This document shows, in pieces, positions 1-64,000 of a stretch of DNA of 64,000 bases; positions within the stretch are counted from its first letter, which is position 1, and each line of letters begins with the position of its first letter. The notes under the pieces are model-generated. The model saw only the letters and a list, made by a program, of their open reading frames with translations, had not been told where the DNA came from and did not search any database. The DNA lies in the NCBI GenBank assembly GCA_947428835.1, contig CANENE010000002.1, forward strand, positions 16,901-80,900, written 5' to 3'. The DNA is from an uncultured bacterium (lineage in GTDB: Bacteria > Cyanobacteriota > Vampirovibrionia > Gastranaerophilales > Gastranaerophilaceae). The position numbers were made by a program, and so were the translations under genes.

Positions 1-190
1 GGTTTTTTGCAATAAAATAAGGTACTCCCATAGGAACACCAAGGTTTTTAGCCTCGTTTGATCTGCTTACAACGCAGCCGTCGTTGTTGGATAAAACGCA
101 GACAGGTTTGTTTTTTAATTTTGGATTAAATAGTCTTTCACACGAAACAAAGAAATTATTGCAATCTACAAGGGCTATGACTTTTTTCAT
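1..190 (-). CDS. umuC: Y-family translesion DNA polymerase (UmuC-like), N-terminal fragment running off the window
   Basis: Reverse translation from ATG at 190 gives MKKVIALVDCNNFFVSCERLFNPKLKNKPVCVLSNNDGCVVSRSNEAKNLGVPMG. This matches the UmuC/ImpB N-terminus (VDxNxFYxSCE, VLSNNDGCV). It starts 2 nt after the lexA stop. Confidence 0.85.
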   Translation of the reverse strand, partial: MKKVIALVDCNNFFVSCERLFNPKLKNKPVCVLSNNDGCVVSRSNEAKNLGVPMGVPYFIAKN

Positions 191-191
191 T

Positions 192-773
192 TTAAAATTT
201 CCTTAAAATGCCTGTTGCAACGCCAAATATTTTTAAAGATTGCTTTGGCCTGAAGATGGGATAATTATCATTTTCGGCTTTAAGATAGTACCCTAAATTA
301 TCTTTTTTATAGGTTTTTAGGGTGTATTCACCGTCAAGCTCGGCTAAAACTATATCGTTTATTTTTGCTTCAGGTTGTTTTTTGACTACGACATAGTCGC
401 CTTCAAAGATACCGATATCCATCATGGAATCTCCGCTTACTTTGAAAATAAAAGCAGAGGGGGAATTTAAATTCATTATCTCATCAAAAGAAACCCTTTT
501 TTCTATCCTATCTTCTATAAAAGATGCAAAACCTGCCTTAATGGCTGTTGAACATAAGGGTGCACCTAAAAAGTTTTTGTTAATATAAAATTTATTATCA
601 ATTATTGTAATAAAATTTTTTTTAACTAAGACTTCAATATATTGCTTGATTGAATTTTTGGATTTGAAATTAAATTCATTTTTCAAAACTTCATAGCTTG
701 CAAGGGCTCTATTCGAATAGCTTTCTTTAAGTTTTTCAAAGAATATTTTTTGTTTTTTGGTCAAAGTCTCCAT
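192..773 (-). CDS. lexA: LexA-type repressor (winged-helix N-domain plus S24 peptidase C-domain)
   Basis: C-terminal GDSMMD...VVVKK Ser/Lys dyad region and an Ala-Gly cleavage-type site (IKAGF). Start trimmed to the METLTKKQ ATG at 773. Forms an operon with umuC. Confidence 0.8.
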   Translation of the reverse strand: METLTKKQKIFFEKLKESYSNRALASYEVLKNEFNFKSKNSIKQYIEVLVKKNFITIIDNKFYINKNFLGAPLCSTAIKAGFASFIEDRIEKRVSFDEIMNLNSPSAFIFKVSGDSMMDIGIFEGDYVVVKKQPEAKINDIVLAELDGEYTLKTYKKDNLGYYLKAENDNYPIFRPKQSLKIFGVATGILRKF

Positions 774-782
774 AGTTATAAT

Positions 783-800
783 TATGTACTTTTGTACATA
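783..800. promoter_or_regulatory. Candidate SOS/LexA box, perfect inverted repeat TATGTAC-TTTT-GTACATA
   Basis: 7-bp arms with a 4-nt spacer, 10 nt upstream of the lexA ATG. On the minus strand it lies between TTGACT and CATAAT hexamers. The GTAC-N4-GTAC core resembles the cyanobacterial-type LexA box. Confidence 0.5.
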
Positions 801-919
801 AAAAGTCAAGATGCTGCAAAAATTCATACTTTATTTTTATTATACTTTTGTCTATTATAAAGTTAGAGATATAGATTTATAATACTTTTATCAAGGTACT
901 GTCTTAAAAGGGAATAAAA

Positions 920-2137
920 ATGGAAAACAATGGATTAAAATTTACCAAAACAAGATTTTTTATAATCTTAATCTTGCTTTTAATTGGAATTGGGCTTTGC
1001 GTTGAATTGAGTATGATTTTTTATAAGACAAATTTTCTAGATACATATGCGGCAAGCTTTTGTTCCGTTAGTGAATTAATAGATTGTGATGGTGTTGCAA
1101 AAACAAACTATAGCTTGTCTTTCGGTGTTCCAAATGCTCTTTGGGGCTTGTTTGTATATATTATTATGCTATTTTTGCTTTTTGTAGACAGAATTCAGGC
1201 TAAATTTAAAAACACAATTTTTGATGTTTTTAAAAACCCGAGAAGCTATATTGTTACACTTGGACTTTTAACTTTTTCTTTATCAATGATACTTGCTTTT
1301 ATTTCAATATTTAAAATTCATAAAATCTGCGCTCTTTGCTTTTGCACATATTTTATAGATTTGTTTGTAGCACTCGCTGCAAAGCATAAAGGATTTTTCA
1401 TTGAAGATATTAAAACCACAATTATGGATTTTATTGATGGAGCCAAAAAATACTTTGTGCTTTTCATAATTGTCTTAGTTGCCTTTGTTTCAGCTCTTGT
1501 TTATTTTGATAAATCTGTTGTTTTTTCTCCAAAACTTAAAAAAGAAAAAGCAATGAAAGAATTTATTGATGCAAAAGTTAACAAATACGCTGTTAAAGGA
1601 AATATCCTGGGCAAAAAAGACGGACTTGTAAAAATAAGAATATATAGTGACTATAATTGTCCATTTTGCAGAGTCTTAAATATTATGGTGCACAAAGCCG
1701 TAAAAAACAAAGATGTTACAGTTGAAGAAGTCAATTTCCCTCTTGATACTACTTGTAATTTCAGAGTTGCAAGAACACTGGGCGGACACGAAGCTTCCTG
1801 TGTATATGCAAAATATGCTCTCGCTGCTAAAAAACAAGGAAAATTTTGGGGTGCAAGCAATGTCTTATTTGACAAACACCCGAAAAATTATGATGAAATG
1901 ATTGAAGAATTTGACCGTGCAAAGCTCAATCTCGATGTTCAACAACTGAATAGCGATGCAAACAGTTCTGAAATTTTAAACGAACTGAATGAAGATATCA
2001 ACTATACTGCAAATCGTGGAATAGATGGCACTCCTGCTATTGAAATTAATGATGTTTTGTATATGGGCGTGCTTCAATACGATGAGCTTGTTGAAAAAAT
2101 TGATCTTGCAATAAAAAGGGCAAAAAATGAAGGATAA
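920..2137 (+). CDS. VKOR (vitamin K epoxide reductase)-DsbA/thioredoxin-like fusion, disulfide bond formation protein
   Basis: N-terminal multi-TM domain with loop cysteines (CSVSELIDCDG) and a membrane CxxC (CALC). C-terminal thioredoxin-fold domain with CPFC. Confidence 0.8.
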   Translation: MENNGLKFTKTRFFIILILLLIGIGLCVELSMIFYKTNFLDTYAASFCSVSELIDCDGVAKTNYSLSFGVPNALWGLFVYIIMLFLLFVDRIQAKFKNTIFDVFKNPRSYIVTLGLLTFSLSMILAFISIFKIHKICALCFCTYFIDLFVALAAKHKGFFIEDIKTTIMDFIDGAKKYFVLFIIVLVAFVSALVYFDKSVVFSPKLKKEKAMKEFIDAKVNKYAVKGNILGKKDGLVKIRIYSDYNCPFCRVLNIMVHKAVKNKDVTVEEVNFPLDTTCNFRVARTLGGHEASCVYAKYALAAKKQGKFWGASNVLFDKHPKNYDEMIEEFDRAKLNLDVQQLNSDANSSEILNELNEDINYTANRGIDGTPAIEINDVLYMGVLQYDELVEKIDLAIKRAKNEG

Positions 2138-2678
2138 AATCCTGATTCATTGTTGCTGTGCCCCTTGCGCAAGCTATCCTTTGCAAAAGCTTCAACAAGA
2201 TGGATTTGAGCCTATAATTTATTTCTATAATCCCAATATTTATCCTGTTGAAGAATATAATATAAGAAAAAATGAACTTAAAAACTATGCCGGAGAACTT
2301 GGCATAGTTTTTATTGATGAAGACTATGAAAATGAAATATTTTCACAAAACATCAAAGGTTATGAAAATGAACCTGAAAAAGGTGCAAGATGCAGTATTT
2401 GTTTTTATTTGAGACTCGATAAAACCGCCAAAAAAGCGCTTGAACTTAATATAAAATATTTTACAACAACGCTTAGCGTTTCTCCTCATAAAAATTCAGC
2501 TCAGATTTTTGAGCAGGGAAGAAAAGTTCAACAAAAAATGGCAGAGAAGTTATATGATGTTGAATTTTTGGAGTATAATTTTAAGAAACAAGACGGTTTT
2601 AAAATCTCAAGACAAATTGCTAATCAAAATAATATGTATGCCCAAAAATACTGTGGCTGTAAGTATTCAATGAGATAA
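2127..2678 (+). CDS. queH: Epoxyqueuosine reductase QueH (DUF208)
   Basis: N-terminal LIHCCCAPCASYPL and C-terminal CGC Cys motifs typical of QueH. 183 aa. Confidence 0.85.
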   Translation: MKDKILIHCCCAPCASYPLQKLQQDGFEPIIYFYNPNIYPVEEYNIRKNELKNYAGELGIVFIDEDYENEIFSQNIKGYENEPEKGARCSICFYLRLDKTAKKALELNIKYFTTTLSVSPHKNSAQIFEQGRKVQQKMAEKLYDVEFLEYNFKKQDGFKISRQIANQNNMYAQKYCGCKYSMR

Positions 2679-2704
2679 ACCAACCTAAAAAAGCCGGGGG
2701 ATTG

Positions 2705-3517
2705 ATGAAAAAGATTATAGTTTTATTATTTTTGATGTTTATTCCATTAGCAAATGCTCAAAACTGGAATTCAACAGAAGCTTTAAACAGAGTTAACACC
2801 ATAGGAACAAAGATTTTAAAAGCAAATAATATTAATCATAAAATTCAATTTAAAGTTTCAGATACTGAAGACATCAATGCTTATGCTAATTTGGACAAAG
2901 AAATCTATGTCTATAGAGGGCTTTTGGAATACGTTACGGACGATAATGAACTTGCAGGAGTAATTTCTCATGAGATGGGCCATATCATAAACGGCCACTG
3001 TGCAAAACAAGGTGTCTTAAACACAGGTATAGCGGTTGCAGCAAGCATGGTAAATGTAAATAATACTGCAAAAGCTCTGGGTCAGCAGCTTGCAGTAAGC
3101 AAAATTTCAAGAAATGATGAGCTGGAAGCCGATATTACAGGAGCTGATTTAATGGCAAAAGCAGGATATAATCCGCTTGCTATGGTTTCTTTATTGAATA
3201 AAATTTCAGGAAACTATCTTGATATCCTCCAAAGCCATCCAACCGGCTCTAAAAGAATTTTAAATGTATATAATTATGTTGAATATAATTATCCAAACAG
3301 TCTTAAAAAAGGCTTTAATTCTGATTCATACAAAAAAGCGCTTCTGATTATAAATCCGACTGTTGAAAAAAGAAAAAATTCAAAAAGATTGCAAAATAAA
3401 TTTGAAAAAGAACAAAAGAAACTTTTAGCAAAAAAACAAAAAAGAATGATAAAAATGCAAAAAAGCAACACTGTTTGGGATGGCTACTTTACAACGCTGC
3501 AATATTTGGCCGGTTAA
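2705..3517 (+). CDS. Secreted M48-family Zn metallopeptidase
   Basis: Signal peptide followed by a HEMGHIINGH (HExxH) motif, with a Lys-rich C-terminal tail. Confidence 0.8.
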   Translation: MKKIIVLLFLMFIPLANAQNWNSTEALNRVNTIGTKILKANNINHKIQFKVSDTEDINAYANLDKEIYVYRGLLEYVTDDNELAGVISHEMGHIINGHCAKQGVLNTGIAVAASMVNVNNTAKALGQQLAVSKISRNDELEADITGADLMAKAGYNPLAMVSLLNKISGNYLDILQSHPTGSKRILNVYNYVEYNYPNSLKKGFNSDSYKKALLIINPTVEKRKNSKRLQNKFEKEQKKLLAKKQKRMIKMQKSNTVWDGYFTTLQYLAG

Positions 3518-3584
3518 AAATCGTTACAAAATGGTTATTTTGTATTGTTTAAGATAAAATAATGAATATATTCGAGGTGATAAT

Positions 3585-4922
3585 TTGCAATTTAGCTTAA
3601 GTGAAATAATAGAATGTTTGGAATGTGAAATATTATATAAAAAAGAAGGTTTTGATAAAGATTTTCTTTTTGATATTTCAACCGACACAAGAAAAATTAA
3701 ACAAAATGACTGCTATATGCCATTGAGAGGCGAAAATTTTGACGGTCATAATTTTATAGATAAAGCTATTGAAAATGGAGCAATAGGCTATTTTACGCAA
3801 GATAAATTTAAAATAAATAAAAATGCAAAATTTGTTCTTTATGTTAAAAACTCCCTAAATGCTTATTTAAGTCTTGCAAATTATATAAGAAATAAAATTA
3901 ACCCGACAGTTATTGCAATAACAGGTTCGTGCGGAAAAACTACAACAAAAGAAATGCTCTATAGTGTTTTTTCTACTGCTAAAAAAACCCATAAGACGGC
4001 GCTAAATCATAATAACGAAATCGGTCTTTGTGAAACAATGTTTCTTATGCCAACGGATACAGAAGTTTTAATAGTTGAAATGGGTATGAGAAATTTAGGA
4101 GAAATTGAGCTTCTTTCAAAATATGCAAACCCTGATATAGGAATAATATCCAATATCGGTTCTGCTCACGTTGAAAGACTTGGAACGGTCAGAAATATTG
4201 CAATTGCAAAATGTGAAATTGCGACAAACCTTAAAAAAGACGGTCTTTTTATTGGTGTAGATTGTCTAAAAATTAAAGATAATCTTAAATACGAAGGCAA
4301 AAAGACTTTTGTTAGTATCAATGATGTCAAAGATATTAAAATTGCAATTGATAGCACAAAATTCAACTATAAAGGCGAAGATTTTGAACTTAGTGTTACA
4401 GGGGAATATAATATTTCAAATGCGCTTTTGGTAATAGAGGCAGCATTAAGTCAAAATATTTCTATAGAAGATATTAAAAAAGGCTTAAAAAACTATAAGC
4501 CCATAGAAAAAAGATGGGAAAAGACTGTTATAGATGGGCTTACATTTATAAATGACAGCTATAATGCAAATCCTGAATCTATGCATGCTGTTTTAAAGGC
4601 ATTTTTGGCAGTTTATCAAAAACCTGTTGTGCTTGTGCTTGGCGATATGGGAGAGCTTGGAAAAGATGAGATTGCCTATCACAAGGAAATTGGCGAATTT
4701 TTATCCGGCTATGAAGATATAAAACTTCTTACAGTTGGAAGGCTTGCAAGCTATATTGCAAAAAATACAACTCTTGAAACCAAAGAATTCGAAAACAATT
4801 CTCAGTGTGCTGATTATATTAAAAATAATCTTGAAAAAGGTACAACAATTCTTTTGAAAGCATCAAGAAGTATGAAATTTGAAGAAATAATTGAATTTGT
4901 AAAAAAAGGTAGTAAGTTATGA
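3585..4922 (+). CDS. murF: UDP-N-acetylmuramoyl-tripeptide--D-alanyl-D-alanine ligase
   Basis: Mur ligase P-loop ITGSCGKTTTKEM. TTG start preceded by GAGGTGA. Lies in the dcw cluster. Confidence 0.9.
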   Translation: MQFSLSEIIECLECEILYKKEGFDKDFLFDISTDTRKIKQNDCYMPLRGENFDGHNFIDKAIENGAIGYFTQDKFKINKNAKFVLYVKNSLNAYLSLANYIRNKINPTVIAITGSCGKTTTKEMLYSVFSTAKKTHKTALNHNNEIGLCETMFLMPTDTEVLIVEMGMRNLGEIELLSKYANPDIGIISNIGSAHVERLGTVRNIAIAKCEIATNLKKDGLFIGVDCLKIKDNLKYEGKKTFVSINDVKDIKIAIDSTKFNYKGEDFELSVTGEYNISNALLVIEAALSQNISIEDIKKGLKNYKPIEKRWEKTVIDGLTFINDSYNANPESMHAVLKAFLAVYQKPVVLVLGDMGELGKDEIAYHKEIGEFLSGYEDIKLLTVGRLASYIAKNTTLETKEFENNSQCADYIKNNLEKGTTILLKASRSMKFEEIIEFVKKGSKL

Positions 4923-5881
4923 TAATGATGGCAACTGCGGCATTAATTGCCCTTATTTTATGTTTATTGTTGGGTATCCCATATATAGTTTTTATGAAAA
5001 AGAAGGCATATTCTCAATATTTGCGCGAAGAAGTTGCCCAAATGCATTCGTATAAAGAAAAGACACCTACAACAGGCGGTGTTTTTGTTGTGATTTCTAT
5101 TTTAATTGCATCTTTTATATCGCTATTTATGGCACAAAAGACTTCAACAAGTGCAATTATCGTTCTTATGACATTGATTTTTTATAGTTTTACAGGTTTT
5201 GAAGATGATATCAAAAAAATCAAAGCCCAGCAAAACTTGGGATTGTCTGCAAGAGCAAAACTTATGCTTCAAATAGCAGTTGCAATGCTTCCTGCTTTTT
5301 ATATTATATTTTCTAATCAAACAGAAATTTCTTTTTTAAACTTCAAATTTGACCTAGGCTGGTTTTATCCTGTTTTTGTTGTGTTTATGATGGTTGGAGC
5401 GTCAAATGCAGTTAATTTAACAGACGGGCTGGACGGTCTTGCTGCAAGTTCAAGTGTATTTGCATTTCTTGCATGCGCTGTTATTTGTTTCTTTAATGGC
5501 AATATGGATTTAGCTATTATTTCAATTGCAGCTTGCGCATCTTGCCTGGGTTTTTTATATTTTAATCATAAGCCTGCAAAAATCTTTATGGGAGATACAG
5601 GTTCACTTGCACTTGGCGGACTTCTTGCAACAATTGCGATTATGGGAAAATTTGAGCTTTGGCTTATTCCGATTGGAATTTTATTTATAGTGGAAACAGT
5701 TTCCGTTATGATACAGGTCACAAGTTTTAAAACAACCGGAAAAAGAGTATTTAAAATGACTCCTATTCACCACCATTTCGAACTTTCAGGTTGGAGTGAA
5801 AACAAGATTGTGGGAGTTTTTACTTTTATCACATTTATTTGTTCGCTAATGACAGTCGTATTATATTATTTAAAGGCATAA
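4919..5881 (+). CDS. mraY: Phospho-N-acetylmuramoyl-pentapeptide transferase
   Basis: Polytopic membrane protein with NAVNLTDGLDGLA and HHHFE motifs. Overlaps the murF stop. Confidence 0.95.
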   Translation: MIMMATAALIALILCLLLGIPYIVFMKKKAYSQYLREEVAQMHSYKEKTPTTGGVFVVISILIASFISLFMAQKTSTSAIIVLMTLIFYSFTGFEDDIKKIKAQQNLGLSARAKLMLQIAVAMLPAFYIIFSNQTEISFLNFKFDLGWFYPVFVVFMMVGASNAVNLTDGLDGLAASSSVFAFLACAVICFFNGNMDLAIISIAACASCLGFLYFNHKPAKIFMGDTGSLALGGLLATIAIMGKFELWLIPIGILFIVETVSVMIQVTSFKTTGKRVFKMTPIHHHFELSGWSENKIVGVFTFITFICSLMTVVLYYLKA

Positions 5882-5896
5882 TTGAAGGTTTTAAAA

Positions 5897-7240
5897 ATGG
5901 ACAATAGCTTAAAAGAAAAAAAAGTTTTAATATTGGGGTTTTCAACGACAGGAATTGCTGCCGCTAAATATTTTGCATCAAAGGGTGCAAATGTTTTTTT
6001 AAGTGAAAGCTGCCAAATGTCGGATAAAAACAAAGTAAAAGTAGAAGAGCTTAAAAAATTAGGTATAAAAATTGAATTTGGTTTTCACAGCGATGATTTT
6101 ATCAACAATAGTGAATTTTGCATAATATCTCCTTCTATTCCAACCGATGCTGAAATTTTAAAAAGACTGGAAGAGCAAAATGTCAAATATTTTAGCGATA
6201 TTGAATATGTTTCATTTTTTGAAAAAGATAAAATGATTCTTGTAACCGGAACTAATGGCAAAACCACAACAACAGCGCTTACAAGCCACATGTTATCCGA
6301 AAAATATTTTGCTCCCTACTGCGGCAACATTGGAATAAGTCCTTTAGAATATTTAGATAAAGGCGTTGATTATTATGTGATAGAGGCAAGCTCTTATCAA
6401 CTTAATTATTCAAACGAAATTAAGCCAAAAATTGGAATTTTTTGCAATTTGACACCTGACCATTTATTGTGGCATAAAACAATTGAAAATTATTTTGAAG
6501 CAAAAGCGAAACCATTTAGAAATATGGATGAAAATGACTATGCTATTTTAAATTACGATGATGATTGGACTAAAAAATTAGGCCAAGAAATAAAAGCAAA
6601 TGTGTATTATTTTTCGCTCAACAAACAGGATATAAAAAATTGTATTTATCTAAATAATAATAAGATTATTTTAAATGAAGTTGAAATTATTGATGTAGAC
6701 GAACTTCAAATAGTGGGCCCTCATAATATTCAAAACGCAATGTGTGCTATTTTGGCTTCTAAAATATTAAATATTGATATTGAAACTATCAAAAAAGCAC
6801 TTAGAAATTTCAGAGCAATTGAACACAGACTTGAATTTGTAAGAACTATAGATGGCACCTCTTATTATAATGATTCGAAAGGAACAAATCCTGAAGCAAG
6901 TATAGTTGCGATAAATTCTTTTATCGGCAAAAGAACAGTCCTTATAGCAGGAGGCAGAGATAAAAAAACGACTTTACAAGATTTTGTTAAAGCAGTTAAA
7001 GAAAATATCTCAAAAGTTGTTTTAATAGGAGAAGCTACAGAAAGATTTAAAAATGAACTATCCAAAGAAGGATATTTAAATATTGTTAATTCTAAAACTC
7101 TTGAAGAAGCAATAGATATAGCTTCGCTTGATAAACCGGAAATTGTTTTATTGTCGCCTGCTTGTGCAAGTTTTGATATGTTTGAAAACTACGAAAAACG
7201 TGGAGATGCCTTTAAAAACTATGTATTATCAAAGAAATAA
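5897..7240 (+). CDS. murD: UDP-N-acetylmuramoylalanine--D-glutamate ligase
   Basis: Rossmann-like N-terminus (VLILGFSTTGIAAAKYF) and Mur ligase motif VTGTNGKTTTTAL. A TTG at 5882 is an alternative start. Confidence 0.9.
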   Translation: MDNSLKEKKVLILGFSTTGIAAAKYFASKGANVFLSESCQMSDKNKVKVEELKKLGIKIEFGFHSDDFINNSEFCIISPSIPTDAEILKRLEEQNVKYFSDIEYVSFFEKDKMILVTGTNGKTTTTALTSHMLSEKYFAPYCGNIGISPLEYLDKGVDYYVIEASSYQLNYSNEIKPKIGIFCNLTPDHLLWHKTIENYFEAKAKPFRNMDENDYAILNYDDDWTKKLGQEIKANVYYFSLNKQDIKNCIYLNNNKIILNEVEIIDVDELQIVGPHNIQNAMCAILASKILNIDIETIKKALRNFRAIEHRLEFVRTIDGTSYYNDSKGTNPEASIVAINSFIGKRTVLIAGGRDKKTTLQDFVKAVKENISKVVLIGEATERFKNELSKEGYLNIVNSKTLEEAIDIASLDKPEIVLLSPACASFDMFENYEKRGDAFKNYVLSKK

Positions 7241-8366
7241 GTATACAACAAGAACAGATACTGTTTATACGCAAACACCGGCCGATAATTTGCTTGTTAT
7301 CGTAGTCGTTTTTCTTATTGTCTTTGGAATGATGGCTGTTTTTTCGGCATCTGCTCCAAAAGCTATTGGCTATGGCGAAAATCCTCTTTCATTTTTGATA
7401 AGGCAGCTTATATGGCTAGTACCAAGTTTATTCGGGGTAATATTTTTCTCAAAATTTGATTATAAAAGACTAAAACCTTTTGCAGGAATGCTTGGGCTTT
7501 TTGTTCTTGCAACTTTGCTTTTAGTACAGTTTTCGCCCTTAGGGGTAACAGTCAATGAAGCTAAAAGATGGCTTGTTTTAGGACCTTTGCAGTTTCAGCC
7601 TTCGGAACTTGCAAAACCTGCGCTTGTGTTATATTTTGCAACACTATTTTCAAAAGACTGCATTATATTGGATAACAGAAAATATCCTTTTTATTTTATA
7701 TTTGCTGCAATGCTGGGCTTAATTTACTTGCAGCCGAATTTATCTATGATAATTCTTTTACTTACAACTTCTGTTGCAATGTACTATGTTGCAGGAGGAT
7801 CGGTTAAAATTATATCCTGGCTTTTTGCGCTGGGTAGTGCAGCTGTCGCGCTTACAATAAGAGGTTATCAGTTAAAACGTATCAAAGTTTGGTGGAATCC
7901 TTTTTCTGATGCATTGGGTGCCGGCTATAACATAATTCAATCTATGGTTGCGTTTTCGTCAGGTGGCTTTTTTGGGGTCGGTTTTGGAAATTCAAAACAA
8001 AAATTATCCTGGCTTCCTGAAGGACATACAGATTTCATTTTTGCAATAATAGGTGAAGAATTTGGTTTTTTAGGGTGTTTTTTCCTTATTTGTTTGTTTG
8101 GAATATTTCTGCACAGAGGATTTTTTATTGCAAAAAAATGTCCTGATATGTTTGGAAAGATTTTAGCTGTTGGCATAACTTTTTCAATTTGTTTTCAGGC
8201 TTTTACAAATATGGCAGTTGCAAGCTCTTTTGTTCCTGCAACAGGAATTCCTTTACCTTTTATAAGCTATGGTGGCTCAAGCCTTTTTGTTTCATTATGT
8301 ATGATTGGTGTATTAATTAATATTTCTAAAAAAAGAGTACAAAGGACAATTCACTATGTCGAATAA
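7221..8366 (+). CDS. ftsW: SEDS-family peptidoglycan glycosyltransferase FtsW/SpoVE
   Basis: Polytopic protein with QPSELAKP, SGGFFGVGFGNS and PFISYGGSS motifs. Start trimmed from 7128 to avoid a 113-nt overlap with murD (7206 is also possible). Confidence 0.85.
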   Translation: MYYQRNKYTTRTDTVYTQTPADNLLVIVVVFLIVFGMMAVFSASAPKAIGYGENPLSFLIRQLIWLVPSLFGVIFFSKFDYKRLKPFAGMLGLFVLATLLLVQFSPLGVTVNEAKRWLVLGPLQFQPSELAKPALVLYFATLFSKDCIILDNRKYPFYFIFAAMLGLIYLQPNLSMIILLLTTSVAMYYVAGGSVKIISWLFALGSAAVALTIRGYQLKRIKVWWNPFSDALGAGYNIIQSMVAFSSGGFFGVGFGNSKQKLSWLPEGHTDFIFAIIGEEFGFLGCFFLICLFGIFLHRGFFIAKKCPDMFGKILAVGITFSICFQAFTNMAVASSFVPATGIPLPFISYGGSSLFVSLCMIGVLINISKKRVQRTIHYVE

Positions 8367-9474
8367 AAATAAAGTTTATTTCATAACAGGCGGCGGAACA
8401 GGCGGACACATATATCCTGCGGTTTCTGTTATCAATGGCTTGATTGAAAGCGGCGTTGATAAAAAAGATATTTATTATCTGGGAAATGAAAAAAATCTTG
8501 AATATGAAATAGCGTCTAAAAACGGGTTTCAATTTTTGAGCTACAGTGCGAAAGGAATGCCAAGAAAATTTAATTTACAATTTGTATTTTGGCTTTTTGG
8601 CTTGTTTGTTTCAACTATGAAAGCATTTATGTATGTTTTAAAATATAAGCCTGATGTTGTTTTTGCAACAGGCGGCTATGTATGTGCGCCGATATTATTT
8701 TGTGCTTTAATTTTAAAGATTCCATACGTGCTCCACGACAGCGATATTCAACCCGGAATTGTTACAAGATTTTTTGCCCGGGGGGCAAAAAGTGTCTCTG
8801 CTTCCTTCGAAGATGCGAAAAGATACATAAAATCAAAAAATGTCTTTGTAAACGGTAACCCCATAAGGCAGGAATTTAAAACTATATCTAAAAAGCAGGC
8901 AAGAGAAGAATTGTGTCTTAAAGATAGTTTTACAATCCTTATTATGGGAGGTTCATTAGGTGCCAGAAATATTAATAATTCCTCTTTTAAAATTTTAAAA
9001 GAGTATGCAAATAAGCCTGAAATTGAAATAATATGGCAGACAGGAAAAAAGAATTTTGATGATGTAACAAAAAAAATATTGGAAGAATTTAAGGTTTTGC
9101 CTGATAATCTCGTTTTGCAGCCGTATTTTGATAAGATGTATTTAGCGCTTTTAGCAAGCGATCTTGTAATTTCAAGAGCGGGCTCACTTTCGTTATCTGA
9201 AATTTGTGCTTCTTCCCTTCCTTCTATATTAATCCCATATCCTTATGCTGCAGCAGATCATCAAAAGAAAAATGCCTTAAGTATGAAAAAAAATAATATC
9301 GCGCTTATGCTTGAAGATAAAGACTGCAATAATGAAACGCTTTTTGATATGATAGATAATTTGATGAACGATAAAAAAATGCTATCGGATTTAGCTTATA
9401 ATGCATATAAGGCTGCTAAATTAAATGCTGTTGAAAAAATAGTGGAACAAATAAAAGCTGCGATAGGAAAATAA
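8356..9474 (+). CDS. murG: Undecaprenyldiphospho-muramoylpentapeptide beta-N-acetylglucosaminyltransferase
   Basis: N-terminal GGGTGGHIYPA motif and dcw context. Confidence 0.9.
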   Translation: MSNKNKVYFITGGGTGGHIYPAVSVINGLIESGVDKKDIYYLGNEKNLEYEIASKNGFQFLSYSAKGMPRKFNLQFVFWLFGLFVSTMKAFMYVLKYKPDVVFATGGYVCAPILFCALILKIPYVLHDSDIQPGIVTRFFARGAKSVSASFEDAKRYIKSKNVFVNGNPIRQEFKTISKKQAREELCLKDSFTILIMGGSLGARNINNSSFKILKEYANKPEIEIIWQTGKKNFDDVTKKILEEFKVLPDNLVLQPYFDKMYLALLASDLVISRAGSLSLSEICASSLPSILIPYPYAAADHQKKNALSMKKNNIALMLEDKDCNNETLFDMIDNLMNDKKMLSDLAYNAYKAAKLNAVEKIVEQIKAAIGK

Positions 9475-9482
9475 TATTATTT

Positions 9483-10718
9483 ATGGAAAATAAAAATGCT
9501 GATGAGATTTTGACGTCTACTTCTAAATTTCATATAACCTTAGGACTCGATAGAATAAAACAAATTCTTGAAATTCTCGGAAATCCCCAAGACTTTTATA
9601 AAATAATCCACATTGCAGGAACAAACGGCAAAGGTTCTACCTGTAAAATACTAAATGAACTTCTTATAAAAAATCTGCCTGATAAAAAAATAGGATTATT
9701 TACAAGTCCTCATATTTTTTCTTACAGTGAAAGAATTAAAATAAATAATGTTGATATTTCAAAAAATATTTTTGATAACCTGATTTTTAAAATTAATGAT
9801 TTGGCTCAAAAAAACAACATAGATTTAAGTGAATTTGAGCTTATAACAGCTGTCGCATTTTATTATTTTTATATCAAAAAAGCTGACTATGTGGTTTTGG
9901 AAGTAGGTCTTGGCGGCTTGTATGATGCAACAAATGTGGTAAATCCTGAAGTTTCGGTGATTACAACAATTGATTTTGACCATACAGAAAGACTTGGCAG
10001 TACAATAGAAAAAATTGCATCTCAAAAAGCAGGAATAATTAAACAAACACGTCCCGTTATTATTTTAAAAGATAATTTGGGTTTTGACATTATAAAAAAA
10101 GAAGCTAAAGAAAAAAATGCTCCTTTGATTGCAGCTGATGCCATTAAAACCGAAATAAAAAATACGAAAAATTATGCTTTTATAGATGGAAAAGAGTATG
10201 AATTTAATTTAAAAGGCTCTCATCAGGGGCAAAATTTATCCTTAGCGCTTGAAGCTGCTAAAATCATACTCGAACCAAAAAAAATAAAAATCAAAAATGT
10301 CCTAAAAGATATAAAATGGGATTTTAGGCTTGAATATAAAAAAGATAAAAATATAGTAATTGATTGTGCTCATAATCCAAGCGGCATAAAGACACTGGTT
10401 AATTTTATCAATGAAAGCTTCAAAGATGAAAATAAAATCTTTATTTTCGGGTGTCTTAAAAATAAAGATTATAAAAAGATGATGGGGTTATTATTTGATA
10501 ATATTAAAAATGCAAAATTTTATTTTTTTGAATTTGATTATCCTTCCGCACTTAAGTTTGATGAAATGGAAGAAAAAGACAAGATGTATTTTGAAGATGT
10601 TATAAAATATGAAAATAAAAAAGAACATTTTTCAAAAATTTTAAATGAAAAAACTTTGAAAATAATCTGCGGTTCAATGTATATGCTAAAGCAAATTTTA
10701 AATGATAATAAAAGTTGA
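9483..10718 (+). CDS. folC: Folylpolyglutamate synthase/dihydrofolate synthase (Mur ligase family)
   Basis: HIAGTNGKGST P-loop and FTSPH motif. 411 aa. Confidence 0.8.
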   Translation: MENKNADEILTSTSKFHITLGLDRIKQILEILGNPQDFYKIIHIAGTNGKGSTCKILNELLIKNLPDKKIGLFTSPHIFSYSERIKINNVDISKNIFDNLIFKINDLAQKNNIDLSEFELITAVAFYYFYIKKADYVVLEVGLGGLYDATNVVNPEVSVITTIDFDHTERLGSTIEKIASQKAGIIKQTRPVIILKDNLGFDIIKKEAKEKNAPLIAADAIKTEIKNTKNYAFIDGKEYEFNLKGSHQGQNLSLALEAAKIILEPKKIKIKNVLKDIKWDFRLEYKKDKNIVIDCAHNPSGIKTLVNFINESFKDENKIFIFGCLKNKDYKKMMGLLFDNIKNAKFYFFEFDYPSALKFDEMEEKDKMYFEDVIKYENKKEHFSKILNEKTLKIICGSMYMLKQILNDNKS

Positions 10719-10783
10719 CAGGCAAAATTATTTATTGAGGGCTTTTATAGTCTATATCAAAAAAAGAAAAGTGTAATATTAAT

Positions 10784-11425
10784 ATGAATATATCCCCTGT
10801 TGGAGTTTATAGTTCTAATTTTAATAGAAGTGGCGCCTTTCAAAAAACTATTGGGTTTCAAAAAGCAGACGAAAAGAAATTAATTGAAATGCAAAAAAAG
10901 ACTGCCAAACAGTTTGAAAGAGCCCAAAGGCTCTATGAAGAGCAAAAAAGAAGCGAAATACATTATATTTATGATGATGAACTTATAAAAAGACTTGTAT
11001 GTAATCCGGATGGCAAAATTGATTATGATAAATTGTCTTGCGTTGCAAGAGTTTCTTCAAAATTAGATAATATTATTGAATCAGATTTGAGTCAAAAAAC
11101 AGCAAGAAAATACCATAATGTTATAGCGGATTTAAAAAGTGAAATAATAGAATCTCTTGTAGAAGAAAATAGAATATATGGTAATGGTAACTATAAACCC
11201 GATAAAGTTGAACAGGATTTAGACAATTGGATAGAATATTTAAACAGTTCTTATAAATATTTGAATGAAAATTTAGAAATAATGCCTTTGCATCTATCTA
11301 TAGAAGATTCAAAAGCGCCTGATGATAATCTTGCAATTATTGAAAATAGTTTTATATATAAACTATGTCTTCTTGTCAGATATAACAAACCGAGACTTAC
11401 CTATACCATTATAAATAAAGATTAA
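10784..11425 (+). CDS. Hypothetical protein
   Basis: 213-aa ORF in an otherwise empty slot. No motif recognised. Confidence 0.5.
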   Translation: MNISPVGVYSSNFNRSGAFQKTIGFQKADEKKLIEMQKKTAKQFERAQRLYEEQKRSEIHYIYDDELIKRLVCNPDGKIDYDKLSCVARVSSKLDNIIESDLSQKTARKYHNVIADLKSEIIESLVEENRIYGNGNYKPDKVEQDLDNWIEYLNSSYKYLNENLEIMPLHLSIEDSKAPDDNLAIIENSFIYKLCLLVRYNKPRLTYTIINKD

Positions 11426-11426
11426 A

Positions 11427-12944
11427 TTAGTCTTTATTCGGGCTAAAATATTGACAGCCGTTCCATACAAGGATATCGTTTCCTGAAATTTGACATTTGC
11501 CATTTAAACAATCTAATGTCCCATCAGGGCAAAGGGTGAAATTAGAACAATTCTGACATGTTTTTAAAGTCAGCCCCTTGGTTTTTAACTTGTATGCTAT
11601 GTCATTTAATGCATCATACATTCTAAGATGCGAATCTGTTCTTATAAACTTGCCGCCCTCTCTAAAAACTACTTTTCTCATGCCATCTTCTGAAACAAGG
11701 TCCAATTTGCATACAAAATCTTTTTTGCCATTGTTTGCAACAGCGCTTATTGTTGCGGAATTTATATTTTCTTCTTCGTATTTTCCTTCGATGATGGAGC
11801 GCATTGTAAGATTGTTAATTAAAATTTTGATTTTTTGCCAGCTTAGACAAAGGGGATAAAAGCCAAGCCAAAACACTTCGCTTATATTCATTTTAGACAC
11901 ATTTACGGCAACAATCAAATTAAGAAGTGCAAACAATATAAGAATAGCAGTCAATGTTTTAACAATCATTGTGTGACTGATTATAGCGATTGCAACAATA
12001 GCTGCAAATGCAAAAATCACAACAAGAGCATTTGGTTTTAAAAGAAATAATACAAATTCTTTGAAAGAATTGCTTTTAAATATAAGCAGGGGAAAATATC
12101 TTAAAAAAAGCGATATTTTATTTTTAATGGATGGGGAAGAAAAATCATAGTTTTTAACATCAATTGCAGAAATTATATACGGTGAATATGTCGATTTGAT
12201 GTTATTTGAAGCAAGGTCATATGAAAATTCCAAAGCTGAATCCTTATCTTCAAGTCCGACATAGCCCATTTTTTCAAGTACATCTGAAGTTATTACAACA
12301 TTTCCTTCATCAATTAAGAAAGGAAGCTCAAACATAGAGCGGACAATATTATTTGTTCTGTTTAAATATTTTAAATAAGAAGCTAAAATTGAATTTTTAA
12401 TTTTTTTGGCAAAACTGTCCTTATTATTTAAAGGAACTTTCGAACCTATATAAACGCCTGAATCTAATACGGTTTTGTTTATGTTTTCCAGGTACTTTTC
12501 GCCAACAATTCTATCTGCATCTAAGAAAATATAACAATCAAATTCTTTTTCCGGAATAAATTTGTTAACCAAAAGATTAATTGCTTTGTCTTTTGAAAAA
12601 AAGTCGGGATTTTTGATATTATGAAATTTTGCGCCCATTGCAAAATCTCTGTCGGGTGTTGTGTCGTTTTGTGCTTTTTCAAAGACAACATGGACTTCAT
12701 AATCTTCTTTGTCGTATGTTTGATTGTTTAAAATGTCAAGCAGCTTATCAAGGTTTTTATCGGATAAATTGGCATAAACAATGACGCAAAGCCTTTTTTT
12801 ATCCAAATTTATACTTCTTGTCTTTTCATTTATTTCAAAGTATTTATCAATATCTTTAGCTTTAATGAAAAAAGACAGCCTATAAAAACCATATATTAAA
12901 AGATAAACAAACAGTACTATAAATAAAATATCTGCTACTATCAT
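11427..12944 (-). CDS. Membrane glycosyltransferase (GT2-like) with a Cys-rich C-terminal domain
   Basis: N-terminal TM, GT-A-like region (CVIVYANLSD..., FLDADRIV DxD), central TM bundle and a C-terminal domain with 8 Cys (CQNCSNFTLCPDGTLDCLNGKC...CQYF). Confidence 0.6.
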   Translation of the reverse strand: MIVADILFIVLFVYLLIYGFYRLSFFIKAKDIDKYFEINEKTRSINLDKKRLCVIVYANLSDKNLDKLLDILNNQTYDKEDYEVHVVFEKAQNDTTPDRDFAMGAKFHNIKNPDFFSKDKAINLLVNKFIPEKEFDCYIFLDADRIVGEKYLENINKTVLDSGVYIGSKVPLNNKDSFAKKIKNSILASYLKYLNRTNNIVRSMFELPFLIDEGNVVITSDVLEKMGYVGLEDKDSALEFSYDLASNNIKSTYSPYIISAIDVKNYDFSSPSIKNKISLFLRYFPLLIFKSNSFKEFVLFLLKPNALVVIFAFAAIVAIAIISHTMIVKTLTAILILFALLNLIVAVNVSKMNISEVFWLGFYPLCLSWQKIKILINNLTMRSIIEGKYEEENINSATISAVANNGKKDFVCKLDLVSEDGMRKVVFREGGKFIRTDSHLRMYDALNDIAYKLKTKGLTLKTCQNCSNFTLCPDGTLDCLNGKCQISGNDILVWNGCQYFSPNKD

Positions 12945-13014
12945 AAGAGTATTTTATAACAAAAGAACTATAAAAATCTAGCATTTTTTAAATTATATAT
13001 AGTATAATTAACTT

Positions 13015-13749
13015 GTGTTAAATTTTTTGGGTCAATTAGTATTAAATTTTACCCAAGCGGCAAAATATACCTTAAAAGGTAATGTGCGCTTAAGTTCTGT
13101 TATAAATCAAATTGCTGCAATAGGATTTGATTCTCTTGCTATTTGTTTGTCTGTGGTATTTATATCGGCTGCAGTTATCGCTCTTCAAGTAAGCGAGCAA
13201 TTTTTAATGTCAGGAGGCGATAGCTATATAGGAGGCTTTTTAACGGTTGCTTTAATCAGAGAGATAGCTCCCGGGTTTGCAGCATTGGCGCTTGCGGCAA
13301 GAAGCGGAACGGCAATAACAGCACAAGTTGCAAATATGCAGGTAACAAATCAAATTGATGCCATTGATGTTTTAAAAGTTGATTCTATCGGATATTATTT
13401 TGCACCAAGAATTATTGCAGGAGCAATCAGTGTTTTTTGTATTGTGCTTTTGGCGGAATTAATCGGGGTTTTGGGCGGATGCCTTGTTTCTTATTTTACA
13501 ATAGGGCTTCATCCCATAAGATATTTTAATTCTGTTTGGCTGATGCTTGTTATGAAAGATATATGGATAAGCCTTTTTAAAGGTTTAATTTTTGGGGGCC
13601 TTATAGCGCTTGTTGCTTCAACTGTCGGATATAACACAAAAGGCGGTGCCAAAAATGTCGGAGAATCCACCACAAAAGCAGCAATATATTGCACAATTTA
13701 TATTCTTGTTGCTGATTTAATTATAGATATACTTTTTTATATGGGTTAA
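13015..13749 (+). CDS. mlaE: MlaE/YrbE-type lipid ABC transporter permease
   Basis: [38 protein letters not shown] matches the MlaE signature. GTG start. Confidence 0.8.
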
Positions 13750-13985
13750 GCTAAATTTTGATGAAATGTTCTTGAAATAACGTCATCTTGCTGTTCTTTT
13801 GTAAGCTTGATAAAGTTTACTGCATACCCTGAAACGCGTACTGTAAGCTGCGGATATTTTTCAGGATGTGCTTGAGCATCAAGCAGAGTTTCTTTATTGA
13901 ATACATTAACATTTAAGTGATGACCGCCTTTTTCAACGTAACCGTCTAAAAGATTAATTAAATTTTCTTCTTGTTGAGTTGTCAT
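13746..13985 (-). CDS. Stand-alone glycyl-radical domain protein (equivalent to the PflB C-terminus, GrcA-like)
   Basis: GGHHLNVNV...[32 protein letters not shown] contains the RVSGYAV glycyl radical motif. Own ATG preceded by AAAGGAG. Confidence 0.85.
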
Positions 13986-14006
13986 AATTTATCACTCCTT
14001 TAAAAA

Positions 14007-16049
14007 CTATTTTATACTTCCGACACAGCAGCCTTCATCAAGCTGAATATCAAGGTCGCCCATAAATACTTCATCTTTTCCTAATGCGTTTGGAACAATT
14101 GAAAAAGTATTTGAAATACCATCTTGTGCATCATCAAACGGAAGCTTGGCGACGGATGCTAAAGAAGCAACAGCTCCATTTGTGTCGCGGCCATGCATTG
14201 GGTTTGCCCCCGGCGCCAATGGAATTCCTTCTTTTCTTCCATCCGGAGTGTTACCTGTTTTTTTGCCGTATACAACATTAGATGTAATAGTTAAAATTGA
14301 CATTGTAGGAATTGAATTTCTATATGTATAATGTTTTCTAATCATGGCCATAAATTTTCTTACAATATTTACGGCAAGTGTATCGACTCTGTCGTCGTTG
14401 TTTCCGTATTTTGGGTAATCGCCTTCAATTTCATAATCTACAACAATGCCATTTTCATCTCTTATTGTTTTTACTTTTGCGTATTTAATCGCAGAAAGTG
14501 AATCGGCAACGACGGATAGTCCTGCAATTCCTGTTGCAAAATATCTTTTAACGTCTCTATCATGAAGTGCCATTTGAGAGCGCTCATAAGCATATTTATC
14601 ATGCATATAATGAATTATATTTAATGTATTTACATACAAACCTGCAAGCCATTCCATCATATCTGTGTATTTTTCCATGACTTCATCAAAATCCAGATAC
14701 TCGCTTGTTACAGGGCGATATTTTGGACCTATTTGTTCTTTTAATTTTTCATCGATGCCGCCATTTATCGCATAAAGGAGGCATTTTGCAAGATTAGCTC
14801 TTGCTCCAAAAAATTGCATTTCTTTACCTACGACCATAGATGAAACACAGCAGGCAATAGCATAATCGTCCCCGTGGGTTGCTCTCATAAGGTCATCATT
14901 TTCATATTGAACGGATGAAGTTTTAATTGAGATGTGAGCTGCGTATTGCTTGAAATTATGCGGTAATTTTGTTGACCAAAGGACTGTCATATTGGGTTCA
15001 GGTGCAGTTCCAAGGTTTTCTAAGGTATGAAGATATCTAAATGAATTTTTGGTAACCAATGGTCTTCCATCAATTCCGACACCTGCAATAGATTCGGTTA
15101 CCCAAGTAGGGTCTCCTGAAAACAATGAATTATATTCAGGAGTCCTTGCAAATTTAACAAGTCTTAATTTCATAATGAAATGGTCAATCATTTCCTGTGC
15201 TTGGGATTCTGTAATGATACCTCTGTCTAAATCTCTTTGAATATAGATATCAAGAAATGTAGAAGTGCGCCCGATTGACATTGCGGCGCCATTTTGCTCT
15301 TTAACTGCCGAAAGATAACCAAAATACAACCACTGGATTGCCTCTTTAGCATTTTGGGCAGGTTTTGAGATATCAAATCCATATATTTCGCCAAGAACCT
15401 TCATTTGTTGAAGGGCATCAATTTGATCCGCTATTTCTTCTTTGAGTTGGATTTTATCAGGAGTCATCTCTCCATCTAATGAAGAGTGCTGCGCTTTTTT
15501 ATCTTCAATTAATCTATCTATCCCATATAAAGCAACACGCCTATAGTCGCCTATAATTCTTCCTCTGCCATAGGCATCAGGGAGCCCTGTTAAAATTGCA
15601 GCATGACGGGCTTTTTTCATTTCGGGAGTGTAGCAATCGAAAACACCTTGGTTGTGGGTTTTTCTATATTTTGTAAAAATCTCCGTTACATCCGTATCAA
15701 CACTGTAACCATATGATTTGCAGCTTGTCTGCGCCATTCTTATGCCGCCAAATGGCTGCAGGGAGCGCTTTAGCGGTTTATCTGTCTGCAATCCTACAAT
15801 GGTTTCTAAATTTTTATCAATATAACCTGCGCCATGGGAAGTTATAGAGGATATTATTTTTGTATCCATATCTACAACGCCGCCATTGTTTCTTTCTTGT
15901 TTAAATAAATCCAGGCATTTATTCCAAAGTTCAACAGTTGCTTTGGTTGGTCCTTCTAAAAAGCTGCTGTCGCCTTCATATGGTGTATAATTTTTTTGTA
16001 TAAAATCTCGAACATCTATTTCTGTTTGCCATTTTCCGGGTTTAAACAC
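14007..16049 (-). CDS. pflB: Pyruvate formate-lyase, catalytic part lacking the glycyl-radical domain
   Basis: Collinear with PflB from [15 protein letters not shown] through the active-site ACCVS to [12 protein letters not shown]. It then gains a unique 20-aa tail and a TAG stop. GTG start with AAGGAGA RBS. Confidence 0.9.
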
Positions 16050-16236
16050 AATAATTCTTCTCCTTTATATCCAATTTAATATCTAGCTGATTTCAATATT
16101 ATATTTTAGCATAAACAAATAATCATGGGTAAGCATGGCCAAAGCAAAAAAATCTTTATCTAATCTTTATAAAAAAATAAAAAATATATGATAGTATAAT
16201 TATAATAATTGGTTTTTAGTTGAGGAGTAGAAATTT

Positions 16237-17370
16237 ATGAAGATACCTATTATTAATTCAAAAAGACAATATGAAACTATAGCAGCTAAAGCAGAAAGTG
16301 CTGTTTTGGATGTTATGAGAAGCGGTTCATATATTTTAGGTGCCAATAATAAAGAATTTGAAAAAGAAATGTGTAATTATCTTGGATGCAGCCATACAGT
16401 TGCCTTAAATTCAGGAACAGATGCACTTCATTTAGCTTTAAGAGCTCTAAATATAGGCGAAGGTGACGAAGTTATTTCAACTGCTTTTACTTTTGTTGCA
16501 ACATCAGAATCAATCGGAATAGTTGGGGCAAAACCTGTTTTTGTTGATATTGACCCTGATACATTCAACCTTGATGCAGAAAAAATCGAAGCGGCAATTA
16601 CCCCAAAAACAAAAGCAATTATACCTGTGCATTTATACGGTCAGCCATGTGATATGGATAAAATCATGGAAATTGCAAAACGTCATAATTTATATGTAAT
16701 TGAAGACGCATGTCAGGCAATTGGTGCCGAATACAAAGGTAGAAAAGTTGGAACCATAGGTGATATCGGATGCTTTAGCTTTTATCCAACTAAAAACCTT
16801 GGAACAATGGGTGATGGAGGCTTGTTATCTACAAATAGCGAAGAAATTAAAGACAGAGTAATTGCCCTTAGAAATCACGGCGGAGCCGTTCGTTATCACC
16901 ATGATGAAATCGGTGTTAATTCAAGACTTGATGAAATTCAGGCAGCAATTTTAAGAGTAAAACTTCCATATATTGATAGTTGGAACAAATCAAGAAGAGA
17001 CCACGCTGCTTATTATAATGAATTATTTGCTTCTTGCGATTTAATTAAGACTCCAAAAGAATTGAATGATACATATTGTGTTTATCATCAATATACAATC
17101 AAAGTTCCAATGAGAGACGAAGTCCACAAAATGTTATCTGAAATGGGAATCGGTGCAATGATTTATTATCCTATTCCTTTGCACCTTCAAAAAGTCCACG
17201 AAAAATACAATTTTAAAGAAGGAATGCTTCCCAATACAGAAAAAAATACTAAGCTTGTATTATCTATACCAATGTTTGCTGAAATCACAAAAGAAGAACA
17301 GCAGGAAGTTGCTAAATGTGTGATTGAATGTGTTACAAAACTTGCGGGTAAACAAACGGTTATTGCATAA
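16237..17370 (+). CDS. DegT/DnrJ/EryC1/StrS-family PLP-dependent sugar aminotransferase
   Basis: Family-typical motifs (NSGTDALHLAL, SFYPTKNLG with the PLP lysine). Confidence 0.85.
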   Translation: MKIPIINSKRQYETIAAKAESAVLDVMRSGSYILGANNKEFEKEMCNYLGCSHTVALNSGTDALHLALRALNIGEGDEVISTAFTFVATSESIGIVGAKPVFVDIDPDTFNLDAEKIEAAITPKTKAIIPVHLYGQPCDMDKIMEIAKRHNLYVIEDACQAIGAEYKGRKVGTIGDIGCFSFYPTKNLGTMGDGGLLSTNSEEIKDRVIALRNHGGAVRYHHDEIGVNSRLDEIQAAILRVKLPYIDSWNKSRRDHAAYYNELFASCDLIKTPKELNDTYCVYHQYTIKVPMRDEVHKMLSEMGIGAMIYYPIPLHLQKVHEKYNFKEGMLPNTEKNTKLVLSIPMFAEITKEEQQEVAKCVIECVTKLAGKQTVIA

Positions 17371-17478
17371 AATATTAAGTAATGTTACAATTTATAAAAA
17401 AACATGCAATAAAAATGATTTACCATCATTATAGAATATGTAAAGGTTAGTAAAGTAATTAAGAAAGTAAGGTGTTTT

Positions 17479-17874
17479 ATGTCAATTCAACCAGTTCAAT
17501 CTTTTAAAGAAATGTCTACAGCAAAGAAAGCTGCAGTTGTTGCAGGTGCTACAGCAGCAGCTGCAGGTATTGCAGCAACAACTGCAGCCTATATTAAAGG
17601 TAGAGGCGTTAAAGCAGGCGATGAGTATATTAAACTTGTTACCGGCAGCACTACCGGCGAAAAAGCAGATAAAATAAGAAAAAAAGGTTTCAAAAAAGTA
17701 GAAGGCCAAGAAGATACATTAAAATTCGGACAAAAAATCAGAGCCGGATACAAAAAAATGTTTGACGGTGTTAAAAATGGTTTTTCTAAACTATTCAAAG
17801 GCAAAAAAACAGAAGGTCAAGCTCCCGAAAAAGAAGCTCCGGTAGCTCCAAAAGCAGAAGGCACAGCTGAATAA
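17479..17874 (+). CDS. Hypothetical membrane-anchored Lys-rich protein
   Basis: Ala-rich TM (AAVVAGATAAAAGIAATTAAYI) followed by a basic low-complexity tail. Followed by a terminator. Confidence 0.5.
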   Translation: MSIQPVQSFKEMSTAKKAAVVAGATAAAAGIAATTAAYIKGRGVKAGDEYIKLVTGSTTGEKADKIRKKGFKKVEGQEDTLKFGQKIRAGYKKMFDGVKNGFSKLFKGKKTEGQAPEKEAPVAPKAEGTAE

Positions 17875-17939
17875 GCTTAGCAATTAGATTAAAATTAGAT
17901 TATTAAATCGATGTAAAACCTTTATATTATATATAAAAA

Positions 17940-17966
17940 GGCACAGTTTTGGCTTGTGCCTTTTTT
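17940..17966 (+). terminator. Rho-independent terminator
   Basis: GGCACA-N9-TGTGCC followed by TTTTTT. Confidence 0.7.
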
Positions 17967-18017
17967 GTCGTCTTTTTGTTATTTCTTCTATTTTATGTTT
18001 ATGTTAGAATTAATTTG

Positions 18018-18515
18018 ATGTTTGAGATAATAAAACTAGACCCTTTAAGAAGAAGAATAGTGGAGGTTTTTGTTGAACTTGAAAAAAAACTTCTTGTTGA
18101 CTGCTATCAAAATGTCTTAAATAAAGAAGAATTTCAAGAACTTAATAAAAGAATCAACTATGACTTATTAAAAAAAGAATATATAGACTATGGAGATAAC
18201 TACTATCTGATGCAGTTGAATGATGAGTATATAGGTTTATTTCAAACCAGAAGAGAAGATAGGGAAATTGAGATTTTAAAAATATACATAGATGAAAAAT
18301 ACAGGCAAGAAGGTTTTGGGTATAAAAGTTTTTTGAAGATATTAGAGTCTACCCAAAATAAAAGAATAGAAAAAATTAAAATATGCGTAAATGAAAATTT
18401 TACAAAATCAATAGATGCTATTGAAAAATGGGGATTTAAATTCAAAGAATTAACTGCCAGATACTTAGGTTCAAATATATACCTTTATGAAAATTGTTAT
18501 GAATTATTAATATAA
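18018..18515 (+). CDS. GNAT-family N-acetyltransferase
   Basis: IDEKYRQEGFGYKSF acetyl-CoA binding-type motif. Start trimmed because 17949-18017 overlaps the upstream terminator. Confidence 0.7.
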   Translation: MFEIIKLDPLRRRIVEVFVELEKKLLVDCYQNVLNKEEFQELNKRINYDLLKKEYIDYGDNYYLMQLNDEYIGLFQTRREDREIEILKIYIDEKYRQEGFGYKSFLKILESTQNKRIEKIKICVNENFTKSIDAIEKWGFKFKELTARYLGSNIYLYENCYELLI

Positions 18516-18536
18516 TAAATAGGAGATTATGTAATT

Positions 18537-20201
18537 ATGAGAGAAATTTCACCTCTTCAAAAAGAAAGACTAAACTATAACCCAAAATTAGCAGGGGTTT
18601 TAGCAAAAGGAATTAACAATATCAAGCTTGCACTTGGTGCTAATACTACAAGTGTTCAAGACAAAGAAGAAATAGAAAAGCTATTCGGGCATGTTTATGG
18701 CAAACCAATTGCAAAATTCGATGCCGTTGGTGATGCTTTAAGCAATCAAAAAAGAAATGTCGGAGTTATTTTATCAGGAGGTCAGGCACCCGGTGGTCAT
18801 AATGTAATTGCAGGTCTGTTTGATGCGATTAAAATTTCAAATCCTGAAAATAAATTATATGGTTTCTTGGGCGGCCCAAGCGGTATAGTTGACGGGAAAT
18901 ATATAGAATTAACCTCTGAAATAATGGATAAATACAGAAATACAGGTGGTTTTGACATTATAGGTTCCGGAAGAACCAAGCTTGAAGAGGAAGATCAATT
19001 TGAAAAAGCCCTAGAAGTATGCAAAAAGCTTGATATTACAGCTATTGTCATAATTGGAGGAGACGACTCTAATACAAATGCCTGCCTTCTTGCCGAATGG
19101 ATGGCAAAAAATAACACAGGAATTTCTGTTATTGGATGCCCCAAAACAATAGATGGCGACCTTAAAAATGACCAGATTGAAATTTCATTTGGTTTTGATA
19201 CAGCAACCAAAACATACGCTGAATTAATAGGCAACATTCAAAGAGATGCAAATTCCGCTAAAAAATATTGGCATTTTATCAAATTAATGGGAAGAAGTGC
19301 TTCTCATGTATGCCTTGAGGCGGCCCTTCAAACACAACCTAATATTACGCTAATTGGCGAAGAAGTTGAAAATAAAAAACAATCTTTAAAAGAAATTGTT
19401 GATTATATGGCAGATATTATTGCACGCCGCTCTGATAACGGCAAAAACTTTGGTATTGCCCTAATTCCTGAAGGACTAATCGAATTTATTCCCGAAATGA
19501 AAGTTATGATTGCTTCTTTAAATGACCTTTTAGCAGGACTGGAAAAAGATGAATCATATAAAAACGCTTCAAGCAACGAAAAATATTCAATAATTACTTC
19601 AAAACTAGATGATTCAAGCTCTAAATTATTTAATTCTCTCCCATCAACTATCAAAGCACAGTTATTGATGGATAGAGACCCTCACGGCAATGTTCAGGTT
19701 TCAAAAATCGAAACAGAAAAGCTTTTAATTGAAATGATTAAAGTAAAACTTGATGAAATGAAAAAAGAAGGCAAATTTAAAGGAAAATTTGCTGACCAGG
19801 CACATTTCTTTGGTTACGAAGGAAGATGCGCAGCGCCTTCTAATTTTGATGCAGATTATTGCTATAGCCTTGGATATAATGCTTTTGCGCTTATTCAAAG
19901 CGGCTTAAACGGCTATCTTTCATCTATCAAAAATACAACAAAACCAGCAAGCGAATGGGTTGCAGGAGGAGTTCCATTGACTATGATGATGAATATGGAA
20001 CGCCGCCATGGGGCAATGAAACCTGTAATTAAAAAAGCATTAGTTGAGCTTGATGGCCCTGTATTTAAGGCACTTCAAAATAACAGAGAAAAATGGGCAA
20101 TGAATGATTGTTATATTTTCCCAGGTGCTATCCAATACTTCGGTCCAAGCAGCGTTTGTGATATAACCACAATCACATTACAGTTGGAACAAGCAAAATA
20201 G
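18537..20201 (+). CDS. pfp: Diphosphate--fructose-6-phosphate 1-phosphotransferase (long-form PPi-PFK)
   Basis: 554 aa with SGGQAPGGHN, IGGDDSNTNA, PKTIDGDL and MGRSASH motifs. Confidence 0.9.
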   Translation: MREISPLQKERLNYNPKLAGVLAKGINNIKLALGANTTSVQDKEEIEKLFGHVYGKPIAKFDAVGDALSNQKRNVGVILSGGQAPGGHNVIAGLFDAIKISNPENKLYGFLGGPSGIVDGKYIELTSEIMDKYRNTGGFDIIGSGRTKLEEEDQFEKALEVCKKLDITAIVIIGGDDSNTNACLLAEWMAKNNTGISVIGCPKTIDGDLKNDQIEISFGFDTATKTYAELIGNIQRDANSAKKYWHFIKLMGRSASHVCLEAALQTQPNITLIGEEVENKKQSLKEIVDYMADIIARRSDNGKNFGIALIPEGLIEFIPEMKVMIASLNDLLAGLEKDESYKNASSNEKYSIITSKLDDSSSKLFNSLPSTIKAQLLMDRDPHGNVQVSKIETEKLLIEMIKVKLDEMKKEGKFKGKFADQAHFFGYEGRCAAPSNFDADYCYSLGYNAFALIQSGLNGYLSSIKNTTKPASEWVAGGVPLTMMMNMERRHGAMKPVIKKALVELDGPVFKALQNNREKWAMNDCYIFPGAIQYFGPSSVCDITTITLQLEQAK

Positions 20202-20222
20202 GCAAAATTAATTTATAAAACC

Positions 20223-20253
20223 AAAAGCCCTGCTATATTCAAGCAGGGCTTTT
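20223..20253. terminator. Bidirectional terminator between convergent genes
   Basis: AAAAGCCCTGC-N9-GCAGGGCTTTT. Confidence 0.75.
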
Positions 20254-20258
20254 AAATA

Positions 20259-21194
20259 TTAATTTGCCAGTCTTTTTTGAATTTGATTTTTTAGATTTCT
20301 TTTAACTGTAAGCTGCTCTAAATATTTCTTTGCCGTTTCAGAGCCAAGTTCCGCCTTTCCATAGGCGTTTTGGAGTTTAACTATTTCATCGTCCGTTTTC
20401 TTTAGGGCTTTTTGTAAATTTTCAGTTATTTGAGAATTTTTAGCAGTATTTACTAATTTTTGAAGGCTACTGCTGCTGTCGGAATTGCCAAGAGTTGCTT
20501 TTTTAATATATCCTTCTATTTGCTCAATTTCCTTATTGATTGCTTCTTTGTCTGCTTCATCCGCGCTTGAAAGAAGTTTTTTCTTTGAAGCCAACAACTC
20601 CTGACCTTCTTTTAGCGTTTTTTGCATGTCGCCGTCGGTATGAACAAAATCTTGCATAACATTAGTTTTTATCTGTGCTTTTTCAACGATTTGTCTTTTT
20701 GTATTAATATTTCGTTGGATGCTATCTTCTATCTTTTTGATGCTTGTTTGTGTTTCTGTAATTTCTTTGCTTAATTTGCCAAATTCTTCGCTTCCTTCTT
20801 GGGCTGCTTTTTTCAAATCTTGTAATTCGGCCAAGTGTTTTTGCTTATCGCCTAAACGCTTATTCATATTAGCAATACCATCATCTGAAGCTTTGAATAT
20901 TTTTTCAAGAGTGTTTTGATCTGCAGTATTAATTTTTTCTGTTAATTCCTTATTTACTTTTGTGGAATTTTTAGTAAAGAAATTTTTAGCTTTATTTATT
21001 GCTCCGGTTTTATACAAAACAACCCCTGCAGCAGCTGCGACACCAAGACCAATCAGTGCGTTTTTAAGTTTGCTATCTCCATCTTTAATCTGTTGCGGTT
21101 TGGTTTGAATATCAGGCTCTGTCTGATAGCTGTTTCCTTGAAAGTTGACCTGTTGAGTCGGTGCAACTTGATAGTTGTTTTGTAATCCGTCCAT
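20259..21194 (-). CDS. Hypothetical membrane-anchored coiled-coil protein
   Basis: Gln-rich N-terminus, one Ala/Gly-rich TM (LIGLGVAAAAGVVLY), then about 240 aa of heptad-like K/E/Q-rich sequence. Confidence 0.55.
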   Translation of the reverse strand: MDGLQNNYQVAPTQQVNFQGNSYQTEPDIQTKPQQIKDGDSKLKNALIGLGVAAAAGVVLYKTGAINKAKNFFTKNSTKVNKELTEKINTADQNTLEKIFKASDDGIANMNKRLGDKQKHLAELQDLKKAAQEGSEEFGKLSKEITETQTSIKKIEDSIQRNINTKRQIVEKAQIKTNVMQDFVHTDGDMQKTLKEGQELLASKKKLLSSADEADKEAINKEIEQIEGYIKKATLGNSDSSSSLQKLVNTAKNSQITENLQKALKKTDDEIVKLQNAYGKAELGSETAKKYLEQLTVKRNLKNQIQKRLAN

Positions 21195-21369
21195 TATTAA
21201 TTCCTCTATTAAAATAAAATTCTTCGTGCCTTATGTTTATAAAGTAATTTTTTGAAAAAAAATTTACACATGCTGCTAAAAGGTACCGGTTTCTTGTAAT
21301 ATTTCTTAATAATTCCCAAAGGGTTTTTATGATATTATTAAAGACGATATTAAAAGTCGGAGCAGATAT

Positions 21370-21843
21370 ATGATTAATCATTTGAAAAAATATTTGGATG
21401 AATTCAAAACATTTGCAATTAAAGGCAATGTTATTGATATGGCAGTGGGGATAATAATCGGTGCTGCATTTGGAAAAATAGTTGATTCAATGGTAAAAGA
21501 TATCATTATGCCTCCTATGGGCTGGCTTATGGGGAAAGTTGATTTTACTAATCTTTATTTAACATTTCCAAATGAAGCAGGCGAAATTGTAAAATATCCT
21601 TCACTTGAGGCAGCACAAGCTGCAGGAGCTGTTACAATAAATTACGGGCTTTTTATAAATACATTGATAAGCTTTATATTTGTTGCTTTTGCAGTGTTTT
21701 TGCTAATTAAATTTATAAATAAATTAAAAGCAAGTGTTGAAAAACCTGTTGAAGTTGCACCTGAGACAAAGACGTGTCCAAAGTGCTTTAGTGAAATTAA
21801 TATAAAAGCTACAAAATGCCCGTATTGTACATCTGAAATATAA
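21370..21843 (+). CDS. mscL: Large-conductance mechanosensitive channel with a C-terminal zinc-ribbon extension
   Basis: [35 protein letters not shown] matches MscL. Extra C-terminal CPKC-N12-CPYC. Confidence 0.85.
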
Positions 21844-21861
21844 GAATTTGAAGGAAAAAAT

Positions 21862-22956
21862 ATGTTAAAAGTAGGAATAGTGGGACTTCCAAATGTTGGA
21901 AAATCAACTTTATTTAATGCACTTACAAGTGATAAAAATGCCCAAAGTGCTAATTACCCTTTTTGCACAATTGAACCAAATGTGGGGGTAGTAAGTGTGC
22001 CTGATGAAAGGCTTTATAAGTTGCAGCCTTTGGTAAATACAAATAATGTTGTACCGACTACAATAGAATTTGTTGATATTGCAGGGCTTGTTAAAGGTGC
22101 AAGCAAAGGTGAAGGGCTCGGAAACCAGTTTTTACACAATATCAGAGAAACAGATGCCATTGTTCAGGTTGTAAGATGTTTTGATGATATAAATACAATC
22201 CATGTTAATGGAAAAGTCGATCCTATTGATGATATTGAAACTATTAATATGGAGCTTGCTTTGGCTGATATGGCAACTCTTGAAAATATTCAAAAAAGAA
22301 TTTCAAAACAGGTTAAAGCAAAAGATAAAGAAGCTATATTACAGCAAAGCGTTATTGATAAATGCATACCATACCTTGAAAAAGGTCAATTTATAGATAC
22401 ATCTGAACTAACAGATGATGAAAAAGGCGCACTTCATTTTTTCCATCTTTTAATGGCAAAACCTGTTATATATTGTGCAAATGTTTCCGAAACCGACTTA
22501 AAGGAAGGAAATGACTATACAAAGCGTGTGCAAGAGTATGCGGGAAAAACAAATGCGCTTGTAGTTTTAATCTGCGCTAATCTTGAAGAAGAACTCGTCG
22601 ATTTAGGGCCTGATGAAGCTAAAAATTATCTATCTGAACTTGGAATTGAAAATTCCGGAATTGAAAGAATGATTAAAGCCGCTTATGATATTTTAAATCT
22701 TAGAACTTATATAACAGCAGGTGAAAAAGAGGTTAAAGCCTGGACAATTACAAAAGGAACCAAAGCACCAAAAGCCGCAGGAGTAATCCACACAGACTTT
22801 GAAAAAGGCTTTATTAAAGCGGAAGTCGTATCATACGATGATTTTATTGCCTGCAAAAGCTGGGCAGCAGCCCGTGAAAAGGGCCTTGCGCGCTTGGAGG
22901 GCAAAGACTATGTCGTTGAAGATGGCGATATTATGATATTCAGGTTTAACAATTAA
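21862..22956 (+). CDS. ychF: Ribosome-binding ATPase YchF
   Basis: GIVGLPNVGKSTLFNALT, FCTIEPN, DIAGLVKGAS and a C-terminal TGS-like domain. Confidence 0.95.
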   Translation: MLKVGIVGLPNVGKSTLFNALTSDKNAQSANYPFCTIEPNVGVVSVPDERLYKLQPLVNTNNVVPTTIEFVDIAGLVKGASKGEGLGNQFLHNIRETDAIVQVVRCFDDINTIHVNGKVDPIDDIETINMELALADMATLENIQKRISKQVKAKDKEAILQQSVIDKCIPYLEKGQFIDTSELTDDEKGALHFFHLLMAKPVIYCANVSETDLKEGNDYTKRVQEYAGKTNALVVLICANLEEELVDLGPDEAKNYLSELGIENSGIERMIKAAYDILNLRTYITAGEKEVKAWTITKGTKAPKAAGVIHTDFEKGFIKAEVVSYDDFIACKSWAAAREKGLARLEGKDYVVEDGDIMIFRFNN

Positions 22957-23006
22957 ATATTCGCAAAAAAGCAAAAAATATTTTTCATACACATTATATA
23001 GCTGCT

Positions 23007-23978
23007 ATGAAAATAAATTTTAATACAATAACCAATATTAATCGCATATCTTTTAAATCACAAACCGCTCTAAGAGCGGGTATAAATGCTAACCCCCTCC
23101 TCGACACATTTATTAGAAATAACAATGTTTCATTTACTTCTTCAAAATTTAATGAGACATATCCGAAATTAAAACAGGATTTATGCGACTATATTCTGTC
23201 TGATAGAGATTTAACGTTTGATTCTTTAAATGATATTATTCATAAATATCGTCCGAATATTGATGCTTGTGATTTTAAAGATGCGCCGAAAAATTCAAAT
23301 ATAACAGAAATTACTGATGCTTATTTTAGAAATTATGTTAAATTTGCAATTTCGCAAGATAAAGGTATAAAGGTTTTAGGTGAGCCCGAACAGGCTTTGT
23401 ATATAGAATTTCCCAAAAGCAAAGATTATTCCGAAAGAGCGATATTTGCAAGCAAAGCCTTGCATGAATCAACCCATATGCTGCAGCAAAATTCACCAGA
23501 TAGAATATCCAAGCTTCAATCAATAAAAGAGTTTTTAGTAAAAGAACAAAATCCCAAAAGAGCTATGGCAACTATACAAGCGGGCAACTTAGGTGCCAAT
23601 ATTACATATGATGAGCTTTCAAAAATATATTTGTTTGGAGCGCAAAAAGTAAATGAAATTCCAATTAGAATTAAAGGCAAAAGCTCAAAAAATTTAGATT
23701 CATTATTTTTAAAAACAACGCAAATGGATGCACAGACTGCTTCTAAGCAACTTCTTGTTAATGTTTTTGATATATTAAATAAACAATTTGGTACGTTGTA
23801 TGATAAAAAGTACACATTAAATACAATTATACAAAATTTACTAAATGAAAAAGAAGCATATGACAATGGTTATTCGTTTTTAAAAGAAGCTTTAAATATT
23901 GTCGGAAATACTGATTTGGATTTAAAACCAATGATGCTTGGCGTATTTTGTGATGTTGCAAAGAATTTTAACATATAA
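23007..23978 (+). CDS. Hypothetical protein
   Basis: 323-aa ORF filling its slot. No family recognised. Confidence 0.5.
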   Translation: MKINFNTITNINRISFKSQTALRAGINANPLLDTFIRNNNVSFTSSKFNETYPKLKQDLCDYILSDRDLTFDSLNDIIHKYRPNIDACDFKDAPKNSNITEITDAYFRNYVKFAISQDKGIKVLGEPEQALYIEFPKSKDYSERAIFASKALHESTHMLQQNSPDRISKLQSIKEFLVKEQNPKRAMATIQAGNLGANITYDELSKIYLFGAQKVNEIPIRIKGKSSKNLDSLFLKTTQMDAQTASKQLLVNVFDILNKQFGTLYDKKYTLNTIIQNLLNEKEAYDNGYSFLKEALNIVGNTDLDLKPMMLGVFCDVAKNFNI

Positions 23979-24099
23979 TATAACCTTAAAAGTGTTTTAG
24001 CTACATTATTTCAAGATGTTTCAATTATTTTAAAAAAGTTATTTGAAATTTTATAAAGGGCATTATAATATTAAAAGGTAGCTTAAAGGTGACAGGAAA

Positions 24100-25698
24100 A
24101 TGAGCGAAATGCAATTTCAAAATGATATTGAAAAATTAATTGAGATTTTGCCCAATCGAATTAAAAGAAGCATACAGCAAGAATCGCTTGATGATGCTAT
24201 AGAAATTGTGCTTGACATCGGAAGAATTCCCGAAATTCGTCTTGGAAACGGAAAAATTATATCCGTTGGAAATGACAATATTACAAGAGAAGATTTGGAT
24301 TTTATAACCGAAAAAATTCCTGAATTCACTTCCGATAATCGTTCGGGAATTGCAGGAACCCTGCATAGAATTAGTGCCATCAGAAACAGACAGGGAAAAA
24401 TCGTTGGTCTTACCTGCCGTATAGGTAGAGTAATTACAGGAACAATCGATTGTATCAAAGATTTTGTTGTTCAAAATAAATCTATATTATTTTTAGGGCG
24501 CCCCGGTGTAGGTAAAACCACAAAGCTTAGGGAAATTACCCGCCTTATGGCAGATATTATGGGAAAAAGAGTTGTTGTAGTAGATACATCAAACGAAATT
24601 GCAGGAGACGGTGACGTTGCGCATCCTGCAATCGGAAAAGCAAGAAGAATGCAGGTATCTCAGCCTGAATTTCAAAAAGATATCATGATAGAAGCTGTTG
24701 AAAACCATACGCCTGAAGTTATTGTAGTTGATGAAATTGGAACAGAGCTTGAAGCACAAGCTGCAAGAACAATAGCTGAAAGAGGCGTTATGCTTATTGC
24801 AACAGCCCATGGAAACACTCTTGATAATCTGATTAAAAACCCGACACTATCCGATTTAATCGGAGGAGTAGACACTGTTACTTTAGGTGATGATGAAGCA
24901 AAACACAGAGGCTGCCAAAAGACCGTTCTTGAAAGACAAAAGCAGCCGACATTTGATATTGTAATTGAAATTATAGACAGAAACACTCTTTCAATATACA
25001 AAGAAACTGCAACGGCTGTAGATTATATTTTAAGAGGTTGGCCTATTACTCCTGAAATCAGAAAAGTTGATGCAAATTATGAAGAAAAATCACAGGAAAA
25101 AACTGATATTATAAAAAAAGTTGAAGAATTAGACAGCAAAATTGAAGCAAATAGTTCACCTTTGAGCTTTAAATTCGACAGGCAACAATACATCAAAGAA
25201 AACAAAAAACACAAAAAAATCTATATCTATGCTGTTTCAAGGTCAATAGTGGATAAAATTATTGAAAGGCTTGATATAGATGCAACGATTGTTCGAAACG
25301 TTGAAGAAGCTGATTTTGTAATAGCGCACAAAAATTTTGCAAAAGGCGGCACAAAGATTTTATCGACTGCAAACGAGTATCATCTGCCCGTGTTTTTTGT
25401 TCGCACAAATTCTATGAGCCAAATTCAAAGAGTTTTAAAAGAAGCTTTAAATTTAACCCAGGAAAATCAAGAAATTTATAGCTATAAAAATTATAAAGAT
25501 GCAACGGAACTGGCACTTGATGAGTGTAATGCAGCAATAGCGAAGCTATCTGAAGGACTGGAAGTGATTGAACTTCAGCCGCAGGAAAAAACCGTAAGAA
25601 AGCTCCAGCACGAACTTGTTGATGCCCACGGATATAAATCAACAAGTGTCGGCGAAGGTAAACAAAGACATCTTAAAATTTTTAAAGACGAATGCTGA
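24100..25698 (+). CDS. Ycf45/SpoIIIAA-like AAA ATPase with a C-terminal R3H domain
   Basis: Walker A GRPGVGKTT, Walker B VIVVDEIG, and an R3H-like C-terminus (LQPQEKTVRKLQHELVDAHGYKSTSVGEGKQRHLKI). Confidence 0.8.
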   Translation: MSEMQFQNDIEKLIEILPNRIKRSIQQESLDDAIEIVLDIGRIPEIRLGNGKIISVGNDNITREDLDFITEKIPEFTSDNRSGIAGTLHRISAIRNRQGKIVGLTCRIGRVITGTIDCIKDFVVQNKSILFLGRPGVGKTTKLREITRLMADIMGKRVVVVDTSNEIAGDGDVAHPAIGKARRMQVSQPEFQKDIMIEAVENHTPEVIVVDEIGTELEAQAARTIAERGVMLIATAHGNTLDNLIKNPTLSDLIGGVDTVTLGDDEAKHRGCQKTVLERQKQPTFDIVIEIIDRNTLSIYKETATAVDYILRGWPITPEIRKVDANYEEKSQEKTDIIKKVEELDSKIEANSSPLSFKFDRQQYIKENKKHKKIYIYAVSRSIVDKIIERLDIDATIVRNVEEADFVIAHKNFAKGGTKILSTANEYHLPVFFVRTNSMSQIQRVLKEALNLTQENQEIYSYKNYKDATELALDECNAAIAKLSEGLEVIELQPQEKTVRKLQHELVDAHGYKSTSVGEGKQRHLKIFKDEC

Positions 25699-25715
25699 GA
25701 AATTAGAAATTTAAG

Positions 25716-26390
25716 ATGACAAAAACCGAACAGCTGGAAAATTATTTAATTAACTATAAAAAGCACACATTTTCAAAATCTATCAAGATAACTTTGAAAA
25801 AAGAAAATGAACTTTTGGTGACCCTGCCTATATATTGCCCATATAAAAAGGCAAGAGATTTTGTGCTTTCTAATTTTGAAAAAATAAAAAGCTTTAAAAT
25901 GCCTAAAAATGATATTTCAGAAGATATTAAAACAAAATTTGATACTCTTGAAATTATAAAATCAGATAGCTTTAAAACCGTTTCAAAAAAAGGAAAAGTA
26001 TATTTTTATTATCCCGATTATCTTGATTTTAACTCTTCCAAAATTCAAAAAGAGCTTATGCAGGCATATAAAAAAGCACTCAAAATAGAAGCCAAGAACT
26101 ATCTGCCTGAAAGGCTTGAATTTTTATCTAAAAAATTTGGTTATGAATATAATAATGTTGCTTTAAGAAATCAAAAAACACGCTTTGGAAGCTGTTCTTA
26201 TTGTAATAATATCAATTTAAATATAAATCTTATGCAATATGATTTTGATGCAATTGATTATGTTTTAATCCATGAATTGGTTCATACAAAAATAAAAAAT
26301 CATTCCATAAAGTTTTGGTCAGAAGTTGAAAAGAATTGTCCTAATTACAAAGATTTAAGAAAAAAATTAAAAGCACAAAGATTTATATAA
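25716..26390 (+). CDS. YgjP-like (DUF45) metal-dependent hydrolase
   Basis: RFGSCS...INLN...IDYVLIHELVHTK matches the DUF45/M48-like signature. Confidence 0.75.
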   Translation: MTKTEQLENYLINYKKHTFSKSIKITLKKENELLVTLPIYCPYKKARDFVLSNFEKIKSFKMPKNDISEDIKTKFDTLEIIKSDSFKTVSKKGKVYFYYPDYLDFNSSKIQKELMQAYKKALKIEAKNYLPERLEFLSKKFGYEYNNVALRNQKTRFGSCSYCNNINLNINLMQYDFDAIDYVLIHELVHTKIKNHSIKFWSEVEKNCPNYKDLRKKLKAQRFI

Positions 26391-26494
26391 TATGTAAAGA
26401 AAGATAAATTAAGCCTTCAAAAAAGCAAAAAAAATTATTTTTTGGTTTATTATTAGTGTTGAAAAGTTATTTGCTTTAAATATGGAGGCACAAG

Positions 26495-26758
26495 ATGAAA
26501 AAAATATTAGTTTTATCATTACTTGCTATGATGGCTTGTCAAATGAGTGTTTTAGCTCGTGTAAAATATGATTCAACAGGAAGAACAATTATTTATGATG
26601 ATACAATCAGAGGTCAGCAAAGAGCACAGCAAGCAAGACAAATTGAACAAAAAAGACAAGGTATGGCTGCTGCAAAAATAGACTATGGATATACAAAATC
26701 GCAGCCGGATAGAATGCAAAACAATCTCAAAGACAACTATATCCAAAACAGAAAATAA
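26495..26758 (+). CDS. Small secreted hypothetical protein
   Basis: Signal peptide MKKILVLSLLAMMACQMSVLA, GGAGG RBS, terminator downstream. Confidence 0.5.
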   Translation: MKKILVLSLLAMMACQMSVLARVKYDSTGRTIIYDDTIRGQQRAQQARQIEQKRQGMAAAKIDYGYTKSQPDRMQNNLKDNYIQNRK

Positions 26759-26851
26759 AATAGTTTTAAAGATTGAAAAAATAAAAATAAAGCCCTTCTA
26801 CTTCTAATTTTAGAGGGGCTTTTTAAATATTTATCCAAACAGAAATTGCAG

Positions 26852-27253
26852 TTATTTTGCAAGATTTAGCACCTGTTCGGGTAAACTCCTATATAATGTT
26901 CCATCTTTTTTAATTGCTGCAATTTTGACAATTGCTTCAATTAGTATTGTTTCATTCTTTTTTATTACTTGCTTGAAAGTCAGATAAAATCTCGCCGTAT
27001 CAATTATTTCGGTTTCAACTGTGATGTTGTCTTCAAGATGTGCAGATTGTTTGTATTTAATATTCATTTCAATAACAGGGAGAATAATATCATCTTTTTC
27101 AAGAGCGGATAATTTTAAACCTTTGCTTTCGCAAAATAACACGCGGCCTTTTTCGAGCCATCTTAGGTAGCTTCCGTGCCAAACAACACCATAAGCATCA
27201 GTATCCGAGTAGTAAACCGTTTCTTGTTGGATTATTTTTTTATCATGCTCCAT
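26852..27253 (-). CDS. Acyl-CoA thioesterase, 4HBT/YbgC family
   Basis: YSDTDAYGVVWHGSYLRWLEKGR hotdog-fold motif. Confidence 0.8.
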   Translation of the reverse strand: MEHDKKIIQQETVYYSDTDAYGVVWHGSYLRWLEKGRVLFCESKGLKLSALEKDDIILPVIEMNIKYKQSAHLEDNITVETEIIDTARFYLTFKQVIKKNETILIEAIVKIAAIKKDGTLYRSLPEQVLNLAK

Positions 27254-27321
27254 AGATAGATTTTACCATAAACAAATGAGTCTAATAGCTTTTTTTTTCA
27301 TATCTTGCTAGAATTAATTTT

Positions 27322-28377
27322 ATGGAAAATAATATAAAATACTTTAAAGGTTCTTTTATTTTTACTTTTGCTGCTCTTATTTTCGGGTTTTTGTGGGCTC
27401 ATCATATGAACCCCGGAAGTGAATTTAAAAGCATTTTTGTAGTTTTTGTTTTGAGTATTTTGGAAGTGAGCTTATCTTTTGATAATGCTGTAATAAATGC
27501 AGCCAAGCTTGAGAAAATGTCTGCACTTTGGCAGCATCGGTTTTTGACTTGGGGTATATGGATAGCTGTATTTGGAATGAGGTTTTTATTCCCTTTGCTT
27601 GTGGTTGCAGTTTTTTCAAAGTTATCAATAATAAAAGTCTTTGATATGGCGCTAAATAGCCCTAATGATTATGCTCATTATCTTCATATATCGCATCCAT
27701 TTGTAATAACCTTTGGTGCAAGTTTTTTAATAATGCTTTTTTTCAATTATTTCTTTAATAGCGAAAAAAAAGTTTTTTGGCTCAAACCAATTGAAAAAAG
27801 AATAGCATTATTAGGTAAAATTAAAGGGTTGAATACGATATTAACTCTTGCAATTTTATATTTTACATCTTCTTTTATAGGGCCAAATAGCAGATTAGAT
27901 ATGATTATATCGGGGCTTTGGGGTATCGGTATTTATCTTTTTATAGACGGGCTTTCTTCTTTTCTTGAAAAACAAGCTGAAAATACGATGACAAAACCTG
28001 CTGATTGCAGCCCTCATTTTAATCTTGCAAATCACTGCTTTATAAATTTTTTGTATTTAGAATTGATAGATGCATCTTTTTCGCTCGACGGGGTGCTTGG
28101 AGCTTTTGCTTTAAGCAAGGATATTTTAATAATTGCTATCGGTCTTTCAATCGGGGCTATGTTTGTCAGGTCTTTAACCATTATGCTTGTTGAAAAAAAG
28201 ACCTTAAAAGAATATATCTATCTTGAACATGGCGCCCACTGGGCAATTGGGGCACTTGCTGTAATAATGTTTATTTCTTCCATAAAAGAAGTAAGTGAAA
28301 TTATAACAGGGTTGATTGGTGTAATTTTTATTTCAGCTTCTTTTGTATCTTCTCTAAAAGAAAAAGATAACGGTTAG
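27322..28377 (+). CDS. DUF475/TerC-like integral membrane protein
   Basis: Polytopic, with repeated SLSFDNAVINA / DASFSLDGVLGAFA motifs. Confidence 0.7.
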   Translation: MENNIKYFKGSFIFTFAALIFGFLWAHHMNPGSEFKSIFVVFVLSILEVSLSFDNAVINAAKLEKMSALWQHRFLTWGIWIAVFGMRFLFPLLVVAVFSKLSIIKVFDMALNSPNDYAHYLHISHPFVITFGASFLIMLFFNYFFNSEKKVFWLKPIEKRIALLGKIKGLNTILTLAILYFTSSFIGPNSRLDMIISGLWGIGIYLFIDGLSSFLEKQAENTMTKPADCSPHFNLANHCFINFLYLELIDASFSLDGVLGAFALSKDILIIAIGLSIGAMFVRSLTIMLVEKKTLKEYIYLEHGAHWAIGALAVIMFISSIKEVSEIITGLIGVIFISASFVSSLKEKDNG

Positions 28378-28673
28378 GCTTTATTTTTTATAACGCCGTA
28401 TTTTTCCATTACTTCTACAATTTTTTGTTCAAGGTTGTCGTTTTCCGTTGGTTTTTTTGTGCTTTGATTAAACATCTCTCCTTTTCCTGATACAAGCCAA
28501 TTTAGATTTGCATTAACTTTTTTGTCCAACTGAACAAAAAGATTTAAAGAAGGAGCTCTTCTATTTTGTTCATAATTAGTCAAAGTGTTTGCTGACATCT
28601 CTAACCTATCGGCAAATTTAGAGACTGATAAACCTAATTCTATTCGAAGCTTTTTTAAATTTTGCGCAAACAT
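28374..28673 (-). CDS. XRE-family HTH regulator, long class (cassette 1)
   Basis: MFAQNLKKLRIELGLSVSKFADRLEMSANTLTNYEQNRRAPS HTH, then the NLNWLVSGKGEMF motif shared with the 57674, 63452 and 50163 genes. Divergent from the pilin-like gene. Confidence 0.85.
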   Translation of the reverse strand: MFAQNLKKLRIELGLSVSKFADRLEMSANTLTNYEQNRRAPSLNLFVQLDKKVNANLNWLVSGKGEMFNQSTKKPTENDNLEQKIVEVMEKYGVIKNKA

Positions 28674-28706
28674 TTTTTGCCCTTGACTGTAAAATTTTAT
28701 TAATTA

Positions 28707-28747
28707 TGTTCATTTGAACTTGACAATTTTGTTCATTTGACTATAAT
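28707..28747 (+). promoter_or_regulatory. Candidate promoter (TTGACA-16-TATAAT) with two direct operator-like repeats TGTTCATTTGA
   Basis: TTGACA at 28720-28725 and TATAAT at 28742-28747. Repeats at 28707-28717 and 28730-28740, the second lying inside the spacer. Confidence 0.5.
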
Positions 28748-28806
28748 TAGAATAAGAATAGTTTCTTTTCTATCACTATTCTATAACTATAACATATAAA
28801 CCATAA

Positions 28807-28864
28807 AATTTGGCAAAATTTGCCTCATTTTTTGTACACAAAATATTTTTTTAAGGAAAATAAC
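28807..28864 (+). promoter_or_regulatory. Conserved 5' leader of the long-class cassettes (two small hairpins plus AAGGAAAATAAC-ATG)
   Basis: GGCA-N5-TGCC (28812-28824) then TTTTGT-AC-ACAAAA (28830-28843). The same layout occurs at 58069-58137 and 63234-63317(-). Confidence 0.5.
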
Positions 28865-30109
28865 ATGAAAGATATAAACAAGCCTTTAAAGGCGCATTTG
28901 TTCTGCATTGATTTTTGGTTCAGGGAGGAAAAAGCCTTTTCTCTTATAGAACTGCTTGTGACACTCATTATAATGTCTTTGCTTATATCGGCCTTTATGC
29001 CTGTAGTAACTAAGAAATTAAAATCTTCTGCGACGGTATTGGGTGGTGGTTCGGGTGATGGAGGTTTTTCATCCGATATACTTTTTTCTAAAGAATGTGA
29101 AAAATTTTCAACAGAAGAATATAAATGCTTGATGTGTTCAACAACATCTTGCACATTGTGTTCAACTCAATTAAGTACAATAACAGGTTATTATGTAGAT
29201 CCGTCCGAAGGCTGTGAGCCTAAAAATTGTGCAGATAAGTTTGGAAGCAATTGTATGGATTGTAAAAAAGATTCTTGCAGCGCTTGTATTCCGGGAAGTG
29301 CTTTTGATGCTGAAACGAATAGTTGCAAAGAATGCGAAGCAGGATATTATTCTTTAGGAGGGTTGTCAAATTGTGAAAAATGTCCCGCAGGTTCGGTTTC
29401 AACAAAAGGTTCATCAGGCTGCGTATCTTGTCCTTCTGAATGTAAAAGCTGCACGACGGCGGAAATGTGTACCGAGTGCAATCAAGGCTATATATTAAAC
29501 TCGGGAAAATGTGTTTTAGGTTGCAATCCGCAAACGGTTACACTTTCAGGTACAAATACAAAAGTTACCAGATTCAATATGGGAGATGATCCAAACTGCC
29601 CAAGAGATGTTATACAATCTATGTCAGGTGTAATATTTGTACCTGTTGGTACAAACTGCCCGGATTCAAGAAATAATAAATTATGCTGCTGGTATGGCGT
29701 AACTGCTGTCGGCAATACCTGTACAAATAAGGGTGGTGTCTATTCTGGCTGTAATAGAACAGTATGTATGTGGCCTGCTGCAAAGAAAATATGCGAGTCT
29801 ATCGGTAAAGGTTGGAAACTTCCTGATACGGCAAATTCTATGGCAACCTGGTATCCTAATAATTCTACGGCATCAACAGGGCTTATGCTTTGTAGACATG
29901 CAGTGGGACGCGATGATTCCGATCTTTGTACGGATGCTATTACCAGCTGCCCGGACGCTGATGGCGGTTGTGCTCCATCGGGCGTATGGGCGAATGCTCT
30001 TAGTGCTAATCGTAACGGGCATGAATATAGCTGGATGTATTTCGGCTGGGATACCAGTAAATGGACCGGCATAACTCATGCATTTTCTGTGCGCTGCGTA
30101 AAAGAATAA
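28865..30109 (+). CDS. Prepilin-N-terminus protein with CXXC/furin-like Cys-rich repeats and one DUF1566/FISUMP-like module (P1, 414 aa)
   Basis: 24-aa leader then FSLIELLVTLIIMSLLISAF (class III signal type, Glu at +5). Contains CKECEAGYYSLGGLSNCEKCPAGSV...CVSCPSECKSC repeats. C-terminal CCWYG...YSGCNRTVCMW..AAKKIC...GWKLPD...FSVRCVKE. Confidence 0.85.
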   Translation: MKDINKPLKAHLFCIDFWFREEKAFSLIELLVTLIIMSLLISAFMPVVTKKLKSSATVLGGGSGDGGFSSDILFSKECEKFSTEEYKCLMCSTTSCTLCSTQLSTITGYYVDPSEGCEPKNCADKFGSNCMDCKKDSCSACIPGSAFDAETNSCKECEAGYYSLGGLSNCEKCPAGSVSTKGSSGCVSCPSECKSCTTAEMCTECNQGYILNSGKCVLGCNPQTVTLSGTNTKVTRFNMGDDPNCPRDVIQSMSGVIFVPVGTNCPDSRNNKLCCWYGVTAVGNTCTNKGGVYSGCNRTVCMWPAAKKICESIGKGWKLPDTANSMATWYPNNSTASTGLMLCRHAVGRDDSDLCTDAITSCPDADGGCAPSGVWANALSANRNGHEYSWMYFGWDTSKWTGITHAFSVRCVKE

Positions 30110-30113
30110 AATT

Positions 30114-30167
30114 TGTTATTTTTTTGTGTTAGATTATGCGCCTTTGGTTTTCAAAGGTGCTTTTTTT
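30114..30167 (+). terminator. Conserved 3' box (TGTTATTTTTTTGTGTTAGATTA) plus rho-independent terminator
   Basis: Box begins 5 nt after the stop. Hairpin GCGCCTTTG-N5-CAAAGGTGC plus T7 at 30138-30167. Confidence 0.75.
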
Positions 30168-30235
30168 ATGGATTTCTGCGGTATATTAAAAATATGCCTC
30201 GCAATGACAAGTATAAACATTAATTTAAACAACTC

Positions 30236-30337
30236 GTCACCCTGAACTCGTTTCAGGGTCTAACCAGCTTTGGGATATTATATGAAATTTATTATTCATA
30301 CTAACACATCAAATGCTGAAACAAGTTCAGCATGATG
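30236..30337. repeat. REP/MITE-like composite repeat (L hairpin plus inverted R hairpin), copy A
   Basis: L is GTCACCCTGAACTCGTTTCAGGGTCTAACC (30236-30265). R is AAATGCTGAAACAAGTTCAGCATGATG (30311-30337). GCCTCGCAATGA boxes at 30196 and 30371. Confidence 0.8.
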
Positions 30338-30410
30338 TATGGAAGCCAGAATTGCCACGGCGATAAAATTGCCTCGCAATGATGATTGTCTACAACACCC
30401 TTTCAAAATT

Positions 30411-30437
30411 AAAAAAAACGCAAGGGGTAACCTTGCG
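30411..30437 (-). terminator. Rho-independent terminator of the 30476..31696 gene
   Basis: Minus strand reads CGCAAGG-N5-CCTTGCG followed by T8. Confidence 0.8.
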
Positions 30438-30475
30438 TTAAGTAATTTAAGTTAAGCGGAATGTGGGTGTGTAGA

Positions 30476-31696
30476 TTATGCAAATGCTTTGAATGAACCT
30501 TCAATGTTATCGTCAATTACTTTCTTTACAGAATCAACTTCTGTTGTAACTGCGCTACGTTGAGTTTCAATACTATCTAATTCAAGTTCAAGTTTTTTAT
30601 CTTGGTTTTGAATTTGGGTTTGTAATCTGTCATATTTTGCTTTAGCTTTATCGTCGTCTTGGGTATAATATGAGTCGCTGATGTTTGCTGTAGCGTCCCA
30701 AGATAAGCTTCTCCATTTAACTTTTTGAGTTTCGGAATCTAAGTTTCCTTTTTCAATCAGATATTTTCCGTTTCTCAAACAGTCTTGAAGATAATTTGGA
30801 CCATCGGTTGCTCCGGCTGAATCTGTTGTGCCGTATTTAAGGCTTGAATCAACAACATATCTTGCAACAACAACGCCGTTTGCATCCAATAAGCTGAATC
30901 TTCCATCTGATCCTTCGCTAATTTTAGCATTGCTTGCTTGTTTAACAACTGATTGAGGAATAGCGTTAGCGTTATTTGCAATAGTTGCAAGTTCGGAACT
31001 TGAAAAACCGTTGATTTCAGCTTGGCTTGCAAGAGCACCTGTTAAATAATTATAATAAACTTTGTCGCCTGTTTGTTTTTTAAGTTCGATTAAACCTTGT
31101 TTAGTATCTATCTGCAGGTTATTTCTTATAATTTCGCCTGTTTTATCTTCATCAAGATAGTTAGCCAAAGCGCTTCCTGCTAAAGGTAATACATAAGAAC
31201 TTCCTGTTTTTTGTCTGTTGCCCATAGCATCAGTTGTAGTTACTCTATAGATACCGTCTTTGTCTTGCGAAGTATTAACATTAACGTCTTTTGAGACGGC
31301 TCCGGGGATTTCATCTACGCTTGAAACAACGATTGCGCCATATGCATCTACAAGACGATATGCAGAAGTGCTTGCATATTCTTGATTTTCGGTTCTTTCA
31401 TATGGCTTAATGCCGCTGTCTTCGGATGAAAATTGAGCCAAAGTGCCGCTTACTAAAGCAGCATAAGTTAAATTTGTTGTCTTTTTCACTACATCATCAT
31501 CAGCACCTGCTGAAGTTAGAGAAAGTGAAATTTTCATTTGCCTGTTTGATGTCGCATCTTCGTATTCGCAGCTGATTTCTTCAAGTTGTTGAGATAATAC
31601 CAGCCTTTTTTGAGAAATTTGCTGGGCGCGATACTCCAGGTCACTTTTCCTGGCAGTTAATAATAACATTCTGCCTTGACTTGCTGATAGACCCAT
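30476..31696 (-). CDS. Hypothetical protein with coiled-coil termini and a Ser/Thr/Gly/Ala-rich central domain (possible filament or surface structural protein)
   Basis: 406 aa, no signal peptide. Helical N-terminus (MGLSASQGRMLLLTARKSDLEYRAQQISQKRLVLSQQLEE) and C-terminus (YDRLQTQIQNQDKKLELELDSIETQRSAVTTEVDSV). AAGGTGG RBS and own terminator, so monocistronic. Confidence 0.6.
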   Translation of the reverse strand: MGLSASQGRMLLLTARKSDLEYRAQQISQKRLVLSQQLEEISCEYEDATSNRQMKISLSLTSAGADDDVVKKTTNLTYAALVSGTLAQFSSEDSGIKPYERTENQEYASTSAYRLVDAYGAIVVSSVDEIPGAVSKDVNVNTSQDKDGIYRVTTTDAMGNRQKTGSSYVLPLAGSALANYLDEDKTGEIIRNNLQIDTKQGLIELKKQTGDKVYYNYLTGALASQAEINGFSSSELATIANNANAIPQSVVKQASNAKISEGSDGRFSLLDANGVVVARYVVDSSLKYGTTDSAGATDGPNYLQDCLRNGKYLIEKGNLDSETQKVKWRSLSWDATANISDSYYTQDDDKAKAKYDRLQTQIQNQDKKLELELDSIETQRSAVTTEVDSVKKVIDDNIEGSFKAFA

Positions 31697-31872
31697 TTTT
31701 TACCACCTTTACTTTTAAATTACTTACAGATTTAGCATTTTTATACTTTACCCAAATATTAAATTCCCGAATTTTTTATCTTCTAACTTGCTTTTAACAG
31801 TAACTTTATATTTTTTAACATTTGTTAACATATTTTCTTTAAGTTTTTGCATGTTTTACTTTTTGCTATAAC

Positions 31873-33996
31873 ATGGAACCTATGAATAGTGTAAGACGTA
31901 AAAGAGTTCAAAAAAGAGGACCAAAAAAGAGAAATATACTGATGTGTTTATTTTCAATGGCAGTATCTGCGATGCTTGCAGCGGTTGCAGCATTTAATAT
32001 ATATTTAGCTTCGCTTCCTCCGATTTCAAATTTTGAAGATATAAAACCAAATCCTGTAACTACAATATATTCTTCCGACGGTGAAGTTATAAAAACATTT
32101 ACCGCATTTAAATTTGAAAAAGTTTCAATTGATGAAATTCCTGAATATCTTAAGCAAGCTGTAATTGCAACAGAAGATAAAAATTTCTATCACCACAGAG
32201 GTTTTGATACTATCGGTATGATAAGATCAATTGTAACGAATGTATCATCGGGAAAAGTTAAGCAAGGTGCATCAACTATAACACAGCAGCTTGCAAGAAT
32301 ACTATTCTTGTCGAACGAAAGAACGTTTGACAGGAAAATCAAAGAATTAATCATAGCACACAGAATTGAAAAAACAATTTCCAAAGATGAAATTCTTGAA
32401 ATGTATCTTAATTCTGTTTATCTAGGCTCCGGTGTGTATGGTGTTTCATCTGCTGCAAGAACATTTTTTGATAAAGACCTAAAGCAGCTGACGTTAGCTG
32501 AACAAGCTCTTATTGCAGGGCTTCCGCAGGCACCATCCATATATTCTCCTTTTGCAAATAAAAAAGCCGGTCTTAAACGAAGGGACCAGGTCTTAAGAAG
32601 AATGTACAGAAACAAGTACATTACAAAAGAGCAAATGGAAGCTGCCCAAAAAGAAAAACTTCATCTTTCAAATAAGCCCAGGATATATTCTTACAATAAA
32701 GCACCCTATTTTATAGATTTTGTTTTAAATGAATTAAAAAATATCGGTTTCGAAGAACAGGAAATTTCGCAAGGGGGCTTGAGAATTTACACAACTCTTG
32801 ATTACAAATCTCAAAATGTAGCACAAGAAGCTGTACAAAATTCAATGACAAAATCAGGCTTAACAAAACCGCACAACCAAGTGGCCTTGTTTTCATTTTC
32901 TCCTACAACAGGAAAGATTTTTTCATACATAGGCGGAAAAAACTACGAACAAAGTCAATATGACAGAGTTACAAAAGCAATAAGGCCGTCGGGGTCTTCT
33001 TTTAAACCTTTTGTATATACAACTGTTCTGCAGCAAGGAGCAGGAGTTGATGATATTGTAGAAGATACTCCTTTGACTATCAAAGACTGGTCTCCCAAAA
33101 ACTATGGTAAAAAATACAGAGGTAAATTACACTTATGGCAGGCACTTGCAGTTTCATCAAATGTTGCTGCCGTTCGTTTAATTAAAAAAGCAGGAATAGA
33201 TGCCGTTATTCAAACAGCACGGGAAATGGGAATAACTACCCCTCTTTCAAATGATATGACAATTGCTCTTGGTTCAAACGGTGTTAAATTATATGATATG
33301 GTAGTAGCCTATGGCGCATTTGCAAATGGCGGTTATAGAGTTCGTCCTTATTGTATTGAAAGAGTCGAAAATTCAAGAGGTGTCACCATTTATGAAAATT
33401 CCGGACCAAAGATTGTTAAAGTTATAAATTACGAAACAGCGGCCGGTATGACATATATGCTGAGAAAAGTTGTTGAAATCGGTACGGGTAAGGCTGCAAA
33501 TGTTTCATCAAGTGTTGCAGGAAAAACCGGAACAACTAACGATTACAGAGATGCCTGGTTTATGGGTTATACCCCTGATATCGTTACAGGTGTATGGATT
33601 GGCAATGATAACAATTCAAAACTCCCCGGGATTACGGGTGGTGCTTTGCCTGCAAGAATTTTTGCAAGTTATATGAAAACAGCTATACAAAATTTCCCCA
33701 AAAGCTCGTTTGATTATCCAAAAGTCAGCGGTTCATCAGGCAAAGAATTCATAGATGATGCCGACGAAACTGTTGATGAAAGCGAAGAGAGAAATGCTGA
33801 AAAAAATCTAAAACCGCAGGAAGGTCAAATGGATGACCAAAATGAAAATCCTGATACTTCTTCAAAAGGTAGTCAGCAAATTCAAGAAAATCAACCGCAG
33901 CAGCTCCCTCAAAATCCTGCACCTCGCCCACAAAAGGCTCCATTTAATGTAGAAGATGAAGGTGCTCCATATGTAGCACCACTACCCGGAGCATAA
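31873..33996 (+). CDS. Class A penicillin-binding protein (PBP1A-type transglycosylase/transpeptidase)
   Basis: GT51 motifs (EDKNFYHHRGFD, GASTITQQLAR) and transpeptidase motifs (SGSSFKP, SSN, KTGTT). Pro/Gln-rich C-terminal tail. Confidence 0.9.
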   Translation: MEPMNSVRRKRVQKRGPKKRNILMCLFSMAVSAMLAAVAAFNIYLASLPPISNFEDIKPNPVTTIYSSDGEVIKTFTAFKFEKVSIDEIPEYLKQAVIATEDKNFYHHRGFDTIGMIRSIVTNVSSGKVKQGASTITQQLARILFLSNERTFDRKIKELIIAHRIEKTISKDEILEMYLNSVYLGSGVYGVSSAARTFFDKDLKQLTLAEQALIAGLPQAPSIYSPFANKKAGLKRRDQVLRRMYRNKYITKEQMEAAQKEKLHLSNKPRIYSYNKAPYFIDFVLNELKNIGFEEQEISQGGLRIYTTLDYKSQNVAQEAVQNSMTKSGLTKPHNQVALFSFSPTTGKIFSYIGGKNYEQSQYDRVTKAIRPSGSSFKPFVYTTVLQQGAGVDDIVEDTPLTIKDWSPKNYGKKYRGKLHLWQALAVSSNVAAVRLIKKAGIDAVIQTAREMGITTPLSNDMTIALGSNGVKLYDMVVAYGAFANGGYRVRPYCIERVENSRGVTIYENSGPKIVKVINYETAAGMTYMLRKVVEIGTGKAANVSSSVAGKTGTTNDYRDAWFMGYTPDIVTGVWIGNDNNSKLPGITGGALPARIFASYMKTAIQNFPKSSFDYPKVSGSSGKEFIDDADETVDESEERNAEKNLKPQEGQMDDQNENPDTSSKGSQQIQENQPQQLPQNPAPRPQKAPFNVEDEGAPYVAPLPGA

Positions 33997-34015
33997 AAAA
34001 TAAATCTACAAAACA

Positions 34016-34041
34016 AAAGGCGCTTTTAAAAGCGCCTTTTT
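34016..34041. terminator. Bidirectional terminator
   Basis: AAAAGGCGCTTTTAAAAGCGCCTTTTT palindrome between convergent genes. Confidence 0.75.
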
Positions 34042-34058
34042 GATAATTGTTAATATTT

Positions 34059-34796
34059 TTATTTAACTTTGAAGACAACATTTGCAACAGCTGTAATTTT
34101 TTTATCAATTGTGGAAGTATCATTTACGCCCATATCTGAAACATTTGTGCTATCAGGAGGTGTAATTTGAAAAACCCCCATTCTCATTTGTTTAACTTTT
34201 CCAACACGCGCATTTGTTGCAGATAACATTGATGCTGCTCTTTGTTTGGCGTCTTTCGTTGCTTCTTTAAGAAGATCAATTTTTAATGAAGCAAGGTCAG
34301 AATAAAAATATTCAGGTTGGTCAATATTCAAGCTAATACCTTTGTCTACAAGAGAGGTTATGTCTGTTGAAATTTCTTTAATTTTTTCAACATCATCGGA
34401 TTTAATTTCCATATCCATATTTGCACTGTAGCCTGCAATTTCGTTTGTAGTGTAGCCGTTTGCATTTTGTTTGTAGTTATAGTAGCCATTCATTGTTCTT
34501 TGGTTAATGTCTTCTTTTTTGATGTCTTTTGAAGTCAGATAGTTGATTACAATCGGGGTTTGAGACTTAATTATATTAAAAGCATCTTTTTGGCTCATTG
34601 CTCTTGCTTGAATTGTGAAAGATAATTTTGCGCTATCTGATTTAACAATTTTAGAAGAGGAGCCGGTAACAGTAATTGTATCTCCTTTTGGCATACGGGA
34701 AGCAAAAAGCAGCCCTGTTAAAATTAGCCCTAAGGCAATAATTGCACAAGAAATTATAATTTGAAATTTCTGTACAAGTTCCAATTTTTCATTCAT
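34059..34796 (-). CDS. SIMPL-domain (DUF541) protein
   Basis: N-terminal TM followed by a SIMPL-like pattern (KEATKDAKQRAASMLSATNARVGKVKQMRMGVFQI). Confidence 0.7.
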   Translation of the reverse strand: MNEKLELVQKFQIIISCAIIALGLILTGLLFASRMPKGDTITVTGSSSKIVKSDSAKLSFTIQARAMSQKDAFNIIKSQTPIVINYLTSKDIKKEDINQRTMNGYYNYKQNANGYTTNEIAGYSANMDMEIKSDDVEKIKEISTDITSLVDKGISLNIDQPEYFYSDLASLKIDLLKEATKDAKQRAASMLSATNARVGKVKQMRMGVFQITPPDSTNVSDMGVNDTSTIDKKITAVANVVFKVK

Positions 34797-34842
34797 AATG
34801 TTTTCTCCTTTTTGAAAATTATAATTTATGAAAACATTATAA

Positions 34843-35898
<1,056 letters not shown>

Positions 35899-35946
35899 AT
35901 TCTTCTTCTTGCTTACTATAAGGCTATTATACAATAAAAATTAAAT

Positions 35947-36162
35947 TTAATCTTCAAAATCAAACAGTTCTTTAATATTAATTCCAAGGTTATCGGCTAT
36001 TATTTTTAGTTTTGTGATTGTAACGTCGGTTGCTCCTATTTCAAGCAGGCTAATCATTGACCTTGAAATGCCGTTTGTTCCGATATCATCTTGCGTAAGG
36101 TGTTTTTCTTTTCTTATTTTTTTTAAGTTTTTTGCAAATTTTTGTAAAAAAACCTTGTTCAT
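35947..36162 (-). CDS. XRE-family HTH regulator, short class (cassette 2)
   Basis: 71 aa. LKKIRKEKHLTQDDIGTNGISRSMISLLEIG HTH. Divergent from P2. Confidence 0.8.
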   Translation of the reverse strand: MNKVFLQKFAKNLKKIRKEKHLTQDDIGTNGISRSMISLLEIGATDVTITKLKIIADNLGINIKELFDFED

Positions 36163-36242
36163 TTTTAAATTGTTAGCTATACTAGCATTAAATACAACTA
36201 GTCACACTAGCAAAATTATTCAAGGAAAGGACGGAAATTCTT

Positions 36243-37796
36243 TTGAAACGCGGATTTTCACTAATTGAACTTTTAATAACATTGATTATCATCTCTCTTC
36301 TAATTGGAGCTTTCAGCCCAATTATTACAAAAAAACTCAAAGCCTCGGATGTAGCAGTCGGAAACTTTAACGGCAATTCTTCCAATGCTCTTATCACAAG
36401 AGAAGTTACCGAGGAGGATTGTAAAAAATTCAAAGCAGTATTTATTCCAAAAGAAAAAAGTGACGGCATAAGAAATATTTGTGTCAGCAAATATAATGTC
36501 GGAGACAACATAGGTAAAGGCGGAGTTCCTTTTGCAAGCAGGGTAAAAAAAGTGCCTATCGGTCAAACCTGTACGCAGGCAGGTAATTGCTGCTGGCAAG
36601 GAAAAACAGCTGCTGCTTGTACAGATGATACCAATTATAGCGGATGTAACAGGACAGTGTGCCAGTGGAGTGCTGCAAATGCTAGCTGCCAAAGTTATGC
36701 GCCAATCGGAACCAAAGCCGGAAATTGGAGATTGCCTAACGAAAACGAGCTTATAGGCTGGGCAAAGAGCGGGAATATAAATGAAACAGGGTTGCAATTA
36801 TGCGCTGCAGATTCTGATTCTGTTGCAATTTTAGGCATAAGCTGCCATTACGCGGAAAATCAATGTTTAAAAAATCCTTATGATTTTCAAAATTTCAACT
36901 GCCACCCTTATATGTTATTTTCCAATTCATTTAGTGCTCAATATACAAAATATAACCATAGTAATAATATAGCGCATTTTATATTGTCTTTTGAAAGCGG
37001 TGATTTTTTGAGCCAGTCATATAACAGACCCGATTCTATGGCGGCTTCTGCAAGATGTGTGCTTGATGAAATAACCGACCATGGTCCTATCCGGGAACCT
37101 GACGATAATGAAGATAATAAACCATTTGCAGGTGAACCCAAAGACCAGGCAGACTGTGATAAATTGACTGCAATATTTATAGATAAACTTATGTCAGGTG
37201 CAAAAAGAAACATCTGTGTATCCAAGTACAATGTCGGAGATATCGGTCCGGATGGAAGCGGTCCTAATATACCCGAAGAATTTAAGCGGTATGTAATAGG
37301 TGCAGGACAAAGCTGCCCTTCTCAAGGTTATTGCTGCTGGATGGGGAAAACAGCAAGAAGTTGCAGTACTGATGGAAACAATGGAGCTAATTATTCCGGT
37401 TGCAATAGGACTATTTGTCAATGGAATGTAGCAAACGAAGCTTGCAAGCAATATAGTGCTTTTGGTGCAACTAAAGCGGGAGCTTGGAGATTGCCTAAAA
37501 CTTATGAATTGGAGGTGTGGTTACAGAATTTGGACAAATTGGATAATAATAAAGGTTCTGATGGTCTACAATTATGTACAAAAAATAACAGAAACGGTTT
37601 TATATTGTGTTCGCCTATTGGCAATTATAGTTCAAGCATTCCCGATGGGTATAGCAGACCATATAACCTTTTGTCAAATCTTGCGACTGTTAATTTATAT
37701 TTAGGTGATAGTCATATTGTTGAAGCAACATATTCCGAGAACTTCTCAGCTAGTGCAAGATGCGTCTATGATGGACTTGACCATTCACAGGAGTGA
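36243..37796 (+). CDS. Prepilin-N-terminus protein with two DUF1566/FISUMP-like Cys-rich modules (P2, 517 aa)
   Basis: TTG start. MKRG then FSLIELLITLIIISLLIGAFSPIITKKLKAS. Each module has RNICVSKYNVGD, CCW.GKTA, YSGCNRT.CQW..AN..C, WRLP, GLQLC and SARCV.D. Confidence 0.85.
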   Translation: MKRGFSLIELLITLIIISLLIGAFSPIITKKLKASDVAVGNFNGNSSNALITREVTEEDCKKFKAVFIPKEKSDGIRNICVSKYNVGDNIGKGGVPFASRVKKVPIGQTCTQAGNCCWQGKTAAACTDDTNYSGCNRTVCQWSAANASCQSYAPIGTKAGNWRLPNENELIGWAKSGNINETGLQLCAADSDSVAILGISCHYAENQCLKNPYDFQNFNCHPYMLFSNSFSAQYTKYNHSNNIAHFILSFESGDFLSQSYNRPDSMAASARCVLDEITDHGPIREPDDNEDNKPFAGEPKDQADCDKLTAIFIDKLMSGAKRNICVSKYNVGDIGPDGSGPNIPEEFKRYVIGAGQSCPSQGYCCWMGKTARSCSTDGNNGANYSGCNRTICQWNVANEACKQYSAFGATKAGAWRLPKTYELEVWLQNLDKLDNNKGSDGLQLCTKNNRNGFILCSPIGNYSSSIPDGYSRPYNLLSNLATVNLYLGDSHIVEATYSENFSASARCVYDGLDHSQE

Positions 37797-37823
37797 TTTC
37801 AACAAAATTATTAATAAGTTTCA

Positions 37824-37876
37824 TGTTATTTTTTGTGTTAGATTACGCACCTTTGGTTTTCAAAGGTGCTTTTTTT
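37824..37876 (+). terminator. Conserved 3' box plus rho-independent terminator
   Basis: TGTTATTTTTTGTGTTAGATTA, then GCACCTTTG-N5-CAAAGGTGC plus T7 (37847-37876). Confidence 0.75.
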
Positions 37877-37988
37877 AAAGGCTTCTGCCAGAGTACTCTG
37901 CCGGACTTGAAGTGCATTGAATTGCACTTCAAGACAGAGGGAAGTTAAAAAATGGCAAACGTTGAGTTTGACATTTTCTGCATACCGA

Positions 37989-38203
37989 CACCTCAGATGC
38001 TGAAACAAGTTCAGCATGACGTATGTGGACATTGGGGCTTGCATTCGTTATTATGAGAGTTTCTATAAGAAATTCAGGATATTCCAGAAAAACAAAATTT
38101 GCGCAATTCGTCACCCTGAACTTGTTTCAGGGTCTGACCAAGTTTGTGGCAACGCATAAAGTCAGTTATTGTTCATTACTTAGATGCTGAAACAGATTCA
38201 CTT
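37989..38203. repeat. REP/MITE-like repeats, copy set B (R, L, degenerate R)
   Basis: R is CACCTCAGATGCTGAAACAAGTTCAGCATGACG (37989-38021). L is GTCACCCTGAACTTGTTTCAGGGTCTGACCA (38110-38140, with tail AGTTTGTGGCAACGCATAAA). Degenerate R at 38181-38203. A separate 11-bp-stem hairpin lies at 37906-37933. Confidence 0.8.
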
Positions 38204-38270
38204 CGACATAATCACACCTAATTGTAAACAAATGTAACAAATAACTTTGACGAGGCAATTATTTCAATTA

Positions 38271-38424
38271 AATATACTTTATATATATGTAAGACATAAG
38301 AAACCTAACTAAAAAAAGATATACACACAAAACACACTATACTACACTACAACACACTAACCTTTCACACGAGAATCAAGCAAAAAGATTTTCAAGCCTC
38401 TTAAATTTAAGAGGCTTTTCGTTA
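38271..38424 (+). ncRNA. Candidate small RNA, copy 1 (shared 5' box, CA-rich body, conserved 3' block, terminator)
   Basis: AATATACTTTATATATATGTAAGA box. CA-rich ACACACAAAACACACTATACTACACTACAACACACTAA. 35-nt block CCTTTCACACGAGAATCAAGCAAAAAGATTTTCAA. Hairpin AAGCCTCTTA-N4-TAAGAGGCTT. A paralogous copy lies at 49449. Confidence 0.35.
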
Positions 38425-38432
38425 TTTAAATA

Positions 38433-40514
38433 TTATTTTAATTTAATCTCGTCTTTAAGTGCATTTATAAATTCATCTCTATACATAAATCCCAAATGCG
38501 AGCCATTATTAAAAAATGTTATTTTATTATCACAATATTTTTTCAATTCTTTAAGCTGTCCTTTTGTGTTTAAATAATCATCGATACTATGGAAAATTCT
38601 GTAATTATCAGATGAAATTAAATAATCTGAGATGGAAGCAAGACTTGTTGCTTTATTAAGTTCATCTACGCTATGATTTACCAAAATGTATTTTGACATG
38701 TAATCCCCGAAATTTGATTTATATATGGCATCATAAATTTCTTTTCTATCTTTATTTGGGTTTTCATCAAGCTCTATTGTTGAAATCAAATCGGATAATT
38801 TTTGATGAAAAACAAAGGCGCTTATCATTTTTGCTTCATAATTCGAAAAGGGAAGATTATTAAAATTTTTGCTGTATTCGTCTTTTTCGTTGTATGCTTT
38901 CATAACTTTTGCTGCAACGACTGCGACTTTTTCTTTATAGTCGTTGGGATAATTTTTCCAGCATTCTATAATCTTATCAATTTCTCCTATTGCATATAAA
39001 AGCTCAAACGGAGGGCATACTGCAATGAATTTATCTATATTGTTTGCTCCTGTTTCAAATTGTGAATTTCCAAGAAACAAAACCGAATATGCGCCAAGTG
39101 AGGTTCCTATTGCTGTTCTTGATAAAAATGTTCTATCGTATTTTTTTGATAAATAACTTATGGCGTTATTAATCATAGTATTTATATATTGTACATCATC
39201 TTTTATGTAACCTAATTTATGGCCTTTTTCAATACTTTTTAAAAATTCCCACTGAAAATGCGAGCCAAAAATCATAACACTATAGCCTTCATCATAAAAA
39301 AGCTTTGCAATGATTGCATTATGATTATTTTCGACGCCTTCTCCAACAGATGGGAATATAATTGCAAGAGGGCTTTTTTTATCTTTTTGAAGAAGATATT
39401 TAAAAGTATAAGGTTTTCTTCCTTTTGAAATTTCAATATTTGCGCTTTTCAACTGCTTAATAAAGCATCTGTTCCAAATAGAAAACTCGCTCCAAAAATA
39501 TTTTCTTTCGTTTTTTAAGTCAAATAGTGCCGTTCTCATGGAATCTGTCACAGGATGCTGGGGATTATAATTATTCAAAATAATATCTGCTTTTAATTCA
39601 TCATCGTTAAGGCCGCTAACTACAATATTATTAGTTGAATTATCATTAATTTTTCCTTTTACATCAAGCAATTCTTTCTTTTCCTGATTTAATACAAGGT
39701 CGATTTCATCATAATCATCTTTAAGATTTTCCAAAACTTTTTTTCTATCGTAATTTGAAAGCTTAATATATTTATCGACTCCAAAGAATTTTTTAGCTAT
39801 GTCATATGGATCTGAAAAATTACTTTCAACCATTCTTATCATAGGCTGAATAACGGTTGTTCTATTTATCAAAAGCCCCATTTTGATTGCTGCGGCAATC
39901 GGGCTTGCTATGTATGTTGAAGGATTTAAAAGAAAATCAAAAATTCTTCCTGTTATATCTCTGCTTGTTGTTGAAGATATACAAGGTAAAACCAGATAAT
40001 TCCCGCATTTCATTTTGCATTTTGCAAAAGCCTGCTCCATATCTTCGTTATATGCTTCAAGCTTAAATACTTTATAAGCAACATCAATAAGCCCTGCCGC
40101 GCCTAAGGTGGTATTTATTAAAAACCTTTTGGTTTCTTGTCTTACTGCATCAAAATCTTTTTGAAGAAGGGAACTTACTAATCTTTTTGGGTATTCGATA
40201 TTTTGATAAGCCAAAGAAAGTGCATCTATCACGGGATTTGGGAAAATAGAAGACCATAGAATATGAACAGGTTTTGCAAACATCTTATTTAATCTTAAAT
40301 TAAGATTAAATACTTTGCGGTTAAATTTTTCGTATTTGTCATATCCTAAAAATATATCCGAATACGAAGGATATTTTATGCTTTCATTGGTGTTTTTCAG
40401 TGATTCTGCAGCATAAATTACACCAATATTTGAATTTAGAAAAATAATTGAAACTAAAATAGCTGTACTAATAAATTTTTTCACTTTGTAAACTCTTCTT
40501 ATATAACTACACAT
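38433..40514 (-). CDS. MlaA/VacJ-like domain fused to an alpha/beta-hydrolase (lipase/esterase-like) domain
   Basis: Signal peptide. N-terminal FNRKVFNLNLRLNK...P..V...L.....N...P......LQKDF......RFLINTTLGAAGLIDVA matches MlaA. C-terminal half has a GTSLGAY nucleophile elbow. Confidence 0.7.
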   Translation of the reverse strand: MCSYIRRVYKVKKFISTAILVSIIFLNSNIGVIYAAESLKNTNESIKYPSYSDIFLGYDKYEKFNRKVFNLNLRLNKMFAKPVHILWSSIFPNPVIDALSLAYQNIEYPKRLVSSLLQKDFDAVRQETKRFLINTTLGAAGLIDVAYKVFKLEAYNEDMEQAFAKCKMKCGNYLVLPCISSTTSRDITGRIFDFLLNPSTYIASPIAAAIKMGLLINRTTVIQPMIRMVESNFSDPYDIAKKFFGVDKYIKLSNYDRKKVLENLKDDYDEIDLVLNQEKKELLDVKGKINDNSTNNIVVSGLNDDELKADIILNNYNPQHPVTDSMRTALFDLKNERKYFWSEFSIWNRCFIKQLKSANIEISKGRKPYTFKYLLQKDKKSPLAIIFPSVGEGVENNHNAIIAKLFYDEGYSVMIFGSHFQWEFLKSIEKGHKLGYIKDDVQYINTMINNAISYLSKKYDRTFLSRTAIGTSLGAYSVLFLGNSQFETGANNIDKFIAVCPPFELLYAIGEIDKIIECWKNYPNDYKEKVAVVAAKVMKAYNEKDEYSKNFNNLPFSNYEAKMISAFVFHQKLSDLISTIELDENPNKDRKEIYDAIYKSNFGDYMSKYILVNHSVDELNKATSLASISDYLISSDNYRIFHSIDDYLNTKGQLKELKKYCDNKITFFNNGSHLGFMYRDEFINALKDEIKLK

Positions 40515-40583
40515 AAAGTTATATTCAGTATTTATGAAAAAATTAATTAGCTTATTAGTTTAATTATGTTCTACAATCAGCTT

Positions 40584-42665
40584 TTATGCTACCCGTGCAA
40601 AACCGAAGATTCTGCTGCCTTCTGTGATTTTGTATTTTCTTTCATTGACTTTTCCGGATGTATTTCCTTCGATTGTATAAACATAACCGTCTTCGACTTT
40701 TGTAACTATGCCTGTATGTCTGCAGTTACCTCTTTTTGTATTAAAGAAAATAAGGTCACCTGCTTGTGCTTGTTGGGTATCTTTAAATGCTGCATTATTA
40801 TTTTGTGCTGCTGCATATACTTCAGAACAAGAATTAGTATTTGCTTTTAAATACCAATCAGGAAGGTTATTTATGCCGATAGAATCTTTCATCATTTGGG
40901 TTGCAAATGCCGAACACCATAAACCATCAGGGAAATCTACGCCATTATTAAGCATTCTTTCAACGCCTTTTTCATCAAGTCCGAGGAATTGTTTGGCATA
41001 TTCTATGATGTTCCCGTTAGGATTTAATTTTTGAGTGTCTTTTTGGTCATTGACTTTTGCAAGAGCAGTATTAACTTCATCTAGGTTTTGCTGGCTTGTT
41101 TCAAGCTCTGCTTTCGCTTGTTGCGTCATTTGACTTTGGGTTTGCTGGAGCTTTTCTTTGGAATTATCGTAATTTTGTTTCAGTGTTTGAAGTTGGGGAT
41201 TTGTTTCGCAAAGGTTTGAAACTTGTCCTTCGAGTGCTGCCATACCATTTTCAGGGTCATTTTGAAGAGCAGCAAGCTGTTCTTCAAGAGCGGCTTTTTC
41301 TTCTTTTAGTCTTTCGAGGTTTTCTTGCGCTTCTTGGGTTGCCTGCTTAGCTTCTTCTTGTTTCTGCTTAGCTTCTTCAAGCTGCGATTGAGCCTGTGAA
41401 ATATTATTTTGAACTGCTGCTTTTTGTTCGCCTTGAGCGCCTGATGCTGATGCTTGAAGAGACGAAAGATTGGATTCAAGATTGCTGACTGTATTTTGAG
41501 CATTGGATTCATTTGTTTGAGCTTGACTTAAAGCAGCTTCACCTGAAGCAATTTCAGCATCTTTGCTTGCAATTTGCTGCTCTACGGCTTCAATTTCCTG
41601 TTTCTTTTCATCCAATTTTTGAGCAAGCTCTTCATCAATTTCTTTCAAAGTTTCTTGGAATTTATCGTAGCTGTTGTCTACATTTTCCTGCAGCCCCTTA
41701 ATAGTCGGGTTGCTTCCATCTGCGATACCTGAAAGATTTGTTTTATTTTCTTTTACTTTGTCTTGTCTTGTCTTTTTCTCTTTTTCAAGCTCTTCTTTTG
41801 TCATGTTGGATAGTATTGAATTGCCGTCTTTGTCTTTTTTGGGTAGGCTTGAAGGAGTTCCTAAGCTATCTGCAGTTACTTTGCTGGATGGAGAGCTTAA
41901 CCCTGCCTTATCAGCATTTGGAGTTCCTATTTGTCCGTTTTCTGTTACTGTATTTTGAATTTGCTCATTAGTCAGATTTCTAAAGACACCATCTTGAATA
42001 TCTTGGGTTGCCGACATCAAATCTTCTAAAGAAAGATTGCCTTTTTGCTCATCATAACATTGAACAATATTTAAGAAGTTGGCAAGATTTTCGCTTGTCA
42101 CTTTGCCATTCGGGTCGCCTCCTATGACTGCCTGTTTAAAATCTTCATCTTCCAATAAATCATTTAAAACATCTGCCATAAAATCGGCACCTTCAATTTG
42201 GACATTGTTTTGATTTGCCCAGTTTTGAAGACCTTCGCCTGTGACATTTAATTTTGTTGGAGCGGTCCCATCATCATTTAACGGAGCACTTTCGTCGATT
42301 TCTTCCGTTACAAGAGGAGCGTCATCGATATTTTCTGTTTCTGCGATGCCTTCTTCGTTATCAATTTCCATTGACTTTTGTTCAAGTTCTTTTTCATATT
42401 GGGTAAATTCTTCATCGGTCATATCATTTACATCGACAAGTTTTCCGTCAATAAGCTCCATATCTAGAATATCACTCAAGCTTGCCATACTATCTGACCA
42501 ATTAAAATCAAATTGGCTTTTTAAATATTCTTTAAATTCGCTTGAATGGCTGAAAATACTGACATCTTTAATGTCTTCGCTTTCAGCTTGTCCTTGCCCT
42601 TGAATATCAGAATTTTTTCTTTCAAGATATTCAATAAAACCTGCTTTTAATACATTGTAATCCAT
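40584..42665 (-). CDS. Coiled-coil protein with a C-terminal CHAP/NlpC-P60-like peptidoglycan hydrolase domain
   Basis: Acidic N-terminus, about 300 aa of Q/E/A-rich coiled coil, and a C-terminal LWCSAF...GDLIFFN...RHTGIVT...TIEGNTS (Cys/His CHAP pattern). Start trimmed to the ATG at 42665. Confidence 0.7.
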   Translation of the reverse strand: MDYNVLKAGFIEYLERKNSDIQGQGQAESEDIKDVSIFSHSSEFKEYLKSQFDFNWSDSMASLSDILDMELIDGKLVDVNDMTDEEFTQYEKELEQKSMEIDNEEGIAETENIDDAPLVTEEIDESAPLNDDGTAPTKLNVTGEGLQNWANQNNVQIEGADFMADVLNDLLEDEDFKQAVIGGDPNGKVTSENLANFLNIVQCYDEQKGNLSLEDLMSATQDIQDGVFRNLTNEQIQNTVTENGQIGTPNADKAGLSSPSSKVTADSLGTPSSLPKKDKDGNSILSNMTKEELEKEKKTRQDKVKENKTNLSGIADGSNPTIKGLQENVDNSYDKFQETLKEIDEELAQKLDEKKQEIEAVEQQIASKDAEIASGEAALSQAQTNESNAQNTVSNLESNLSSLQASASGAQGEQKAAVQNNISQAQSQLEEAKQKQEEAKQATQEAQENLERLKEEKAALEEQLAALQNDPENGMAALEGQVSNLCETNPQLQTLKQNYDNSKEKLQQTQSQMTQQAKAELETSQQNLDEVNTALAKVNDQKDTQKLNPNGNIIEYAKQFLGLDEKGVERMLNNGVDFPDGLWCSAFATQMMKDSIGINNLPDWYLKANTNSCSEVYAAAQNNNAAFKDTQQAQAGDLIFFNTKRGNCRHTGIVTKVEDGYVYTIEGNTSGKVNERKYKITEGSRIFGFARVA

Positions 42666-42782
42666 ATTAAGACACACCTTTTCCCTATACTGTATTTTTA
42701 GTAACGGCATAATTCATATAAAACTAAAGGTTTTTAAGCAAAAATTTACAAATTGTTACATATTTATGTTATAATTAGCTTT

Positions 42783-43136
42783 ATGAAAGCAGTCGGAATT
42801 GATATAGAAGAAATTTCAAGATTTGAGAATAAAACGCTTGAAAAAGATTTAAAATTTTTACATAGAATTTTTACTAAAAATGAAATTGAATATTGTTTTA
42901 AATATAAAAATCCAAGCTCTCATTTGGCAGTGAGGTTTTGTGCAAAGGAAGCTGCAGTTAAGGCACTTTGCAACTTAAAAAATAAAAAAATTTCTCTAAA
43001 TAAAATTGAGATTTTAAATAGAGAAAATGGTGTTCCTTGCCTAAAAATTTTAGATGATGAATTTAAAGATTTAAATTTTCAAATTTCTCTTTCGCATGAA
43101 AAAAGCAAGGCGATTGCAATAGTTATTATAGTATGA
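42783..43136 (+). CDS. acpS: Holo-[acyl-carrier-protein] synthase
   Basis: MKAVGIDIEEISRF...FTKNEIEYC...RFCAKEAAVKAL...ISLSHEKSKAIAIVI. Confidence 0.85.
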   Translation: MKAVGIDIEEISRFENKTLEKDLKFLHRIFTKNEIEYCFKYKNPSSHLAVRFCAKEAAVKALCNLKNKKISLNKIEILNRENGVPCLKILDDEFKDLNFQISLSHEKSKAIAIVIIV

Positions 43137-43204
43137 TTACTTATTGTAATTTGTTTTTTGTGATAATATTTATTTAACAAAAACATCTAAAAAAAGGAAA
43201 ACAA

Positions 43205-43402
43205 ATGTATAACGTATATGTAAAAAAACAAGGCTCTTATAATCCGGATTTGATGGGAGAATTTTCAAAAATCAATGATGCAATAAAACTTGCAAATGAT
43301 TTAAAAGAAAAAGATGAGACAATTACTTATACAATTGAAGAAATTTCAGGACACTTTGATAGCTACGGAGAACCTATTTCAACCGTTGTTAAAAGAGGCT
43401 AG
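43205..43402 (+). CDS. Small hypothetical protein
   Basis: 65-aa ORF with a GGAAA-type RBS, tightly followed by the TPR gene. Confidence 0.45.
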   Translation: MYNVYVKKQGSYNPDLMGEFSKINDAIKLANDLKEKDETITYTIEEISGHFDSYGEPISTVVKRG

Positions 43403-43406
43403 ATAA

Positions 43407-45188
43407 ATGGATGAAAAAGATAATTTGCTTGAAAATGCCCTTGATTTAATAGTTAAAGAAGAATTTCAAGAGGCGAAAGTCGTTCTTGAAAATATTATTT
43501 CAAATGAGCCTGATAATGTTGAAGCATATAAAAACCTAGGTCTCGTTGAAGTTAATCTTGATAATCCTATAAAAGCAATTGAGGCATTATCTAAAGTTCT
43601 TGAATTCGAAAAAGAAGATGCTGTAAGTTTATTTTATCTTGCAAACTGCTACAATAGAATCGGTCAAAAAGAAATAGCTATTGATTATTTTAAAAAAGTT
43701 TGCAATATCCGCCCTGATTACCTAGATGCTTATAAAAGCCTAGCTATGATATATATTGAATACGCAGATTCCGCCTCTGCACTTGAACTTGTTCAAAAAG
43801 CGCTAAATAATAAAAATCTTGAAATGGACTATACTATCTATTATATAGGCGCAACTGCTTCTTTGATGCAAAAGGATTATAATAGAGCTATTGAATATTT
43901 AAAAGAGGGAATAAAATTAAATCCCGAACATTTCGGACTCAAAAATAGTCTTGCTTCTTGCTATATTGCACTAAAAGACTATGAAAAAGCAATTAAAGTA
44001 TTAGATGAAGTTGTAAAATCAGATGAAAATAATTCTCTTGCATATTATAACCTTGGAACTTGTTATCAGGCGCTTGAAGATTATAAAAAGGCTCTTGAAA
44101 ACTACAACATATCATATAAGCTTGAACCGACAGTTACAATGCTATCCACTCTTGCATTTTGCGCTTATAAGGCAGGAGAATTTGATTTTGCTGTAACCTT
44201 GTATCAAAATCTGGTTTCATTATATCCAAATAGCAGCGAATATAGATTGTCTTATATAGAAACCCTGGAAGCTCTTGAAAGATACAAAGAAGCACTCGAT
44301 AACGTTAATTTGATGCTTGGAATAGATGAAAAGAATGTTGTTTTGGTAAAACGAAAAGGTGCTCTTTTAAGGAAGCTTGGATTTCATGCCGAATCAATCG
44401 ATACTTTTCAATCTCTTGTAAAAAGAGGCAAAATTGATGTAGAAGTCTATTATAATTTGGCTTTTGACTACGTTGAAGAAAATGATTTTGATAATGCAAA
44501 AGAAATGTTTAAAAAATGCATTATGCTTGAACCCAATAACCCTTATGCCCATAAGGATTTAGGTGTTTTATATTTAAAGATGAATCTTTATGACTGGGCG
44601 CTTGAGGAGATGCTAGAGGCGATAAATCTTGAAGATGATATAGCTGAATTTCATTATTCGCTTGGTGTAACATATATGATGCTAAGTGATATGGAAAATG
44701 CTAAAAAGGCATTTTTAAAAGCGGATGAGCTTGAAAAAGATAATCCTGATAACCTTGCATACTTAGGTTATGTTTATCTTTTAGAAAATAAAAAACAAGA
44801 AAGCCTTGAGCTTTTAAACAGAGCCTTAAAAATTGACCCTAATAATTTCCTTGCAAAAGCGCATATTGCAAAGCTTTATTATTCAGAAAGTAAATATGAT
44901 ATTGCAAAAGAATTTCTGCTTGATGTTGTTTGTACAACTAAAGATGATGAGACAATGAATATGCTTGCCTGCTGCTATATGGAAACAGGTGAAGAAGAAA
45001 ACGCTGCAGGAATTTTTTCAAAACTTATCAAAAATTATCCGAATAATCACGTGATTTTGACAAATCTTGCAAAGTGTGAAATAAAAATTGGCAAAAAAAA
45101 TGAAGCAATGGAACATCTAAGACAGGCTTTAATGATTTTTGAAGATTATGAGCCTGCGCTTGAACTTATAAAGGAGGCAAGTATATAA
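43407..45188 (+). CDS. Tetratricopeptide repeat protein
   Basis: Multiple 34-aa TPR units (A..YYNLG..Y......A...Y..AL...P) across 593 aa. Confidence 0.85.
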   Translation: MDEKDNLLENALDLIVKEEFQEAKVVLENIISNEPDNVEAYKNLGLVEVNLDNPIKAIEALSKVLEFEKEDAVSLFYLANCYNRIGQKEIAIDYFKKVCNIRPDYLDAYKSLAMIYIEYADSASALELVQKALNNKNLEMDYTIYYIGATASLMQKDYNRAIEYLKEGIKLNPEHFGLKNSLASCYIALKDYEKAIKVLDEVVKSDENNSLAYYNLGTCYQALEDYKKALENYNISYKLEPTVTMLSTLAFCAYKAGEFDFAVTLYQNLVSLYPNSSEYRLSYIETLEALERYKEALDNVNLMLGIDEKNVVLVKRKGALLRKLGFHAESIDTFQSLVKRGKIDVEVYYNLAFDYVEENDFDNAKEMFKKCIMLEPNNPYAHKDLGVLYLKMNLYDWALEEMLEAINLEDDIAEFHYSLGVTYMMLSDMENAKKAFLKADELEKDNPDNLAYLGYVYLLENKKQESLELLNRALKIDPNNFLAKAHIAKLYYSESKYDIAKEFLLDVVCTTKDDETMNMLACCYMETGEEENAAGIFSKLIKNYPNNHVILTNLAKCEIKIGKKNEAMEHLRQALMIFEDYEPALELIKEASI

Positions 45189-45191
45189 CTT

Positions 45192-46205
45192 ATGGAAAAT
45201 AATAAAAAAGTAATAATGTCCGGTATGCGCCCGACAGGAAAACTTCATTTAGGACACTATTTTGGTGTTCTTGAAAATTGGAAGAAATTGCAAGAAGAAT
45301 TTGAGTGTTACTTTTTTATTGCAGACTGGCATGCACTTACTACGAAATACAATGAAACTTCTTCAATGAAGCAAAATGTGTATGATGTTGCTCTTGATTG
45401 GCTTGCCTGCGGGCTTGATGAAAATAAATCCGTTATATATCTTCAATCCAAGCTTCCTCAAACAGCCGAGCTTCATATATATCTTTCTATGATTACTCCT
45501 CAAAATTGGGTTGAACGAGACCCTACTTTAAAAGATTTGGCAAAAATTATGAAAGATAAACAGGAAAATGTTTCAGACCTTTCTTATGGATTGTTTGGTT
45601 ATCCTGTTTTGATGACAGCCGATATTTTATCTTTTAATGCCGATTTTGTTCCTGTTGGAATTGACCAGGTAGCCCACGTCGAGCTTACCCGCGACATTGC
45701 AAGAAGATTTAATAATATCTATAAAACCGATTATTTTGTTGAAACCAAACCAAAGCTTACAGAAATTCCTCTTTTAAAAGGCTTGGATGGCAATAAAATG
45801 GGAAAATCCTTTAATAACGATATTAAAATTTCAGATGACGAAGAGATGACTTTGAAAAAAGTCAAAACAGGTATCACGGATAGAAACAGAATGAGAAGAG
45901 ATGATAAAGGAAATCCCGATAACTGTGAAGTCATCTATAGCTATTGGAAAATTTTTGGAAGCGAAGACGAACAAAAAGAAATCTGCCAAGGCTGTAAAAG
46001 TGCATCATTAGGCTGTGCTGATTGTAAAAAGATGCTTGCGGATAAAATTAACCAAAGATTTGCTCCGATAAGACAAAAAAGAATAGAACTTCAAAAAGAC
46101 CCTGATTATATCAGACAAGTTTTAATTGAAGGCTCTAGAAAAGCTGCAATTAAAGCACAAGAAATTTTAGATGGTGTAGTTGATGTTATTGGAATGTATA
46201 AATAA
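45192..46205 (+). CDS. trpS: Tryptophan--tRNA ligase
   Basis: Class I HIGH-type (GKLHLGHY) and KMSKS-type (KMGKS) motifs. 337 aa. Confidence 0.95.
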   Translation: MENNKKVIMSGMRPTGKLHLGHYFGVLENWKKLQEEFECYFFIADWHALTTKYNETSSMKQNVYDVALDWLACGLDENKSVIYLQSKLPQTAELHIYLSMITPQNWVERDPTLKDLAKIMKDKQENVSDLSYGLFGYPVLMTADILSFNADFVPVGIDQVAHVELTRDIARRFNNIYKTDYFVETKPKLTEIPLLKGLDGNKMGKSFNNDIKISDDEEMTLKKVKTGITDRNRMRRDDKGNPDNCEVIYSYWKIFGSEDEQKEICQGCKSASLGCADCKKMLADKINQRFAPIRQKRIELQKDPDYIRQVLIEGSRKAAIKAQEILDGVVDVIGMYK

Positions 46206-46225
46206 ATTTCTAAGGAGTTTTAAAA

Positions 46226-47431
46226 ATGGATATTATAGAATTATTTAAAAGCCTTGCCGTTATTCCATCTCCAAGCTATATGGAATACAACGTATCTGAA
46301 AAAATAAAAGAATATACATATATAAATGGCATAAATGCCTATTATGATGATTATCAAAATTTAATCGTTAAAGTTCCTGCAACCGACCCTTCCAAAAAGC
46401 CTTTGCTTTTATCTTCTCATATGGATGTAGTTGGCGATAGTTCACCTGTTAATATAATTGAAAATGATGGTTTCTTAGAAACAGATAAAACAAGAACACT
46501 TGGAGCTGATGATAAAGCCGGTGTTGCCGTAGCGCTTAATCTTGCAATTTATCTTGCACATAATCCAAATATAGCCCACGGCGGCTTAGAAATTGTCTTT
46601 ACAAGAGATGAAGAAACAAATATGACAGGTATAAATCACGTTAAATTTAATGAGCTTGAAAGTGAGCATGTGCTTGTATTGGATTCTGATATGTTTGGAA
46701 ACTTTGAAATTGCAGGCGCAAGTTATACAAAGCTTGATATAGAAGTTGAAACATTACTTGGAGGACATAGCGGAAACGATATTCAAGATAAAAAACGCTA
46801 TAATGCTGCAAATCTTATAGCCCAATTAGTTGCAAAGCTTCCAAGTGGTGTCTATAAAAAAGAAAAAGGTTTTACCATAACATCTTGTAATCTAGGCTCA
46901 ATTGTTGCGGGGGCAACTGATATAGGACTTGAAAGGTTTATCAAAAACCCTCAAAGGCCATATTCAAAAAACTTAGTTTCCCTTTGTGCGGATAATATAA
47001 TAAATACTTGTGCTTTTGCTCACTATTCGCTTAGAAGTTCAAACAAAAAATACGAACAGGATTTAATAAATAAATTTCAAAAACAAATCGATAAATTTAA
47101 TAAAAAATACGGAAAATGGGCAAGTGCAAAACTTGTTGCAAAAAGTCATATGCCGGCTTTTGAAAAATCCAACGATAAAACAATGCAAAAAATTGCAACT
47201 GCTGCAGCTAAAAACTTAAATATTGATATTAAAATACAACCATTCCACGCTGGAGCTGAAACCCATATTTATGCAAACAAGCAAAACAAAAACAATATCA
47301 CATTTAAACCTGTTTTGGTTGGGGTTGCAAATATATATTCAATGCATTCAAACAATGAAAAAGTTGAAATTGAAAGTTTGAAAAAGGGTTTTGATTTTGT
47401 CAAAGAAATCTTTTTAGAGTACAACAAGTAA
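46226..47431 (+). CDS. M20-family metallopeptidase (PepT/PepD-like)
   Basis: SSHMDVV, LGADDKAGVA and FTRDEET metal-ligand motifs. Confidence 0.8.
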   Translation: MDIIELFKSLAVIPSPSYMEYNVSEKIKEYTYINGINAYYDDYQNLIVKVPATDPSKKPLLLSSHMDVVGDSSPVNIIENDGFLETDKTRTLGADDKAGVAVALNLAIYLAHNPNIAHGGLEIVFTRDEETNMTGINHVKFNELESEHVLVLDSDMFGNFEIAGASYTKLDIEVETLLGGHSGNDIQDKKRYNAANLIAQLVAKLPSGVYKKEKGFTITSCNLGSIVAGATDIGLERFIKNPQRPYSKNLVSLCADNIINTCAFAHYSLRSSNKKYEQDLINKFQKQIDKFNKKYGKWASAKLVAKSHMPAFEKSNDKTMQKIATAAAKNLNIDIKIQPFHAGAETHIYANKQNKNNITFKPVLVGVANIYSMHSNNEKVEIESLKKGFDFVKEIFLEYNK

Positions 47432-47445
47432 ACAAAGGAAAAGAT

Positions 47446-48234
47446 ATGTCTGTAAAATTTGAAAAATGGCAGGGACTCGGCAACGACTTTATAATTTTAT
47501 ATGATGATATTGCAACATCTGATTTGGCAATAAAAATGTGCGACAGAAACTTTGGTGTTGGAGCAGATGGTCTGTTTTGTCCGACAAAAAGTGATATCGC
47601 AGATATTGGCTGGAAGTTTTTTAATTCGGATGGCACAATTGCGCAGATGTGCGGAAACGGCATACGCTGTTTTGCAAAGTTTGCAAGAAAACAAGGGTTA
47701 ATTAATAAAGACAAATTTTCTGTTGAGACCCTGGCAGGTGTAAAGATGCCAACTATTCTTGAAAATGGAAATGTTCTTGTAGATATGGGAATTCCGAATT
47801 TCAAAAAAGAAGAAATTCCTGTTATATGTGATGATGTTTTAAATTTCACAGTTGAAGGATATGAAGCAAGTGCTGTTTCTATGGGAAATCCTCATTGTGT
47901 AATTTTCACAGATGAAGATGGTGAAAACCTTGCAAAAACCATAGGACCTAAAATTGAAATTAATCCGATGTTTCCTCAAAAAACCAATGTTGAATTTATA
48001 AATATAATTTCAAACAACAGAATTAAAATGAATGTGTGGGAAAGGGGCTGCGGTATAACTTTAGCCTGTGGTACTGGAGCCTGTGCAAGTGTCGCTGCGG
48101 GAGTCAAAAAAGGGCTTATTTCAAATATTGTTGATGTGGTTTTGCCGGGTGGCATTTTAAACATTGAATATAAAGACGATGAACATATTTATATGCAAGG
48201 AAGTGCAAATTTGAGTTTCATTGGTGAGTATTAA
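47446..48234 (+). CDS. dapF: Diaminopimelate epimerase
   Basis: FEKWQGLGNDFI, NSDGTIAQMCGNGIRC and ERGCGITLACGTGACA (both catalytic Cys motifs). Confidence 0.9.
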   Translation: MSVKFEKWQGLGNDFIILYDDIATSDLAIKMCDRNFGVGADGLFCPTKSDIADIGWKFFNSDGTIAQMCGNGIRCFAKFARKQGLINKDKFSVETLAGVKMPTILENGNVLVDMGIPNFKKEEIPVICDDVLNFTVEGYEASAVSMGNPHCVIFTDEDGENLAKTIGPKIEINPMFPQKTNVEFINIISNNRIKMNVWERGCGITLACGTGACASVAAGVKKGLISNIVDVVLPGGILNIEYKDDEHIYMQGSANLSFIGEY

Positions 48235-48322
48235 TAACTTTTAATATTTTCTTGTTTAAAAAATGTGTTTATGCTAACATTTCTTGGTATATTACAATTA
48301 ATCACCAAAAGAAAGGTTAAAA

Positions 48323-48613
48323 ATGACTAAATACGATTTATTCACAATAATTAAACCAAATCTTGATAACGATGAAGCAGATAAAGTTGTAGCTCGCGTT
48401 GAAGATGCAGTTAAAGCTCTTGGCGGTGAAGTATTTTCTTGTGATAAAGCAGGAAGAAAAAAACTTGCTTATGAAGTTGCAGGATATATGGACGGCTTCA
48501 TGGTAAATCAACTGGTATCTATTCCATCTGATAAAATAGTTGAATTCAAAAGACAACTTAAGCTTAATGATTCAATTATACGTACAATGTTTACAAAAAA
48601 GGAAAATGCGTAA
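48323..48613 (+). CDS. rpsF: 30S ribosomal protein S6
   Basis: Size, sequence pattern and the rpsF-ssb-rpsR gene order. Confidence 0.9.
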   Translation: MTKYDLFTIIKPNLDNDEADKVVARVEDAVKALGGEVFSCDKAGRKKLAYEVAGYMDGFMVNQLVSIPSDKIVEFKRQLKLNDSIIRTMFTKKENA

Positions 48614-49024
48614 ATGACTTTAGCAAAAGCTTTTGTAACAGGTGTTGTAACCAAGGCTCCTGAAAAAAGATTTACCCAAAATGATATGGCAATAGCTGCT
48701 TTTTCATTAAATATTGATGCAAATACAAATACGATTTTAAGAGTAACTGCTTTTGGTCAATTAGCTGAAACCGTTTCGAATATGGTGGCCGAAGGAGATA
48801 GCGTTGCTGTTGAAGGAAAGTTGCAGGTAAATTCTTATAAACTTCCAAATGGTAAAGATAAAAAAGTTTTTGAAATAAATGCAAGTGCAGTTGAAAAAAT
48901 GTCAGCTTCGGTGGTTTCATCAAATGCTTCAGGTTCTCAATCAACTGAACAAAATATTGTTACTTTTGATGAAGCGGTGGAAGCTTCAAATGATTTAATA
49001 GACGAAGATGAGATTCCATTTTAA
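48614..49024 (+). CDS. ssb: Single-stranded DNA-binding protein
   Basis: OB-fold N-domain and acidic C-terminal tip DEDEIPF. Confidence 0.85.
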   Translation: MTLAKAFVTGVVTKAPEKRFTQNDMAIAAFSLNIDANTNTILRVTAFGQLAETVSNMVAEGDSVAVEGKLQVNSYKLPNGKDKKVFEINASAVEKMSASVVSSNASGSQSTEQNIVTFDEAVEASNDLIDEDEIPF

Positions 49025-49102
49025 ATTGTAGAATAAATAAAACAAACAAAGGTCGTTTTAATATAAAATATTAATAAACTAGAAAAGGAAATTAAAATAA
49101 AA

Positions 49103-49336
49103 ATGGCTAAAGATTTAAAAGACTTAAAAAAGAAGAAAAATTGCACATTCTGTTCTGATAAAATCGATACATTAGATTATAAAGATGTATCAAAATTAAA
49201 AAGATATTTATCAGAAGCAGGTAAAATTCTTCCAAGAAGAATTACAGGCACATGTGCAAAACATCAAAGAATGTTATCTAATGCTGTTAAAAAAGCAAGA
49301 GAAGCAGCATTGTTAGATTACGTTTTTGAAAATTAG
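49103..49336 (+). CDS. rpsR: 30S ribosomal protein S18
   Basis: C.FC...[29 protein letters not shown] pattern. Confidence 0.9.
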
Positions 49337-49367
49337 TCTAAACATAGTTTAAGCACGATGATATCAA

Positions 49368-49400
49368 AAGACCGGCATTTATATGGTGCCGGTCTTTTTT
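49368..49400 (+). terminator. Rho-independent terminator of rpsR
   Basis: AAGACCGGCA-N8-TGCCGGTCTTTTTT. Confidence 0.8.
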
Positions 49401-49448
49401 ATTAAATTTTGTAACGAAAATATTTATTTTAATCAATTATTCAAAGAA

Positions 49449-49612
49449 AATATACTTTATATATATGTAAGATATAAATACTCCAATTTAGAGTTTAAAA
49501 AAGAATTATTTATAAAACTAATATCAACACTACAACTACACACTACTAACCTTTTCACACGAGAATCAAGCAAAAAGATTTTCAAAGACTTCGATAAAGA
49601 AGTCTTTTTTAT
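49449..49612 (+). ncRNA. Candidate small RNA, copy 2
   Basis: Same 24-nt 5' box as 38271, a CA-rich stretch (CAACACTACAACTACACACTACTAA), a near-identical 3' block CTTTTCACACGAGAATCAAGCAAAAAGATTTTCAA, and terminator AGACTTC-N6-GAAGTCT plus T6. Confidence 0.35.
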
Positions 49613-49734
49613 TGTCTAAATAATCTAAAAAAAGGACTATTGCATAAATAAAATAAAAAAAGCGATAGCCCAAAAACGAATAAGTAGAGAGTTAAGAAGT
49701 AAAGCTAGACTTCTTTTCCTGTATCAAAAACTTT

Positions 49735-50043
49735 TTATTTAGTCTTATTTTCAAGTTGTTTAATTGTTGATAATAGTTTTTTAATTTCTTTATCTTTTTG
49801 CTTAATGAGCATGGATTTATTTTTTATAATTTCTCCAAAAGAGTTTATAATAAATTCGTGTCTTGTGTGCGCATTATATGCCTTAAACAGCTCTGTCAGG
49901 CGATTTGAGACTGTAGAAGGGGAATAATTAAATTTCTTTGCAATTTGAGAAATTGTGAATCCTTGAAATACGCATTTGGCAATGAGTTTGCGCTCTTGAG
50001 CATACTCTTTTTTTAAGTTTTTTTTCATAATTTGGCAATCCAT
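49735..50043 (-). CDS. Small HTH protein (LuxR/sigma-70 region-4-like)
   Basis: GFTISQIAKKFNYSPSTVSNRLTELFKAY helix-turn-helix. Divergent from an XRE gene. Confidence 0.55.
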   Translation of the reverse strand: MDCQIMKKNLKKEYAQERKLIAKCVFQGFTISQIAKKFNYSPSTVSNRLTELFKAYNAHTRHEFIINSFGEIIKNKSMLIKQKDKEIKKLLSTIKQLENKTK

Positions 50044-50162
50044 AAAAATAATACTGTAAATAATTAATTTATTATGTTATAATGTAATTGACTTTATATA
50101 AGTAGAGTATATCAAGAATTGACTGATGTCAAGTATTTTTTGTACAATGTTAAGGTTTTGTA

Positions 50163-50459
50163 ATGAAAGCACTTGGAACAAGATTTAAATATGTAAGAAA
50201 GTTATTAAACAAGTCACAAGAAGAGCTTGCGACAGATTTTAGTGTGACAAAACAAGCAATTTCAAATATTGAAACTTGCAAATGTTTTCCAAGCATCCCT
50301 CTGTTATACAAGCTTGCAAACGATTATGATGTTAATCTTAACTATCTTGTATTAGGTAAAGGTGATATTTTCATAGTTAAAGAAAAGACTTACCAATCCC
50401 TTAGAGAGACTCTTATACAAGAGGTTGAGACGATTCTAAATGCAAGAGGTATAAAATAG
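50163..50459 (+). CDS. XRE-family HTH regulator, long-class relative with no adjacent pilin-like gene
   Basis: HTH (LLNKSQEELATDFSVTKQAISNIE) and an NLNYLVLGKGDIF motif related to the cassette regulators. Upstream TTGACT-18-TACAAT. Confidence 0.8.
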   Translation: MKALGTRFKYVRKLLNKSQEELATDFSVTKQAISNIETCKCFPSIPLLYKLANDYDVNLNYLVLGKGDIFIVKEKTYQSLRETLIQEVETILNARGIK

Positions 50460-50568
50460 TTTTCTTAAGTTTTGTAACACTTTTTACACAAATGCTCTTT
50501 TTTTCTTAAGTTATTGAAAAAAAATCCGTAATACTTATAAGAAAAGAAAATTGTGTAAGGAGATTGCT

Positions 50569-50754
50569 ATGGCAAGAATTGAACAAAAAACTGCACATGC
50601 AAATGATACTGTGTTGAAATATGGTGTAAGAGAATCAATGGCTGCTATTGAACTTAGAGATGTTGAATTTGTTGAGTTTGAAAATCGCATGCGTGAACTT
50701 AAATTTTCAAAAAAAGAAGCGAAAAATACCTGGAGAATTTTATCAGGCAGGTAA
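50569..50754 (+). CDS. Small hypothetical protein (61 aa)
   Basis: ATG preceded by AAGGAG at a 6-nt spacing. No motif recognised. Confidence 0.45.
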   Translation: MARIEQKTAHANDTVLKYGVRESMAAIELRDVEFVEFENRMRELKFSKKEAKNTWRILSGR

Positions 50755-51016
50755 TTTAAAAAATAATTGTGCATCGTTAAAGTATGAAAAAGAAAATGCC
50801 TTAAACTGTGTGAAGTTTAGGGTATTTTAATATGTGAAAATGATAGTATATGTAACAATTTAGTAATAAATTTGCAATACTATTTGTTTTTATGTAATAA
50901 TATTTTCAGTTAATAGTCTAACCATTCCTTTCTTGACTTATGCGGTTTGTATAAACCGCATTATTTTTATCAAAAATTCCTGAATTTATTTTATTTTTTT
51001 ATGTTAAAATACTTGT

Positions 51017-51370
51017 ATGTTTAATGAGTTTTTATATGCGAAGATACATAGAGCTACAGTAACTGAAGCTAATTTAGATTACGTTGGCTCAATTACAATA
51101 GATAAAACATTGCTTGAAAAGGCAGGTATAAAGCAAAACCAAAAAGTAGAGATTTTGAATATAAATAATGGTGAAAGATTTTCAACTTATGTAATAGAAG
51201 GTGAAGCAAACTCGGGCATTATTTGCCTAAATGGTGCTGCTGCAAGAAAAGCTCAGGTAAAAGATAAAGTAATAATAGTATCCTATGCTTTTTTAGATGA
51301 AAAAGAGCAGCAAAACCATCAGCCAAAAATTGTCCATGTTGATGAAAAAAATAGAATTATTAATTTATAA
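51017..51370 (+). CDS. panD: Aspartate 1-decarboxylase
   Basis: [21 protein letters not shown] including the Gly-Ser self-processing site. Confidence 0.9.
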
Positions 51371-51371
51371 T

Positions 51372-51896
51372 TTAATAAACATCAGAGCTATCAGATTCTT
51401 CTTCATCTTCTCTTAATGAGGATAAATCGTAGTTATAAGTACAATCAAAGTCTTCGGGGAGCTTTTCAATTTCAGGCCAAACAGTACCTTCATCAAATCT
51501 GCAGGAATCAAGATTTTCGCTTGTTGAAAAGTCGCTATCTGTTAAATCGGCTTCCTGAAAGCTGGCACCCGCCATATCTGCATCTGAAAAATTGCAGAAA
51601 TGAACCTGAGCATAATTAAAAACAGTTCCATTTAAAATGGCGCCCGTGAATGAGCATTCAGTTAAATTTGACCTTGAAAAATCAACACTTGTAAGATCGC
51701 AGTCATCAAATTTGCAGTTTTCAAGCGTTCCTTCAAGAAATGTTGAACCTGAAAAATCTATATTTGCGAAATCCATATCGACAAGATTTGCTCTTGAAAA
51801 ATCAGCCTCGAGGATTTCTATATTATTATCTTCGTTATGAAGTTTTGCAAATTCTTCTTTATTTTCAAGTATTAATTCAACTAAATTATCTTTCAT
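51372..51896 (-). CDS. Pentapeptide repeat protein with an acidic tail
   Basis: Tandem A(D/N)LXX units (ANLVDMDFANIDFSGSTF...). Confidence 0.85.
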   Translation of the reverse strand: MKDNLVELILENKEEFAKLHNEDNNIEILEADFSRANLVDMDFANIDFSGSTFLEGTLENCKFDDCDLTSVDFSRSNLTECSFTGAILNGTVFNYAQVHFCNFSDADMAGASFQEADLTDSDFSTSENLDSCRFDEGTVWPEIEKLPEDFDCTYNYDLSSLREDEEESDSSDVY

Positions 51897-51911
51897 TTTA
51901 TATTGTCCTTT

Positions 51912-52532
51912 TTATATAATTTCCGTTTGTTGTGCAAGCAATACTGCTTGAATTCTATTTTCTACTTTTAATTTCTTATAGATATTATTAAGATGTGTTT
52001 TGATGGTAACTTCTCTTACAAAAAGCTTTTGTGCTATTTGAGAATTTGTCTGCCCTTTGGATACGAGGGATAAGATTTCTTTTTCTCTGGTAGTCAGTGG
52101 AGAAATTTTATCTCCTTTGACAAAGGATAAGACGTTTTTTTGTCTTTCTTCTTTATTCCACGAAGAGCGCCTTAATAACGCCTCGATTCTTGCAAGCAGA
52201 TTTGGAAGTATAAACGGCTTTACCACATAATCGTCTGCTCCAAACTTAAGCCCTGCTGTTTGTTTGTTGCTATCTGTAACGGAAGTTAGCATAATAATCG
52301 GAATTTTTTCGGTTTTTGGATTTTTTCTGATGGCACTCAGCGTTTCCCAGCCATCCAAATTTGGCATCATAACATCAAGCAGAATTAAATCAAAATTGCT
52401 GTCCTCATCAAGCGCTTTAAGCCCTAAAAGCCCGTCTGTTGCGCTTTTAACTTCATAACCATACATAGGAAGAGCATCTTCCATTAGCTTTGGATTATCG
52501 TCTATGATTAAAATTCTTGCCATCAAAGACAT
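51912..52532 (-). CDS. Response regulator, NarL/LuxR-type output domain (orphan, no adjacent kinase)
   Basis: Receiver domain (ILIIDD...DLILLDVMMP...KP) plus LTTREKEILSLVSKGQTNSQIAQKLFVREVTIKTHLNNIYKKL. Confidence 0.9.
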   Translation of the reverse strand: MSLMARILIIDDNPKLMEDALPMYGYEVKSATDGLLGLKALDEDSNFDLILLDVMMPNLDGWETLSAIRKNPKTEKIPIIMLTSVTDSNKQTAGLKFGADDYVVKPFILPNLLARIEALLRRSSWNKEERQKNVLSFVKGDKISPLTTREKEILSLVSKGQTNSQIAQKLFVREVTIKTHLNNIYKKLKVENRIQAVLLAQQTEII

Positions 52533-52643
52533 TAGATAAAAATTCCTTGTGCGTCCTCTACTTGTTTGTAATTATAAATTAATTTAATAATAAATTGCAA
52601 TATCTTGTAGTTTTTGTTAAGTTATTAGTATGAGAGGTAAATT

Positions 52644-52925
52644 ATGATTACTATAAAAGATGTAGAACATGTTGCAAAACTTGCAAGATTGGAATTAACT
52701 GAAGAAGAAAAACAAAAATTCACCGGCCAGTTGGGTGATGTTTTAAAACATGTTGAAATGATGAATGAGGTTGATACAACAAATGTCGAACCTATGAACC
52801 ATCCGATAGATTTCTCTAACGTTATGAGGGCGGACAATCCGATTTATGAAAATACAAGAGAAGAACTTATGCAAAATGCACCGGATAGTGAAGGTGATTT
52901 TTTCAAAGTTCCAAAAATTAATTAA
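52644..52925 (+). CDS. gatC: Asp/Glu-tRNA amidotransferase subunit C
   Basis: VEHVAKLARLELTEEEKQKFTGQLGDVLKHVE pattern. 93 aa. Confidence 0.9.
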   Translation: MITIKDVEHVAKLARLELTEEEKQKFTGQLGDVLKHVEMMNEVDTTNVEPMNHPIDFSNVMRADNPIYENTREELMQNAPDSEGDFFKVPKIN

Positions 52926-52946
52926 AACTACACTTAAGGAAAAATA

Positions 52947-54575
52947 ATGACAAAATATATTTTTATAACAGGCGGCGTTGTAAGTTCCCTTGGAAAGGGA
53001 ATTGTAGCTGCCTCTCTTGGTAGGTTACTGGTTTCGCGCGGATTTAGTGTTACAATTCAAAAATTTGACCCTTATATAAATGTGGACCCCGGTACTATGA
53101 GTCCTTTCCAACACGGAGAAGTATTTGTTTGTGAAGATGGAGCAGAAACTGATCTTGATTTAGGGCATTATGAAAGATTTATTGATACATACCTTTCGCA
53201 GGCAAATAATGTAACATCAGGAAGTGTTTATCAAACTGTAATAAATAAAGAAAGACGTGGCGAATACTTGGGCGCTACTGTTCAGATGATTCCTCATATT
53301 ACAGGTGAAATTAAATCCCGTCTTATTATGGCATCAAAAAGAACAAACCCCGATTTTTTAATAGCAGAAGTCGGTGGAACCATAGGCGACATTGAAGGGC
53401 TTCCATATATAGAAGCAATCCGCCAGTTTAGATCCGAAATCGGTTATAGAAATTCAATGTCAATCCATGTGACTTTGCTTCCCTATCTTCCTACATCAGG
53501 AGAGCTTAAAACAAAGCCTTCTCAGCATAGTGTAAATGTTTTAAGAAGCTATGGAATACAGCCTGAAATGCTTGTATTAAGAACACAGGTTCCTGTTGGA
53601 AAAACAGAAAAAGACAAGCTTGCGTTATTTTGTTCGATGGATAAAAATTGTGTTATTGAATGTAAAGATATGAAATCTATCTATGAAGTGCCACTGGCGC
53701 TTGAAGCGCAAAATATGACAAGCGAAGTTTTGAAAATATTAGATGTTGAAGACAGACCCTCTAATCTTGATGACTGGAAAGAATTGGTTCACAAAATCAA
53801 AAACCCAAAAAGCGAAATAACAATAGGATTGGCCGGAAAATATACGGAATTAAACGATGCTTATATTTCTGTTGTTGAAAGCTTAAAACATGCCGGGCTT
53901 AAGTTTGATACAAAAGTCAATATCAAATGGATTGCTTCAGAAGAAATTGTAGATGACAAAGAAGCTGCCTCGCATCTTGCCGATGTGGATGGTATTGTAG
54001 TCCCCGGGGGTTTTGGAGTGAGGGGAATTGAAGGCAAATTAAAAGTAATTAAATATGCAAGAGAAAATAATATTCCATATTTGGGCTTGTGTTTAGGAAT
54101 GCAATGCGCTGTTATTGAATTTGCAAGAAATATGGCAGGGCTTGAAAATGCCAATTCAACAGAATTTGATAAAAATACTAAACATAAAGTAGTTGATCTT
54201 ATGGAAGAACAAAAAAACATAGCAGGCTACGGTGCCACTATGCGTCTTGGCTCTTACCCTTGTAAGATTGAAAAGAACACAAAGGCATTTTCTGCTTATA
54301 ATAAAGAATTAATTTTAGAGCGCCACAGACACAGATTTGAATTTAACCATGAATATAAAGAAGCTCTTGAAAAAGCAGGGCTTAAGATTTCAGGAACAAG
54401 CCCTGACGGCTTGCTTGCTGAAATTGTTGAATATCCTAAAAATGATTGGTTTGTGGCATGTCAATTCCATCCGGAATTTAAATCCCGCCCGCAAAATCCT
54501 CATCCTTTATTTTTGGGACTTATGGAAAACGCTGTCAAAAGAAATAGAAATATTAATAAGCAGTTTGCTATTTAA
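52947..54575 (+). CDS. pyrG: CTP synthase
   Basis: [17 protein letters not shown]-terminus and glutamine amidotransferase GLCLGMQ / HRHRFE motifs. Confidence 0.95.
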
Positions 54576-54786
54576 ATTTAAAAATGCTATAAGGTTCGAT
54601 TTTTAGTGCATTTGCAAGTTTAAGGATAGTTTTAAGGCCGGGCTTATTTATGCATACTTCAATTTTGCCTAAATAGTCCAAACTTATGCCTGATTTTTCG
54701 GCTAATTTTTCTTGTGTAAAACCGGCTTTTTCTCTAAGCTGTTTTATTCTTGTACCTAGTTTTTGATAAAAAATCGCTTCTTCCAT
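54568..54786 (-). CDS. XRE-family HTH regulator, short class (cassette 3)
   Basis: 72 aa. [33 protein letters not shown]. Divergent from P3. Confidence 0.8.
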
Positions 54787-54795
54787 ATTTAAACT

Positions 54796-54839
54796 TTACT
54801 GGAAAATATAACATATTTTTACTGGACATTTTCCAGTAA
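54796..54839. promoter_or_regulatory. Operator-like inverted repeat TTACTGGA-N5-TCCAGTAA plus an upstream half-site
   Basis: Inverted repeat at 54819-54839 and an extra TTACTGGAA at 54796-54804, in the XRE/P3 intergenic region. Confidence 0.4.
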
Positions 54840-54885
54840 GTAGGGTATTATTTTTTGTAAGTAATCTTCACAAAAGGAATTTCAA

Positions 54886-56466
54886 ATGAAAAATACAATT
54901 AAACAAGCTTTCAGCTTGATTGAATTATTGGTAACGTTAATTATAATTTCTCTGTTAATAGGAGCATTCACACCAATTATTACAAAGAAATTAAAGGCAA
55001 GCGACGTTGCTGTCGGAAGTTTTAGTGCAGGCAGCAAGAACGATAACAGCAACAACATTGATAAAATTGTAATCAGAGATGTAACGGAAGAAGATTGTAA
55101 AAAAATCGGCGCATTATATATTTCTGCACAAATAAACGGAGGAAAAAATATATGTGTTACAAAATATAATGTAGGCGATGGCGATATTCCAATTGCAGAT
55201 ACTGTTAATGTTTCAAAAACCGGAGTTATTTGCCAAGATAAAGAAAACTGCTGTTATCAAGGAACTACATCAAATAATTGCGGTGGAACAAATGGTGATA
55301 GCAGCTATAATCCTTGTACAAGAACAGTGTGCGGCTGGAAGGCTGCATACGATTCTTGTGAAGCCTATAAAACAAATCCGGGTGGAAGATGGCGTCTTCC
55401 TACATTTGATGAATATAGTAATTGGGGCAAGAATTTCAGCACTTTGCAATTTTATAAAGGTGTAGGTGGTTTGCAACTTTGTGATGGGCATCAAAATTAT
55501 ACAAATTCCATGTTTTGTAATTATCATAATACTTGTCTTCCAACGGAAGGAAATTATAGCTGCTGGCCTCATGACCATTGGACAAATAATGTTGCGGATG
55601 CAACAGGTCAAAACTATTATTCGGCAGAGTTGGATTTATTTAAAAGCAATAATTTTATTAAAAAGAGTTTTTCAAAGCGTTCTGCTTTGTCTACTCGTTG
55701 TGTGCTCGATATGATTGTTGAAGGAGTTGAAGAACCTAAGCAAGATGATGACGGGCTTGAATATCGCGAACCCAAAAATCAAGCCGATTGCGATCCTTAT
55801 GATTCGATGTTTTTAGATAAAAAATACGTTGGCGGCGAAAAGAACCTTTGCATGATGAGATATAATATGGGCGATGGTACAATTACCCGTCTGACGGATA
55901 GTGACTTTTGGAATGTAGATGCAGGCGTTTTGTCTGTCGCTGGTGGGGTCGCAGGTAATCAATATTGGTGCTGGAAATATAGCGGAAGTTCTAATGCTAA
56001 TCAAACAGGTACCGGCGGTACATTCTATACCAGATATAGAGGCACAGCAAGGACTGTATGTGCATATGGCGGTGCAAATCTTTTGTGCGGCGGATGGCAC
56101 CATTACAAAACAAGGGAAGGATACTGGAGACTATTAAATTCAAATGAAGCAAAAGGTCTTGTAGAAACTTTAAAAACAGAAACAGCTGATAACCATTCTT
56201 TTAATCGTTGGTTACAAATTGGTGGGCTAAATTTGTGTAATGAAGGCAATGCAACCGATGGACTTGAAAGATGTGCATCTGTGGCAAATTGCAAAAGTGT
56301 CATGCCTAGTAATAACCGTTGTTACCCTTCGTACGTATGGGTTAGTCCGCAAGAAAACGGTTCCGGTTATTATTTCGGTTATAACGGGGCAAGTTTGGTT
56401 AATTCTTCAATTGCAATAGGAAACGCGCTTTCTGTAAGATGTGTAACTGATAAAATCTTAAAATAA
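54886..56466 (+). CDS. Prepilin-N-terminus protein with two DUF1566/FISUMP-like Cys-rich modules (P3, 526 aa, most divergent)
   Basis: MKNTIKQA then FSLIELLVTLIIISLLIGAFTPIITKKLKAS. Module 1 has KNICVTKYNVGD, CCYQG, CTRTVCGWKAAYDSCEAY, RWRLPT, GLQLC and STRCVLD. Module 2 ends SVRCVTD. Confidence 0.85.
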   Translation: MKNTIKQAFSLIELLVTLIIISLLIGAFTPIITKKLKASDVAVGSFSAGSKNDNSNNIDKIVIRDVTEEDCKKIGALYISAQINGGKNICVTKYNVGDGDIPIADTVNVSKTGVICQDKENCCYQGTTSNNCGGTNGDSSYNPCTRTVCGWKAAYDSCEAYKTNPGGRWRLPTFDEYSNWGKNFSTLQFYKGVGGLQLCDGHQNYTNSMFCNYHNTCLPTEGNYSCWPHDHWTNNVADATGQNYYSAELDLFKSNNFIKKSFSKRSALSTRCVLDMIVEGVEEPKQDDDGLEYREPKNQADCDPYDSMFLDKKYVGGEKNLCMMRYNMGDGTITRLTDSDFWNVDAGVLSVAGGVAGNQYWCWKYSGSSNANQTGTGGTFYTRYRGTARTVCAYGGANLLCGGWHHYKTREGYWRLLNSNEAKGLVETLKTETADNHSFNRWLQIGGLNLCNEGNATDGLERCASVANCKSVMPSNNRCYPSYVWVSPQENGSGYYFGYNGASLVNSSIAIGNALSVRCVTDKILK

Positions 56467-56471
56467 ATTCA

Positions 56472-56524
56472 TGTTATTTTTTGTGTTAGATTGAGGCTTT
56501 TTCTTTGATTGAGCCTCTTTTTTT
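56472..56524 (+). terminator. Conserved 3' box plus rho-independent terminator
   Basis: TGTTATTTTTTGTGTTAGATT, then GAGGCT-N13-AGCCTC plus T7. The stem sequence differs from the other copies. Confidence 0.7.
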
Positions 56525-56542
56525 AAAAAAGCTTTTTAATTT

Positions 56543-56684
56543 GTCGCCCTGAACTCGTTTCATGGTCTAACCAGGTCTGTGGCGTTACATCTTTTTTACA
56601 TACCAACACCTCAGATGCTGAAACAAGTTCAGCATGACGTAGCGCGTATATTAATGTTTCAATTTGTCACGGCGAGTGATTATA
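56543..56684. repeat. REP/MITE-like composite repeat, copy C (L, R, third box)
   Basis: L is GTCGCCCTGAACTCGTTTCATGGTCTAACC (56543-56572). R is CACCTCAGATGCTGAAACAAGTTCAGCATGACG (56607-56639). GTCACGGCGAGTGA at 56666-56679. Confidence 0.8.
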
Positions 56685-56688
56685 CAGC

Positions 56689-57381
56689 TTATCTAACTTT
56701 AAATTTCAACTTAACTACATTAAGCATAGCTTCAATAAAAATTCTGCTATTCATTTTAGAGTTCCCAAGCTTTCTGTCTTCAAAAATAATTGGAAATTCT
56801 TTATATTTTAAGCCTGCACGATGAGCTTTATATTTCATCTCAATTTGAAAAGAGTAACCGTTTGAAATAATATTATCTAAATCAATCTTATTTAGTGTTT
56901 CAAACTTATACCCGTTGAACCCTCCTGTTAAATCCTTAATCGGACAGTTTAAGATGGTTCTTGCATAAAGTGAGCCGCATTTTGAAATAATTTTTCTAAA
57001 AAACGGCCAATTGCTGACTCCGCCCTCTTCAACATTTCTTGAGGCTACAACGAAATCATTGTCTTTTAGATATTCAATCATATCAGGCAAATATTTCGGA
57101 TTATGTGAAAAATCGGCATCCATTTGGATAAATGCGTCATAGCCAAGACTTTGCCCCAATTTAAAGCCATCAATATAAGCACTTGCAAGCCCTAATTTTC
57201 CTTGTCTTTTTAGGATATTAACACCTTCTATTTTAGCGTCTTTAACAATTTGTGCAGTATTATCGGGGGAATTATCATCAACAATAAGAATATCGCAGTC
57301 GTATACTTTTTTGATTTCACCAATAAGCTCAATTATATTTAAAGCCTCGTTATATGTAGGAATTATAATAAGTAGTCTCAT
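56689..57381 (-). CDS. Polyprenol-phosphate mannose/glucose synthase (Dpm1-like GT2)
   Basis: LIIIPTYNEALNI, ILIVDDNSPDNT and QMDADFSHNP motifs. 230 aa, no TM. Confidence 0.85.
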   Translation of the reverse strand: MRLLIIIPTYNEALNIIELIGEIKKVYDCDILIVDDNSPDNTAQIVKDAKIEGVNILKRQGKLGLASAYIDGFKLGQSLGYDAFIQMDADFSHNPKYLPDMIEYLKDNDFVVASRNVEEGGVSNWPFFRKIISKCGSLYARTILNCPIKDLTGGFNGYKFETLNKIDLDNIISNGYSFQIEMKYKAHRAGLKYKEFPIIFEDRKLGNSKMNSRIFIEAMLNVVKLKFKVR

Positions 57382-57673
57382 ATCTAAATTCTAATATATA
57401 AAAGGCTTTTAGAGAATATATTAAGTTATATTACAAAAAGTATATACTCAAAGTCAATTTTTTGAAGCAAAATTACTTTATTAGAATATAAGAAAACGAT
57501 AGAATTGAAAGTTAAAAAGCCTAAGAGAATTTAAATAAGGCACCAAAAATTAAACAGTATTTTTTATACAACGAAGGATAATAAAACAGATATTTTTTAC
57601 TCTCTCTCTTGATATCCTCGTGTTTATAAATGTTTGGCACAAGTCAAACATTTTTTTTGTCTAAAAATTGATT

Positions 57674-57955
57674 CTACCCTATCAACCCTCGTTTTTTTAG
57701 AACAATATCAACTTTTCTGATAAATTCATCATCTATGTTATCTTTACTTACAAACATTTCGCCGTCGCCTGAGATAAACCAGTTTAAATTTACATTTAAA
57801 ATATTATACAATTGAATAGATAATTCTATGGATGGAACTCTTTTTTTACCTTCATAGCCCCAAAGTGTACTTGCAGGAATGCCAATCTTTTCTGCCATTT
57901 TTTCAACAGATAAATGCAGTTCTTTGCGAATTTTCTTTAGATTTTGAGCGTACAC
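57674..57955 (-). CDS. XRE-family HTH regulator, long class (cassette 4)
   Basis: MYAQNLKKIRKELHLSVEKMAEKIGIPASTLWGYE HTH and the NLNWFISGDGEMF motif. Divergent from P4. Confidence 0.85.
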   Translation of the reverse strand: MYAQNLKKIRKELHLSVEKMAEKIGIPASTLWGYEGKKRVPSIELSIQLYNILNVNLNWFISGDGEMFVSKDNIDDEFIRKVDIVLKKRGLIG

Positions 57956-57986
57956 AATTACCCCGAACGTATTAATTTTTGTAAAT

Positions 57987-58029
57987 TTCTATTCAATTGA
58001 GTTGACTATTCTGTTCAATAGAATATAAT
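57987..58029 (+). promoter_or_regulatory. Candidate promoter (TTGACT-16-TATAAT) with two operator-like repeats TTCT(A/G)TTCAAT(T/A)GA
   Basis: TTGACT at 58002-58007 and TATAAT at 58024-58029. Repeats at 57987-58000 and 58009-58022. Same geometry as cassette 1. Confidence 0.5.
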
Positions 58030-58068
58030 TAAAAGTAAGATAGATATTTCATAATAACTATATCACAG

Positions 58069-58137
58069 AATTGGTAAAAAATGGCATTTCTGCCTCACTT
58101 TTTTGTACACAAAAAAATAACTTTTAAGGAAAATAAC
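58069..58137 (+). promoter_or_regulatory. Conserved 5' leader (GGCA-N4-TGCC hairpin, TTTTTGT-AC-ACAAAAA hairpin, AAGGAAAATAAC-ATG)
   Basis: Alignable with 28807-28864 and 63234-63317(-). Confidence 0.5.
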
Positions 58138-61100
58138 ATGGAAAAATACAACAAGGCTCAAGGAGTTTATTTGCTGTGCTTGAAGGCTGATTTGAAATGC
58201 AAAAAAGCATTTTCACTTATAGAAATCCTGATAAGTTTAATCATCATCTCTCTTCTTATCGCGGCTTTTACTCCAATTATCACAAAGAAGCTTAAAGCAT
58301 CAGATATTTCAATAGGTTCTTTTGGAAGCGGAAGTAACATTAATATGACATTAGAAAGACAAGTCACAAAAGAAGATTGTGATAAATATGATGCAATTTT
58401 TATTCCTGCAGCAATGAACGGGGGCACAAGAAATCTTTGTGTTACAAGATATAATGTCGGAGATAATATAGATAATGGCGGAGTTCCAATTGCAAAAAGC
58501 GCTAAGACTCTTTCAGTCGGAAGTACATGTAATGACCATTTAAACTGCTGCTGGCAAGGAGCAACTGCAAACAGTTGTGCAAATGGTGATAGCAATAGTG
58601 ATTACTCGGGGTGTAATAGAACAGTCTGCGGATGGCAGGCAGCAAACGCCAGCTGTGCTGCGTATGCTCCAGATAATGAAAATGAAGGAAGCTGGAGACT
58701 TCCAACCAAAGAAGAAATATTAAACTGGCAGGACAACTTTTCTAATCTTCAAACAAACAAAGGTAAAGAAGGGCTTCAATTATGCAGTTATGAAGCAATT
58801 GATGGTTATACAAAATGCTCTGCAACAACAGCTTGCAATGATACAGGTCTTACCCATAACGGTTGTCATCCGCATCATATATTTTCAAACAATGCATTTG
58901 ACACATTTGCACTAAACCGAGCAAAATTTGACTATTCAAATAGTGAAAATATTACATATTCAGCAGGTGCAAGATGTGTATTGGATAAAATAGCTGTTGA
59001 TGTCTCTGAGCTTCCAAATGGTGGCGGGATAAAAGACCCGACAGTTGACCCTTTTTATGGAGAACCCAAAGATCAGGCAGATTGTGATAAAGTAGTTGCA
59101 ATATTCATAGATAAAAAAATGTCAGGAGCAAACAGAAACATCTGCGTTTCTAAATATAACGTAGGAGACGCTGGTCCCGATGGCTTTGGACCGCCTATAC
59201 CTGAAAGCTTCAATCAATATATAATGAATGCAGGCCAAACTTGTCCTTATAATGGCAATTGTTGTTGGAAAGGAAAGACTGCAAATGCTTGTGGTATTAC
59301 AGGCAATGCCGGAGCAAATTATAGTGGCTGTAACAGAACCGTATGCCAATATAATGCTGCAAACGCTGCCTGCAGACAATATAATGCTTTTGGAGCAACT
59401 GCCGTTGGAGCCTGGAGGTTGCCAACCGGTGCAGAATTTAGTGTATGGATGCAATACATGAAGGAAATAAGCAACAACAAAGGACCTGACGGTCTGCAGC
59501 TTTGTGTAAGTGGAACAAGCGCAGGATATGTACAATGTGCAAATATACAAAACTGCCCGGGCTTTTCAAGTGTTTCCGGATGGGGTGCTCATTGTACGCC
59601 ATTTAACAATTGGACTTCAACGATAATTTCAAAAACTTATCAAACCTATAATACTGCAGGAGGAGTATTTGGCGGAGGGAACGATATTCCTGCAAGTGCA
59701 AGATGTGTTTATGACGGCATTACAAAAGCCAATAATTATGAAGAAGATTTAAGCGACTATGACGATTCTAATGCTCCAAAAGATGAACCAAAGTCTCAAG
59801 CTGATTGCGACAAATTGACAGCTATTTTTATTCACAAAAAATATGCTGGAGGTTCAAGAAATCTTTGCATAAGTAAATATAACGTAGGGGATAGCGGACC
59901 AAGCGGCTCAGGGCCGACAATTCCATCAGCTTATAATACTTATATAATGAATGCAGCTCAAAGTTGCCCTTATAATGGTTATTGCTGCTGGAAAGGAAGG
60001 ACTGCAAATGCTTGTGGTATTACGGGTAATGTCGGAGCTAACTACAGCGGATGTAACAGAACCGTTTGTCAGTGGCACATTGCAAATGAAAGTTGTTTAT
60101 TGTGGACTGCGGGAGGAAAAACCCAAGCAAGAGCTTGGAGACTCCCAACACAGGCAGAATTTACAAATATTGTAAATTATATGAATATCATAAATAACGA
60201 TAGAGGTGCTGACGGTCTGCAGCTTTGTGTAAGTGGAACAAACGCAGGATATGTACAATGTGCAAATATACAAAACTGCCCGGGCTTTTCAAGTGTTTCC
60301 GGATGGGGTGCTCATTGTACGCCATTTAACAATTGGACTTCAACGACGGGTTTAACTTATGATGCTGCCGGTAATGCATATAGCGGGGGCGCAGATATTC
60401 CTGCAAGTGCAAGGTGCGTGTATGATGGAACCATAAATAAACCAAGCGATATAGGAGACTATGATGAAAGTAATGCGCCCGATGATGAACCAAAAAGCCA
60501 AGCAGATTGTGATAAATTAACCGCAATATTTGTACACAAAAAATACTCAGGTGACCCAAGAAATATTTGTATTTCAAAATATAACGTAGGAGATACCGGT
60601 CCAAGCGGTTCAGGACCCCAAATTCCTACTCAATATGCGCAGTATACAATTAATGCTGCTCAAGCTTGCGGTAAATCCGGCTATTGTTGTTGGAAAGGTA
60701 AAACCGCTAATTCTTGCGGAATAGTAGGAAATGCCGGAGCTGATTATTCGGGTTGTAACAGAACAGTATGCCAATGGTATGTTTCTGATGCTGCCTGCAA
60801 AGAATATACTGCAGGTGGAAAAACCCAAGCCGGTTATTGGAGACTACCTACCCAGGTTGAGTTTTCAAGCATGTTCCAATATATGGGAGAAATTAACAAT
60901 AATAGAGGTAAAAACGGAATTCAATTGTGCACCTCAGGAACTAATCCGGGTTTTGTACAATGTGCAAATATACAAAACTGCCCGGGCTTTTCAAGTGTTT
61001 CCGGATGGGGTGCTCATTGTACGCCATTTAACAATTGGACTTCAACATTGGGTATAACCTACAATTCCATTGGAAATACATTTAGCGGGGGCGCAGATAT

Positions 61101-61146
61101 TCCTGCAAGCGCAAGATGTGTTTATGATGGAACAAAGGTAGAATAA
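58138..61146 (+). CDS. Giant prepilin-N-terminus protein with four DUF1566/FISUMP-like Cys-rich modules (P4, 1002 aa)
   Basis: 24-aa leader then FSLIEILISLIIISLLIAAFTPIITKKLKAS. Module ends at ARCVLDK, SARCVYDG (three times). Modules 2-4 are tandem paralogues. Confidence 0.85.
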   Translation: MEKYNKAQGVYLLCLKADLKCKKAFSLIEILISLIIISLLIAAFTPIITKKLKASDISIGSFGSGSNINMTLERQVTKEDCDKYDAIFIPAAMNGGTRNLCVTRYNVGDNIDNGGVPIAKSAKTLSVGSTCNDHLNCCWQGATANSCANGDSNSDYSGCNRTVCGWQAANASCAAYAPDNENEGSWRLPTKEEILNWQDNFSNLQTNKGKEGLQLCSYEAIDGYTKCSATTACNDTGLTHNGCHPHHIFSNNAFDTFALNRAKFDYSNSENITYSAGARCVLDKIAVDVSELPNGGGIKDPTVDPFYGEPKDQADCDKVVAIFIDKKMSGANRNICVSKYNVGDAGPDGFGPPIPESFNQYIMNAGQTCPYNGNCCWKGKTANACGITGNAGANYSGCNRTVCQYNAANAACRQYNAFGATAVGAWRLPTGAEFSVWMQYMKEISNNKGPDGLQLCVSGTSAGYVQCANIQNCPGFSSVSGWGAHCTPFNNWTSTIISKTYQTYNTAGGVFGGGNDIPASARCVYDGITKANNYEEDLSDYDDSNAPKDEPKSQADCDKLTAIFIHKKYAGGSRNLCISKYNVGDSGPSGSGPTIPSAYNTYIMNAAQSCPYNGYCCWKGRTANACGITGNVGANYSGCNRTVCQWHIANESCLLWTAGGKTQARAWRLPTQAEFTNIVNYMNIINNDRGADGLQLCVSGTNAGYVQCANIQNCPGFSSVSGWGAHCTPFNNWTSTTGLTYDAAGNAYSGGADIPASARCVYDGTINKPSDIGDYDESNAPDDEPKSQADCDKLTAIFVHKKYSGDPRNICISKYNVGDTGPSGSGPQIPTQYAQYTINAAQACGKSGYCCWKGKTANSCGIVGNAGADYSGCNRTVCQWYVSDAACKEYTAGGKTQAGYWRLPTQVEFSSMFQYMGEINNNRGKNGIQLCTSGTNPGFVQCANIQNCPGFSSVSGWGAHCTPFNNWTSTLGITYNSIGNTFSGGADIPASARCVYDGTKVE
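59000..61143 (+). repeat. Intragenic tandem repeat, three modules of about 700-720 nt with near-identical cores
   Basis: The core ...GTACAATGTGCAAATATACAAAACTGCCCGGGCTTTTCAAGTGTTTCCGGATGGGGTGCTCATTGTACGCCATTTAACAATTGGACTTCAAC recurs from 59530, 60253 and 60955. Copies 1 and 2 share about 145 nt with one mismatch. Confidence 0.9.
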
Positions 61147-61153
61147 TTAAGTT

Positions 61154-61205
61154 TGTTATTTTTGTGTTAGATTACGCACCTTTGAAAAACAGAGGTGCTT
61201 TTTTT
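61154..61205 (+). terminator. Conserved 3' box plus rho-independent terminator
   Basis: TGTTATTTTTGTGTTAGATTA, then GCACCTTTG-N5-CAGAGGTGC plus T7. Confidence 0.75.
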
Positions 61206-61221
61206 AAAAGCTTCTTAACTC

Positions 61222-61486
61222 GTCACCCTGAATTCGTTTCAGGGTCTTACCAGGTTTGTGGTAACGCATAAAACCCGTTGTTACGCTTCAACACCTCAGA
61301 TGCTGAAACAAGTTCAGCATGACGCAACTGCGCATTGATGTTTATTTTCGTCACTGCAATGACATATTTTAAACATTAATTTATATAACCGTCACCCTGA
61401 ACTCGTTTCAGGGTCTTACCAAGTAAAGTAAAATAAATAATTATTATATTACACCTCAAAATATCAGATGCTGAAACAAGTTCACT
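61222..61486. repeat. REP/MITE-like composite repeats, two tandem units (copy set D) between convergent P4 and P5
   Basis: L1 at 61222-61252 (plus tail to 61272), R1 at 61292-61324, L2 at 61391-61422, degenerate R2 at 61465-61486. GTCACTGCAATGAC at 61350-61363 with its inverted partner ATTGCAGTGAC at 61611-61621. Confidence 0.8.
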
Positions 61487-61628
61487 TTGGTGTATAGAAG
61501 TCTTTTTGCACACATAGGTCATCATTATTTGTAAAAACAGTAAATTATAAATTTATCAATTTTTTAATTATATTTCGCACCTGCAACGAAACTGCTGCAA
61601 GCTAAAGACGATTGCAGTGACATAACAT

Positions 61629-61682
61629 AAAAAAAGAGGTCTGAAAAATTTCAAACCTCATAATCTAACACAAAAAATAACA
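61629..61682 (-). terminator. Conserved 3' box plus rho-independent terminator of P5 (minus strand)
   Basis: Minus strand reads TGTTATTTTTTGTGTTAGATTA, then GAGGTTTGAAA-N3-TTTCAGACCTC plus T7. Confidence 0.75.
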
Positions 61683-61685
61683 AAC

Positions 61686-63233
61686 TTATTTTGGAATTTT
61701 ATCTGTAACGCATCTTGCGGAAGTCCCTTCATGTCGTGGCCTTGCTATGACGGCTTGAAAAATATATTTATATGTTATATAAGAAACACCATTTTGCCCC
61801 CATAGTGCAATTGGAATGCAGCCCGTACCTGCTGCACTTGTGCACGCTGTTGATGAATAGCAATTAACAGCCCCGCCATTTATTCCGCCTTCATTGCAAA
61901 GTTGTAAACCTGCAGAACCCTTGTTTAGTGTTATAGTACTCAAATTTTTGCTCCATCCAATCAATTCCTCTTCTGTAGGAAGTCTCCAAAGTCCTTTTAT
62001 ATCGTCAGGTGCATAGCTATTGCAAGAAATGTCACTTGCCGCCCAGTTACATAGAGTTCTATTGCAGCCGCTATATGTGCTATTGCCGTTGCCTCCTGCG
62101 GTATCGCAATTGCTTGTTGTTTTGCCTTGCCAGCAGCAATACTTACTTGCGCAAGTGCCCCCTGTAATTTGAGTCACATTTACAATAGGGTCTGTATAAA
62201 TATCGCCGATATTGTATTTTGTAGCACAAACGCCGGTTTTGCCGCCATTCATATTCTTTGGAATAAAAAGTGCATTATATTTATCGCAATCTTCTTGGCT
62301 CTTTGGTTCTTTATAGTTAAATCCGTCATCGGCATCTTCTTCTTTTTTTGCATTTTCAATTACTGTATCTAATACGCATCTTGCACTTTGTGCATTAGTT
62401 GGCTCATATTCTCTGTAGGAATCAAATATTCCTTCGTGCAGATATTTATCCCAATACATGTTTGTATTTGTACCTGTTTCTGTCAACGACCAGTTATGAT
62501 ATGGCCAGCATGCATTATCAAATGAACCCGGGCACAATTTAGCAAAAGATACTCCGGGATTGGTATGTGTTATGCACACCACGGATCCGTAATTTTTGGC
62601 GCTATCGCACAGTTGCAAGCCGTCATAGCCTTTATTAAACTGTAAGTTATTTAAATGCTTTGCCCATCCGCTCATTTCAATATAAGTTGGAAGTCTCCAC
62701 TTGCCCCCTAGTGCCTTGGGGGAATATTCTTTGCAGCTCAAATTTGCAGCTTCCCACTGACACATTGTTCTGTAGCAGCCGCTGTAGTCTGTATTTCCGT
62801 TGCCTGTCGTGCCACAATAGCCGGAGGGTGATGTTTGCCCCTGCCAGCAGCAGAGGCTTTCATTTCCTTTAGTGCAGTTACTGCCTGCAGGAACCGTTTC
62901 TACGCTTTTAGATATAGTGATACCATTATCTCCCACATTATATTTAGTGACGCAAATATCATTAATGCCGTCATTCATTTCTTTTGGAATAAATAAGGCG
63001 TTAACTTTTTGGCAATCTTCTTTCGTCGGGGGTCTTGCGGCAGTCTCTGTGCTGCTTTCTTCCTTTTTGCCACTAAAGCTTCCAACCGTAATGTCTGATG
63101 CTTTGAGTTTTTTGGTGATAATTGGTGCGAAAGCTCCAATTAAAAGAGACATTATAATAAGACTTGTAAGAAGCTCAATAAGGCTAAAAGCGCATCGAAA
63201 TTGAGCCTTTTGAGGCTTTGGTTTTTTCTCCAT
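61686..63233 (-). CDS. Prepilin-N-terminus protein with two DUF1566/FISUMP-like Cys-rich modules (P5, 515 aa)
   Basis: 15-aa leader then FSLIELLTSLIIMSLLIGAFAPIITKKLKAS. Contains CCWQGQTS, YSGCYRTMCQWEAANLSCKEY, KWRLPT, GLQLC and SARCVLD. Module 2 ends SARCVTD. Confidence 0.85.
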   Translation of the reverse strand: MEKKPKPQKAQFRCAFSLIELLTSLIIMSLLIGAFAPIITKKLKASDITVGSFSGKKEESSTETAARPPTKEDCQKVNALFIPKEMNDGINDICVTKYNVGDNGITISKSVETVPAGSNCTKGNESLCCWQGQTSPSGYCGTTGNGNTDYSGCYRTMCQWEAANLSCKEYSPKALGGKWRLPTYIEMSGWAKHLNNLQFNKGYDGLQLCDSAKNYGSVVCITHTNPGVSFAKLCPGSFDNACWPYHNWSLTETGTNTNMYWDKYLHEGIFDSYREYEPTNAQSARCVLDTVIENAKKEEDADDGFNYKEPKSQEDCDKYNALFIPKNMNGGKTGVCATKYNIGDIYTDPIVNVTQITGGTCASKYCCWQGKTTSNCDTAGGNGNSTYSGCNRTLCNWAASDISCNSYAPDDIKGLWRLPTEEELIGWSKNLSTITLNKGSAGLQLCNEGGINGGAVNCYSSTACTSAAGTGCIPIALWGQNGVSYITYKYIFQAVIARPRHEGTSARCVTDKIPK

Positions 63234-63317
63234 GTTATTTTCCTTTAGATGTGTGTAAATTTTTTTGTATATATTTGTAATTTATGCATAAAAAATGAGG
63301 CATAATATGCCAAATTT
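63234..63317 (-). promoter_or_regulatory. Conserved 5' leader of P5 (GGCAT-N3-ATGCC hairpin, TTTATG/CATAAA palindrome, AAGGAAAATAAC-ATG)
   Basis: Minus strand reads AAATTTGGCATATTATGCCTCATTTTTTATGCATAAA...AAGGAAAATAACATG. Hairpin positions are conserved, but the second stem has a different sequence. Confidence 0.45.
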
Positions 63318-63338
63318 AAATTATATGGTATAGTATAA

Positions 63339-63416
63339 ATACAATTGTATTTATTTTATAAACTACATTACACTTATTATACATACAATCGTATGTAATA
63401 TGCAAGTACAATTGTA
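63339..63416. promoter_or_regulatory. Three operator-like palindromes (ATACAATTGTAT, CATACAATCGTATG, TACAATTGTA)
   Basis: Located at 63339-63350, 63382-63395 and 63407-63416 in the P5/XRE intergenic region. Confidence 0.45.
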
Positions 63417-63451
63417 TTATTGTAACAAAAATTAATACAAATAGAGTAATA

Positions 63452-63748
63452 ATGCTAGGTAAAAATCTTAGAAAAATCAGGGAAGAACTTAATTTGTCGG
63501 TTGCGGGGCTGGCAGAAAGACTGGATATGTCCCCCAATACACTTTCAGCTTATGAAAGAAATTTAAGAATGCCTTCGATGGAGCTTGCCATACAATTGTA
63601 TGCAAAATTAAATGTTAATACAAACTGGTTTGTATCAGGCAAAGGAAAGATGTTTAATGATGATATTGTGCCTGAATTTGAGCAAATCAAAGGCAAGCTT
63701 CTTGATGAAGTTAAAAAGCTTTTGAAAGATGAAGGACTAATCAAATAA
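63452..63748 (+). CDS. XRE-family HTH regulator, long class (cassette 5)
   Basis: MLGKNLRKIREELNLSVAGLAERLDMSPNTLSAYE HTH and the NTNWFVSGKGKMF motif. Divergent from P5. Confidence 0.85.
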   Translation: MLGKNLRKIREELNLSVAGLAERLDMSPNTLSAYERNLRMPSMELAIQLYAKLNVNTNWFVSGKGKMFNDDIVPEFEQIKGKLLDEVKKLLKDEGLIK

Positions 63749-63759
63749 GCAAATAAGCT

Positions 63760-64000
63760 TTATGAAAGTTTTTTGATTGTTTGATTAATTAATTCAATTT
63801 GTGCTGCAAGTTCTTGTTTTTGAGCTATTGCTTTCTCAACAACTTCTTTTGGAGCGGAATTAACAAATTTTTCATTATTTAATCTTGCTTCAAGAGGTTT
63901 GAGTTCATTATTTAATTTTTCAATTTTTTTATTCTGTCTTTTAATTTCAAGCTCAATATCGATTAATCCCTTCAAAGGAATTGTAATTTTGGTATCTGCA
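63760..64000 (-). CDS. valS: Valine--tRNA ligase, C-terminal coiled-coil fragment running off the window
   Basis: ...EIKRQNKKIEKLNNELKPLEARLNNEKFVNSAPKEVVEKAIAQKQELAAQIELINQTIKKLS is the typical ValRS C-terminal coiled coil. The reading frame stays open to the window edge. Confidence 0.75.
   Translation of the reverse strand, partial: ADTKITIPLKGLIDIELEIKRQNKKIEKLNNELKPLEARLNNEKFVNSAPKEVVEKAIAQKQELAAQIELINQTIKKLS

Follow-up and report, generated by a model that had tools for sequence, protein, structure and literature searches.

CGTC-tagged hairpin repeats enriched behind variable pilin-like genes, and a small Ssn-type GIY-YIG nuclease as their predicted partner

The hairpin units L, R and B, which recur behind pilin-like (P) genes in a 64-kb stretch of DNA (C2:16901-80900, the window in what follows), are probably CGTC-tagged palindromic repeats, or Ssn-related motifs, and a small GIY-YIG nuclease of the Ssn type, encoded elsewhere in the same genome, is predicted to be their partner. 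A probability of roughly 0.8 is given to this reading. The genome comprises 1.80 Mb in 24 contigs, with 32% G+C, and is 97.7% complete. Across it the repeats show a strong but non-exclusive association with the 3' ends of genes from a variable pilin-like family. The original prediction had described REP-type and probably non-autonomous elements; the tag plus hairpin, the inverted dimers, the 3' intergenic location and the range of 0-53 copies among congeners agree with it, but the RAYT partner that it implied does not. The repeats have thereby been identified, and they are no longer read as belonging to the pilin-like gene cassettes.

Hairpin units in the window

Matches to the L pattern (CGTCACCCTGAAYTYGTTTCAGGGTCT) begin at 30235, 38109, 56542, 61221 and 61390 on the + strand of the 64-kb window, and matches to the R pattern at 30305, 37989, 56607 and 61292. 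Since 100 of 100 shuffles of the window yielded no match to either, the units are real and lie where they had first been placed. The reverse complement of R (CGTCATGCTGAACTTGTTTCAGCATCT) aligns with L (CGTCACCCTGAACTCGTTTCAGGGTCT), and the compensatory pair of stem changes by which the two had been said to differ (CC..GG versus TG..CA) was borne out. As single-stranded DNA (ssDNA), L and R each fold into a hairpin of 8-bp stem and 5-nt loop between an unpaired 4-nt CGTC tag and a short tail, with an energy of about -7 kcal/mol per unit that none of 200 shuffles equalled. CGTCA or TGTCA opens L, R (on the opposite strand) and B. The first stem bases are AT in R and AC in L (the CC..GG variant), and the tail is TCT; copies from sphingomonads carry a CCA tail. 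Searching the literature with the unit sequences as strings returned unrelated primer matches only. The units and terminators in the window are as follows.

30138 to 30167, + strand: intrinsic terminator of P1 (stem-loop and T-run); the repeat cluster begins only beyond it
30170 to 30209, - strand: B-type hairpin, TGTCATTGCGAGG...CCGCAGAAATCC, with its tag toward L over a 25-nt linker
30235 to 30261, + strand: L unit of cluster 1, with CGTC tag, 8-bp stem ACCCTGAA/TTCAGGGT and 5-nt loop
30262 to 30310, no strand: spacer of dimer 1; inner tails common to the ends of the nuclease cassette, and a -10-like box directed from R to L
30311 to 30337, - strand: R unit of cluster 1, CATCATGCTGAACTTGTTTCAGCATTT, stem ATGCTGAA/TTCAGCAT
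30345 to 30384, - strand: second B-type unit, CATCATTGCGAGGCAATTTTATCGCCGTGGCAAT..., by sequence match
30417 to 30446, - strand: intrinsic terminator of the convergent 406-aa gene; cluster 1 lies between it and the P1 terminator
37995 to 38021, - strand: R unit of cluster 2, where the unit order is R< then L>
38109 to 38135, + strand: L unit of cluster 2, followed by a degenerate R without its 3' arm at about 38180-38206
56542 to 56568, + strand: L unit of cluster 3, with three mismatches and a weakened stem, 76 nt past the P3 stop
56613 to 56639, - strand: R unit of cluster 3, followed by a B-like box, GTCACGGCGAGTGA, at 56666-56679
61176 to 61205, + strand: intrinsic terminator of P4, from the terminator scan
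61221 to 61247, + strand: L unit of the first dimer of cluster 4, by pattern match
61298 to 61324, - strand: R unit of the first dimer of cluster 4, by pattern match
61349 to 61364, + strand: tag and stem of a B-type unit, CGTCACTGCAATGACA, separating the dimers of cluster 4
61390 to 61416, + strand: L unit of the second dimer of cluster 4, by pattern match
61462 to 61490, - strand: R* variant of cluster 4, GATGCTGAAACAAGTTCACTTTGG, whose hairpin has a replaced 3' arm; it recurs at at least six other loci
61629 to 61659, - strand: intrinsic terminator of P5, which together with that of P4 encloses cluster 4

Each of the four clusters is found 3' of P1, P2, P3 or P4/P5, as had been claimed for the 64 kb. 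The window also encodes a 542-aa protein (52947-54575) that is presumably GroEL.

The composite anatomy was read from an alignment of 34 L-R dimers with their flanks. In about half of the copies a B hairpin (CGTCAYTGCRAGG...GCAATC) stands 25-26 nt outside L, R or both, with its tag facing L or R, and the fullest composite reads B< - 26 nt - L> - 45-73 nt - R< - 25 nt - B>, the L-R spacer being 45-73 nt long. The third box noted beside some dimers is therefore real, being the tag plus stem of this second hairpin family, B, across a 25-26-nt linker from L or R; it occurs 56 times in the genome. The inverted L/R dimer stands as first drawn, but the whole element is larger than had been supposed, as B units lie outside the dimer in about half of the copies. 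The hairpins comprise a CTGAAC type and a TTGCGAGG type.

A GIY-YIG nuclease gene bracketed by the units

The gene that links these units to an enzyme lies outside the window. A search of the genome for the GIY-YIG domain pointed to four places, one of which (C6:55843-56067) falls inside a 103-aa open reading frame (G000:C6:55831-56139) within a repeat cluster at C6:55776-56144. The match covers positions 2-78 of the 78 of the Pfam GIY-YIG model (E 1.5e-16), and residues Y8, Y19 and E66, read from the sequence, are spaced identically to Y6, Y17 and E64 of SsnA as published for that protein (PMC11893778). An R-type unit ends 29 nt upstream of the ATG. At the other end an inverted L unit overlaps the stop codon, so that the hairpin encodes the final residues DPETSSG*, and a B unit follows over a 25-nt linker. 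Searches of the PDB and NCBIfam gave no solved structure and no model that matches this nuclease family.

The same layout recurs in relatives. Homologues of the nuclease were sought in 40 related genomes, and the eight closest, all above a 60%-identical homologue (L132), were scored. A unit of the CTGAAC type stands 25-55 nt upstream in all eight (25-29 nt in seven of them), and an inverted unit follows 7-22 nt downstream in seven of the eight; in the remaining one, L126, the inverted unit lies 81 nt downstream, behind an extra unit on the same strand. No flanking unit was seen at L132. In a second nuclease clade, about 50% identical, B-type hairpins come after the gene instead, so that each nuclease clade has its own hairpin. 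Upstream of the gene, every cassette carries an extended -10 box (TGnTATAAT) between unit and ATG, at 8-9 nt from the start codon. All eight genomes with a first-clade nuclease carry units (3-53 each), and none of the 16 genomes without units has such a nuclease; ten related genomes have units but lack the first-clade nuclease. A supposed partial nuclease gene in G019 was rejected, since that gene is only cut by the end of its contig.

Relation to CGTC-tagged REPs and Ssn-related motifs

CGTC-tagged REPs, with four families, were defined by Di Nocera, De Gregorio and Rocco (2013, BMC Genomics 14:522, PMC3733652). According to that paper they have 8-9-bp stems that open with an A-T and then a T-A pair, 4-5-nt loops and an unpaired tail with the consensus CCA, form inverted dimers 3' of genes, and are known from five phyla with no dedicated transposase apparent. 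The units described here likewise have an unpaired CGTC tag and a short unpaired tail around a stem of 8 bp and a loop of 5 nt, form inverted hetero-dimers between convergent or co-directional genes with no transposase nearby, and vary widely in copy number among related species. They differ in occurring in further lineages, beyond those five phyla, and in flanking a GIY-YIG gene, whereas the published repeats had no dedicated enzyme.

The Ssn family consists of GIY-YIG proteins of about 94 aa (CDD cd10448, GIY-YIG_unchar_3) with NTS/SRM repeats flanking their genes (Chenal et al., 2025, Nat Commun 16:2388, PMC11893778). By that account, SsnA of Neisseria meningitidis binds the hairpin only as ssDNA, cuts a few nucleotides 5' of the tag and has no activity on dsDNA or RNA; Ssn homologues favour their own repeat, the Neisseria system modulates natural transformation, and the authors liken the repeat-gene-repeat layout to an insertion sequence. 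The present system shares with it a GIY-YIG protein of one domain, about 95-103 aa long, in which the two Tyr and the Glu are spaced alike; a gene bracketed by inverted hairpin repeats, each with CGTCA as its 5' tag and a C following the stem; tens of dispersed copies of that repeat, which cluster by genes for surface proteins; and a cognate hairpin that differs by nuclease clade. Several features set it apart. The hairpin core here is CTGAAC-N3-GTTCAG-like, AT-richer and outside the SRM pattern; the host, whose genome comes closest by tblastx to bins labelled Candidatus Gastranaerophilales, is probably a gut bacterium of the Gastranaerophilales type; and gene-less dimers that carry the cassette promoter region, described below, are not seen in the part of the Ssn paper that was accessible. 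The SRM search pattern of that paper, HGTCWYN(0-2)YYVSBRHN(0-5)WNVSBRGN(0-2)RNCYNB, was built from 29 genomes as a search tool and is not a definition of the family (Chenal et al., 2025). L, R and B all fall outside it, and the genome gives one match against 0-2 in shuffles.

The mosaic elements of Neisseria, dRS3-bounded arrays near pilS and opa, are alike in that tagged hairpins bound arrays of short repeats and are concentrated beside a large family of variable surface proteins, but the organism and the repeat sequences are different and the arrays here lie on the 3' side only, after terminators. Integron attC sites were also considered and dropped, as the genes are convergent instead of being arranged in cassette arrays and the core sites do not fit.

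Distribution in the genome and association with P genes

With a tolerance of at most five mismatches per unit, the census of the genome gave 93 units in 56 clusters, which is a lower bound, as several clusters lie at contig ends. P genes were recognized by a prepilin N-terminal motif together with an Lcl_C/DUF1566 domain, and the family has 45 members. Clusters adjoin the 3' end of a P gene in 24 of the 56 cases and stand by unrelated genes, nearly always in a 3' intergenic region, in the other 32, so the confinement to pilin-like flanks that holds in the window fails for the genome as a whole. What the census supports instead is enrichment: a downstream cluster lies within 450 nt of 24 of the 45 P genes (53%) versus 46 of 1485 other genes (3%), an odds ratio of 36 with a nominal p of 2e-22 that is overstated because the paralogues are not independent. 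The occupied intergenic regions are convergent in 25 cases, tandem in 19 and divergent in one.

Where the 3' flank of a P gene is intact, it nearly always runs through a conserved box (GTTATTTTTTGTGTTAGATT) and a terminator to a unit, the distance from terminator to unit ranging from a few to a few tens of nucleotides, and this conserved flank is common to diverged P subfamilies. At least three classes of junction were distinguished. In the first, the T-run is followed by AAAGCTTCYTAAY and L in seven genes from different P subfamilies, and the same junction carries a B unit in one further P gene; in the second, 3-15 nt separate the T-run from L; in the third, 1-4 nt separate it from B. The L end points toward the P gene in 21 of 24 clusters, whereas at other genes there is no preference (21 L versus 25 R). 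Most elements lie in 3' intergenic space past intrinsic terminators. Of 52 clusters, 20 have a terminator-like hairpin with a T6 run that faces them from within 120 nt, against 29 of 400 random positions in long intergenic regions.

The excess at P genes might come partly from a shared 3' flank that was amplified or homogenized with L attached, and partly from repeated insertion directly after terminator T-runs. We read this as a mix of insertion or rearrangement after terminators and spread of an L-bearing 3' flank, two processes that the data do not separate.

A diversity-generating retroelement (DGR) diversifies some, at least, of the P family, as indicated by a reverse transcriptase (RT)/Avd module and by its variable columns. 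At C3:76.8-80.3 kb, a P1-like gene is accompanied by an Avd-like protein, an RT and a non-coding copy of the last 213 nt of the gene, and two further P1-like genes have the same module. Variable columns fall mostly on codon positions 1-2 of NNC/NNT codons. Adenine is not enriched at the variable sites of the copy behind the RT, which is therefore not accepted as the true template repeat. An L-R dimer lies about 190 nt from this non-coding copy.

Around pilin and other surface genes of Neisseria, arrays of NTS/dRS3 repeats have been proposed to control recombination and transformation. The repeats and nuclease might similarly serve as control points of recombination or transformation for the variable P family, which would be compatible with the reading as CGTC-tagged, Ssn-related repeats but is in itself unlikely. 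Besides the DGR targeting of some P genes and the dimer just mentioned, the AAAGCTTCYTAAY junction shared by genes of different subfamilies, the 3' flank conserved across them and the breaks of synteny at the elements speak for such a role, and the presence of ComEC and DprA in the genome makes transformation at least conceivable. This support is, however, circumstantial and drawn from paralogues that are not independent, and in the window the units stand only 3' of P cassettes. A narrower version, in which CTGAAC dimers and the Ssn nuclease are functionally tied to the hypervariable surface genes and the arrays mark where ssDNA is cut and thereby set how far cassette exchange or mutagenic homing extends, is given only about one chance in ten.

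A third possibility is that the repeats act at the RNA level, as 3'-UTR stabilizers, terminators or insulators selected for the expression of P genes. In E. coli, REPs can act in 3' UTRs. The strong 3' enrichment at P genes and the gene-facing L ends noted above would suit such a role, but in both window clusters covered by the terminator scan, 30196-30383 and 61221-61490, the units begin only past the P terminators (stem-loop and T7), between facing terminators, which makes the stabilization or insulation of transcripts suggested by the original prediction unlikely as a primary role. Moreover, the 32 clusters at unrelated genes do not fit an element of P-gene expression, no Rfam family matches anywhere in the window at the gathering threshold, and RNA is not bound by SsnA (PMC11893778). 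Selection for RNA-level functions is thus regarded as very unlikely.

Dimers as gene-less copies and their spread among relatives

On the reading as Ssn-related repeats, the L-R dimers resemble copies of the nuclease cassette without its gene, to judge from shared ends and promoter, although a series of deletions is not proven. Dimers and cassette in this genome have in common the unit itself and inner tails of about 15 nt on each side. The common stretch after R, which takes in the -10-like box, measures about 15-23 nt; the one before L, which in the cassette encodes the last residues of the protein, measures about 16 nt. In a relative, G018, dimers beside the cassette match its promoter region, including the -10 box, at 22 of the 23 nt after the unit. 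Longer spacers hold ATGAATAAGC..., which resembles the first codons of the nuclease genes of relatives; local alignment of the middle of the spacers for coding remnants gave a mean z of only about 1 against shuffles, so that the claim is limited to arms, inner tails and -10 box.

The R* variant with its destroyed 3' arm is shared by at least seven loci, which indicates that copies descend from copies. Identity among copies is 93% in the L arm and 82% in the R arm, and falls to 63-69% in the inner tails, 58% in the middle of the spacer and 39% in the outside flanks; in the spacers it is 58-68%, below both arms. With spacers so much less conserved than arms, and with the closest whole dimers about 90% identical, constraint or conversion acting on the hairpins seems likely, with no recent burst, and the closest pairs, being only about 90% identical, give no sign of current activity. 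Orientation relative to GC skew showed no link to the replication strand (26 with, 29 against).

The repeat is not bound to one lineage. The exact 25-mer GTCA-NN-CTGAAYTYGTTTCAG-NN-TC occurs in 15 of 24 congeners, with 0-27 copies versus 53 here, and in at least 120 contigs of species-representative genomes. Among the matches listed, its hosts include Sphingomonadales, many Bacteroidota, Treponema, Ignavibacteria, Nitrospirota, Elusimicrobia, Gastranaerophilales, candidate-phyla bacteria and a Nanoarchaeota bin, and in 150 of 157 copies, drawn from many phyla, base pairing is kept at the two free stem positions, through seven types of pair. A homologous GIY-YIG gene occurs at three loci among the same matches; a unit adjoins it in L011 and L098, and at L081 no unit was found directly past the stop.

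Orthologous sites were compared among congeners. At the 3' flanks of adk and of a gene for a 395-aa membrane protein, a dimer is present only in this genome among 30 congeners each; both flanks are unoccupied in the other 29, and the neighbouring genes differ. The flank orthologous to that of the 406-aa gene has neither P1 nor units in 11 congeners, where synteny is lost. Since synteny breaks at the elements, the adk and 395-aa-gene flanks are not clean empty sites, and the search for empty sites in relatives that the original prediction had proposed yielded none that was clean. A scan of metagenome contigs by exact words found no near-identical strain.

The size of 100-230 bp, the long, imperfect inverted symmetry, the subfamily structure (R* in at least seven copies) and the patchy occurrence among congeners would suit an ordinary MITE, derived by deletion from a DDE-type insertion sequence with terminal inverted repeats and moved in trans by its transposase. 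Yet no target-site duplication, another proposed check, was detected at the ends of the dimers, where flanks match no better than in shuffled pairings (1.85 observed versus a null of 1.78). The sole gene-bearing relative encodes a nuclease and not a transposase (the scan did not extend to every transposase family), and an identical 25-mer from Alphaproteobacteria to candidate-phyla bacteria and a Nanoarchaeota bin is unlike a lineage-bound insertion sequence. A MITE origin is consequently held to be highly improbable.

The REP/BIME and REPIN systems of E. coli and Pseudomonas, which have RAYT transposases, resemble the present one in outline, with two hairpin types that alternate in orientation over fixed linkers, one flanked 'domesticated' enzyme gene and a 3' intergenic location; the difference lies in a GTAG tag and a Y1 HUH transposase there, and a CGTC tag and a GIY-YIG nuclease here. 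That the units are classical REP/REPIN elements mobilized by a RAYT, as inverted dimers of tagged hairpins in 3' intergenic positions might suggest, can hardly be right, because Y1_Tnp (PF01797), the domain of the RAYT or TnpA(REP) partner first envisaged, is absent from the 97.7%-complete genome in a search that was positive in six control genomes, the tag is CGTC and not GTAG, the gene flanked by units is a GIY-YIG nuclease, and no RAYT flanked by CGTC repeats was found in published work either (Di Nocera et al., 2013; PMC3733652).

Proposed mechanism

By analogy with published work on SsnA, the nuclease would bind hairpin plus tag in ssDNA and nick a few nucleotides 5' of the tag. Such nicks, followed by repair or recombination, may once have spread the cassette and its gene-less copies, as the anatomy of the elements suggests. 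The hairpins may now be kept by selection or gene conversion as sites for the nuclease, given how strongly conservation of the arms exceeds that of the spacers. Nicks 5' of outward-facing tags fall on opposite strands, which by itself does not make a transposition pathway.

Implications

The hairpin type GTCA-NN-CTGAAC...GTTTCAG-NN-TC is very widespread and escapes the SRM search pattern, so that censuses of Ssn-associated repeats are probably too low. In addition, dimers that resemble gene-less cassettes bear on the question of whether the nuclease spreads its repeats. If the doubtful functional tie to hypervariable surface genes were true, the ssDNA cut at the arrays would be cDNA or incoming transforming DNA. 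Repeats of this kind behind a 45-member pilin-like family that is partly DGR-diversified echo, in a distant gut lineage, the situation in Neisseria.

Shared 3' flanks of the pilin-like genes

Downstream of every pilin-like (P) gene in the window lies the box GTTATTTTTTGTGTTAGATT, followed by a terminator whose stem sequence varies between genes, at these window positions:

30114-30167, box and terminator
37824-37877, box and terminator
56472-56530, box and terminator
61154-61205, box and terminator
61629-61682, minus strand, box and terminator

About 28 GTTATTTTTTGTGTTAGATT boxes occur across the studied genome (G000) and are common to diverged P subfamilies, which suggests that the 3' flank has been homogenised. 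At three P genes, the stretch separating the terminator from the hairpin units (L and R) holds a different repeat of ~150 nt, GCTTCTGCCGGAGTTGAAGCG...GGATTGCCACG:

window 37878-37990
contig C9 of G000, after 64489
contig C12 of G000, before 14184

Many G000 contigs have a unit or P gene at their end (e.g., C12:44, C15:40350, C24:9086, C8:93017 and C1:227970). These repeats thus break the assembly, and every copy number is a lower bound.

A DGR-like module at P1-like genes

A module resembling diversity-generating retroelements (DGR) was located outside the window:

G000:C3:76817-80306, minus strand, DGR-like module

It comprises, in order, a P1-like target gene, an Avd-like protein of 144 aa, a reverse transcriptase (RT) of 390 aa and a non-coding 213-nt copy that is 92.5% identical to the 3' end of the target gene. 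The same module is present in two further P1-like genes (C17:793-1005 and C6:757-969; 87-88% identity), and 31 of the 37 variable columns fall at codon positions 1-2. No template repeat was found. At 11 of the 15 positions where the copy following the RT differs from the cis copy, the former has T rather than A and so resembles a further variable repeat.

Hairpin units and the associated nuclease

Extended -10 boxes stand 8-9 nt before the ATG of the GIY-YIG nuclease genes bracketed by units (G000:C6:55803-55832; cassettes in loci L126-L131 and L150 of other genomes), and no ribosome-binding site is visible at these genes; their mRNAs are thus probably leaderless. The inverted L-R dimers retain this box in R to L orientation, and where L is the proximal unit it points back at the P gene.

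Relatives additionally show units arranged in arrays, either head to tail at a period of 29 nt or with L and R alternating at a period of 99 nt (G015:C29:53-193; G003:C2:3134-3455). At L130 (G020:C1:102013-102300) the nuclease gene has an in-frame TAA ~27 codons in; the genome of this relative nevertheless holds 27 units. In ten other relatives, units are present but this type of nuclease is absent. The CTGAAC hairpin recurs in identical form, frequently with GTCATTCCGAG-type hairpins beside it, in bins of ultra-small archaea and bacteria, which could reflect horizontal spread or bin contamination:

L019, Nanoarchaeota bin
L005, L015, L031, L044, L054, L095 and L116, candidate-phyla bacteria bins

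Follow-up and report, generated by a model that had tools for sequence, protein, structure and literature searches.

The window, a 64,000 nt stretch of a Gastranaerophilales contig, contains five genes (P1 to P5 in Table 1) of a family which numbers about 43 paralogues in this genome of 1.8 Mb; each of the five is paired with a gene for an XRE regulator. We concentrate here on P4 which, judged from its sequence, is a type IV pilin-like protein with a prepilin leader, a hydrophobic helix, four disulfide-rich Lcl_C/DUF1566 modules and flexible acidic linkers. Its N-terminus (aa 39-62) matches PF07963 N_methyl with 23.4 bits (cut-off 21.2), and the type IV pilin-like features of this region (Phe at +1, Glu at +5, hydrophobic helix) are all present; four stretches of the protein match PF07603 Lcl_C (60.3 bits, curated cut-off 34.9). 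The leader is found in all the complete paralogues among those examined, and the number of modules per gene goes from 1 to 5 in the wider family. The second module of P2 is of the subtype of M2, as had been stated, and begins EPKDQADCDKLTAIFIDK. The genome also encodes pilus machinery: a Peptidase_A24 prepilin peptidase at C2:217867 and, on contig C10, a PilB-type ATPase (T2SSE, C10:6386, 418 bits) and a secretin (C10:8640).

Table 1. Features of the P4 gene and of its surroundings (positions in the window)
Feature	Position	Strand	Remarks
XRE-type HTH regulator gene	57674..57955	-	divergent, upstream of P4; HTH_19 46.5 bits, HTH_3 37.7 bits
P4 ORF, prepilin-type with four Lcl_C/DUF1566 modules	58081..61146	+	1021 aa from first ATG; likely start 58138 (MEKYNKAQ)
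Prepilin cleavage/methylation motif and hydrophobic N-terminal helix	58195..58302	+	KKA/FSLIEIL (KKA/FSLIEILISLIIISLLIAAF); Glu at +5, Phe at +1
Module 1 (M1)	58357..59037	+	distinct subtype RQVTKEDCDKYD..., own variable subdomain; absent from homogenised core
Module 2 (M2)	59062..59784	+	M2-type framework (DAGPDGFGPP, NAFGATAVGAWRLP), M2-type linker ITKANNYEEDLSDYDDSNAPKD; paralogue comparison
Module 3 (M3)	59785..60486	+	M3-type framework; paralogue comparison
Module 4 (M4)	60487..61143	+	M4-type framework (GKTQAGYWRLP), last before stop codon; paralogue comparison
Homogenised core, M2 copy	59486..59623	+	encodes DGLQLCVSGTSAGYVQCANIQNCPGFSSVSGWGAHCTPFNNWTST; tract scan
Homogenised core, M3 copy	60209..60346	+	138 nt, one mismatch to M2 copy; tract scan
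Homogenised core, M4 copy	60954..61046	+	93 nt, 100% identical to 60252-60344 and 59529-59621; tract scan
Second exact tract M4/M3	61083..61109 (M3: 60381-60407)	+	27 nt, encodes SGGADIPAS just before ARCVYDG; tract scan
Paralogue P1, single module	28820..30109	+	subtype of the DGR target gene on contig C3
Paralogue P2, two modules	36243..37796	+	second with M2-like framework; module comparison
Paralogue P3, prepilin motif and two modules	54886..56466	+	motif and profile matches
Paralogue P5, prepilin motif and two modules	61686..63233	-	motif and profile matches

The AlphaFold model of full-length P4 (pTM 0.42) displays four separate globular modules, low-confidence linkers and an N-terminal helix (46-74) also of low confidence; it is uninformative about contacts between modules. 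M3 modelled as a single module reached a pLDDT of 93 and a pTM of 0.89. The best Foldseek matches of the module model were FGE-like domains (OvoA, EgtB, PorK), the lectin domains of CD23 and LOX-1 and phage DUF1566 proteins, all of them weak (E >= 0.04, TM 0.2-0.35) though consistent in type, and a profile search of PDB sequences gave zero matches. The modules, which would belong to the C-type-lectin superfamily, are lectin-like, their likeness to solved C-type lectin/FGE folds being weak. Each can be divided into a framework, which is its N-terminal two thirds, and a variable subdomain bounded by two conserved motifs, LQLC at its start and ARCVYDG at its end.

The original prediction was that P4 had grown by tandem amplification of modules. 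M2, M3 and M4 do follow one another in tandem, at intervals of 723 and 702 nt. The M1-M2-M3-M4 layout, with frameworks and linkers specific to each position, is common to the eight complete genes of the P4 subfamily, all of which have four modules, and to several truncated paralogues. In these eight genes the identity of frameworks at the same position in different genes (0.70-0.82) is above that within a gene; the frameworks of P4 are 76-81% identical to same-position modules elsewhere vs 66% within P4, and its M2 is 0.96/0.72/0.90/0.72/0.94 identical to the M2 modules of paralogues. The position label changes 4 times in the framework tree (mean 12 after shuffling), where the M2 modules of all eight genes form a 100/100 clade. 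An AU test rejected a P4-only clade of framework sequences (delta lnL 182, p-AU 3.7e-8). The frameworks of M2, M3 and M4 group by position across genes, and an amplification within P4 itself is not supported. The common layout and the rejection of the P4-only clade mean that it is older than the expansion of the gene family.

After LQLC, the relationship is reversed: identity is 0.6-0.85 within a gene vs 0.3-0.5 between genes in the same eight four-module genes. The tree of the variable subdomain has 7 gene-label changes, which is the minimum, and 16 position-label changes, which is the maximum. In the phylogeny of core against flanks which had been suggested as a check, the framework groups by position and the LQLC-to-ARCVYDG segment by gene, AU tests rejecting the opposite groupings for these adjacent segments (p-AU 3.7e-8 and 7e-4).

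Inside P4, three modules share almost the same core DNA (Table 1), which a scan of the whole genome found nowhere else. The longest exact runs are of 104, 93 and 93 nt vs a mean of 16-17 nt after shuffling, and none of 20000 shuffles of the mismatch positions (0/20000) reached the observed values. The flanks of the cores, i.e. the frameworks, are about 66% identical among M2, M3 and M4. At conserved degenerate codons, the codon is the same in 48-53% of cases in the frameworks and in 28-32 of 29-32 cases in the cores (P about 1e-8 to 1e-9). The only mismatch between the M2 and M3 cores, 59519 G / 60242 A, exchanges Ser and Asn. We found the tracts with exact-match and scoring-segment scans; BLAST at 93% identity missed the M2-M3 tract, as its HSPs ran into the flanks. 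The tracts had been correctly noticed with limits somewhat too wide: 59488-59630 and 60211-60353, described as differing by one mismatch, extend 7 nt past the end of the real tract and contain 6 mismatches, and the third copy, placed at 60952-61050 with some 95 nt, has 93. The core peptide quoted for the repeats holds for M2 and M3, the identity of M4 beginning only at ...VQCANIQ.

P4 is not an isolated case. Near-identical intragenic tracts of 47-223 nt exist in nine multi-module genes, eight of which (P4 and seven paralogues) have at least one tract in alignment columns 171-321, and the tracts of these eight end in DGLQLC, YVQC, NWT or ARCVYDG. At a given module position the core sequences of different paralogues are unrelated, each gene having its own, and no structure or motif common to the cores of different paralogues was seen. 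The differences in the variable subdomain fall mostly on third codon positions, without A or T bias, and look like ordinary drift after conversion. Discordant segment phylogenies are found again in five three-module genes of species G024, and species G019 has one four-module gene with exact tracts of up to 164 nt. In 3 of the 8 paralogues (C2:134, C7:33309 and C3:36825) the variable subdomains of a gene are no more alike than its frameworks, from which we conclude that homogenisation is episodic; the variable identity exceeds the framework identity in only 8 of 55 foreign multi-module homologues, which means that this behaviour is lineage-specific. GC-biased gene conversion was also considered and discarded, since GC3 is not raised (0.28 in the variable subdomain vs 0.31).

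The genome also contains a DGR. Its cassette (target, bAvd, RT and TR), on contig C3, acts on a single-module paralogue, and its VR of 213 nt (LC... to RCV...) coincides with the variable subdomain of P4-type modules. As the LQLC-to-ARCVYDG segment is the very stretch which the DGR rewrites in that paralogue, it is probably the ligand-binding part of the module. The RT/bAvd pair is the only one in the genome and its neighbour is a paralogue other than P4; next to P4 itself there is neither RT nor Avd. No template repeat matching the P4 core was found elsewhere in the genome, and the P4 cores are devoid of adenine-specific differences (one G/A in 138 nt, all adenines otherwise identical). T-specific mismatches between TR and VR made us consider a DGR of inverted polarity at first; the TRs of relatives have AAC where this TR has TAC, which makes a decayed or overwritten TR the more likely cause. 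The 3' end of P1 does not match the present TR.

We think, with a probability of roughly 75%, that the P4 cores are explained by gene conversion inside the gene, restricted to the variable subdomain and superimposed on an older four-module layout. This layout would have arisen once, before the paralogues multiplied, which is why the frameworks and linkers at a given position are orthologous from gene to gene. The variable subdomain would then have been repeatedly overwritten from module to module of the same gene by homologous, non-reciprocal recombination with both ends in the conserved motifs on either side. P4 would have undergone at least two such events recently, which left the 138-nt tract (M2/M3) and, nested in it, the 93-nt tract (M2/M3/M4). 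Recent intragenic gene conversion had been proposed from the start, and on this point the original prediction is upheld, by the identity at synonymous sites, the discordant phylogenies of adjacent segments and the tract ends in conserved motifs. The recombination at work in P4 would presumably be RecA-type conversion. Recombination alone would be expected to act more on the frameworks, which are better conserved, so that the restriction to the variable part rests on an argument of selection: under selection, the three binding sites of a protein would stay alike while its framework positions remained distinct.

Other explanations have to be weighed against this one. A recent tandem amplification proper to P4, where two duplications of one module were followed by the divergence of all but a constrained core, would agree with the tandem arrangement and its two periods and with module numbers of 1 to 5 in the family. 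It is nonetheless highly improbable: the P4 frameworks are nearest to their positional counterparts in other genes, the P4-only clade is rejected, every paralogue has linkers specific to their position, and no single date of duplication can account for cores identical at synonymous sites beside frameworks near saturation. We give almost no chance to selection acting on the nucleotide sequence, through an embedded RNA or DNA element which would keep the cores identical without copying. Nothing beyond the identity of the cores speaks for it, and it is contradicted by the unrelated core of each paralogue at the same module position, by the restriction of the P4 core to P4 and by tract lengths which are nested and differ between pairs of modules. 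An artefact, in which the de Bruijn assembly (k=55) mis-threaded or homogenised the repeats and made the cores or the module order unreal, is quite unlikely. The locus had been called prone to assembly trouble, and for the family this is borne out: contig ends truncate 12 of its ORFs, the overlap is exactly 55 nt wherever contig ends join, and those paralogues whose exact repeats exceed about 150 nt are found at contig breaks. However, a de Bruijn assembler does not place the same invented sequence between three different pairs of unique flanks, P4 is internal to a 219-kb contig, contamination is 0.03%, and seven other genes show the same positional order of frameworks and linkers; the likeness within genes is also seen where subdomains are similar without being identical, and in the assemblies of other species.

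Copying by a retroelement, in which one cassette is homed into all the modules of a gene by the DGR RT/Avd or from a lost template repeat, would fit a genome whose DGR has its VR over the same subdomain, and the longest tracts (e.g. 223 nt, C22:10320) cover the whole VR-equivalent region. Tandem lectin-fold domains diversified jointly from one TR are known, one reported DGR target having three, all diversified (PMC5758913). We hold this explanation to be very unlikely. An additional copy of the P4 core that could serve as template is absent from the genome, the sole RT lies on a different contig from P4, the cores are identical at all adenines and the mismatches of the subdomain, mostly at third codon positions, have no A or T bias; moreover, G019 has its identical tracts of 164 nt in a genome (95% complete) where no DGR-type RT was detected. 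A related and unlikely idea is that LQLC-to-ARCVYDG is a specificity cassette which can be transferred and which a dedicated mechanism actively copies into each module of a gene (non-mutagenic retrohoming by the DGR RT/Avd, or recombination targeted to the anchor motifs), the genus alternating between diversifying it by DGR in single-module genes and multiplying a chosen cassette in multi-module genes. If this were true, the evolution of multivalent pilus adhesins would proceed in two steps.

The proposed intragenic conversion in P4 can be compared with several known systems. Repeat adhesins of the alpha C/Rib and Aap/SasG types evolve in concert by intragenic recombination; their whole repeats are near-identical and their copy number varies. 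P4 is likewise a surface-exposed modular protein with nucleotide-identical stretches between tandem modules produced by homologous recombination. Unlike them, it has identity limited to a sub-segment of 93-138 nt beside frameworks at about 66%, and these frameworks are position-specific orthologues in eight complete genes whose copy number is fixed at four, so that P4 probably falls outside the repeat adhesins of variable copy number with which it had been compared. In Neisseria, pilE varies antigenically by gene conversion from the silent pilS cassettes. There too, in a pilin-type protein, variable segments between conserved motifs are replaced by non-reciprocal recombination, but in P4 the donor and the recipient would be modules of one gene, and the outcome is homogenisation within the protein. 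Legionella Lcl, which gave its name to PF07603, shares its domain family with P4, which has four copies; in Lcl a single such domain follows the collagen-like repeats at the C-terminus and a prepilin leader is absent, whereas the four domains of P4 stand on a pilin N-terminus. Among DGR targets, VRs of the DUF1566 type form a recognised class (PMC5758913). Category d in Wu et al. 2018 (PMC5758913) comprises the DGR variable proteins whose VRs have a C-type-lectin fold and are of the DUF1566/Fib_succ_major class, e.g. Legionella LdtA. P4 is of the same Pfam family (Lcl_C/DUF1566) and varies in the same C-terminal subdomain; unlike these targets, it lacks a template repeat, an adjacent RT/Avd and adenine-specific differences, and its modules are made alike instead of different.

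The family was found in 24 of 24 congeneric genomes, with identities of at most 46%. Among 5.8e9 protein clusters, the best foreign match of full-length P4 has 34% identity; M3 alone had no match at E<=1e-30, and a 32-nt core pattern had none in JGI metagenome contigs. We found no description of this family in Melainabacteria in the literature searched. Short-read MAGs give minimum counts of its genes and modules, and the intragenic repeats are a reason why genomes with this family assemble poorly.

To our knowledge, attachment is almost wholly unstudied in the Gastranaerophilales, which are uncultured gut relatives of cyanobacteria. The separation of a stable scaffold from a fast-changing subdomain points to a predicted binding surface, hypermutated by a DGR in a single-module paralogue and made identical across modules in other paralogues. 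This is a clean natural case in which conversion affects only that part of a repeat which varies most, the opposite of what homology alone favours. P4, and each multi-module gene with it, is predicted to encode a multivalent adhesin of a single specificity.

The repeat finder agreed with the original prediction that M2 to M4, three of the four modules of the pilin-type gene P4, are tandem copies with periods of 723 and 702 nt. The near-identical segment predicted for M2 and M3 is a 138-nt tract in which the two copies differ at a single site (59519 G versus 60242 A, Ser/Asn), set in frameworks (the N-terminal two thirds of the modules) which, outside the tracts, are about 66% identical between modules; the stretch of roughly 95 nt expected in M4 proved to be an exact tract of 93 nt, the inner part of the M2 and M3 copies. 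A further exact tract measures 27 nt. These tracts are not due to chance: the longest runs expected have a mean of 16-17 nt, and none of 20000 shuffles of the mismatch positions reached 93 nt. Among degenerate codons with a conserved amino acid, 28-32 of 29-32 are identical in these homogenised cores (P ~1e-8 to 1e-9) and only about half in the P4 framework. Hence protein-level constraint cannot explain the identity of the cores. No copy of the core DNA was found outside P4 in the whole genome.

Features of P4, its surroundings and the DGR cassette (window coordinates unless a contig is named)
Feature	Position	Strand	Description
P4 ORF	58081-61146	+	1021 aa; 1002 aa with start at 58138
Prepilin cleavage/methylation motif	P4 N-terminus	+	KKA|FSLIEIL; PF07963, 23.4 bits
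Hydrophobic helix	after prepilin motif	+	
Four cysteine-rich Lcl_C/DUF1566 modules	P4	+	PF07603, 60.3 bits, four stretches
M1	58357-59037	+	HMM-defined
M2	59062-59784	+	HMM-defined; signature in module alignment DAGPDGFGPP, NAFGATAVGAWRLP, linker ITKANNYEEDLSDYDDSNAPKD
M3	59785-60486	+	HMM-defined; signature in module alignment DSGPSGSGP, ESCLSWTANGKTQAG
M4	60487-61143	+	HMM-defined; signature in module alignment GKTQAGYWRLP
138-nt tract	59486-59623 = 60209-60346		M2 and M3
93-nt tract	60954-61046		M4
27-nt tract	60381-60407 = 61083-61109		
XRE/HTH_19 regulator gene	57674-57955	-	divergent, upstream of P4
47-nt repeat	56593-56639, 61278-61324, 61446-61492		3' flanks of P genes; sequence ...CACCTCAGATGCTGAAACAAGTTCAGCATGACG, contains palindrome
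P1	28820-30109		one module
DGR cassette (L017/L118)	G000:C3:76817-80354, outside window		order target gene, bAvd-like gene, RT, TR

One P4 module alone is modelled confidently by AlphaFold (pLDDT 93, pTM 0.89); in the full-length model a helix at the N-terminus is followed by four globular modules that stand apart, with linkers of low confidence between them. Foldseek returned weak matches only (E >= 0.04), which agree in type: FGE-like, C-type lectin and phage DUF1566 proteins. The host genome (G000; Gastranaerophilales, Melainabacteria; 1.80 Mb, 24 contigs, about 32% GC, 97.7% completeness) carries pilus machinery genes for a prepilin peptidase, a PilB-type ATPase and a secretin; its placement in the order is based on its CTP synthase, whose nearest sequences are 68-73% identical. 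The divergent XRE regulator layout had been recorded for all five P genes. Among 5.8e9 protein clusters the best foreign homologue of P4 is 34% identical, module-sized fragments (module 3, at E<=1e-30) had no match, and the core had none in JGI metagenome contigs.

By tblastn and HMM search of the whole genome, this pilin-lectin family comprises 43 ORFs and 104 modules, both counts being lower bounds; 12 of the 43 are interrupted by contig ends. The four-module layout of P4 is common to eight complete genes (986-1036 aa), and its M2-M3-M4 portion is present in several truncated paralogues. In the module alignment, frameworks and linkers are specific to position in all four-module-type paralogues; the variable subdomain, from the LQLC motif to the ARCVYDG motif, is almost unalignable across genes but alike or identical when M2, M3 and M4 of the same gene are compared. 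Windowed nucleotide identity in the framework is 0.70-0.82 at the same position across genes and 0.5-0.78 within a gene; in the variable subdomain it is 0.6-0.85 within a gene and 0.3-0.5 across genes. Module 1 of the paralogue C22:3-1313 is recombinant, with an M3-type framework followed by an M2-type linker (ITKADNYSEDLSDYDDSNAPKD), which is consistent with unequal exchange between positions.

We inferred maximum-likelihood trees from modules M2 to M4 of the eight four-module genes (24 sequences). The framework tree requires 4 changes of position label (shuffled mean 12) and 19 of gene label, and it places M2 of all eight genes in one clade (support 100/100). The variable-subdomain tree requires 16 changes of position label, the maximum, and 7 of gene label, the minimum possible. 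The variable subdomain groups by gene, the framework by position. For the framework, the AU test rejects a clade made up of P4 modules alone (delta lnL 182, p = 3.7e-8), so that the proposal that P4 grew by its own tandem amplification is not supported; for the variable part, it rejects a clade uniting all M2 modules (delta lnL 431, p = 7e-4). The discordance and these rejections indicate that P4 inherited its layout and that the variable subdomains of M2-M4 have been copied between modules since; of the original interpretation, intragenic copying stands and P4-specific amplification does not.

Nine multi-module genes contain near-identical intragenic tracts, 47-223 nt long. Eight of these genes (P4, C14:39210, C9:84531, C12:14187, C4:150253, C12:57254, C22:10320 and C22:3) have at least one inside alignment columns 171-321, with ends at DGLQLC, YVQC, NWT or ARCVYDG. 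The framework is the site of two others, the only one of C3:36825 and a second one of C12:14187. Of the eight complete genes, five are strongly homogenised; in the other three the homogenisation is old or weak. The same reversal appears in five three-module paralogues of another species, G024 (20-contig assembly), with 4 position-label changes in the framework (shuffled mean 7.5) and 4 gene-label changes, the minimum, in the variable part (shuffled mean 9.9). In a four-module gene of a further species (L139, G019:C13:30800-36000) the modules share 91% identity in the variable subdomain, where exact tracts reach 164 nt. The pattern extends through the family and does not depend on the G000 assembly. 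It is not universal: within-protein identity is higher in the variable part than in the framework in only 8 of 55 foreign multi-module homologues, and many from other metagenomes (P0010-P0090) show the reverse, their frameworks being 60-89% identical within a protein and their variable subdomains differing as much within as between proteins. We also noted exact tracts of 258, 236 and 170 nt between paralogues (C6:67749-69917 and C10:58549-60900; C3:160451-163411 and C22:10320-11708; window 58213-58382 and C14:39210), and a 104-nt tract common to P4 M2 and module 2 of C3:36825. Such long tracts mean that exchange is intergenic as well as intragenic.

A complete diversity-generating retroelement (DGR) is present in the genome, its cassette holding the sole reverse transcriptase (RT) and a bAvd-like gene (PF22296, 48.8 bits). 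The template repeat (TR, C3:76817-77029) matches the final 213 nt of a single-module paralogue (C3:78957-80354) at 92.5% identity and the ends of two more genes at 87-88%. The variable repeat (VR) runs from LC of the L(Q/M)LC motif to RCVKE-stop, which is the subdomain hypervariable across multi-module paralogues and homogenised within P4. VRs of DUF1566 type form an established class among DGR targets; in one known target three tandem lectin-fold domains are all diversified (PMC5758913). By this homology the variable subdomain is probably a ligand-binding surface. We rejected the DGR as the source of the P4 cores: G000 has no template copy of the core, every adenine is identical in all three copies, mismatches in variable subdomains family-wide lack base bias and are dominated by codon position 3 (592 versus 344 and 328), and G019 homogenises with no such RT detected there. 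There is also no sign of GC-biased conversion, as GC3 is not raised in the variable subdomain. As to the element itself, 12 of 16 TR/VR mismatches fall on TR base T, not A (coding/RT strand), and the TRs of two relatives (G018, G046) are canonically A-specific, with AAC codons where the C3 TR has TAC. The C3 TR looks decayed, or as if a Tyr-rich VR-like copy had overwritten it, which may have left the element frozen. Outside the VR, P1 shares 73-80% DNA identity with the DGR target; its 3' end has no match to the current TR, and it has a weak Furin-like cysteine-rich repeat match under the Pfam cut-off.

Joining contig ends in G000 have exactly 55 nt in common, pointing to a de Bruijn assembly with k=55. 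Paralogues with exact repeats over about 150 nt are located at contig breaks, and the family is a main cause of the fragmentation. For P4, mis-assembly is unlikely, since its runs of 93-104 nt are short enough for ordinary reads to span and its framework and linker order is the positional signature of the paralogues; an extra module might possibly have been collapsed.

Copying between modules would proceed by homologous, non-reciprocal recombination within one gene, beginning and resolving in the conserved motifs which flank the variable subdomain. P4 needs at least two such events, one giving the M2/M3 tract and one the nested tract including M4. Left to itself, recombination should act more on the frameworks, which are better conserved; we therefore infer selection for three similar binding sites (avidity, one specificity per gene) together with position-specific frameworks. 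Codon differences between genes (3297 non-synonymous versus 854 synonymous in the variable part, 3180 versus 4184 in the framework), too saturated for a firm dN/dS, fit relaxed or diversifying selection on the variable part. Concerted evolution is a known process; in this large family of pilin-type genes, from a gut lineage that is uncultured, it is restricted to one part of the tandem lectin-like modules, the hypervariable subdomain that probably binds the ligand.
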